Positions 1 through 36,661 of a stretch of DNA of 36,661 nt are shown one piece after another. The position numbers and the translations under genes are program-made. Source of the DNA: an uncultured Dehalococcoidia bacterium. GTDB taxonomy: Bacteria > Chloroflexota > Dehalococcoidia > Bin125. Position 1 is the first letter of the stretch; each line of letters starts with the position of its first letter. The stretch lies in contig CAZZMQ010000003.1 in NCBI GenBank assembly GCA_964655365.1, positions 10,750-47,410 of the forward strand. The letters run 5' to 3'. Under the pieces are notes generated by a model. That model had not been told where the DNA came from. It made no database searches and saw only the letters and a list, made by a program, of their open reading frames with translations.

Positions 1-49
1 AAGCGTGCAGCGAAAGTCGAACGTGCGCCTTGTGGCGGATAAACAGATG

Positions 50-736
50 TCAGATGAGAGACGAACACTTTTTGTTCCGCGCGCGGTCGCAACCATTTTC
101 GCGCCCCCGCCCGGCCGCGCGGCCGCGCTCCCAACTGCGATATGCCAGCTCCGCGAGTAGAGCCGCCCGTCGCATGTTCGCTGCGCCGCCGGCCAGCGTC
201 CAGCCTAACCGCGACAGATGTGCCACCACGTCTTGGGGTAGTCGTTCCGCCTCTCCACAAAGAACTCCAGCCTCGCCCAATTCGTCCAGCCGTATCGCCA
301 AAACGCGCAGGCTAACGAGCATCGGCGGTGTCAGTTCTCGCCAGTGCGCCGCTGGTCCTTGGTAAATGGCCAGTGCCCATTGCCCGCGCCCGGCATCGTG
401 CAAAGCGATGATCGGACCCCGCGTGACCGCCTGTCCATATGCCTCGATCTCCAATCGCCCCACCCCAACAGCCGCAAGATCCAGAGCAGTGGCCAGCGCC
501 GCTGCAACCGCCATCCCGGCTCGGATACCGCCGTAGGCACCGGGACCAACGTCAACAAAAACGGCTTCCAACTGGGCCCGCTCGATCGCGGCGGCTTTAC
601 ACACGGTATCAATCATCGGAACGAGCGTCGGCGTGTGACGTCGGCCTGTAGGCCAGCTGATCTCGGCCAACACTCGCCCGCTATCGCTAACAGCCACGCT
701 CACCGACGGTCCCACGCTGTCGATTGCGAGTTCCAA
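50..736 (-). CDS. tsaB: tRNA threonylcarbamoyladenosine (t6A) biosynthesis protein TsaB (YeaZ family)
   Basis: The 228-aa ORF has the typical TsaB N-terminus (LAIDSVGPSVSVAV...) and the GPGAYGGIRAGMAVA motif. It starts at TTG, 5 nt downstream of the tsaE stop, which is the classic tsaE-tsaB pairing. Confidence 0.85.
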   Translation of the reverse strand: MELAIDSVGPSVSVAVSDSGRVLAEISWPTGRRHTPTLVPMIDTVCKAAAIERAQLEAVFVDVGPGAYGGIRAGMAVAAALATALDLAAVGVGRLEIEAYGQAVTRGPIIALHDAGRGQWALAIYQGPAAHWRELTPPMLVSLRVLAIRLDELGEAGVLCGEAERLPQDVVAHLSRLGWTLAGGAANMRRAALLAELAYRSWERGRAAGRGRENGCDRARNKKCSSLI

Positions 737-740
737 CGCG

Positions 741-1250
741 CTACTCGCGGGTTGCCCGCAGTGCGGTCAGTAGATCATCACTGCGAGAGCCTCTCGCTCC
801 CAGCCGAAGCTGACGCTCATTCGCACTCGGTCCGGGAATCATCTCGATACGCAGGTGGTCAGCGGGCAAATTGGCACCGGCACGCTCAGGCCATTCGACT
901 AGCAGCACCGATGCAGCCGCGATCTCGTCCAAGGCGAGCTCTTCGATCTCGTCCGCGCCTGTTAGCCGATACAGGTCAGCGTGCGCCAGGGGTACACGGC
1001 CATCGCCATATTCGTTGATCAGCACAAACGTGGGACTGTTGACGATCCCGGAGACGCCCAACCCCTTCGCAACCCCTTGGGCAAAGACCGTCTTCCCGGC
1101 ACCCAACTCGCCCGACAGCAGCAGCACGCAGCCGGTTGTCACGAGAACACCCAGCGCTTCGCCAAGCTGTCGGGTCTCATCAGGGCTGCCGCTCGCGAAC
1201 GAACAGGTCTCGCTCGTTAGGCGATCTCTCTTGGGCTGCGTCGTAGTCAT
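741..1250 (-). CDS. tsaE: tRNA t6A biosynthesis ATPase TsaE (YjeE)
   Basis: Walker A motif LSGELGAGKTVFAQG, followed by SPTFVLINEY and HADLYRL, all characteristic of TsaE. I trimmed the 302-aa ORF to the internal ATG at 1250 (MTTTQPK...). The upstream 133 codons are not TsaE-like and would run antisense across the divergent neighbour's start. Confidence 0.85.
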   Translation of the reverse strand: MTTTQPKRDRLTSETCSFASGSPDETRQLGEALGVLVTTGCVLLLSGELGAGKTVFAQGVAKGLGVSGIVNSPTFVLINEYGDGRVPLAHADLYRLTGADEIEELALDEIAAASVLLVEWPERAGANLPADHLRIEMIPGPSANERQLRLGARGSRSDDLLTALRATRE

Positions 1251-1331
1251 TGTCAGTCGAGTATACGCCCACCACGCTGCGAACCGACCGCGTAAAACTC
1301 CGATATATGCAGCACGGGTATCATCGCTGAC

Positions 1332-2348
1332 ATGCCTGATGAGATTTCGATCGCCTGCACACTTCCCATCTCCGCAGCAGCTCAAGAACGCATTCGCGCA
1401 GTCGACGATCGCATTCGTCTTCACGTCCTCAGCCGCGACGCGGCCCGCCGCCTCAACGACCGCCAGCGGGAGGTCGACGACCCTGCCGGTGCCGATAAAG
1501 AGATACAGGACGCGCTGGAGTCGGCGGAGATCTGGTTCGGCTTTTCCTGGCCCAACATGAACTTCCCCACAGCCGTAGGAAAACTGCGCTGGATCCAACT
1601 TGCGTCGGCCGGAGCCGAAGGGTTGCTCAATCAACAGCCACCCACGCATCTCCAGATGACCAACTCGTCCGGCCTAGCCGCCATGCCGATCGCCGAATGG
1701 GTGTTAACCTTCATGCTGATGCACGCCAAGCGGATGCCACTGGCGTTCGACCAACAGCGCAGCCGTACCTGGAAACGCTATAGCGTAACCACACTGCGCG
1801 AATCGACGGTCGCCGTGATCGGTTTAGGCGCGATCGGCAGAACAGTCGCACGACTCAGCCACGCTTTCGGGGCTCGCGTGATCGCCACGCGCCGCTCCGC
1901 CGAACCGGGTGGCACCGCGGAGTTCGTAGACACGCTGTTTCCAGCCGACGCCCTGCACGAGGTGCTAACGCAGGCGGACTATGTGGCGCTCTGCGTACCG
2001 GTCACTAACGAGACTCGCCACATGATCGGCGAAGCCGAACTAGCCGCGATGCATCCCAGCACCGTCTTGATCAACATCGCGCGCGGAACCATCGTCGATT
2101 GGGGAGCTATGTGCGAAGCTCTCCGCAACGGTAGCCTTGCCGCCGTCTACACCGACGTCAGCGATCCAGAGCCACTACCGCCGGACGACCTCTCCTGGCA
2201 AGTGCCAAATCTGTTCATCACGCCCCACAACAGCGGAAACCAGCCGGACTACGTCGACCGTGCAGCGGATCTGTTAATTGAGAACCTACAGCGCTACATC
2301 CGTGGAGAGATACTCGAGAACATCGTCGACCCGGAGCGCGGCTACTAG
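1332..2348 (+). CDS. NAD-dependent D-isomer-specific 2-hydroxyacid dehydrogenase family protein
   Basis: Rossmann motif VAVIGLGAIGRTVARL. Catalytic-domain motifs INIARG and TPHNSG (catalytic His). The 338-aa length is typical for the family. Confidence 0.85.
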   Translation: MPDEISIACTLPISAAAQERIRAVDDRIRLHVLSRDAARRLNDRQREVDDPAGADKEIQDALESAEIWFGFSWPNMNFPTAVGKLRWIQLASAGAEGLLNQQPPTHLQMTNSSGLAAMPIAEWVLTFMLMHAKRMPLAFDQQRSRTWKRYSVTTLRESTVAVIGLGAIGRTVARLSHAFGARVIATRRSAEPGGTAEFVDTLFPADALHEVLTQADYVALCVPVTNETRHMIGEAELAAMHPSTVLINIARGTIVDWGAMCEALRNGSLAAVYTDVSDPEPLPPDDLSWQVPNLFITPHNSGNQPDYVDRAADLLIENLQRYIRGEILENIVDPERGY

Positions 2349-2350
2349 CC

Positions 2351-5011
2351 CTACTTCTTATTGTTACGCCTTGGCTTCGAGGTGCTGCTGCCGTTCCTGG
2401 AGGCCCTCTTCACTCTGGTCTTCGAACCAGAGTTCTTGGCAGTCTTCTTAGCCCTACCACCGGCCTTGGTCGCCCTACGTTTCCCCGGCTCGAGCTTCGC
2501 CGTCGAGCCGCCGTTGACGGATGTTTTCGCTGCCTCGGTCTCCATCTCTTCCAGCCCTAGCTTCTCACCGAAAGACCGACCCATGTCAACGACGGCCACC
2601 GCAGCCACGCGATCATCGTCAGTAGACATCACGGTCACACCCTGCGTGGAACGACCCACAGCCGCAATCGACTGCACTGTGGTGCGGAGGAACTTACCTC
2701 CCTCTGCAATCAAGACCAACTCTTCGGTGCCATCCACCTGTCTCAAGGCCACGACGGGGCCCGTCCTGTCGGTCACTTTGTGGGCGATCATACCTTTGCC
2801 CGCACGACCCTTCTGTGGGTACTCCGCCTCCGGGGTTCGTTTACCAAAGCCACGCGCCGTGACGGTCAAGAACTGCGTCCCCTCTCGAATCGCCTCAAGT
2901 CCAATCAACACGTTGTCGTTCGGCACCCGGATCGCACGCACACCCCCGCTGGATCGAGAGGCAGAGCGCAGCGAATCGACGGGAAAGCGAACGGCCAATC
3001 CAGCATCAGTCATGACGATCACGTCTTCTCCGTCATGCGCATAGGCGGCGCGAACAAGCCGATCGCCGTTTTTGATATTGAAGGCGATCAGTCCTGCTCT
3101 CCGTACGCTGGCAAAGTCGGAAAGCGGCGTCTTCTTAATTTGGCCATCGCGCGTAGCGAGCAAGATGTAATCGTGCTCGAAGTCGGTCGCCGGCACGATC
3201 GTAGTAACAGCTTCATCGGCGTCGATTTGGATCAGGTTGCGCAGAGGCAAGCCGCGGGCTTCGCGTGCGCGCTCCTCCACCTCATGCGCCTTGAGCGAAA
3301 AAACCCGACCTTTGTCCGTGAACATCAGCAAATGGTCGTGCGTATCGGCAACCAGCAGGTGCGCAACGACATCCTCGTCCCGCGTCTGCATCCCCTTCAC
3401 ACCTTTGCCGCCGCGATGCTGAGAACGGTAAGTCTCTAGTGGCACGCGCTTGATGTAGCCATCGTTGCTGACGGAAACGACACAGGCCTGGTGTGCGATC
3501 AGGTCCTCCGTGTTGAAGTCCTCGACATCCTGCGCGACGATCGCGGTTAAGCGCGCGCCAGCATACAGTTCAGTTAGCTCGGAGACGTCGCCCCCGATCA
3601 GCGCATCGACCTTCTTCTCATCGGCTAACAGGCCTTCGAGATACTCGATCGTCTCCGAGAGGTCTTGGAACTCTTCTTCCAGCTTAGTCCGCTCAAGCGC
3701 CGCCAGCCGCCGCAGCTGCATGTCGAGCACCGCCTGGGCCTGACGCTCGCTGAGGTTGAACGGACGACCCTGTAAAGCTTGTTTGGCGGCGTCTGCAGAA
3801 TCCGCCTCTCGGATCTTCTTGATGATGCTATCGATCTTTCCGATCGCCGAGAGCAGCCCTTCGACTATATGAAACCTGTCGCGCGCGCGCGCGAGGTCGA
3901 ACTCCGAACGTCGTCGGATAATGTCGCGGCGGTGGTTGATATAACACTCCAGCGCCAGTTTGAGCGGGATGCGACGCGGACGGTCTTCGATCAGCGCCAC
4001 CATATTGGCGCTGAAGGTCGTCTGGAGCGGCGTCATCTTCCAGAGGTGTGCGAGAGTCAGCTGGACGTTTCCATCGCGCTTGAGTTCTACTACGACGCGC
4101 AATCCGTGGCGATCCGACTCATCACGCAGATCGGCAATCCCCTCCAAACGTTTGTCACGCACTAAGTGTGCAATCTGCTCTACCAGCGCGGCCTTGTTAA
4201 GCTGGTAGGGCAGCTCCGTAAACACGATCTGCATCCGCCCGCCACGCGCCGTCTCCTCCACGTGGTGCACGGCTCGCATCACGAAGCGGCCGCGGCCTGT
4301 CGCCCAAAGATCCCGTAGCATATGCCGGTCGCGACCCGCAAAGACCACGGCGCCGGACGGAAACTCCGGTCCTTGCACGACGTTCATCAACTCATCGACG
4401 TCGGCCTCGGGGTTGTCCAACAGTAGTTTGACGGCGTCCGCGATCTCACCGAGGTGATGCGGCGGCATGTTCGTCGCCATCCCAACCGCGATCCCCGTCG
4501 ATCCGTTCACAAGCAGGTTCGGCATCCGGCCCGGCAAAACTGTCGGTTCGTTGAGGCTGTCATCATAGTTCGGACGAAAGTCGACCGTCTGTTTGTCGAG
4601 ATCGGCCAGCATCTCTTCGGCATGCGAGCTAAGCCGTGCTTCGGTATAGCGCATGGCCGCAGGCGGGTCGTTGTCAATTGAGCCAAAGTTGCCCTGCCCG
4701 TCGACAAGCGGATAGCGCAAGCTGAAGTCCTGCGCCATGCGCACCATCGCCTCATAGACTGGCGTGTCGGAATGGGGATGGTATTTTCCCAACACCTCAC
4801 CTACCACCGTCGCACTCTTCTTGTGGCGTCCGTTGGCACGCAGTGACAGATCGTCCATGGCATAGAGGATGCGGCGCTGTACAGGCTTGAGCCCATCGCG
4901 GATGTCCGGCAAAGCGCGCTGGACGATCACGCTCATGGCGTAATCGAGATAGGACATACGCATCTCATCGACAATACGTCGAGGACGGATATTCTGCGCA
5001 TCAGTGACCAT
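2351..5011 (-). CDS. gyrA: DNA gyrase subunit A
   Basis: N-terminal motifs [20 protein letters not shown] and [28 protein letters not shown]. Active-site region [11 protein letters not shown]-terminal beta-pinwheel repeats. An unusual Lys/Arg-rich tail ends the protein. Confidence 0.97.
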
Positions 5012-5173
5012 TGGACCTGGTGCCCTTCAGCCGACTTGACTCCTCTGAAGAAAACCGCTTTTCGCGGTCTTAGCATCCCGGAAGGCGGGGGAGTCAACTG
5101 AGCCGGACGAACCGCGTCAAGCCTTGACCTCAGCCCATCCCTACGGTCTGCTCCACGCCATCGGTGCCAGTAT

Positions 5174-5182
5174 ATTCTACCA
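5174..5182 (-). promoter_or_regulatory. Candidate extended -10 element (TGgTAGAAT) for gyrA, about 160 nt upstream of the start codon
   Basis: The reverse complement of 5174-5182 reads TGGTAGAAT. It lies in the 230-bp gap between the upstream gene's stop (5242) and the gyrA ATG (5011). Motif match only. Confidence 0.25.
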
Positions 5183-5241
5183 GTTCGATCCAGTCAGATC
5201 GCGGGCTTCCCTATCAGATCTTGCAGCTTGTTCCACCTGTT

Positions 5242-6165
5242 TTATCCGGCCTTCATGGCCTCGGCAAAACCCTCAACCCCGCGCTCCACCACGGACCACC
5301 AGGCAGGCAACGGCAGTGGTTGACGGTAGCGCTCCAGCAGTACGCGCAGGTCACGTCGGTGGGACTCGGGTAGATGGCAGCCGTCCCAGGTCAGCGTCTC
5401 ACCACGCACCGTCAGCATCCGCTGGACCGCATCCTGCAGCACCGTTAGCTCCGGCACGCCACGCGCCTCGCCGCTATAGCCTTCCGGCGGATTACCCGCA
5501 TAAAGCAGCGGCGCTAACTCCTCGCCAGGCCAGGCAAGCAAGGCCTCGTAGCACCAAGCATAAACACGGGCGGGGCCTTCGGCGACTCCGTGCATCGCCA
5601 CGGCGGAGGCACCAGCGGCGTCCAATCCGCACTCAACGAGACGGTAGCCCGACCCCTCGGTACGAGCGACCGCCGCGAGCTGCTCCGTAGTCAACCACTG
5701 TAGCCATGTGTGTGTCAGCGCTTCCTGATCTGGGCACACGGTCACTGGCACATAGCCCTTGCGCGAGTAGCCAGCACAATAGGCAATGCGCAGACCACGC
5801 GCGCTGCAACCCATGACAATCACGCTGTCATCCTGGATCCGCTCGCCCTTGCCAAGCCCCTCGAATTTATCGAGCAACTGCCGCGGATAACCATTCGAAC
5901 CAACAGCCAGCACGGGAATACGCTGATCGAGCGGTGCTCCTCCAACTCGTTCGAGCGCCTCCACCAAAGACACAACCCTGTCGCCAAGATCGACAGGAAC
6001 CTCATCCAAGCTAGCAACAGTCTCGCGTTGCGGCTGGATATCGTAGAGCAGCCCGTGGCGATAAAGGTAGGGGCGGCGCTCTGCGGCCGGACGCGGGTCC
6101 GGATATCGGCAAGGCTCGTCACTGAGCGAGAAAAGGTCGCGTGCTTCGCGCGGCTCAGGCACCAC
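5242..6165 (-). CDS. Hypothetical protein, 307 aa, family not recognised (possible gamma-glutamylcyclotransferase/AIG2-like core)
   Basis: Balanced, protein-like composition. A strong GGGAGG Shine-Dalgarno sits just upstream of the GTG start at 6165. The segment IPVLAVGSNGYPRQLL resembles the YGSN motif of GGCT-fold proteins, but the match is weak. The overlapping plus-strand ORF (5124-5690) is Arg/Pro/Ala junk. Confidence 0.6.
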   Translation of the reverse strand: MVPEPREARDLFSLSDEPCRYPDPRPAAERRPYLYRHGLLYDIQPQRETVASLDEVPVDLGDRVVSLVEALERVGGAPLDQRIPVLAVGSNGYPRQLLDKFEGLGKGERIQDDSVIVMGCSARGLRIAYCAGYSRKGYVPVTVCPDQEALTHTWLQWLTTEQLAAVARTEGSGYRLVECGLDAAGASAVAMHGVAEGPARVYAWCYEALLAWPGEELAPLLYAGNPPEGYSGEARGVPELTVLQDAVQRMLTVRGETLTWDGCHLPESHRRDLRVLLERYRQPLPLPAWWSVVERGVEGFAEAMKAG

Positions 6166-6287
6166 TCACCTCCCGCGGTTCCAGTAGCAGAGTGGCCGCT
6201 CGTTGCGTACAGCGTGGCTGTTCGCAACCGCGGCAAGGAGTACGCTGCGCCCCGCTTGATACGGTCAGCTTCGAAAGGGAACTCGCC

Positions 6288-7283
6288 ATGATGCGCTACC
6301 GAAAGTTCGGCAGCAGCGAGCTAATGGTCTCCGAGATCGGAGTGGGCGGCGGGGGGCTGGGCCATGTCTGGGGCCCCACGAGCAACGAAGCCGTGCACGA
6401 GGCGATCCGTTTCGCACTCGACACGGGGATCAATTTCTTCGACGTCGCACCCGGCTACGGGTCCGGACTCGCCGAGAAGAACCTCGGAATCGCCCTTGGC
6501 CCGAACCGGCCACAGGCTGTAATCGCCACAAAGGTGCGGCTCACAAAGGACGATCTCGACGACATCCCCGGCGCGATCGAGCGATCGCTCGTTGCCAGCC
6601 TCGAACGACTACAGACAGAACAAGTCGACCTCTTTCAACTCCACAACCGCGTCACCCAAGGCGACAATGCCTCAGACGGCTCGATCGGGCTCTATGACGT
6701 CCTGCGATCCGGCGGCGTCGTAGAGACGCTACACCGGCTCAAGGCCAGCGAGCAGACGAGGCTGATCGGATTCACCGGTATCGGTGATAGCCTGGCCGTG
6801 CGCGAGGTGATGCAGAACGCGGCGCTGGATAGCGTGCAGGTCTACTACAACCTGCTCAATACCAGCGCGGCCACTCCGCTGATCGACGGCTCAACACTCT
6901 GGGATCACGGGCAGATCCTGCCGCTGGCGGCGGAGTTGGGCATGGCCGCCATCGGGATTCGAAATCTGGCCGCCGGGGTTCTCTCGGAGGGCGTCGATCG
7001 TCTTTTCGACGGCGATTCGCTCGTCGTGCGCGTCCGCCTGCGTGCGACGAGGCTCGACTTTCTCAAAGTGGACGGTACGCCACTCTCGCAAACTGCTACC
7101 CGCTTCGTGCTCGATCACCATGCCATCACCAGCGTGATCCCCGGCGTCAAAAACCAGGCCGAAGTCGCCGACGCCATAGCTAGCATCGATTTACCTCCTA
7201 TCGACCCTATGCGGCGTAACCAGTTGGCGGATCTTGCCACAACCGACTTCGGCGTTGACGAACCAGCTGGCAGCATGCTGTAG
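6288..7283 (+). CDS. Aldo/keto reductase family oxidoreductase
   Basis: MMRYRKFGSSELMVSEIGVGGG... is a typical AKR N-terminus, followed by FFDVAPGYG and the LFQLHN motif. I chose the ATG at 6288, which is preceded by GAAAGGGA. The longer 6141 start adds an Arg/Ser-rich, non-homologous extension. Confidence 0.9.
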   Translation: MMRYRKFGSSELMVSEIGVGGGGLGHVWGPTSNEAVHEAIRFALDTGINFFDVAPGYGSGLAEKNLGIALGPNRPQAVIATKVRLTKDDLDDIPGAIERSLVASLERLQTEQVDLFQLHNRVTQGDNASDGSIGLYDVLRSGGVVETLHRLKASEQTRLIGFTGIGDSLAVREVMQNAALDSVQVYYNLLNTSAATPLIDGSTLWDHGQILPLAAELGMAAIGIRNLAAGVLSEGVDRLFDGDSLVVRVRLRATRLDFLKVDGTPLSQTATRFVLDHHAITSVIPGVKNQAEVADAIASIDLPPIDPMRRNQLADLATTDFGVDEPAGSML

Positions 7284-8116
7284 CGTGCCTCGCGGGCTCG
7301 GCCTACCAAGACATGAGGACAACCAACCTCTCACGTCAGGAGTCCCCACCTCAACTACCATCCGCCTCCGCTCGAAGATGGATCGAGACGATGTGCGCAT
7401 GGATATACCTGAGCTGACCCAAAATATTGCGGCAATTCGGCGTCAATATCTCGATCGCTGGTTTTACCTGGGCCGAGTTCAGCACAGGCGATCCATCACC
7501 GCGGCATCAATTCTAGGTTGGCTAATAGCAGCCCGCCCACGCCTCGATTTCGCGGGACCAACCCGTAGTTACTCGGCGCTGACACTTTCCTGCAGGAATA
7601 TGCAGAAGCCTTCGCAAAGCAACTCAGCGAAAGACGCAAAACCACCCTGAGAGCATCAAGGAACGCATGCTGTTAGACACTCTGGTCATGCCGGAAAACT
7701 GGGTTCGAAGGCTATGAGCTGAGCTGCGGCCACAAAGAGAACGACGGCCTCACAACCACGTACCACCTCACATTGCAGCAGCGACTTAAAAAGATAGCCG
7801 ACTCTTTACATCGTACGAATTTAAGCGCTGCTAGGGCGGCCATCGGGTCCAACAGCCTTGTGGCTTGGGACGGATCTGTGCCTTTGCCGGTAACCCCGAT
7901 CTCCCGGTGGAGAACGGACATTTGGCGCTAATCCCGCAACGTGGTGACGAAGTGACCCTAATAACGAACCAGGTCTCCATCTGAATCTCTTGAGACTGAA
8001 TATCTATCGGAGTAGGCAGTAGGACGTTCATCACTGTGGAACGATTCAGTTAGCTGTAGAAAGACCACCAACTCATGCAACATCCATCATCCGAACTCAT
8101 ACGAACTCGTACGCAT

Positions 8117-8144
8117 TTGTTCGTACTGCGAGCGAGGCTATTCT
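8117..8144 (+). promoter_or_regulatory. Candidate sigma-70-like promoter of rex (TTGTTC, 16 nt, TATTCT), overlapped by a 7-bp inverted repeat
   Basis: -35-like TTGTTC at 8117-8122 and -10-like TATTCT at 8139-8144, about 45 nt upstream of the rex ATG. Motif-level evidence only. Confidence 0.3.
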
Positions 8145-8186
8145 GAACTGAATCTTACCCACACAAGCTGGAGGGTGATCGGCGAG

Positions 8187-8843
8187 ATGAACGGGTCTGA
8201 AATTCCCAACGTCGTGATTCACCGCTTGCCGATGTACGCGCGTGCTCTGACCCTGCTGCAGGCGGAAGGACGCGACGTCATCAGCTCGCTTGAACTCGGA
8301 CAAGAACTCGGCGTAACCCCGGCCCAGATCCGGAAGGATCTCTCCTACTTCGGGCGCTTCGGCAAGCAAGGGCGCGGCTATAACGTCCAGCAGCTGATTG
8401 ACCGGCTTCGCTCAATTCTCGGTCTAGACCGGGAGTGGCGCTTGGCCTTGGTTGGCGTGGGCCGACTTGGTCAGGCCATCTTGGGCTACGGCGGCTTCAG
8501 CCCACAGGGGTTCAAAGTCATCCGCGCGTTCGATTCAGACCCCAATCGGATAGGGCAGATGCTGGACGGCGTGCGAGTAGAGAGCGTGACGAACCTCGAA
8601 CAGTCCCTACGCCAGACCTCAGTCGATATCGGGATCGTGGCGGTCCCGGCCACCTCCGCACAGCATGTAATCGACGTCCTCGTCGCAAGCGGTGTTCATT
8701 CGATCCTGAACTACGCGCCGATCGTCAATCGTGCCCCAAGCGGAGTCCATCTGCGACAGATCGATCCTGTGCTGGAGTTGCAAAGCATGACCTACTACCT
8801 CAAACAGCACGAGGGTGAGACGGATACCTCTACCCCTGATTAG
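8187..8843 (+). CDS. rex: Redox-sensing transcriptional repressor Rex
   Basis: IHRLPMYARALTLL, ISSLELGQELGVTPAQIRKDLSYFGRFGKQGRGYNV (winged helix), and the Rossmann motif LALVGVGRLGQAIL. The start is ambiguous between GTG at 8175 and ATG at 8187. GGAGGG lies at 8170-8175. Confidence 0.9.
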   Translation: MNGSEIPNVVIHRLPMYARALTLLQAEGRDVISSLELGQELGVTPAQIRKDLSYFGRFGKQGRGYNVQQLIDRLRSILGLDREWRLALVGVGRLGQAILGYGGFSPQGFKVIRAFDSDPNRIGQMLDGVRVESVTNLEQSLRQTSVDIGIVAVPATSAQHVIDVLVASGVHSILNYAPIVNRAPSGVHLRQIDPVLELQSMTYYLKQHEGETDTSTPD

Positions 8844-8878
8844 GGGCAGCCCGCCCAAGGCTCTCGCGGCACAACCGC

Positions 8879-9916
8879 CTACGGATCGGCCGGGCTCAAC
8901 AAGCCTTCGTCGGAGGGAAGATTGCGTCGGATCACGTCTAGATACTCAAGCGACAGACTGGCACCCTGGGCAACGCAACGCAGAGGGTCGTCCGCCACAT
9001 GGCAGGGCGCGCCAGTCTCCTCAGTCAACAATTTTTCGATATTGCGTAATAAAGCACCGCCTCCGGTCAAGACGATCCCGCGGTCGATTACATCCGCCGC
9101 CAGTTCCGGGGGGGTCTGTTCCAAAACGGATCTGATCACCTGCACAACTGCCGTGAGCGGCTCCTGCAGAGCCGTCGCAATCTCGTTCGAAGTAACCGTG
9201 ATCGTGCGTGGCAGCTGCGAAACTTGATCCCGGCCGCGAACTTGCGTACGGAGGGTATCCTCGATCGGCAGGGCGGAGCCGATCGCGATCTTCAAATCCT
9301 CCGCAGTACGTTCGCCGACGATCAAATTGTGGCGACGCTTGATGTACGAGGCTATCGCCTCATCGAAGCGGTCACCTGCGACGCGGACCGAGTCCCAAAC
9401 AACCATGCCATACATCGAGATCACAGCGGCCTCGGTGCGGCCACCGCCGATATCAACAACGAGATTACCGCGCGGCGTAGAAACAGGAAGCCCCGCCCCA
9501 ATCGCCGCCGCCAATGGCTCCGGGATCAAGTGCGCCGGGCGGCGCGCGCCGGCTTGCTCCGCGGCATCTCGTACCGCACGCTGCTCGACCGGAGTGACCC
9601 CGGCCGGCACTGAAATCATGACCTCGGGGCGTATAAACGAAAAGCGGCCAAGCACCTTGCCGATAAAGTACCGCAGCATCGCCTCGACGACGACGTAGTC
9701 CGCGATCACCCCCTCGCGCATGGGACGGATGACCGAGATCGATTCCGGGTTGCGGCCAATCATGCCGCGAGCGTCCTCGCCGACGGCGACAACAGCGTTG
9801 TCACGATGTGCCAATGCCACAACACCTGGCTCTTGCAGAACTACGCCGCGGCCGCGCACGGCGACCAGAATATTGGCCGTACCTAGGTCAATCCCAATTC
9901 GCTTACCAAAAACCAC
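8879..9916 (-). CDS. mreB: Rod shape-determining actin homolog MreB
   Basis: [14 protein letters not shown] phosphate-1 motif, [13 protein letters not shown], and [14 protein letters not shown]. 345 aa, GTG start. Confidence 0.95.
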
Positions 9917-10021
9917 GCTGCGAGCTCGCCCTCACCTTGCCCCTATCTGGGAACACGGTCATGCATCCAAGAACTCCCGTAACGGTGCTCAGTGTATCGG
10001 AGCGGTCAGAGTCAGGCCCGC

Positions 10022-11320
10022 CTAGCCGCCCGGCGCATCGACGGAGGGAGTTGCAGGGGTGACATCCGCACCGAGTAAACGTAGCTTCTCGTCCAAACAC
10101 TCGTAGCCGCGAGCGAGATGCTGGGCATCCCGCAACTCCGTCATTCCGTCTGCCACCAGCGCAGCAATCACAAGTGACGCAGCCGAGCGGATATCCCGTC
10201 CGTAGACGATGGATCCCCGCAGCGGTGTCGGCCCGTGCACAATGGCGGTGGATCCGTCGACGTCGATCAACGCGCCCATGCGCCGCAGATCGTCCACGTA
10301 ACCGAGACGGTTCTCGAAAACGCGCTCGTGGACCTTGCTGTCACCCTCCGCCTGAGTCAGTAGCGTCGTTACCTGGGCTTGAAGATCGGTCGCCAATCCC
10401 GGGTAGGGCACCGCCTGAACGTTCGCGGCGCGCAGCTCCGGTGTGCCACGCACCCGCACCCGCACCACCCCCGACTCGATCGATTCCTCAACGCTGGCTC
10501 CAATCTCGCTCAGCTTGGCCAGGATTGCGTCCATCTGCCTCGGCTGCACACCGCACAGTTCCACGTCTCCACCGGTGATAACAGCCGCCGTCGCCAGTGT
10601 CCCTGCCTCGATTCGATCGGGAATCAAGGAGTGCTCGCACCCCCCAAGGGTCTCAACCCCATCAATCGTTATCGTGTTGTGGCCGGCCCCGACGATACGT
10701 GCTCCCATCTCATTCAGCATCGCCCCAAGACAGAAGATTTCCGGCTCCATCGCCGCATTGACGATCACGGTGCGCCCCTCGGCTAAGACCGCCGCCAAGA
10801 TAAGGTTCTCGGTACCCAACACGCTGGGGTAGTCCAACACGATGCGGGCTCCCTGTAGCCGGTCTGCATCGATTTCGAAATAACCGTTTTCATGGCGAGC
10901 GCGCGCACCGAAATTCTCGAAGCCGCGCAAGTGCACGTCGACGGGGCGTTGCCCAATTTCGTCTCCTCCGGGCGCAGCGCAGATCACCCGCCCCACACGA
11001 GCAAGCAGCGGTCCGGCAACCAAGAACGACCCTCGTAGGCGGTGCACAAGCTCGTCAGGTGGTGCGTCCGCTAGGTCAGCAGCGGCTATTATCTCGATCT
11101 CGTGAGCATCGGGATCGTAGCGGACGTCCGCTCCCAGAGATTGCAAGATTTGTGCCAAGTAGCGCACGTCAGCAATCGTGGGCACGTTGCGGAGGGTCAC
11201 GCGCTCGCGCGTCAAGAGCGCGGCCGCCATGCACGGAAGTGCGTCGTTCTTGCCACCACTGACCTGAACGCTACCGTTCAGGCGGGCACCACCCGCAATT
11301 TGGAGGATCGAGTCGCTCAA
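10022..11320 (-). CDS. murA: UDP-N-acetylglucosamine 1-carboxyvinyltransferase
   Basis: LQIAGGARLNGSVQVSGGKNDALPCMAAALLT N-terminus, an active-site loop bearing Cys (CAAPGGDEIGQRPVD), and ATDLQAQ. 432 aa, TTG start. Confidence 0.95.
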   Translation of the reverse strand: MSDSILQIAGGARLNGSVQVSGGKNDALPCMAAALLTRERVTLRNVPTIADVRYLAQILQSLGADVRYDPDAHEIEIIAAADLADAPPDELVHRLRGSFLVAGPLLARVGRVICAAPGGDEIGQRPVDVHLRGFENFGARARHENGYFEIDADRLQGARIVLDYPSVLGTENLILAAVLAEGRTVIVNAAMEPEIFCLGAMLNEMGARIVGAGHNTITIDGVETLGGCEHSLIPDRIEAGTLATAAVITGGDVELCGVQPRQMDAILAKLSEIGASVEESIESGVVRVRVRGTPELRAANVQAVPYPGLATDLQAQVTTLLTQAEGDSKVHERVFENRLGYVDDLRRMGALIDVDGSTAIVHGPTPLRGSIVYGRDIRSAASLVIAALVADGMTELRDAQHLARGYECLDEKLRLLGADVTPATPSVDAPGG

Positions 11321-11436
11321 AGCGCCACCGTCCGCTCACCCACTACTTACGCCACCGTAGCCGCGACCACCGGGGCCCACAAGCACAGCCCGAATTTCCA
11401 AGAAGCGATATGAGGTAACCGCGCGTCGCGCGCTCG

Positions 11437-11883
11437 CTACTCCGCGCCGCCAGCGTTGCTGGGCAGATCAGCGCGGCCTCGGCGTCGGCGTCGTTCGAGA
11501 ATCCGTAGCCGCATCATTGATCGACGCAACGCCGCTTCCGCCCTCGCGCGATCTTGGGTGGATTCGTCTCGCAAACGCTCCTCAGCCCGGACTCGAGCCG
11601 CCTCGGCACGCTCGAGGTCGATCTCGTCGCCTCGCTCTGCGGCATCAGCCAAGATCGTGACCAAATCGTCCTTAACCTCGAGAAAGCCACCGCTGAGAAA
11701 GAAGGGCATATCGGCGCTGTTCTTGCGAACAACTAATTCCCCTGGCTGCAAGGTAGTGAACATCGCCGCGTGGCTAGGGAGCACGCCCAGCTGCCCAAGC
11801 GCTCCTGGAGCGATTACTTCATCAATTCCGTCATCCTCGAAGAGCAACTGCTCCCCAGTAATGATTTCAAGCCTAAGTGGCAT
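11437..11883 (-). CDS. atpC: F1 ATP synthase epsilon subunit
   Basis: LEIITGEQLLFEDDGIDEVIAPGALGQLGVLPSHAAMFTTLQPGEL beta-sandwich region plus a helical, Arg/Glu-rich C-terminus. Last gene of the atp operon. Confidence 0.93.
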   Translation of the reverse strand: MPLRLEIITGEQLLFEDDGIDEVIAPGALGQLGVLPSHAAMFTTLQPGELVVRKNSADMPFFLSGGFLEVKDDLVTILADAAERGDEIDLERAEAARVRAEERLRDESTQDRARAEAALRRSMMRLRILERRRRRGRADLPSNAGGAE

Positions 11884-11933
11884 GAGCTGTTCTCCTGCTC
11901 GCCGTGCTGGCCTAGTGAGCCCCCCGACTAGCT

Positions 11934-13376
<1,443 letters not shown>

Positions 13377-13396
13377 TCAGAGCGTACTTGTCGCTG

Positions 13397-14071
13397 TCAG
13401 ACTGGCCGCTGATCGAGCCCTTGTTCAAGCCCTTGTTCGAGCCAAGTCAAATCAAACTCTTCCAATGAATCGATAATACGTGCGGCACCGGTCAATTTGA
13501 TCCCGGCCGTCATCTCGGTCCGCACCGCGATGACTTGCATACCAGCTCGACGCCCCGACTCGATCCCGGCCGGCGCATCCTCAATCACGGTGCAAACCCC
13601 AGGCTCCGCGCCCAGCTTAGCGGCCGCCGACAGATAGATCTCTGGGTCCGGCTTGCTTTGCTTTACCTCGTCGCCAGCAACAACCGCCTGGAAATTCTCT
13701 CGCATACCCAGCTTAGTCAAGGCTGTCTCCACCCAGTTGCGATTAGACGAAGAGGCCACAGCGCAGGGCACATCCGCCTCTTCCAATTGTTGCAACAACG
13801 CGTGGGCACCGGGCATCGCTTCCGCCTGGGTGCGGTATTGCTCCATCACTGCAAGGCCGTAGCGATCCGCGTAGTGGTCGTAGCCGTGTGCGAGACCGAA
13901 GCGGACACGTAGATCATTCCAGGTATGGTCCAACGTGGTACCGAGGTATTCCGTGTAGGTGACCATATCGAGTTCGACCTCTTCGTCGGCCAAGATTGCG
14001 TTCACGGCCGCAAAATGCAGCGGTTCGCCGTCCACTAGTACCCCATCCATATCAAACAAGACGGCCGGCAT
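13397..14071 (-). CDS. HAD-superfamily hydrolase (beta-phosphoglucomutase / sugar-phosphatase-like, subfamily IA)
   Basis: HAD motif I FDMDGVLVDGE, motif II VASSS, motif III K..KPDPEIY, and motif IV EDAPAGIESGRRAG. The ATG at 14071 is only 3 nt after the atpG stop codon. Confidence 0.85.
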   Translation of the reverse strand: MPAVLFDMDGVLVDGEPLHFAAVNAILADEEVELDMVTYTEYLGTTLDHTWNDLRVRFGLAHGYDHYADRYGLAVMEQYRTQAEAMPGAHALLQQLEEADVPCAVASSSNRNWVETALTKLGMRENFQAVVAGDEVKQSKPDPEIYLSAAAKLGAEPGVCTVIEDAPAGIESGRRAGMQVIAVRTEMTAGIKLTGAARIIDSLEEFDLTWLEQGLEQGLDQRPV

Positions 14072-14074
14072 ACG

Positions 14075-14965
14075 TCAGCCCAACGCTTCGACACCACCGA
14101 CGATGTCAAGCAATTCGATGGTGATCTGGTTCTGGCGGGCTTTGTTGTACTCTAGGGTGAGGTCGTCGATCATCTCGTTAGCCGCGTCGGTCGCGCTACG
14201 CATAGCCACCATTCGTGCCGACTGTTCCGAGGCGGACGCTTCCAGGATGGCTTGGTAGATCTGCATCTCCACATAGCGCGGCAACAACTCATCCAACACC
14301 TCCCGCGGGGACGGTTCGAAGATGTAATCGACCTCGCCCGAGGGACCATTCGAGCTCCGCTCCGCCTGTGGTGGCTCGACCGGCAGTACCTGGATCGTGG
14401 TGGGCCGCTGGTTAACCGTGCTCACAAATGAGGCGTATACAAGCAACACCTGGTCGACATCCCCAGCCAAGTAATCCTGCACCGCGACCGTCGAAATGGG
14501 GCGCGTCTCACCCAGCATGGGGTAATCGCCCAGATCCTGGAACTGAGCCCGGTAATTCAGGCCGAAGCGATGGAAGTACTCTAGTCCCCTGCGACCCACA
14601 GGTATCATAGAGACGTCTCCCGAACGCCCCGGGTTGAGCGCGATCTCGCCAGCGTGGCGCTGCAGATTAGAGATCAGTCCGCCGGCCAAGCCCCGATCCG
14701 GGCTGATGAGGATCACGGTGGTCTCATGCACCTCGCGGCGCTCTAGCAGGGGATGTAGGGCGCCACCGTCAGCGTCATCCGAGGCACCGGCAGTGGCCAG
14801 ATCGGCCAAGACGTGCCGCATCCGTTCAGCATAAGGTCGCGCCGCCAGCGCCCGCTCCTGCGCGCGACGCATCTTTGACGCCGCGACCAGCTGTAGGGCG
14901 TTCGTGATCTTGGCCGTGCTTTCGACGGAACGGATCCGTCGGCGAATTTCTCGAGTACTGGCCAT
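14075..14965 (-). CDS. atpG: F1 ATP synthase gamma subunit
   Basis: MASTREIRRRIRSVESTAKITNALQLVAASKMRRAQ N-terminus and ITIELLDIVGG C-terminus, both typical of gamma. Confidence 0.95.
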   Translation of the reverse strand: MASTREIRRRIRSVESTAKITNALQLVAASKMRRAQERALAARPYAERMRHVLADLATAGASDDADGGALHPLLERREVHETTVILISPDRGLAGGLISNLQRHAGEIALNPGRSGDVSMIPVGRRGLEYFHRFGLNYRAQFQDLGDYPMLGETRPISTVAVQDYLAGDVDQVLLVYASFVSTVNQRPTTIQVLPVEPPQAERSSNGPSGEVDYIFEPSPREVLDELLPRYVEMQIYQAILEASASEQSARMVAMRSATDAANEMIDDLTLEYNKARQNQITIELLDIVGGVEALG

Positions 14966-15017
14966 GATTCCCTAGCTAAATTCCTGAATCGAGATTTGCG
15001 ACTCTGATAGAGACGAC

Positions 15018-16547
15018 CTAAAAGGGCACGGTCTCTTTGAACGATCCCAAGGCAGTCCGCAGTGAGGCGGCGCTCTCGTCGCTAAGCTCACCGCTACTTT
15101 CTATCGCCTCCAAGATCTGGGGCTGATTGCTGTTTAGGTACTCGCGTAGAGACTTTTTGAAATCGCCTATTTTATTGACTGCGATGTCGTCGCTAAAGCC
15201 CTCGTTGACCGCGAAGAGGAGTGCCACCTGCTCGGCCATCGGCAGCGGCTCGTACTCCACCTGAATCAACAGTTGGCTCAAGCGCTGACCGCGCTCGAGC
15301 TGGTTTCGCGTCGCGTCGTCCAAGTCACTGGTGCCAAACTGAGCAAAAGCCTGGAGTTCACGGAACTGGGCCATATCGATCCGAAGCTGGCCGGCCACCG
15401 CACGCATCGCACGGCTCTGAGCCGAGCCGCCGACGCGGCTGACCGACGCGCCAGCATTGACCGCGGGACGCTGTCCAGAGTTAAAGAGGTCCGTCTCCAG
15501 AAAGATCTGTCCATCCGTGATCGAGATGACGTTGGTTGGGATATAAGCGGAGATATCGCCAGCCTGTGTCTCAATAATCGGCAGTGCCGTGATCGATCCG
15601 CCACCGTTTTCTTCGTTGAGCTTCGCGGCGCGCTCGAGCAGTCGTGAGTGAAGGTAGAAAACATCACCCGGATACGCCTCACGACCCGGAGGACGGCGCA
15701 GCAGAAGCGAGACCTGACGATAGGCCCAAGCGTGCTTGGATAGATCGTCGTAGATGACAAGGGCGTCCCGACCTTGCGCCATGATCCCTTCAGCGATAGT
15801 TACACCAGCGTACGGGGCGATGTATTGCTGCGCCGCCGAGTCAGACGAAGCCGCGTTGACAACGACAGTGTGATCCATTGCCCCGTTGCGCTCAAGCACG
15901 CTCACGAGCTGTGCCACCTTGGCCTGCTTCTGGCCAATCGCAACGTAGATGCAGACTAAGTCCTTGCCTTTCTGGTTGATGATTGTGTCCACCGCGACAG
16001 CCGTCTTGCCAGTCTGACGATCGCCGATGATGAGTTCGCGTTGACCACGTCCGATCGGAATCTGTGCATCGATCGAGAGAATGCCGGTCTGAACCGGCTG
16101 GTTGACGGGCGCGCGGGTCACCACGTTGGGTGCGATGCGTTCGATCGGACCCGTCTCACTCGTATCAATCGGACCTTTGCCGTCGATCGGCTCACCAAGT
16201 GCGTTGACGACGCGCCCGATTAGGCCGTCGCCAACCGGTACCTCGGCCACGCGACTCGTGGACCGAACTTCGTCACCCTCTTCAACAATCGTGCTGTCGC
16301 CCAAAATCACCGCGCCGACGATCTCCTCTTCGAGGTTGAGCGCCATACCCATGACGGGGCGACCACTCTCGTCGGTGCGCGGAAACTCCAGCAACTCGCC
16401 AGCCAAAGCACCGGAGAGACCATGGATGCGGGCGATGCCATCCCCGGTCTCCACAACGGTGCCCACCTCAGCGGAGACCGCTGCGGTATCGAAATCCGCG
16501 ATCTGCTGGCGAATGATGGAGGCGACTTCTTCCGGGCGGATGGCCAT
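15018..16547 (-). CDS. atpA: F1 ATP synthase alpha subunit
   Basis: Walker [11 protein letters not shown], and full-length alpha-subunit similarity across 509 aa. Confidence 0.98.
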
Positions 16548-16559
16548 AGCTGGCTCCTC

Positions 16560-17105
16560 TTAGCTAATGCTGCCGGCGATGTTTCGGCGGAGCCCTGCGA
16601 GCCGAGCTCGCACGCTGCCGTCCACGATATGATCGCCGATCTGAATAATCGCGCCGCCCAAAATGGTGCGGTCGGTCTGCTCACTGAGTTGTACTTCCGT
16701 CGCGCCGGTGGCACGCCGCACGGCGTCCACAACGGATGCGCGAGCGGCCCCATCCAGCGGCTGCGCTGTCGTCACTGCGGCTGCGGCGACGCCGCGCTCC
16801 GCGTTGACCATTTCGTTGACGGAGGCCACGACTTCAACGCCAAGCGCGCTGCGACGCTTGCGAACCAGCAGCTTGGCGAGATTACGCACCTGCGCAGGCG
16901 CGCCCTCGAGCGACTGGTCGATGATCTGGAATTTCGCCTCTTCGGTCACGCTCGAGTCGGCCAAGTAGGCCATTACCGTCGGCTCGGCGAACAGATCTCC
17001 CAACGCCTGCAATTGTGGGGCCCACGCATCGATCGCATCGGCCTCGCGCGCCAGATCCAGAACGGCCTGGGCATATCGTTTCGCGGCAGGATCCTGACGT
17101 GCCAC
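16560..17105 (-). CDS. atpH: F1 ATP synthase delta (OSCP) subunit
   Basis: AKRYAQAVLDLA N-terminus and GGAIIQIGDHIVDGSVRARL C-terminal motif. Lies between atpF and atpA. GTG start. Confidence 0.85.
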   Translation of the reverse strand: MARQDPAAKRYAQAVLDLAREADAIDAWAPQLQALGDLFAEPTVMAYLADSSVTEEAKFQIIDQSLEGAPAQVRNLAKLLVRKRRSALGVEVVASVNEMVNAERGVAAAAVTTAQPLDGAARASVVDAVRRATGATEVQLSEQTDRTILGGAIIQIGDHIVDGSVRARLAGLRRNIAGSIS

Positions 17106-17114
17106 TGGGACTCC

Positions 17115-17627
17115 TTAGTTCTGGCTTCCGTCGCTCGCGGTGAACGACGACTCCGCCAGGACTTCCTGGATTAACCGCTGGTGCTGTCCCGCATCGACAG
17201 ATTGGCCGATCACACGCTCCGCAGCTGTGATTGCCAGATCCGAGAACTCGGCTCTTAGCTCTGTGATCGCATGATCACGCTCCTGCTGAATCTCCGTCCG
17301 AGCCCGTTCGACGATAGCCTCCGCTTCCCGACGGGCGTTTTCCTCCGCATCGGCCTGCACGCGCTGCGCTATCTCCTGTGCCTGCGCTACGAGCGCTTGC
17401 GCTTCTTCGCGGCCACGCTGGACCTCCGCGGTCGCATCGACCTTGGCTTCCTCAGCTGCCTCCTGCGCCGACTCTGACGCCTTCAGGCCCTCTTCGATTC
17501 GCTTGCGGCGCTCATCGAGCACACGCTGCAGCGGCTTGAACAGGAAGATCCAAAGGATCAGTAACAAGATCCCGAAGTTCACGAACTGCGTGATCAGCCC
17601 CGGTAAGTTGATACCCAAGCCATCCAC
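17115..17627 (-). CDS. atpF: Fo ATP synthase subunit b
   Basis: A single N-terminal TM segment (FVNFGILLLILWIFLFKPL), then a long Ala/Glu/Arg-rich helix. GGAGGG Shine-Dalgarno before the GTG start. Positioned after atpE. Confidence 0.85.
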   Translation of the reverse strand: MDGLGINLPGLITQFVNFGILLLILWIFLFKPLQRVLDERRKRIEEGLKASESAQEAAEEAKVDATAEVQRGREEAQALVAQAQEIAQRVQADAEENARREAEAIVERARTEIQQERDHAITELRAEFSDLAITAAERVIGQSVDAGQHQRLIQEVLAESSFTASDGSQN

Positions 17628-17663
17628 GGCGACCCTCCGATCATTCTCTCACGGTCGACGAGA

Positions 17664-17684
17664 GGCCCGCCCAGGGGGCGGGCC
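17664..17684 (-). promoter_or_regulatory. Perfect 9-bp all-G/C stem-loop (GGCCCGCCC-agg-GGGCGGGCC) in the atpE-atpF intergenic spacer
   Basis: Read directly from the sequence. It sits in a 78-nt intergenic gap, and no U-tract follows it on the transcribed (minus) strand. It therefore looks like an intra-operon stabiliser or attenuator rather than a canonical terminator. Confidence 0.4.
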
Positions 17685-17705
17685 GTCGGTGCGGACGCGG
17701 TCGTC

Positions 17706-19609
<1,904 letters not shown>

Positions 19610-19655
19610 TCCGCTCCGCGCTTTCCCTGGACAATTAGGTGGCCAGCCGGTTTCG

Positions 19656-19886
19656 TTAGGACCCACGTCCTGCACGCAGAACATCGCGCAAGAGCCGGTA
19701 CGTGCCCCAGGCAGCTGCTGTCAGCCCTAGGATAAGCCCCAGCAGTACGAACAGCGGCTCCGTATTCAGCTCGCTGTCGAGCCAGAGCCCACCGATCGCG
19801 CCCAGCACGATGCTGGTGACGAAATACCAACCAATCCCTAGTAGTCCAAGGGCGGGCCGCAGTTGATTTCGCACTGCCGCCCCCAA
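19656..19886 (-). CDS. Small two-TM AtpI/AtpZ-like protein (ATP synthase gene 1 family)
   Basis: A 76-aa protein with two hydrophobic helices (LGLLGIGWYFVTSIVLGAIGGLWLD and LFVLLGLILGLTAAAWGTY). It lies immediately upstream of atpB, where atpI/atpZ normally sits. TTG start. The family call rests on position and topology only. Confidence 0.55.
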   Translation of the reverse strand: MGAAVRNQLRPALGLLGIGWYFVTSIVLGAIGGLWLDSELNTEPLFVLLGLILGLTAAAWGTYRLLRDVLRAGRGS

Positions 19887-20021
19887 AAGGGACCCGTTAA
19901 AATCTCGGGAAGACTATCACGCGTCCCCCGTAGCAACAACGAAATCCACCGAAGTCCAGCTGCGTACAATCGGCTACAAAAGTCGATCTAGCCGCGCCTT
20001 CCGCAATCGCCGGGGCCAGGG

Positions 20022-20573
20022 TCACTTCTCCCCGAAATCGTCCAGATCAAGTCCATCGATGAAATCACGGAAAGCCGACATGCCTTCCAATTCCTCTTCG
20101 CGCACCGGCGGTCGCGCCGACGGCTCACCGCTCGCACCGACGATACTGCCATCCTCATCCAGCAGGACACCTGCCTGGTCGAGTACTTCATCCTCGCAAA
20201 AGATCGGAGCATCTGTGCGCACCGCCAGCGCGATCGCATCGCTAGTACGCGAATCTATCTCTAGATCTTCGCCGTTCAGCGTGAGGTGAATGCGCGAAAT
20301 GAATGTGTCCTTTTCAATGTCGCTCACCACGATCCGCTGCACACCGGATCCAAGTTCACCAATCACGTTGGCTAGCAGATCGTGGGTCATCGGACGAGCG
20401 ACGCTGACACCCTGTTGCTTAAGCGCGATCGCGTCGGCCTCCGCCGCGCCAATCCAAATTGGCAGAAAGCGGTTACTGTCCTTCTCCTTGAGAATCACCA
20501 CACGGTTGTAGTTCATCAAGGAGACGCGGATCGCTTCGATGGTCATCTCTTGCATTCGCCGAGTCCGTGTCAC
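20022..20573 (-). CDS. Bifunctional nuclease family protein (DUF151/BFN domain)
   Basis: RVVILKEKDSNRFLPIWIGAAEADAIALKQQGVSVARPMTHDLL and SDAIALAVRTDAPIF are the BFN-domain hallmarks. The start is uncertain: GTG at 20573 or ATG at 20555/20546. Confidence 0.8.
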   Translation of the reverse strand: MTRTRRMQEMTIEAIRVSLMNYNRVVILKEKDSNRFLPIWIGAAEADAIALKQQGVSVARPMTHDLLANVIGELGSGVQRIVVSDIEKDTFISRIHLTLNGEDLEIDSRTSDAIALAVRTDAPIFCEDEVLDQAGVLLDEDGSIVGASGEPSARPPVREEELEGMSAFRDFIDGLDLDDFGEK

Positions 20574-20698
20574 CGGAATGAGTTAAGGCCCGCCTCAAAA
20601 GCGCGCGCGATATGCGCCCGCGACCAAAATACTTCAGGCGTGCCATCCCGGCAGACGTCAGGATACGCAGGCCTTGCTGGCCGCGCAACGCGTTCCGG

Positions 20699-22105
20699 TT
20701 ACGATTCCCCCGCTTCCCCTACGCCCGCTGGCAGCTCGCCCGGGCCAGGGCGATCCTTCGCGGCAAGCTTCCTCATGTAGACGCTGAAGAGCGCCATCAG
20801 GAAGGTCATTCCCGCGACGACAAAGAGCACGCGGGCCACACCGATCGTGTCCGTAAGTCCCCCGATCCCCAGCAGGGCAACCATCGAAACAGCGTTGGCC
20901 AGCATCAACTGGGCGGAAAAAACCCGGCCCCTCATGTCGGCTGGAGCCCGTTCATGCAGGACGGTCTGCGCCGGGGCATTGATCATCGCGTAAGCGATCC
21001 CCATCGGAAAGGCCAGGATCACCGTCACGACCACTAGCAACGACGTACCCAGAATCTGATCTGGTCCCAGCAAGTCCCAAGGCTGCTGGTCCTGTAAGAA
21101 ATCCACGAGGAAATCCACGCCCCCCATCGCGGCGATAGCGAGGCTCAGGCCGAACAGTCCCACCGTCACGATTCCGGTTGGCGAGTATCGTCGGCCCAAC
21201 ACGACGAGCAGGCGCAGAGCCATAATCGCACCCAGACCCACCGGCCAAAAAATGAACACAGAGTCATCAGGGTCCTGCAGCAAAACGTCCTTGACAAAGC
21301 GCGGGACCAGCAGGGCGAACATGAACAACAACAATCCGCCGGCGGAGAGCTGCAGCATCGCCAGCGTAGTCAGCCGGTCGCGACGGATGATTCCCCAGGC
21401 CTCCCGCAACTCGCCGGGCACACCGCGCGCCCGGTGTCTCCAAGACTCGCTTTCAAAGCCTCGCTCTGGCGGCAGAGGAGGCAGCCAGAACAGCACTGGC
21501 ACCGTCAGCATGATCGACACCGCCGCCAGGACATACGAAGCCTCGAATCCGAACAGTTTCAGCATCACCGGCGCAACCATCACCATGCCCACCAACTGGG
21601 CGGTAACCGTTGTCAGCTGGAAAACTGAGTTGGCCGAAAGTAACTGCGTACGCGGAACGAAGGCCGGCACTGCTGCTGCCGCCGCCGGCAGAAAAAATTG
21701 CCCCATCGTTGCCGCGACGAAGGCGACCGCATAGATCGACGCGACCGAAACGTCGGCGACGACCAAGAGCCCCGTCACAATCGCCCGGATGGCGTTCGTC
21801 ACAATCAGCACCTTGCGTTTGTCATAGCGGTCGACAACAAGCCCCGAAATGAGACCGAACACGACCGGCGGGGCCGCCATCGCAACGATCAGACCCGACC
21901 CAGCGATGCTGCTCTCGAAGCGATCTACGATCAGAATTAACAGCACGAACTGCAGCCCGGTGTTGATCGTCTGCGAGATCCCCTGTGCTGCCCAAAGCGC
22001 GACGAACTGTCGGTTGCTAAAGAGTCCAGGTGGATCCGATCCACCATCGCCATGCGACGGGAGATGTGCGCCATCGCCGAAGATGCGCCAGCGTCTAGTT
22101 CTCAT
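20699..22105 (-). CDS. MFS transporter (MFS_3 / enterobactin-exporter-like subfamily)
   Basis: 468 aa with about 12 hydrophobic segments, FSNRQFVALWAAQGIS near the N-terminus, VVDRYDKRKVL in loop 2-3, and an MRGRVF motif in the C-terminal half. Confidence 0.85.
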   Translation of the reverse strand: MRTRRWRIFGDGAHLPSHGDGGSDPPGLFSNRQFVALWAAQGISQTINTGLQFVLLILIVDRFESSIAGSGLIVAMAAPPVVFGLISGLVVDRYDKRKVLIVTNAIRAIVTGLLVVADVSVASIYAVAFVAATMGQFFLPAAAAAVPAFVPRTQLLSANSVFQLTTVTAQLVGMVMVAPVMLKLFGFEASYVLAAVSIMLTVPVLFWLPPLPPERGFESESWRHRARGVPGELREAWGIIRRDRLTTLAMLQLSAGGLLLFMFALLVPRFVKDVLLQDPDDSVFIFWPVGLGAIMALRLLVVLGRRYSPTGIVTVGLFGLSLAIAAMGGVDFLVDFLQDQQPWDLLGPDQILGTSLLVVVTVILAFPMGIAYAMINAPAQTVLHERAPADMRGRVFSAQLMLANAVSMVALLGIGGLTDTIGVARVLFVVAGMTFLMALFSVYMRKLAAKDRPGPGELPAGVGEAGES

Positions 22106-22138
22106 GTGCGATCGCTCATCGCAGGGTTCTCATGTCAT

Positions 22139-22540
22139 CTACCTTCGGGCCCGGCCACGACACCAGAGCTCGTTCGGATCAAGACTTACCCAACGCACCC
22201 AGGTCAAGGCAAAGATCGGCAGTACCGAAGTCAACCCGAACACAGCGCACACGTTCAGTAACTCCGTCAGCAGCCCGCTCGTCAGCGGCGGAAGAACCGC
22301 CACTAACCCAACCGCAAGGGTTTGCAAGGCGAAGATCTGTCCCTGCATCCGAACCGACATCTGCTTATTGAGGATGGCATCGGCTGTCACATTGACCAAG
22401 GCAGGACAACGCCCATCGGTAACAGGGTAGTCACCACGCTCCGGGACGCTGAATGCAGCTCGAACAGCCCTAGAGCACGGGCTCGCATAAGCAAATCAGC
22501 GCCCAGATTGACAACCGCGGCGGACAAGACCCAACTATGC
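22139..22540 (-). pseudogene. Frameshifted C-terminal remnant of a second, divergent MFS_3 transporter
   Basis: Two adjacent minus-strand frames align by eye to the last 100 or so residues of the intact transporter downstream. The first, ...VVTTLLPMGVVLPW, matches VVTVILAFPMGIAYAM. The second, VNVTADAILNKQMSVRMQGQIFALQTL..., matches INAPAQTVLHERAPADMRGRVFSAQLM.... No room remains for the N-terminal half before the DUF951 gene. Confidence 0.5.
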
Positions 22541-22704
22541 GGCATCCGAGACTGGATAGTAAAACTTTGCTCGCCTCCTCCGCAACGACGATCGGTGAGC
22601 CAAACTGGCCCGCATTTCCCAACGGGTGAGCCAGCCAAAAAGCCTGGAGATCCACGTTGGGGTAGGTGGGGTGAGGATTCCTCTCGTCCTGAGTAAGGCA
22701 CTCG

Positions 22705-22950
22705 TTAATCACCGGTCTCACCGGACAACAGACTTGCTGGATCCGGTGGAGCGCTCGGCTCAGCGCGCGAGACAAAGTCCTTAAGTCGCTTCTCGGCGAC
22801 GGGGCGCGCCAGCAGAACACGTCGGCTGCACGTGGTACAAACCAGTCCAATATCCGCGCCGACACGAGAAACGCGCCACTCAAAGCCACCGCAAGGATGC
22901 CGCTTGCGCAGCGACACGATATCGTCCACTCGGAAATCGACAATTGGCAT
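22705..22950 (-). CDS. DUF951 family small protein (YyzM-like)
   Basis: FRVDDIVSLRKRHPCGGFEWRVSRVGADIGLVCTTCSRRVLLARPVAEKRLK matches the DUF951 pattern (HPCG...W...R.G.DI...C..C). I trimmed to the ATG at 22950, since the longer ORF would overlap pyrF. Confidence 0.7.
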   Translation of the reverse strand: MPIVDFRVDDIVSLRKRHPCGGFEWRVSRVGADIGLVCTTCSRRVLLARPVAEKRLKDFVSRAEPSAPPDPASLLSGETGD

Positions 22951-22963
22951 CAGGCCCCCGCAA

Positions 22964-23800
22964 TCAGTGCAGCCCACCGGAGCCCGGCTCACGGCGAGCA
23001 GTGTTGATCGCCTCGCGCAGTTCAAGGGCAGCAGCGCGGGCGGCCGCGCCAAAGTCCTCTCCGTCCGATGCGTACAGCACAGAGCGCGATGCGCTAAGCA
23101 TTAGCCCACCGCCCTCCGCATCCAAGCCGTGCGCCACAGCCCCCTCAAGATCCCCACCCTGCGCGCCGATACCGGGAAGCAAGATCGGCAGGTCCGGACA
23201 GCGTTCACGGATCTTGGCAAGCTCTTCGGGATAGGTCGCTCCCACCACAAGCCCTACGTTGCCCTGCAGCCGATTCCACTCGTCGGCCAGTTCCGCCACC
23301 CGCATGTAGAGCGGCTGGGCGGGTTCTCCGAGGGCTCGCGTGGTGCCGAGATCCTGCAGGTCGCGAGCGCTGGGATTTGACGTCCGACAAAGCACAAACG
23401 CGGTATGCTCCGGCCGAGCCAGGAACGGCGCCACGCTGTCCGCGCCCAGGTATGGGTTGACCGTCATTGCGTCCGCGCCGAAGTAGTCGAAACCAGCGCT
23501 GGCGTACGCCTCCGCGGTGGAGCCGATATCGCCCCGCTTAGCGTCCAACAGTACGGGAATCTCGCCCGGCACGGCGTCGATAGTCGCCTTCAGAGCATCC
23601 CAGCCTTCGCGGCCGTAGGCCTCGAAAAATGCAGACTGGGGCTTATAGACGCAGACCAAATCCTGGGTTGCCTCGATGATCGTAAGGCAGAACCGCTCCA
23701 CATCGTCTATCGGCATCAGCGCGGGGTTCGGATCGAGCCCCACGCAGAGCAAGGAGTCGTTCCGGCTCGAAGCAGCTCGCAATTTCTCTCGGAAGGCCAT
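22964..23800 (-). CDS. pyrF: Orotidine 5'-phosphate decarboxylase (type 2, long form)
   Basis: LCVGLDPNP, LLDAKRGDIGSTAEAYA, and a PGIGAQGGD C-terminal phosphate-binding loop. Confidence 0.93.
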   Translation of the reverse strand: MAFREKLRAASSRNDSLLCVGLDPNPALMPIDDVERFCLTIIEATQDLVCVYKPQSAFFEAYGREGWDALKATIDAVPGEIPVLLDAKRGDIGSTAEAYASAGFDYFGADAMTVNPYLGADSVAPFLARPEHTAFVLCRTSNPSARDLQDLGTTRALGEPAQPLYMRVAELADEWNRLQGNVGLVVGATYPEELAKIRERCPDLPILLPGIGAQGGDLEGAVAHGLDAEGGGLMLSASRSVLYASDGEDFGAAARAAALELREAINTARREPGSGGLH

Positions 23801-23877
23801 CTATTCAGTCTAGTCTGCCTGTCGAGGCCACCCGCGGACGGGTTGTCGTCGGCGGGAACGCCGGTCACGATGGGCGC

Positions 23878-24612
23878 ATGGCCTACGCCCGCCACGTCGA
23901 AGTCCACTTCACGCCCCCGCCCACCAGCCTGCTGGCGGGGACGACCTGCCTGGTGGTCGACACGTTGCGTGCCACGACAGTGATCACCACACTCATCTCC
24001 GGCGGCGCCACAGCCGTCTACCCCGTCGCGACACTAGACAGGGCGCATAGTGTCGCTCAGGAACTCGACGCAAAGCTCGTAGGCGAGCGCGGGGGCCTCC
24101 CGGCCGAGGGCTTCGACTACGGCAATTCGCCGTCCCAGTTCTCCTCGCTCGATGTGCGCGGCTGGACCGTAGTGCAATCCACGAGCAACGGCTCTCAGGC
24201 CCTGGAACAGACCTGTGAGGCCGAGTGCATCGTCATCGCCTGCCTACGCAACCGGCTTGCGGCGGCGCAGGCGGCCCTGGCGACGTCAAATGATCTCGCG
24301 ATCGTATGCAGCGGCGAGGACAGCAGCCGCCGCCCTTCCGTGGAGGATGTCTACACCGCTGGGGCGTTGGTGCGACAGGTTGTCGCATCAGAACCAACGC
24401 TGAGGCGCACAGCAGGAGCACGTTTGGCCTTGCGGATTTTCGACTCCTACGCGACAGCGGCTGACGCCTTCGCCGACGCCCCCCATGCGATTAATCTACG
24501 CCAGCTCGGCCTTCACGCCGACCTTGAATTCGCCGCTGAGCTTGACGTCGATTCCTCACAGCCGGTAGTCACCCGCGACGCCCAGAACCGACTGCGCATC
24601 ATTGGCTCGTAA
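23878..24612 (+). CDS. comB: 2-phosphosulfolactate phosphatase family protein (ComB)
   Basis: VVDTLRATTVITTLISGGA, GERGGLPAEGFDYGNSP and SSNGS-like motifs typical of the ComB family. 244 aa. Confidence 0.85.
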   Translation: MAYARHVEVHFTPPPTSLLAGTTCLVVDTLRATTVITTLISGGATAVYPVATLDRAHSVAQELDAKLVGERGGLPAEGFDYGNSPSQFSSLDVRGWTVVQSTSNGSQALEQTCEAECIVIACLRNRLAAAQAALATSNDLAIVCSGEDSSRRPSVEDVYTAGALVRQVVASEPTLRRTAGARLALRIFDSYATAADAFADAPHAINLRQLGLHADLEFAAELDVDSSQPVVTRDAQNRLRIIGS

Positions 24613-24633
24613 GAGCTCACTCCGCCCAGTCGA

Positions 24634-26073
24634 TCAAGGCTCCTCTTTCAGAAGAAGCCAAGCCTGCTCAAGGCGCACGAAGTCTGCAGGCGGCGAATCC
24701 ACGCCGCCGTAGCGAAGCCGAGAGAAGCGCTCCGAAATCTCTACGGGGATGTCCGACTTGTACTGTGAATACAGGGTCATCGTGAACTGCAGCGGCGGGC
24801 GAGCGATCGGCCTGACGTTACCGCGGCGTTCCGCATCGGCTAACACATCGAAGTAGAGCCGTGCCAGAGGTAAATCGTGTTCTCCGGCGCCCACCCGACG
24901 GCGCAGTCGATTACGTACATTCTGCCAAGCGCCCTTTAAATCATCCAACACGTGCGCTTCGCTCCAAAGTGAGTCGCGCTCTTCATCAGCCGCGGTCGGT
25001 CGGGCCGCGAAACGCCGGAAAAGTACCACCACAAAGATGGCGAACACCACCACCAGGCCAATCGCGCCGAAAACACGCACCAGAACGGCGCCCGCCGATG
25101 AGGACTGATGCGCAGCTGTCTCCTCTCCCGGAAGTGCTTCCCCGTCATCGTCGAAATTGAAAGCCGGCAATTCTAACGTCCGCTCAGGCGGGTTGTCCGG
25201 AACAATCAGTTCGATCAGCCAAAACAGCGGCCAAAGCAAATACGCGATACCGAGAAATACATACCCCAGTCCATCACCGAGCACTTCCAGCACGGGCTCA
25301 GCGACTCCAGTCCCGGCTAGCCCTGCGATCACGAGCAACACGACCAGCATGAAGATCGCAACTGCGGCCCAAACCAAGCCAAGCGTCACAATAAACGTCA
25401 AACTGCTGCCACGGAGCGAACCCGCCACCTCCACCTTCGCCCGGCTCGCAGCGCGGAAGGCGACCACCGCGAGACCCACCATGACGTAGATCAGCGCCGC
25501 TAGCCGGACCGTGCCCTCGATGCCAAAGTCATTGCCTCCAACGAAGCCAGCTACAAAGGCAACGGCCGCGAAGACGCCGGGGCCCTGCAATGGACGATCC
25601 ACGACATCGGCCGTCCCCAGCAAGACTCCCCGGAACCAAACAAAAAAGAGGAGAAAGCCGCCGACCGTGTGATCGACGCGGCCGAATTTGCGAAACGCGT
25701 CACTGTCCGGGTCACCGAGATCACCAATCCAACCGAAATCCCAGACCCGAAGCGACTCCGAAAGATCGAGTCGGCCGATCACCTGCAGGGCGACGATGGT
25801 AAGCAGCGCGCCCAGCAGCCAACGCTGCGTTTTCGAGATCTCACGCCTAGCGAGCCAGCGGGTCGCAAACATCGCGACCCCCATCAAGCCCATCACACCC
25901 CATGCAGAGATCGTCTCGGAGTGATTGCCCGGAATCTTGCCGATGACCGCCACAATCACGACGATCGGCATCGCCTCAACCACGAGAGTCGCGAGACTCA
26001 GCGCCCCGTTCTCAAAGTCGAATCTGGATGGCAGGAGTTCAGTGGACTCGTCCCTGAGCTGAGCGTCCGTCAC
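24634..26073 (-). CDS. Multi-pass membrane protein with a C-terminal DUF4129-like domain (MoxR/DUF58-associated)
   Basis: 479 aa with at least 7 hydrophobic segments and no cysteine, so no transglutaminase catalytic core. After the last TM comes a C-terminal soluble region (LARLYFDVLADAERRGNVRPIARPPLQF...RFSRLRYGG) of the DUF4129 type. Its GTG start lies 1 nt downstream of the DUF58 stop codon (TGAgGTG). Confidence 0.7.
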   Translation of the reverse strand: MTDAQLRDESTELLPSRFDFENGALSLATLVVEAMPIVVIVAVIGKIPGNHSETISAWGVMGLMGVAMFATRWLARREISKTQRWLLGALLTIVALQVIGRLDLSESLRVWDFGWIGDLGDPDSDAFRKFGRVDHTVGGFLLFFVWFRGVLLGTADVVDRPLQGPGVFAAVAFVAGFVGGNDFGIEGTVRLAALIYVMVGLAVVAFRAASRAKVEVAGSLRGSSLTFIVTLGLVWAAVAIFMLVVLLVIAGLAGTGVAEPVLEVLGDGLGYVFLGIAYLLWPLFWLIELIVPDNPPERTLELPAFNFDDDGEALPGEETAAHQSSSAGAVLVRVFGAIGLVVVFAIFVVVLFRRFAARPTAADEERDSLWSEAHVLDDLKGAWQNVRNRLRRRVGAGEHDLPLARLYFDVLADAERRGNVRPIARPPLQFTMTLYSQYKSDIPVEISERFSRLRYGGVDSPPADFVRLEQAWLLLKEEP

Positions 26074-26074
26074 C

Positions 26075-26998
26075 TCAGCTGCCCCCGTCGCTGCTGGGAC
26101 TCGCGGCTAGATAATCGCCGTCGGACTCGCCTTCCCTGCGCCGCGCCCAGACACTCTCGCGTGATCCCAGCGGGGCCTGCGACCCCCCCATGCGTCCCGC
26201 CCCCGAGTCGGGCCCGTCGGGCCCACCGCCGTTACCGCCCGCCGCACCACCACCCAGCGGCTCATAATCCTCCTCTAGCCGAACTTCAAGATCCTTGCGC
26301 TTGAGCGAATGTCCATCGACACGGGTAAACGCGATGCCATCCAGTGCCTCCCGCACGTCCTGAATCAGCGCACCGCCAAATTCTGTCGGTGGGTCCTCTA
26401 TCCCCAGGTAGATCACGGCCACTTGGTGCCCGCGCTGCTTCACACGCCGCAACGCCTCGGCCAGACGCGGCGGAGTGAGCGCCGTGACGAGCACGATCGT
26501 GCTACCCAGCGGGAGGCGGCGCGCCTCTTCATCCACCAACCGATCCATCGTCACCAACGTGAACGAATCCACCATCGCCAAGGCCTCCAGTACCGTCAGC
26601 AACTGACGATCGCTGCGCCCAGCTGGCACCCTAATCGTGGAGTCCTCCATGGGGAAAGAGCAATTTGAGATCAGGCCAAAAGGCAGCCGCTCGTTGGCGT
26701 ACACCGTAGCCAGCGTCGCGGCGACGGAGATGGCCTGCTCATAGATCTCCGCGATGAATCCCTGATACGGCTCGGGCACCGTTGTCACGTTGAGGGCGAT
26801 GACAATCTGCGGATTGCTCGATGGATCATAAATCCGGCTCTGCAGTTTTCGGTGGCGCGCCGTCGCCTTCCATTCGACGCGCTTGAGCGGATCACCGCCG
26901 CGATAGTCGCGCAAGCCTTTGAGTCGGGAGGGGTCCTCAAACAGCGGCTGCCCGCCCGCCGTTTCTCCATAGGGATGGTGCAGCGGGATATCCAACAC
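26075..26998 (-). CDS. DUF58 family protein, C-terminal portion (conserved RDYxxGD motif plus vWA-like domain and a Gly-rich tail)
   Basis: LKGLRDYRGGDPLKRVEWKATARHRKLQSRIYD is the DUF58 signature. It is followed by an alpha/beta region and a roughly 70-aa Gly/Ser/Asp-rich tail. It is in frame with 27002-27658, separated by a TAG and one Glu codon. Confidence 0.8.
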   Translation of the reverse strand: MLDIPLHHPYGETAGGQPLFEDPSRLKGLRDYRGGDPLKRVEWKATARHRKLQSRIYDPSSNPQIVIALNVTTVPEPYQGFIAEIYEQAISVAATLATVYANERLPFGLISNCSFPMEDSTIRVPAGRSDRQLLTVLEALAMVDSFTLVTMDRLVDEEARRLPLGSTIVLVTALTPPRLAEALRRVKQRGHQVAVIYLGIEDPPTEFGGALIQDVREALDGIAFTRVDGHSLKRKDLEVRLEEDYEPLGGGAAGGNGGGPDGPDSGAGRMGGSQAPLGSRESVWARRREGESDGDYLAASPSSDGGS

Positions 26999-27001
26999 TT
27001 C

Positions 27002-27658
27002 CTACGGGACAGTCTCCGGGTATACCCATAACTTTTGGATCGTGGAGTCTTCCTGTTGCCGCGTGAAGAATCCAAACAGATCACCCGAGCGCAAGCGCGT
27101 CGCACCAAACTGGTAGAACCCGCGCGCAACGAGCGGAATCATGTACGTCCACACGATGCGCTCGTACCAGCGCATGCTCGTGCGACGGTCAATCAACGCC
27201 TCGTCACTGCCGTTCGTGAATGAGAGCTGTCGGTTATTCGGCGCCAACACCGGTGGTAGTGAGAGCCGCACCTCCAACCAGGGCAACGGCAAAAGTTTGC
27301 GGTTCTCAATCCGTACCCGCCAATCAATCGACTCGCCAACGAAGGCATGTGTCTGGGACAGTTCTTGTGACGTCTCGACCAAGCGCAGCGACCATCGGCC
27401 CCAGAGGCGCGCCAACCAGCCGGCGACAAAGACCGCCGCACCCACTAGCGACACAATCACCTCGTCGGAGGCAATACCGATCACGATTACCAGCAGCGAT
27501 GCGATCACCCAGCTCTCACGCAAAGCACGATTCTCTTGCGGCTCAACGAAGCGCGAGAGGGCCTGTCGATGCTCGCGTTGCTTATGCCGTTTCTCTAATT
27601 TGGCCTCCGCCTGCTCATCCGGATCCTGACCACCACTACCCCGAGAAAAAAACGCCAT
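27002..27658 (-). CDS. DUF58 family protein, N-terminal portion (two TM helices plus a beta-rich region), ending at an in-frame TAG
   Basis: The N-terminal hydrophobic pair (WVIASLLVIVIGIA.../VSLVGAAVFVAGWLARLW) and the region up to ...GDLFGFF...VYPETVP correspond to the part of DUF58 proteins that precedes the RxYxxGD motif. The ATG at 27658 is 2 nt after the moxR stop. Confidence 0.7.
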   Translation of the reverse strand: MAFFSRGSGGQDPDEQAEAKLEKRHKQREHRQALSRFVEPQENRALRESWVIASLLVIVIGIASDEVIVSLVGAAVFVAGWLARLWGRWSLRLVETSQELSQTHAFVGESIDWRVRIENRKLLPLPWLEVRLSLPPVLAPNNRQLSFTNGSDEALIDRRTSMRWYERIVWTYMIPLVARGFYQFGATRLRSGDLFGFFTRQQEDSTIQKLWVYPETVP

Positions 27659-27660
27659 AG

Positions 27661-28632
27661 CTAGGCTTCGATCGGAACCGGCACCCTCTGCAGCACCTCC
27701 GCGAGCACGGAGTCCGTCGTGCCGGAGCGCAGGCGGCTTTGGGTCGACAGACGGAGGCGATGCGGCAGCACCGCGGGTGCCATCTCTTGCACATCGTCTG
27801 GCAATACATAATCCCTGCCACGGATCGCAGCCAGCGCCCGGCTGGTGCGCAGCAGGGCCAGCGAGCCACGCGGACTCGCACCCAAATCGAAGGCATCCTC
27901 GTCACGCGTCGCCTGGACCAACGAAACGATGTAACTCCGCACGCGTTCGTGTACTTGTATCTGTTCCACCGCCTTGGCCATGGCCAACAGCTGTGACCCA
28001 TCAACCACGGGCTCCAGTTCTTCCAGTGGCTCCGCCCTCTCAAATCGGACGAGGATGGCATCCTCCTCCTCCGGCGTCGGATAGCCCAGGTTGAGCCGCA
28101 GCAGAAAACGGTCGAGCTGTGCCTCGGGCAGAGGAAACGTTCCCTCGAGTTCGACAGGATTCTGCGTGGCAATGGCCAGGAAAGGGCGCGGCATCGTCAA
28201 CGTTTCACCTTCGACGGTGAGCTGCCGTTCCTCCATCGCCTCCAACAAGGCCGACTGTGTGCGCGGACTAGCGCGATTGATCTCGTCGGCCAAGACAAGC
28301 TGCGCCAGTAACGGTCCAGCGCGAAACTCAAACTCGCCGCTCTTCTGGTTGTAGATGTTGATCCCGGAAATATCGGCCGGCATCAGATCTGGTGTGAATT
28401 GGATGCGGCGGAATTCCAAACCGAGTGATCGCGCCAGCGACTTTGCCAGCATTGTCTTGCCCAACCCCGGCACATCGTCCAATAAGATGTGCCCCTCGGA
28501 GAGGAGCGCTACCAGGACATAGTCGATCGCCCGTTCTTTGCCTACGATCACGCGGGCCACGCTCTGCCGAATACGGTCCGCCAAAGCTGTGACCTCACTA
28601 AGCGTGGGCGCGGTGTTATCGGAGTCGTGCAC
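27661..28632 (-). CDS. MoxR-family AAA+ ATPase (MRP-type)
   Basis: Walker A LLDDVPGLGKTMLAKSLA, RIQFTPDLMPADISG, Walker B VLADEINRASPRTQSALLEAMEE, and a C-terminal lid (GASPRGSLALLR). 323 aa. Confidence 0.93.
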   Translation of the reverse strand: MHDSDNTAPTLSEVTALADRIRQSVARVIVGKERAIDYVLVALLSEGHILLDDVPGLGKTMLAKSLARSLGLEFRRIQFTPDLMPADISGINIYNQKSGEFEFRAGPLLAQLVLADEINRASPRTQSALLEAMEERQLTVEGETLTMPRPFLAIATQNPVELEGTFPLPEAQLDRFLLRLNLGYPTPEEEDAILVRFERAEPLEELEPVVDGSQLLAMAKAVEQIQVHERVRSYIVSLVQATRDEDAFDLGASPRGSLALLRTSRALAAIRGRDYVLPDDVQEMAPAVLPHRLRLSTQSRLRSGTTDSVLAEVLQRVPVPIEA

Positions 28633-28803
28633 GGGCTAGTCCGGAATTCAGATTTGTACGACGGGTCGCGGGGTCCGTAGCGTATCAGCGATTCTCTCTA
28701 TTTGCGCTTGCTCACAACCTGTTCGGCGTGAAAGCCTCGGCTTCCAGAGCGAGCCGTCGATGTCGCGGCCGCGCAAGCAACGCAGGCAAAGAATGGGGTT
28801 TGG

Positions 28804-30051
28804 ATGCGTGCCGAAATCATTTCGATCGGAACCGAGATTTTACTGGCTGACATCCAGGACACTAATTCTCGCTTCATTGCCTCGCGTCTGCCCGCGCTCG
28901 GCATCGACCTTTATTACATGCACCAGATCGGCGACAACCGTGACCGGCTGAGAGAGCTGATCGAGACCGCTATGGCCCGGTCAGAACTCGTCATACTAAC
29001 CGGCGGTCTCGGCCCGACCGAAGATGACATCACCCGAGACGCCATCGCCGATGCCTTCGGTGAAGAAGCCTATGTCGTTCCGGAACTCGAAGCCATCTTG
29101 CGTAATTTCTTCCAGCGCCGCGGTGCTCCGATGCCAGAGAAAAACATCAAGCAAGCCACCGTTCTCCCGTCAGGCGAAGCGGTCCCCAACCCGCGCGGAA
29201 CCGCACCAGGGTGGTGGGTGGAACGCGACCGCAAGATCGTGGTCGCCATGCCCGGTCCACCGGCCGAGATGACCGGAATGTGGGACGACGACATCGCTCC
29301 GCGGCTCCGGGAACGCAGCAACAGAGAAGTCATCGTGAGTCGCACGATCAAAACGGTGGGCGTAGGCGAGGGCACTGTCGACGAAATGGCCGGCCCCCTA
29401 CTCAAGTCCGCGAACCCTACGATCGGTGTCTACGCCAAGCGTGATGGTGTACACCTCCGGCTCACAGCGAAAGCCGCCGACGAAGCAACGGCGAAGCGGC
29501 TGATACATCCAGTCGAGCAACGGCTGCGCGAACTGTTCGGCTCAGCCGTTTGGGGCATCAACGACGACACGCTACAAGAGTCGATCGGGGACCTGCTCAA
29601 GAGCAACAACCTGACCATCGCTGTGATGGAATCCTGCACCGGCGGACTGCTCGCCAGCACTCTGACGGATGTCGCAGGCTCCAGCGGATACTTCATGGGC
29701 GGCTTGGTCACCTACAGCGAGGAAACCAAGATGCGCTATGGCGTTCCGGGGGAAGTAATCCGTGAGCACGGCGTCGTCTCCGAGCAAACGGCGCGAGCGA
29801 TGGCCCACGCCGCACGGAAAGAGATGGGCGCCGACATCGGCGTCGGCGTCACCGGGGTAGCTGGGCCCGCGGCACACGGTGGCAAGACGATCGGCACGAC
29901 CCACATAGGGATCGAGACACCAACCGACTCCGCCCATGCAGGCTACGTCTTTGCCCAGACGCGCGAAGCAATCAAGAACCGCGCCGTCACCAGCTCGCTG
30001 ACACTGATCCGTCGCGCCGCCCTAGGCGAACCCTTACGCACAGTCCGCTAA
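28804..30051 (+). CDS. cinA: CinA family protein (MoCF-like N-domain plus nicotinamide-nucleotide amidohydrolase PncC C-domain)
   Basis: MRAEIISIGTEILLADIQDTNSRFIA, LVILTGGLGPTEDDITRDA, and the C-terminal ESCTGGLLAS PncC motif. Confidence 0.92.
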   Translation: MRAEIISIGTEILLADIQDTNSRFIASRLPALGIDLYYMHQIGDNRDRLRELIETAMARSELVILTGGLGPTEDDITRDAIADAFGEEAYVVPELEAILRNFFQRRGAPMPEKNIKQATVLPSGEAVPNPRGTAPGWWVERDRKIVVAMPGPPAEMTGMWDDDIAPRLRERSNREVIVSRTIKTVGVGEGTVDEMAGPLLKSANPTIGVYAKRDGVHLRLTAKAADEATAKRLIHPVEQRLRELFGSAVWGINDDTLQESIGDLLKSNNLTIAVMESCTGGLLASTLTDVAGSSGYFMGGLVTYSEETKMRYGVPGEVIREHGVVSEQTARAMAHAARKEMGADIGVGVTGVAGPAAHGGKTIGTTHIGIETPTDSAHAGYVFAQTREAIKNRAVTSSLTLIRRAALGEPLRTVR

Positions 30052-30135
30052 GCCAACGCCGCTCAGGCACATCAAACTCCGACGGGTGGTCAAGTCATAG
30101 TTGCTTCCCACCCCCCATCCAGCGACGCTACCCGC

Positions 30136-31179
30136 ATGCTGACGGAGCACAACATCCTCCCAATCGCCCTTGGCGACAATTGGATCTACGCGCTGCCCTC
30201 GTCTGAAGGCGTTCTGTTGATCGACGCTGGGCCTGACTACGACGGTGCCTGGGAGGCGCTCCAGGGGCAACTCGACGCGGGCGGACTAGGCGATTCCGAG
30301 ATCTGGGGGGTCGTGATCACGCACGCTCACATCGACCACTGTGGGCTAGCAGCACGTTGGCAAAAGGAGGGGCACACGGTATACGGATCAGAGGCGGAGT
30401 TCCCCCGCTTCGCCCAGGGCGACCAGGTGATCGGCTTCCAGTCAGACCTGGTCTTCGGGTTAATGGCCGATAGCGGCGTGCCGGAGGAACGGATCGAAAA
30501 CTTCCGCGCGAGCCGTCGCCGCATGCACAAACCGTTTCCCGGAGCGAACCAAGGACCCCCGACCAAGGATCCCAAGCCAACGAGGCACAACCAGCGCAAG
30601 CGCTGGCCAGGGATGATCCGAGGGACCCCTTTCCAACCACAACGTATTCTCGCGGACGGGGCAATCCTCAACGTAGGCGAGCGCGAGATCCACTTCATTG
30701 AGGCACCCGGCCACACACCTGGCAACGCCGTCTGCTACGAACCCGTAAGCGGGGCACTTTTCAGCGGCGACCAGCTTCTGCCGCACGTTACGCCCAACCC
30801 CGGCATCCACTTTGCTACCGATGGCAGCGCCACGCGTTTCCGTAGTCTGCCTGCCTTCAATACGTCGATGGAGAAGGTGCGCGAACTCGGGGCCAGCCAT
30901 CTCTATCCGGGACACGGCGAATACGTGCCGGAGGTCGCGCCGATCATCGAACGCACACTCGAACATCACCGCAAGCGCCAGGATCGCATCCGCCGCTTCT
31001 TGCGCGGCACACCCCTGACTCCGTACGAGCTATTGCTCAAGTTCTTCCCCCACCTTCCGGACCGCCGCCTCTGGCAGGCTACCGGCGAAATCGTAGGCCA
31101 CCTCGACGCGCTTGAGGATGCCGGGGTCGTCGTCAAGGAGCGCAACGCAGATAACCATCTCGTGATCCGGCTGAGCTAG
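30136..31179 (+). CDS. MBL-fold metallo-hydrolase
   Basis: THAHIDHCG (the HxHxDH motif), a later GHTPG, and PGHG. 347 aa, with a basic insert (KDPKPTRHNQRKRW). Confidence 0.88.
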   Translation: MLTEHNILPIALGDNWIYALPSSEGVLLIDAGPDYDGAWEALQGQLDAGGLGDSEIWGVVITHAHIDHCGLAARWQKEGHTVYGSEAEFPRFAQGDQVIGFQSDLVFGLMADSGVPEERIENFRASRRRMHKPFPGANQGPPTKDPKPTRHNQRKRWPGMIRGTPFQPQRILADGAILNVGEREIHFIEAPGHTPGNAVCYEPVSGALFSGDQLLPHVTPNPGIHFATDGSATRFRSLPAFNTSMEKVRELGASHLYPGHGEYVPEVAPIIERTLEHHRKRQDRIRRFLRGTPLTPYELLLKFFPHLPDRRLWQATGEIVGHLDALEDAGVVVKERNADNHLVIRLS

Positions 31180-31421
31180 TTCCCGACGAGGTGCTCGCCG
31201 GACGGTACCTGGTGGATTCAGACGCCCATGGAGCTCCCATGGTCAAGTTCCAATCGCACCCTCGGACGTAGCCGATCGCCTCGTCTTATGAATCGCGACA
31301 CGACGTACCAGTGCCACCTTGACTCACGTCAGATCGCGCGCGAGTTGGCCTCACAATGAACAATGCCGATCATCAACGACCGGCTCCCCCACCAATCCAA
31401 TGGAAAGTGCAGATCAACCCA

Positions 31422-34400
31422 TCACTGCGTCAGCGTCCGATACAGCGTAGGTAAGCGACGCGGCAACGCTTCGATGTCGGCTACCACTTCGTATCCCATA
31501 TCAGTGCACATCTGCTGCAAGTAGTCGTGTCCGGCACGATCCACGGTCAGAGCGAACGGCGTCATACCCTCGCGCCGCGCCTCAGTCAGCGCCATCTTGG
31601 TGTCATGGATAGCGTATTCCTTCTCCGTGCGATCACGCCCGTAGCCATGGTCCTGCGGACGCCCATCGGAGATCAACACAAGGATCTTAATCTTCGCACC
31701 AGTGTCCTTCAGCTTCGCAATGGTATGCCGGATCGCCGGACCCATCCGAGTCGAACGCACCGGGCTGATCTTATCGACACGTTTTTTGATCTTATCGTCA
31801 AAGACTTCGTCCGTATCTTTGATCACATAAAACTCATAATTGTCGCGCCCATATCCGCTGAATCCGTAGACGCCGTAGGTATCACCGATCGTCTCCAACG
31901 CCTCAATCAGCAGAACCACAGCCTCTTTCTCAAGGTCGATGATGCGCTTGCCAGGATTCTTCGCCTCTTGCGCGCGCCGCTGCGCCCACCAACTCAAGTA
32001 CTTGCGTGGGTCATCATCGAACTGGTCGTCGTCGCCAGCTCTGTGCTGGGTTTTCTGGATCTCTTCGTCAGTTGAGGCCGACATATCTAGCAGGAACGCC
32101 ACTGCGACATCTCGATCGACCTTGTTGCGGCGGTAGAATAACTTCTGCTCCGACGTCGCCCCAGCGATGCGCTCTACATACCACTCAATCACCGCATCCA
32201 GATCGAAATCTTCACCGTCAGGCAGGCGCTTGATCTTGCGGAACATCTCCGGCCGCAAAAGCTCGAACTGCTTGCGCGTCTCACGCACCAGCGCAGAGTT
32301 CGCGCGCAGCGTTTCGTCGTAGTAGTCGATCGCACCGGTGTCGATCCGCTGCTCTTGTACTCGGCACCACCGTGGCTTGTAGTCGTTGGCGCGGAAATCC
32401 CACTCGTCGTAGAAGAAAGATTCCGGTTCTTCCGCCAGCGGACTGTCGTCTTCTTCCCCACCAATCTCCTCGCCGGACTGCTTCTGCTGAGCTTGCTGGG
32501 CAGCCTGCTGTGCCGCTTCAACTTCCTTCATCAAGTTGTCGAGGAACATACCGGATGAGTCAGCCAATTCCCCGTCCATCATCTCGTTGATCGAGATCTC
32601 CACGCTCTTCTCCAGCAGCTCCTGCAGCTGCTCCTTGGTCAGCGGTACCGGCGGCTGATCGCCGGTTCCTTCCTGTGCCTTGAGCTTCATTAGCAATTGC
32701 ACAAGTTCGGGCTTGAAGTCACCCCGGAAGTCAACTGGGTCCGGACTCTCGTAGGGCTGCTCCTGACTACCCGGTTGGGCCGGCATCGACGACTCTTCCA
32801 TGGAGTCGCCACCCTGCATACCAGGCATCATCTCGCCATCCTCGTCCTCACCCTGCATCTGCTGCGGCAGGTCGAGGTCGTCCCAGTCGGGGGAATCGAG
32901 TTCCACGTTCGGCACTCGCGACAACCAGCGATAAAGCTGCAGTGTCGCTTCGGCCGAGTCCTCAACCGTCGCCGCCGTGCCACGAATCTGGTCGAGCACG
33001 CCGAGCGGCTCATTCATCAGTGGCGCCAGTTCACGCGGCCAACGAATCGCCGAGCGGGCGTCCAGGCTGGCGCGCAGAAGGTTCTCCACCATCGCCTCGC
33101 GCGCCGGCATCTCATCTACCGGCCTCCGCTGCTCCATCGCCTCGTCCTGTAGGCGCTGCAGCGACCTACGAATCCCAGCATATTCCCGCTTCACCGTCGT
33201 ATCGATTCGAGTGTCCTCCACGATAGTGAATAGATCGTGCGCAAGTTTGCGATCCTCGAACAGGTCGAAGAAGCGCTCCATCTCGGTAATCGGCTCAGTA
33301 GAAGTTTCTTCGCCTTCGTCCGTGACCACCCCACCCTTCGCGTCGCCATCCCCCTTCCGTGGTGGAAGCACTGGCTGACTTTTGTGACGCTGCTCATCGC
33401 TGAAGACGCCGCCGGGCGCATCGAAATCGAAACTGAAGGACCCGAATTCCAACCGTGCCGCCTGATGCGTCGCGAAGACTTTGTAGACGGCGAAGTTGTC
33501 GTCCTTGCTCTGGTATTTTTCCACCATCGGCGGCAGGTAGATTGCGGTGCCCTCAGTCGTGGGTGCCGCCTCGTTGACCCAGCCAACGCCCTTCTCGGTC
33601 AGGTTCTCGACGGTTTGCACCGAAACGTCGTGACCCGTCAGCGCCTTGGCATACATCCGGATCAGCTCACTGACCCGGTCCAGCTCGACCCGAGACGAAA
33701 GCGACTCGATGATCTCCTCACCCTTCGACGACTCGAGGCGGAAGAACGCCTCTCCGCCATCGACGCTCTGGCTGAGGATCTCGATCCCCTTCTCGAGGCA
33801 TACATCGAAGGGGACCGGACTCGGGTTTCGCAGGACCGAGGGGCTCGCCTTAACAAATTCCATGGCGGCGATGCCAGACTGTGGCACAATTCCCTCGGCC
33901 AGCTCCAACAGCTCGCGATGGGAATCCTTCTCGACTTCGGCCAAGGCAGATGCCGCTTCCATGAAATAAGGATGCCCCAAGCGGCCCACATTGAGCGCCA
34001 CACGCCCCGCTAACGCCAGGTAGCGCGCTCGCTGCTGCGAGTGCACCTGGCGCACAAGCGACGGACCACGCTCGAAGTAGACCCGGGCGTCGACCCATGC
34101 GGTGTTGGCGACAACGGAGCCGAACTCCAAGAACGGCGCTCGGTCCGGCCGATCGAGCTGCTCCAAGACCTTGGGCGACATCGTCAGACAAGCGCTGGCC
34201 AACTCGTAGGAGTGGCTGGCCAATGAGTCGATCACCTCGACGAGAAGACGCATCTGGCTCAGCGGCAACTGAGGCAACACCTGTGGGCTGACTTCGAAGT
34301 ACTGCGCCGCTAGCGATCCCGATTTCCAGGTCCCCTTATAGAGCGAGCGACCCTGTTCGCCCCAGTCGCTAGCCTGCGTTACCGAAAGGTAGTCGAGTGC

Positions 34401-34730
34401 CTCCGGACTGGAGCGGAAGTACGATCCTGCCAGAGCGGGCGATGCTTCCAGCAATTCTTCCCCGGTCCCTATCCACTCTCGGAAGCGCTGGTACGTAAGC
34501 CGGGTCAGCATCGCGGGACTGGCACGGAAGTACTCGCTAGCCGCCTCCCAGGAGCGCAAGGAATGACGCGCAACCCCTACACCTGCCCCGGCCCAGCCAT
34601 CCAACTCCTGGTCGGAGAGCACTTCGCTGAGGCTGCCACGGGCGGTCTCAAACTCTTGAAGCAAAGCCGGCGGAAAGGCCCGCAATGCCTCACGCGTCTG
34701 GCTCAGCTGTTCACTCTGGGAATCTGCCAT
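31422..34730 (-). CDS. NorD/CbbO-family von Willebrand factor A protein, long form (1102 aa) with an N-terminal 37-aa repeat array
   Basis: The C-terminal vWA domain (about 31425-32111) has intact MIDAS elements (VAFLLDMSASTD ... GFSGYG ... LISDGRPQD). The central region has NorD/CbbO-type segments (TAIYLPP, LFTIVEDTRID, FFYDEWDF). It lies downstream of a CbbQ/NorQ ATPase in the same operon. Confidence 0.85.
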   Translation of the reverse strand: MADSQSEQLSQTREALRAFPPALLQEFETARGSLSEVLSDQELDGWAGAGVGVARHSLRSWEAASEYFRASPAMLTRLTYQRFREWIGTGEELLEASPALAGSYFRSSPEALDYLSVTQASDWGEQGRSLYKGTWKSGSLAAQYFEVSPQVLPQLPLSQMRLLVEVIDSLASHSYELASACLTMSPKVLEQLDRPDRAPFLEFGSVVANTAWVDARVYFERGPSLVRQVHSQQRARYLALAGRVALNVGRLGHPYFMEAASALAEVEKDSHRELLELAEGIVPQSGIAAMEFVKASPSVLRNPSPVPFDVCLEKGIEILSQSVDGGEAFFRLESSKGEEIIESLSSRVELDRVSELIRMYAKALTGHDVSVQTVENLTEKGVGWVNEAAPTTEGTAIYLPPMVEKYQSKDDNFAVYKVFATHQAARLEFGSFSFDFDAPGGVFSDEQRHKSQPVLPPRKGDGDAKGGVVTDEGEETSTEPITEMERFFDLFEDRKLAHDLFTIVEDTRIDTTVKREYAGIRRSLQRLQDEAMEQRRPVDEMPAREAMVENLLRASLDARSAIRWPRELAPLMNEPLGVLDQIRGTAATVEDSAEATLQLYRWLSRVPNVELDSPDWDDLDLPQQMQGEDEDGEMMPGMQGGDSMEESSMPAQPGSQEQPYESPDPVDFRGDFKPELVQLLMKLKAQEGTGDQPPVPLTKEQLQELLEKSVEISINEMMDGELADSSGMFLDNLMKEVEAAQQAAQQAQQKQSGEEIGGEEDDSPLAEEPESFFYDEWDFRANDYKPRWCRVQEQRIDTGAIDYYDETLRANSALVRETRKQFELLRPEMFRKIKRLPDGEDFDLDAVIEWYVERIAGATSEQKLFYRRNKVDRDVAVAFLLDMSASTDEEIQKTQHRAGDDDQFDDDPRKYLSWWAQRRAQEAKNPGKRIIDLEKEAVVLLIEALETIGDTYGVYGFSGYGRDNYEFYVIKDTDEVFDDKIKKRVDKISPVRSTRMGPAIRHTIAKLKDTGAKIKILVLISDGRPQDHGYGRDRTEKEYAIHDTKMALTEARREGMTPFALTVDRAGHDYLQQMCTDMGYEVVADIEALPRRLPTLYRTLTQ
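33636..34553 (-). repeat. Coding tandem repeat: about 8 degenerate 37-residue units (one of 40) in the N-terminus of the vWA protein
   Basis: The motif a-x-[YF]-F-x-x-[SG]-P-x-x-L recurs with its aromatic pair at residues 67, 104, 144, 181 (degenerate CL), 218, 255, 292 and 329. That is a spacing of 37, 40, 37, 37, 37, 37, 37, counted by hand. Confidence 0.7.
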
Positions 34731-34767
34731 CGCTCGTTATCCCGCCATCAGTCTGCGTCCGGCTCTT

Positions 34768-35379
34768 TTAGCTCTCGTCTGTCGTAGCAGGGCGGGCAGG
34801 GTCCGGAAAATTTCCGAATGTCACCGCCTCCGTCTGCGTGTCCAACACAGCATACGAAACCTGAAAGTCGTTTCCGGGATCGCGCGGCTCACCGGTGGAA
34901 CCGGGGTTGATAATCAACGCGCCGTCTACACGGGTCTCGAGTTGATGGTGCGTGTGCCCGTAGATCAAGATGTCTGCATCCTCGTCCGCCAGCCGCTGCA
35001 GATCCGGGCTGCTCGGGTATAGATAATCCCGGTACGGCTCCCATGGTGTGGCATGGAAGATCAGCAACCTTTTACCGTCAACGGTCGTGCGCAGATAATG
35101 CGGCTTCTCCCGCGTCCACTCCAACAAGTCTTGATCGACCTTCTCGGATTGCTGAGCCCGGATCCCGGCCGGGCTCAGCAAAATATCCTCGTGGTTGCCG
35201 AGCACGTACCGGGCACCACACTCCCGCAGACGTTTCGCCACAGGATTGGAGAAGCGGAATTGGTAGCAGGCATCGCCAGCACAGATCAGTTCGTCGATGG
35301 CACCCATTTCCTCTAGCGCCTGATCCAATGCCTGGATGTTGTCATGAATGTCCGAGACGATGCCTAGCCGCACCGCCAC
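34768..35379 (-). CDS. Metallophosphoesterase (YfcE/MJ0936-like calcineurin-fold phosphodiesterase)
   Basis: All metallophosphoesterase motifs are present: SDIHDN (DxH), AGDA (GD), GNHED (GNHD/E), FHATP (H), GHTHH (GH), and PGSTG. 203 aa, GTG start. Confidence 0.85.
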   Translation of the reverse strand: MAVRLGIVSDIHDNIQALDQALEEMGAIDELICAGDACYQFRFSNPVAKRLRECGARYVLGNHEDILLSPAGIRAQQSEKVDQDLLEWTREKPHYLRTTVDGKRLLIFHATPWEPYRDYLYPSSPDLQRLADEDADILIYGHTHHQLETRVDGALIINPGSTGEPRDPGNDFQVSYAVLDTQTEAVTFGNFPDPARPATTDES

Positions 35380-35437
35380 CCCCTCGGACGCCGGGCGAAG
35401 CCCCGGCCGCTACGCAGAGCCACAGCCAACACGCGGC

Positions 35438-36322
35438 CTAGTCCTCAAAGATTGATGTGACGACTTCTTCGATGCTGCGCTGCACCTCAGTATCGTCGGT
35501 CAGAGCCCACGCGATCGCCACCTGGCAGGCCCGGCGTGGCGACGTGCCGCTGTTGATTAGCTTCCCCGCATAGATCAGCAACCGCGTACTGGCGCCCTCG
35601 CTAAGCCCGTGCTCACGCAAGTTGCGCACCTTTTCTCCCAGCCGCGCCAGATCCAATGCGATCGAAGGATCCACGCCCGACTCGTGCGCAACGATGTCCG
35701 CCTCCGTCTCGCGCGGGGGATACCCGAACTCTATCGAGATGAACCGCTGACGCGTTGAGTGTTTGAGGTCCTTCAGTGCGCTCTGGTAGCCCGGGTTGAA
35801 CGAGATCACCAGCAAGAAACCATCGCGCGCCTGCAGCAATTGCGACTTCTTCTCCACCGGCAGGATGCGGCGGTGGTCAGTCAGGGGGTGGATCAAAACC
35901 GTCGTGTCTTTGCGTGCCTCAACAACCTCGTCGAGATAGCAAATTGCACCGGCCTTGACCGCACGCGTCAGCGGCCCGTCGATCCATACCGTCTCCTGTC
36001 CTTCGAGCAGGTAGCGACCAACCAAGTCAGACGCGGTCAGATCTTCGTGGCAAGCCACGGTCACCAGTGGAAGGTTGGTTTCCTCCTCCACACCATCGTT
36101 GCCCTCCACAAAGCGGTTGAGGTGATAGGCCATATGCTCTACAAAACGAGTCTTGCCACACCCGGTCGGTCCCTTCAACAACACCGGAATCTTGGCCTCC
36201 CAAGCTGCCTGGAAGATCTCGATCTCGTCGTTGACGGGAACGTAGTAGGGCTCTTCCTCAGCCCGGTACTCCTCCACCGCCCAAGAGCGATATTCGGTCT
36301 GCGGTCCCGTCGCGGTCGTCAT
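35438..36322 (-). CDS. CbbQ/NirQ/NorQ/GvpN-family AAA+ ATPase
   Basis: Walker [19 protein letters not shown], Walker [14 protein letters not shown], and a C-terminal CbbQ_C-like helix bundle ([15 protein letters not shown]...[13 protein letters not shown]). 294 aa. Confidence 0.92.
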
Positions 36323-36350
36323 GATTGGTCCTCTACCCGGCTCGACCCAA

Positions 36351-36661
36351 TTAGGTGCCGGCGCTGATTCGCTGCTGTAGTTCGTCCCACACTTCGTGAA
36401 CGCGGCCGGCCACCTCTTCCAGGGAGCAATCGGTACTGATCACAAGGTCGGCGTGTTCGATCCGCTCATCATTCGATATCTGGGAGTTTATCCGGTTGCC
36501 CGCATCCTCCGCGCTCAGCCCGTTACGTTCCATCAGTCGCTCCCGTGCAACATCCGGTGGCACCGTCACAACCCACACCTCGTCGACCAGATTCTGCCAG
36601 CCAGCCTCAATCATCACGGCCGCCTCCAGCACTGCAACGGCTGCCCCCTCCGCGTCCAGCC
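36351..36661 (-). CDS. coaE: Dephospho-CoA kinase, C-terminal part (gene continues beyond the window end)
   Basis: LLIEAG-type segment ([47 protein letters not shown]), typical of the CoaE lid and C-terminus. The reading frame stays open to position 36661. Confidence 0.8.

Follow-up and report, generated by a model that had tools for sequence, protein, structure and literature searches.

A coaE-linked NorQ/NorD-type ATPase-VWA gene pair with a frequent but dispensable phosphoesterase companion in Chloroflexota

We analyzed a 36,661-nt stretch of DNA (hereafter the window) from an uncultured Dehalococcoidia bacterium, in which coaE is followed head-to-tail on the minus strand by three genes encoding a MoxR AAA+ ATPase (Q), a metallophosphoesterase (MPE) and a very long VWA protein (O); their features are listed in Table 1. 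The coaE frame was open up to base 36659, and the spacings were 28 nt between coaE and Q, 58 nt between Q and MPE, and 37 nt between MPE and O. A consensus scan revealed no promoter-like or terminator-like site in these intergenic gaps, and the same type of scan placed a terminator-like hairpin beyond O. Thus, given the short gaps, the lack of internal signals and the hairpin after O, the four genes likely form one operon with coaE as its first gene. All genes in the window were of the housekeeping type. Among related loci, coaE was the most constant neighbor, lying directly upstream of Q in 63 of the 67 informative cases (94%); in one relative of just 24% identity it was found downstream of O. 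The locus was syntenic, with coaE and cinA/MBL as its fixed neighbors even at class-level divergence, and the linkage with coaE may be plain conserved synteny.

Table 1. Positions of genes and features in the window
Feature	Positions	Strand	Remarks
coaE (dephospho-CoA kinase), C-terminal part	36351..36661	-	Pfam CoaE E 3e-15; truncated by window edge
Q, CbbQ/NorQ-class MoxR AAA+ ATPase, 294 aa	35438..36322	-	AAA_5 + CbbQ_C
Q Walker A GPTGCGKT (residues 51-58)	36149..36172	-	
Q H2-insert motif (residues 102-111)	35990..36019	-	alignments to 5c3c, 6l1q, 9qh4, 9qhd
MPE, YfcE/MJ0936-type metallophosphoesterase, 203 aa	34768..35379	-	Metallophos_2, TIGR00040
O, NorD/CbbO-like VWA adaptor, 1102 aa	31422..34730	-	whole gene, stop codon included
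O residues 1-345, family-specific alpha-solenoid	33696..34730	-	predicted, pLDDT about 90
O residues 346-621, helical middle domain	32868..33695	-	weakly common to shorter NorD/CbbO-like proteins
O residues 622-769, acidic Gln-rich linker	32424..32867	-	predicted disordered; pLDDT <50 over 622-729, 749-765
O residues 770-874, pre-VWA YDEWDF element and finger	32109..32423	-	PdNorD alignment
O finger (about residues 828-874)	32109..32249	-	mapped from PdNorD finger 403-448 (PMC13036017)
O residues 875-1102, VWA domain	31425..32108	-	Pfam VWA at 931-1079, sole Pfam match of O
O MIDAS DMSAS (residues 882-886)	32073..32087	-	plus T994, D1022
Terminator-like hairpin	31365..31384	-	about 40 nt past O stop codon; consensus scan only

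Profile searches assigned Q to the CbbQ/NorQ class (AAA_5, E 1e-30; CbbQ_C, E 7e-31), and the solved CsoCbbQ, CbbQ and NorQ structures matched it at E values from 5e-101 to 5e-91, with 50-60% identity to CbbQ and NorQ. Residue-level alignments to 5c3c, 6l1q, 9qh4 and 9qhd located the Walker B pair (D131-E132) and the H2-insert motif, which has been defined as GRxLL/IxxxxT (PMC13036017). A 14-aa insertion (F71-L84) was specific to the lineage. The MPE product, which would be 201 aa long if the alternative GTG start at 35373 is used, matched Metallophos_2 (E 7e-27) and TIGR00040 (YfcE; 61.6 bits, above the 56.25 cutoff). All five of its motifs (D10-x-H12, G35-D36, G61-N62-H63, H109 and G141-H142-x-H144) were invariant in 20 orthologues, and its closest solved relatives were 3rqz, 3qfm, MJ0936, 2qjc (a putative Ap4A hydrolase) and YfcE.

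The O protein is labelled 'NorD' in databases. Solved NorD chains aligned with its residues 769-1100 (E 1e-37), and the NorD VWA domain was the best fold-search match of the predicted O model (E 2e-12, TM 0.68), which was of moderate overall quality (pLDDT 68, pTM 0.40), with low confidence for the finger. The MIDAS residues D882, S884, S886, T994 and D1022 were invariant in 30 homologues, as were P827, E828, R831, K832, G839, D843, D845, R868, N869 and K870 in the segment of the YDEWDF element and finger. The VWA domain also contains an insertion of about 40 aa (887-928) and ends in a C-terminal docking tail (...LYRTLTQ). At the other end of the protein, the predicted solenoid is built from helical hairpins, about 7-8 in number and ~37 aa each, in which the motif YF..SP..L recurs (register at residues 67, 104, 144, 218, 255 and 292), and its off-register tblastn matches reached E values of 1e-7 to 3e-13. 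In a search of 1.84 billion representatives it was confined to proteins of ~1,000-1,130 aa, at identities down to 22%, and designed repeat proteins were its only matches in the fold search. In the middle domain (pLDDT about 80 over 480-620), THQ and VEDxRID were among the invariant motifs, and residues 374-443 matched a 724-aa gammaproteobacterial O with 31% identity (BLASTP, E 1e-9). The linker that follows has a counterpart in NorD, where it is functionally essential (PMC13036017). Genome and metagenome scans recovered full-length O homologues of 42-95% identity, and every named member belonged to Chloroflexota or Dehalococcoidia; the long-O family is coherent and Chloroflexota-specific.

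These results agree with a preliminary description made from the sequence, which had recognized three co-directional genes past coaE, spaced by 58 and 37 nt (as the ORF coordinates bear out), a CbbQ/NorQ-class ATPase with a CbbQ_C-like end, a YfcE/MJ0936-type dimetal phosphoesterase with intact catalytic motifs, and a 1102-aa NorD/CbbO-type protein with a competent MIDAS. Its further claims for O, an extra N-terminal repeat scaffold of about 350 aa and an acidic and Gln-rich linker, correspond to the predicted solenoid and the disordered segment, respectively.

To describe the gene order more generally, we reduced 146 related loci to 88 informative de-replicated groups. Q and O were directly adjacent in 41 groups, and 23 groups (plus 2 probable ones) had the order Q-MPE-O, with O identities down to 50%. 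A CoA-pyrophosphatase-like Nudix gene occupied the slot in 6 groups, all deep-branching, a secreted cyclophilin lipoprotein in 4 and an SDR in 1, and O had no adjacent Q in 10. The slot Nudix proteins of three deep subgroups formed one orthologous family (5-nt gap, 4-nt overlap), whose top NCBIfam match was CoA pyrophosphatase, but at 92-123 bits, below the 134-bit cutoff. In the 503 kb of sequence flanking the direct Q-O loci, no MPE or Nudix of the slot families was found; thus, any accessory role of these enzymes must be dispensable or supplied from elsewhere. Q-MPE-O is a genuine gene order that recurs and is inherited vertically, and MPE is a frequent but dispensable companion of Q/O and no fixed third subunit. 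The question raised earlier of whether the three genes form a conserved triad thus has a divided answer: the order recurs in 23-25 of the 88 groups, but its slot is variable. The preliminary description had also known of no characterized Q-phosphoesterase-O triad, and our literature search likewise found no description of such an arrangement.

The window contained no genes for Rubisco and none of the nor, cox or gvp type, the Rubisco motif was absent from the 54 genome loci searched, and nor, cox and gvp genes were missing from the Pfam-labelled neighborhoods of related loci. The earlier view of a Q/O-type module with no familiar client nearby therefore holds for the window and extends to ~146 related loci. 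The same description had proposed MPE as either the client or the output enzyme of an ATP-driven switch, to be doubted if orthologous Q/O pairs generally lacked it or lay beside Rubisco, nor, cox or gvp genes; the former proved largely true and the latter did not occur. In addition, 59 sites in the N-terminal domain of O, its putative client-binding part, were conserved whether or not a lineage had MPE, and no site was conserved in each set but different between them. The solenoid is thus under equal constraint in the two sets of lineages. This argues that MPE is not what Q/O acts on, and MPE is probably not the client of Q/O.

As a leading but still tentative explanation, we propose that Q/O could be a remodeller of the NorQD/CbbQO type whose client is encoded elsewhere, with MPE as an optional accessory and coaE-Q-MPE-O as one transcription unit on the chromosome of marine Dehalococcoidia-type Chloroflexota. 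All sequence features tied to NorQD/CbbQO function (Walker A/B, H2-insert, finger, MIDAS, tail and linker) were present. By homology, one O would be bound per Q hexamer, with its finger expected to enter the central pore, where it would contact the H2 inserts, and its C-terminal tail docking on Q as well; ATP hydrolysis would then rotate the VWA domain and finger as one unit against the N-terminal domains and stretch the 150-aa acidic linker. The client enzyme, presumably the same across all lineages of the long-O family and distinct from MPE, may be gripped by the MIDAS face and the solenoid and pried open so that a cofactor or metal can enter or a tightly bound ligand can leave. MPE occupies the position taken by the Nudix enzyme in deep-branching relatives, and would most likely hydrolyze a nucleotide- or CoA-type small molecule tied to the process; this role and the link to CoA are read from gene order only. 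CbbY and CA1Pase, for comparison, destroy inhibitors that Rubisco activases release.

A related but rather unlikely reading is that Q/O remodels an unlinked client and MPE is simply inherited in a housekeeping operon whose Q-O interval tolerates insertions. The 41 direct groups have no gene there, and because the slot also takes an SDR and exported cyclophilin lipoproteins, which cannot be cytosolic partners, it is permissive and MPE could be such a passenger. Moreover, an MPE orthologue occurs by itself in a gammaproteobacterium (L059), another lies 7 kb from an O without a nearby Q (L056), and MPE was lost early at one locus inside the MPE clade (L014). However, the MPE and Nudix families, which are unrelated but overlap in their chemistry, recur in the slot among very deeply diverged lineages, MPE and O lie a median of 6 nt apart and have stop/start overlaps in 8 of 19 cases, and Q and MPE stay adjacent where O has moved elsewhere (L060). 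The co-divergence of MPE with both O and Q (Mantel r 0.89, 0/2000 permutations) also counts for a hydrolase coupled to Q/O, although genes passed down vertically in the same genomes would show it in any case, and so do the Ap4A-hydrolase-type enzymes among the closest solved relatives of MPE. It seems improbable that MPE, or Nudix in the deep branches, is itself the client, with Q/O loading its dimetal center or reactivating an inhibited active site. In its favor, no other gene that is not a chaperone component lies from Q to O in the window, 23-25 groups keep the triad order, and an enzyme requiring two metal ions would suit MoxR/VWA systems, which often serve metalloenzymes (NorQD, for example, inserts FeB into cNOR; PMC9976466). 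Yet most Q/O pairs have no MPE in slot or flanks, the structurally unrelated Nudix accompanies the same O architecture, the N-terminal domain of O shows no MPE-specific differences, and orthologous MPEs occur away from Q/O. Nor is there a known precedent for a 1,100-aa adaptor and a hexameric motor serving a 200-aa hydrolase whose family normally self-assembles.

Still less credence can be given to an ordinary CbbQO Rubisco activase or NorQD maturation pair with client genes elsewhere in the genome, which would fit the identity of Q to CbbQ and NorQ, the database label of O, and the precedent of CbbQ/O homologues unlinked to Rubisco (PMC4633670, PMC5437159). Against it, none of the ~146 loci contains a Rubisco or nor gene, O exceeds CbbO or NorD by 340-460 aa with a unique solenoid, and coaE is tied to the locus in 94% of cases. 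The family also spans very diverse Dehalococcoidia, most of which, to our knowledge, neither denitrify nor fix CO2 by the Calvin cycle. Finally, an NTPase-vWA conflict or anti-phage system with the phosphoesterase as effector, which the preliminary description had offered as an alternative, is extremely improbable and found no support. Nudix and phosphoesterase domains can act as effectors, and MoxR-vWA ternary conflict systems exist (PMC7159879), but PADLOC returned no significant match, the locus is syntenic housekeeping DNA with vertical co-divergence, and its vWA protein lacks the effector or sensor domains typical of conflict systems.

Compared with known systems, the locus resembles those conflict systems (Kaur et al., 2020) in pairing a MoxR-class ATPase with a vWA protein, at times along with a third gene. 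Theirs belong to other MoxR clades and carry effector/sensor domains in variable contexts, whereas the present locus keeps its synteny, is inherited vertically and was not detected by PADLOC. MPE shares the five dimetal motifs, a length of about 200 aa and a TIGR00040 score above cutoff with YfcE/MJ0936/SapH-type enzymes, but only in this lineage does its gene separate a MoxR ATPase gene from that of the VWA partner. Rubisco activase with CbbY XuBPase or CA1Pase offers a functional analogy only, an ATP-driven remodeller plus a small hydrolase that could destroy the released ligand; here the hydrolase is MPE or Nudix rather than HAD or PGM-type, and the pairing is optional and read from gene order. 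With CbbQ/CbbO the locus shares its best-scoring solved relative of Q (CsoCbbQ, E 5e-101) and, by homology, the Q6:O1 adaptor logic and MIDAS-dependent client grip, but the loci lack Rubisco and any identifiable H/KR-tailed client, and O is about 340 aa longer. In comparison with NorQ/NorD, the cNOR FeB-insertion chaperone (9qh4-9qhg), O has 1102 instead of about 640 aa, with a 345-aa solenoid found nowhere else and the post-MIDAS insertion of ~40 aa, and its locus is coaE-linked, lacks nearby nor genes and has a slot for a hydrolase gene separating Q from O. On the other hand, the alignment of Q with NorQ (E 4e-91) runs from end to end and takes in the H2-insert motif, O 769-1100 shares the YxEWD element, finger, MIDAS and C-terminal tail (equal in length) with NorD, and both systems have a long disordered linker ahead of the VWA domain and adjacent, co-directional genes.

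The three open reading frames of the module, which encode a CbbQ/NorQ-class AAA+ ATPase (Q), a YfcE-type metallophosphoesterase (MPE) and a NorD/CbbO-like VWA protein (O), were confirmed at exactly the coordinates assigned to them in the preliminary description, with gaps of 58 nt between Q and MPE and 37 nt between MPE and O. The coaE gene, interrupted by the window edge, ends 28 nt upstream of Q. A consensus scan revealed no promoter-like or terminator-like site in the intergenic gaps between coaE, Q, MPE and O, and placed a terminator-like hairpin approximately 40 nt beyond the O stop codon. The remaining window was occupied by housekeeping genes (gyrA, rex, mreB, murA, the F-ATPase operon, pyrF, comB, cinA and an MBL-fold gene) and a second MoxR-DUF58 cluster. 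Gene annotation found no Rubisco, nor, cox or gvp genes anywhere in the window, in agreement with the first reading of the sequence.

The second MoxR system is unrelated to Q/O and, besides its MoxR and DUF58 genes, includes ORFs of 218 and 479 aa without an assigned family; thus, two distinct modules of the MoxR class lie less than 9 kb apart in this genome. In the operon for the F-type ATP synthase, atpG and atpD are separated by a HAD-family hydrolase gene; the ATP synthase a-subunit ORF is 549 aa long and has two Pfam ATP-synt_A stretches, the better-scoring of which spans only residues 403-529. A comparably long a-subunit was called in a related locus (L055).

Coordinates of features in the window and in related loci (Lnnn)
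Feature	Locus	Coordinates	Strand	Length
Q	window	36322..35438	minus	294 aa
Acidic insertion in Q (residues 71-84)	window	36071-36112		14 aa
MPE	window	35379..34768	minus	203 aa
O	window	34730..31422	minus	1102 aa
Insertion in O (residues 887-928)	window	31947-32072		~40 aa
Second MoxR system	window	24634-28632	minus
MoxR gene (AAA_3 + AAA_lid_2)	window	27661..28632	minus
DUF58 gene	window	26075..26998	minus
ATP synthase a-subunit ORF	window	18035-19684	minus	549 aa
atpG	window	14075..14965
HAD-family hydrolase	window	13397-14071	minus
atpD	window	11934..13346
Long ATP synthase a-subunit	L055	21720-23234
Nudix directly upstream of O	L132	767-1375
Nudix directly upstream of O	L133	7360-7956
Nudix directly upstream of O	L139	1454-2029
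Nudix directly upstream of O	L140	~7421-7966
Nudix directly upstream of O	L141	9441-10004
Nudix directly upstream of O	L142	1-483
Cyclophilin-type PPIase between Q and O	L026	9306-9989
Cyclophilin-type PPIases between Q and O	L036	8134-8964 and 9040-9555
Cyclophilin-type PPIase between Q and O	L106	2970-3746
Cyclophilin-type PPIase between Q and O	L113	1541-2329
Q-O-coaE	L144	655-4602
Short gammaproteobacterial Q/O pair	L051	7761-11749
Short gammaproteobacterial Q/O pair	L042	7808-11704

Profile searches, alignments to solved structures and a fold search upheld the families proposed for all three proteins. Q matched the Pfam models AAA_5 (107.1 bits, cutoff 22) and the CbbQ_C lid domain (106.7 bits, cutoff 20.6), and solved CsoCbbQ, CbbQ and NorQ aligned with it end to end (E 5e-101 to 5e-91). 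Alignment to 9qh4 and 5c3c identified both the Walker A and the Walker B motif and showed that Q retains the H2-insert motif GRxLL/IxxxxT as a ten-residue stretch; in NorQD, this motif contacts the VWA finger (PMC13036017). An acidic insertion after the Walker A helix of Q is missing from solved CbbQ and NorQ and varies in length among relatives.

For O, VWA was the sole Pfam match (30.4 bits, cutoff 23.8), and residues 769-1100 were the only part significantly aligned with solved NorD chains (E 1e-37). An AlphaFold2 model built on 30 homologues (pLDDT 68, pTM 0.40) returned the NorD VWA domain as the top match in a fold search and the Midasin MIDAS domain as the second. The N-terminal residues 1-345 were confidently predicted (pLDDT ~90) to form an alpha-solenoid of helical hairpins of ~37 aa with a recurring motif, YF..SP..L. 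The repeat was backed by off-register tblastn matches (E 1e-7 to 3e-13), by the motif register and by the model; BLAST self-comparison of the O N-terminus gave no off-diagonal matches, and a fold search with the solenoid recovered designed helical repeats only, with no natural analogue. The model then places a helical middle domain at residues 346-621, the sole N-terminal part detectably similar to a shorter, 724-aa gammaproteobacterial O, and a disordered acidic, Gln-rich linker at residues 622-769. Residues 770-874 comprise a YDEWDF element followed by a conserved 47-aa segment (~828-874), which was modelled at low confidence and aligns opposite the finger of PdNorD (residues 403-448). A hairpin at residues 770-795 had also been considered as the finger and gave way to this segment when PdNorD numbering was transferred through the alignment. 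According to a 2026 cryo-EM study of NorQD, the NorD finger enters the NorQ pore, and the NorD C-terminal tail docks on the post-sensor-1 loop (PMC13036017); the sequence alignment showed that O ends two residues past a conserved Leu, as NorD does. The VWA domain (residues 875-1102) has a complete MIDAS site (DxSxS...T...D), with D882, S884, S886, T994 and D1022 invariant in 30 homologues. With the putative finger and docking tail, the MIDAS site and the H2-insert motif, Q and O appear, at the level of sequence, to carry all features tied to NorQD/CbbQO function. The acidic/aromatic insertion of O lies right after DxSxS; the close family retains it, the group typified by homologue P0371 has a different version and that typified by P0338 a short one, and it could modulate the client-binding face.

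Long O proteins of this kind form a large family. Full-length relatives numbered in the hundreds (42-95% identity), and the named ones were all from Chloroflexota or Dehalococcoidia. An exhaustive HMMER search of 1.84 billion representative proteins with the solenoid only gave 362 matches, which, except for apparent fragments and one probable chimera, were proteins of 1,000-1,130 aa with the solenoid at the N-terminus and identity down to 22%. A profile built from distant solenoid members again retrieved only Chloroflexota-labelled proteins, and the next-ranked matches were ordinary NorD/CbbO-like proteins of ~770 aa, aligned over the C-terminal 30% alone. Thus, the long O is a form of the NorD/CbbO adaptor confined to one lineage. 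In one 913-aa representative protein (P0272), the solenoid lies at residues 368-686, after a membrane and sensor-kinase-like N-terminus and before low-complexity sequence; a frameshift or a chimeric gene call probably accounts for this arrangement better than a new architecture would. Separately, two gammaproteobacterial short Q/O pairs (L051 and L042), from Thioalkalivibrio sp. HK1 and a MAG, adjoin rho, have an opposite-strand 232-aa gene between Q and the 724-aa O and show no Rubisco motif within 10 kb; they are a further 'orphan' Q/O type.

We then compared gene order in 54 loci from species-representative genomes, 80 metagenomic loci and 12 loci obtained by exact-protein look-up, reading the neighbourhoods from called genes with Pfam labels (flanks up to 10 kb per side) and de-replicating at 95% O identity into 88 informative groups. 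O had a Q partner beside it in the window, as it did in 78 of the 88 groups, and lacked an adjacent Q in the other 10. Q and O were directly adjacent in 41 groups, and the position between them (hereafter the slot) was occupied by MPE in 23 (plus 2 probable), Nudix in 6, a cyclophilin-type PPIase with a lipoprotein signal in 4, and an SDR and an unknown gene in 1 each. The cyclophilins belong to one part of the O tree; L036 has two of the 5 copies, and 4 of the 5 have a lipoprotein-like signal peptide. A first tblastn survey had suggested that MPE was restricted to close relatives (O identity at least 60%), which was overturned by metagenome loci, by a further coaE-Q-MPE-O locus (L058; MPE 57% and O 56% identical) and by a locus in which coaE-Q-MPE is intact with Q still beside coaE and O elsewhere (L060). 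In a neighbour-joining tree of O, MPE filled the slot throughout one large clade including the window, with a single loss (L014), and at no fewer than two further places; a second large clade had Q directly against O.

Of 67 informative loci, 63 had coaE as the gene directly preceding Q, and in the divergent L144 (solenoid 24% identical) coaE was directly downstream of O. The slot of the deepest branches held one orthologous Nudix family (members 31-50% identical), found in four loci whose O is 42-44% identical (L132, L133, L139 and L140) and in L141 and L142, which are much more divergent. The Nudix of L141 is tightly packed (5-nt gap and 4-nt overlap), with no coaE nearby. The top NCBIfam match of the slot Nudix proteins was CoA pyrophosphatase (92-123 bits, under the cutoff of 134). 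Gene order suggests a possible link of Q/O to CoA.

MPE itself matched Metallophos_2 and exceeded the cutoff of TIGR00040 (YfcE), and its five dimetal motifs were all invariant in 20 orthologues. Its nearest solved relatives were uncharacterised MPEs, the MJ0936 and YfcE phosphodiesterases and Ap4A-hydrolase-type enzymes. MPE and Nudix families converge repeatedly on shared nucleoside-diphosphate-X substrates, such as ApaH and RppH on Ap4A, or ADPRibase-Mn and NudF on ADP-ribose; a functional swap between MPE and Nudix is therefore chemically plausible.

The preliminary description had proposed that MPE is the client or the output enzyme of Q/O. This proposal of a triad was borne out only in part: the triad indeed recurs, but almost half of the groups have Q directly beside O. 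Across 24 triad loci, MPE and O distances correlated (Mantel r 0.89; 0 of 2000 permutations), the median MPE-O gap was 6 nt, and stop and start codons overlapped in 8 of 19 cases. An MPE orthologue also stands alone in a gammaproteobacterium (L059), and the 503 kb of flanks around the 41 direct Q-O loci contained no MPE or Nudix of the slot families. When O conservation was compared between 26 sequences from MPE lineages and 35 from direct Q-O pairs, 59 solenoid positions were at least 90% conserved with the identical residue in both groups, and no position of the solenoid, finger or VWA regions was conserved but different. Thus, the solenoid, as the putative specificity domain, is under the same constraint with or without MPE. 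This uniform constraint, together with the presence of a structurally unrelated Nudix alongside the same architecture, suggested that all lineages share one client, distinct from the slot gene; the argument would lose weight if direct Q-O genomes, for which the flanks were searched, encode MPE elsewhere. We consider it quite unlikely that MPE is the client.

A remodeller with an unlinked client, accompanied by an optional slot hydrolase whose substrate would be a small molecule of the nucleotide or CoA type, is the reading that we tentatively adopt, at somewhat less than an even chance. Judging from gene order, the role of this hydrolase would most likely be accessory. That it is a pure passenger, a reading favoured by the many direct Q-O pairs and the varied slot contents and disfavoured by the close packing of MPE and O, appears unlikely, with a probability that is still appreciable.

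For the remodeller with an unlinked client, a mechanism can be modelled on homology with NorQD and CbbQO (PMC9976466, PMC13036017, PMC5437159). By homology, we infer a Q6:O1 complex in which a Q hexamer with ATPase activity and one O would be joined through the finger in the pore and through the C-terminal tail. Driven by ATP hydrolysis, the VWA/finger unit would rotate with respect to the N-terminal domains, stretching the acidic linker. MIDAS and solenoid would hold an acidic patch of a client encoded elsewhere, which might then open to let a cofactor in or a ligand out. The slot hydrolase would most likely be an optional, small-molecule-directed partner, by analogy with the inhibitor phosphatases that partner Rubisco activases. 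A bolder and rather improbable version is 'evict-and-destroy' repair, in which the coaE-linked Q/O would act on a conserved housekeeping enzyme, either freeing it of a dead-end ligand derived from CoA or a nucleotide or opening it to a cofactor; the ligand would then be broken down by an interchangeable NDP-X hydrolase, and CoaE would complete the salvage loop. The module would then be ancient and Chloroflexota-wide, with a CoA-pyrophosphatase-like Nudix in deep lineages displaced by a metallophosphoesterase in the lineage of the window. If true, CoA metabolism would gain its first MoxR/VWA system, and the chaperone operon would exemplify the displacement of one hydrolase by a non-orthologous one.

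MoxR/VWA pairs are widespread and, to our knowledge, only a handful of their clients are known (Rubisco, cNOR, CODH, methanol dehydrogenase and Frd/Nuo). The family defined here is large and lineage-specific: its O proteins are 1,000-1,130 aa long and share a solenoid of their own, coaE is linked almost universally, and a hydrolase slot recurs. These features offer concrete handles and a tractable route toward a new MoxR/VWA client class. Full-text literature searches turned up no account of a Q-phosphoesterase-O or Q-Nudix-O gene order, or of coaE beside Q, in line with the statement in the preliminary description that no characterised triad of this kind was known; earlier reports go no further than some CbbQ/O homologues unlinked to Rubisco (PMC4633670, PMC5437159). 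Databases routinely label genes of the long-O family 'NorQ/NorD', and microbiome studies have used such labels to argue for NO reduction (e.g. PMC6081418). Reading NO reduction from these labels in Chloroflexota is unsupported, a common annotation error that our analysis corrects.

A defence or conflict system of an NTPase and a vWA protein, with a phosphoesterase effector, had been raised as a less likely alternative. It was not borne out: PADLOC gave nothing significant (best E 2e-4 to 7e-3, to unrelated AAA models), the position of the locus between coaE and cinA/MBL is housekeeping synteny conserved across class-level divergence, and O lacks the effector and sensor domains carried by MoxR-vWA conflict systems (PMC7159879). 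A canonical Rubisco or NOR activase was also rejected as very unlikely, given the distinct architecture of O and the absence of a linked client gene from ~146 loci: no nor genes were found in the window or the Pfam-labelled neighbourhoods, and no RbcL active-site motif in the 54 genome loci (L001-L054, including the gammaproteobacterial short pairs), with the same result in the Pfam-labelled loci. NorQD is linked to norCB and has a NorD of ~640 aa with a NorD N-domain, and CbbQO is linked to Rubisco or carboxysome genes and has a CbbO of ~760 aa, whereas O here reaches 1102 aa. The Q/O module described here is specific to its lineage, has a long adaptor and lies in a conserved operon setting.
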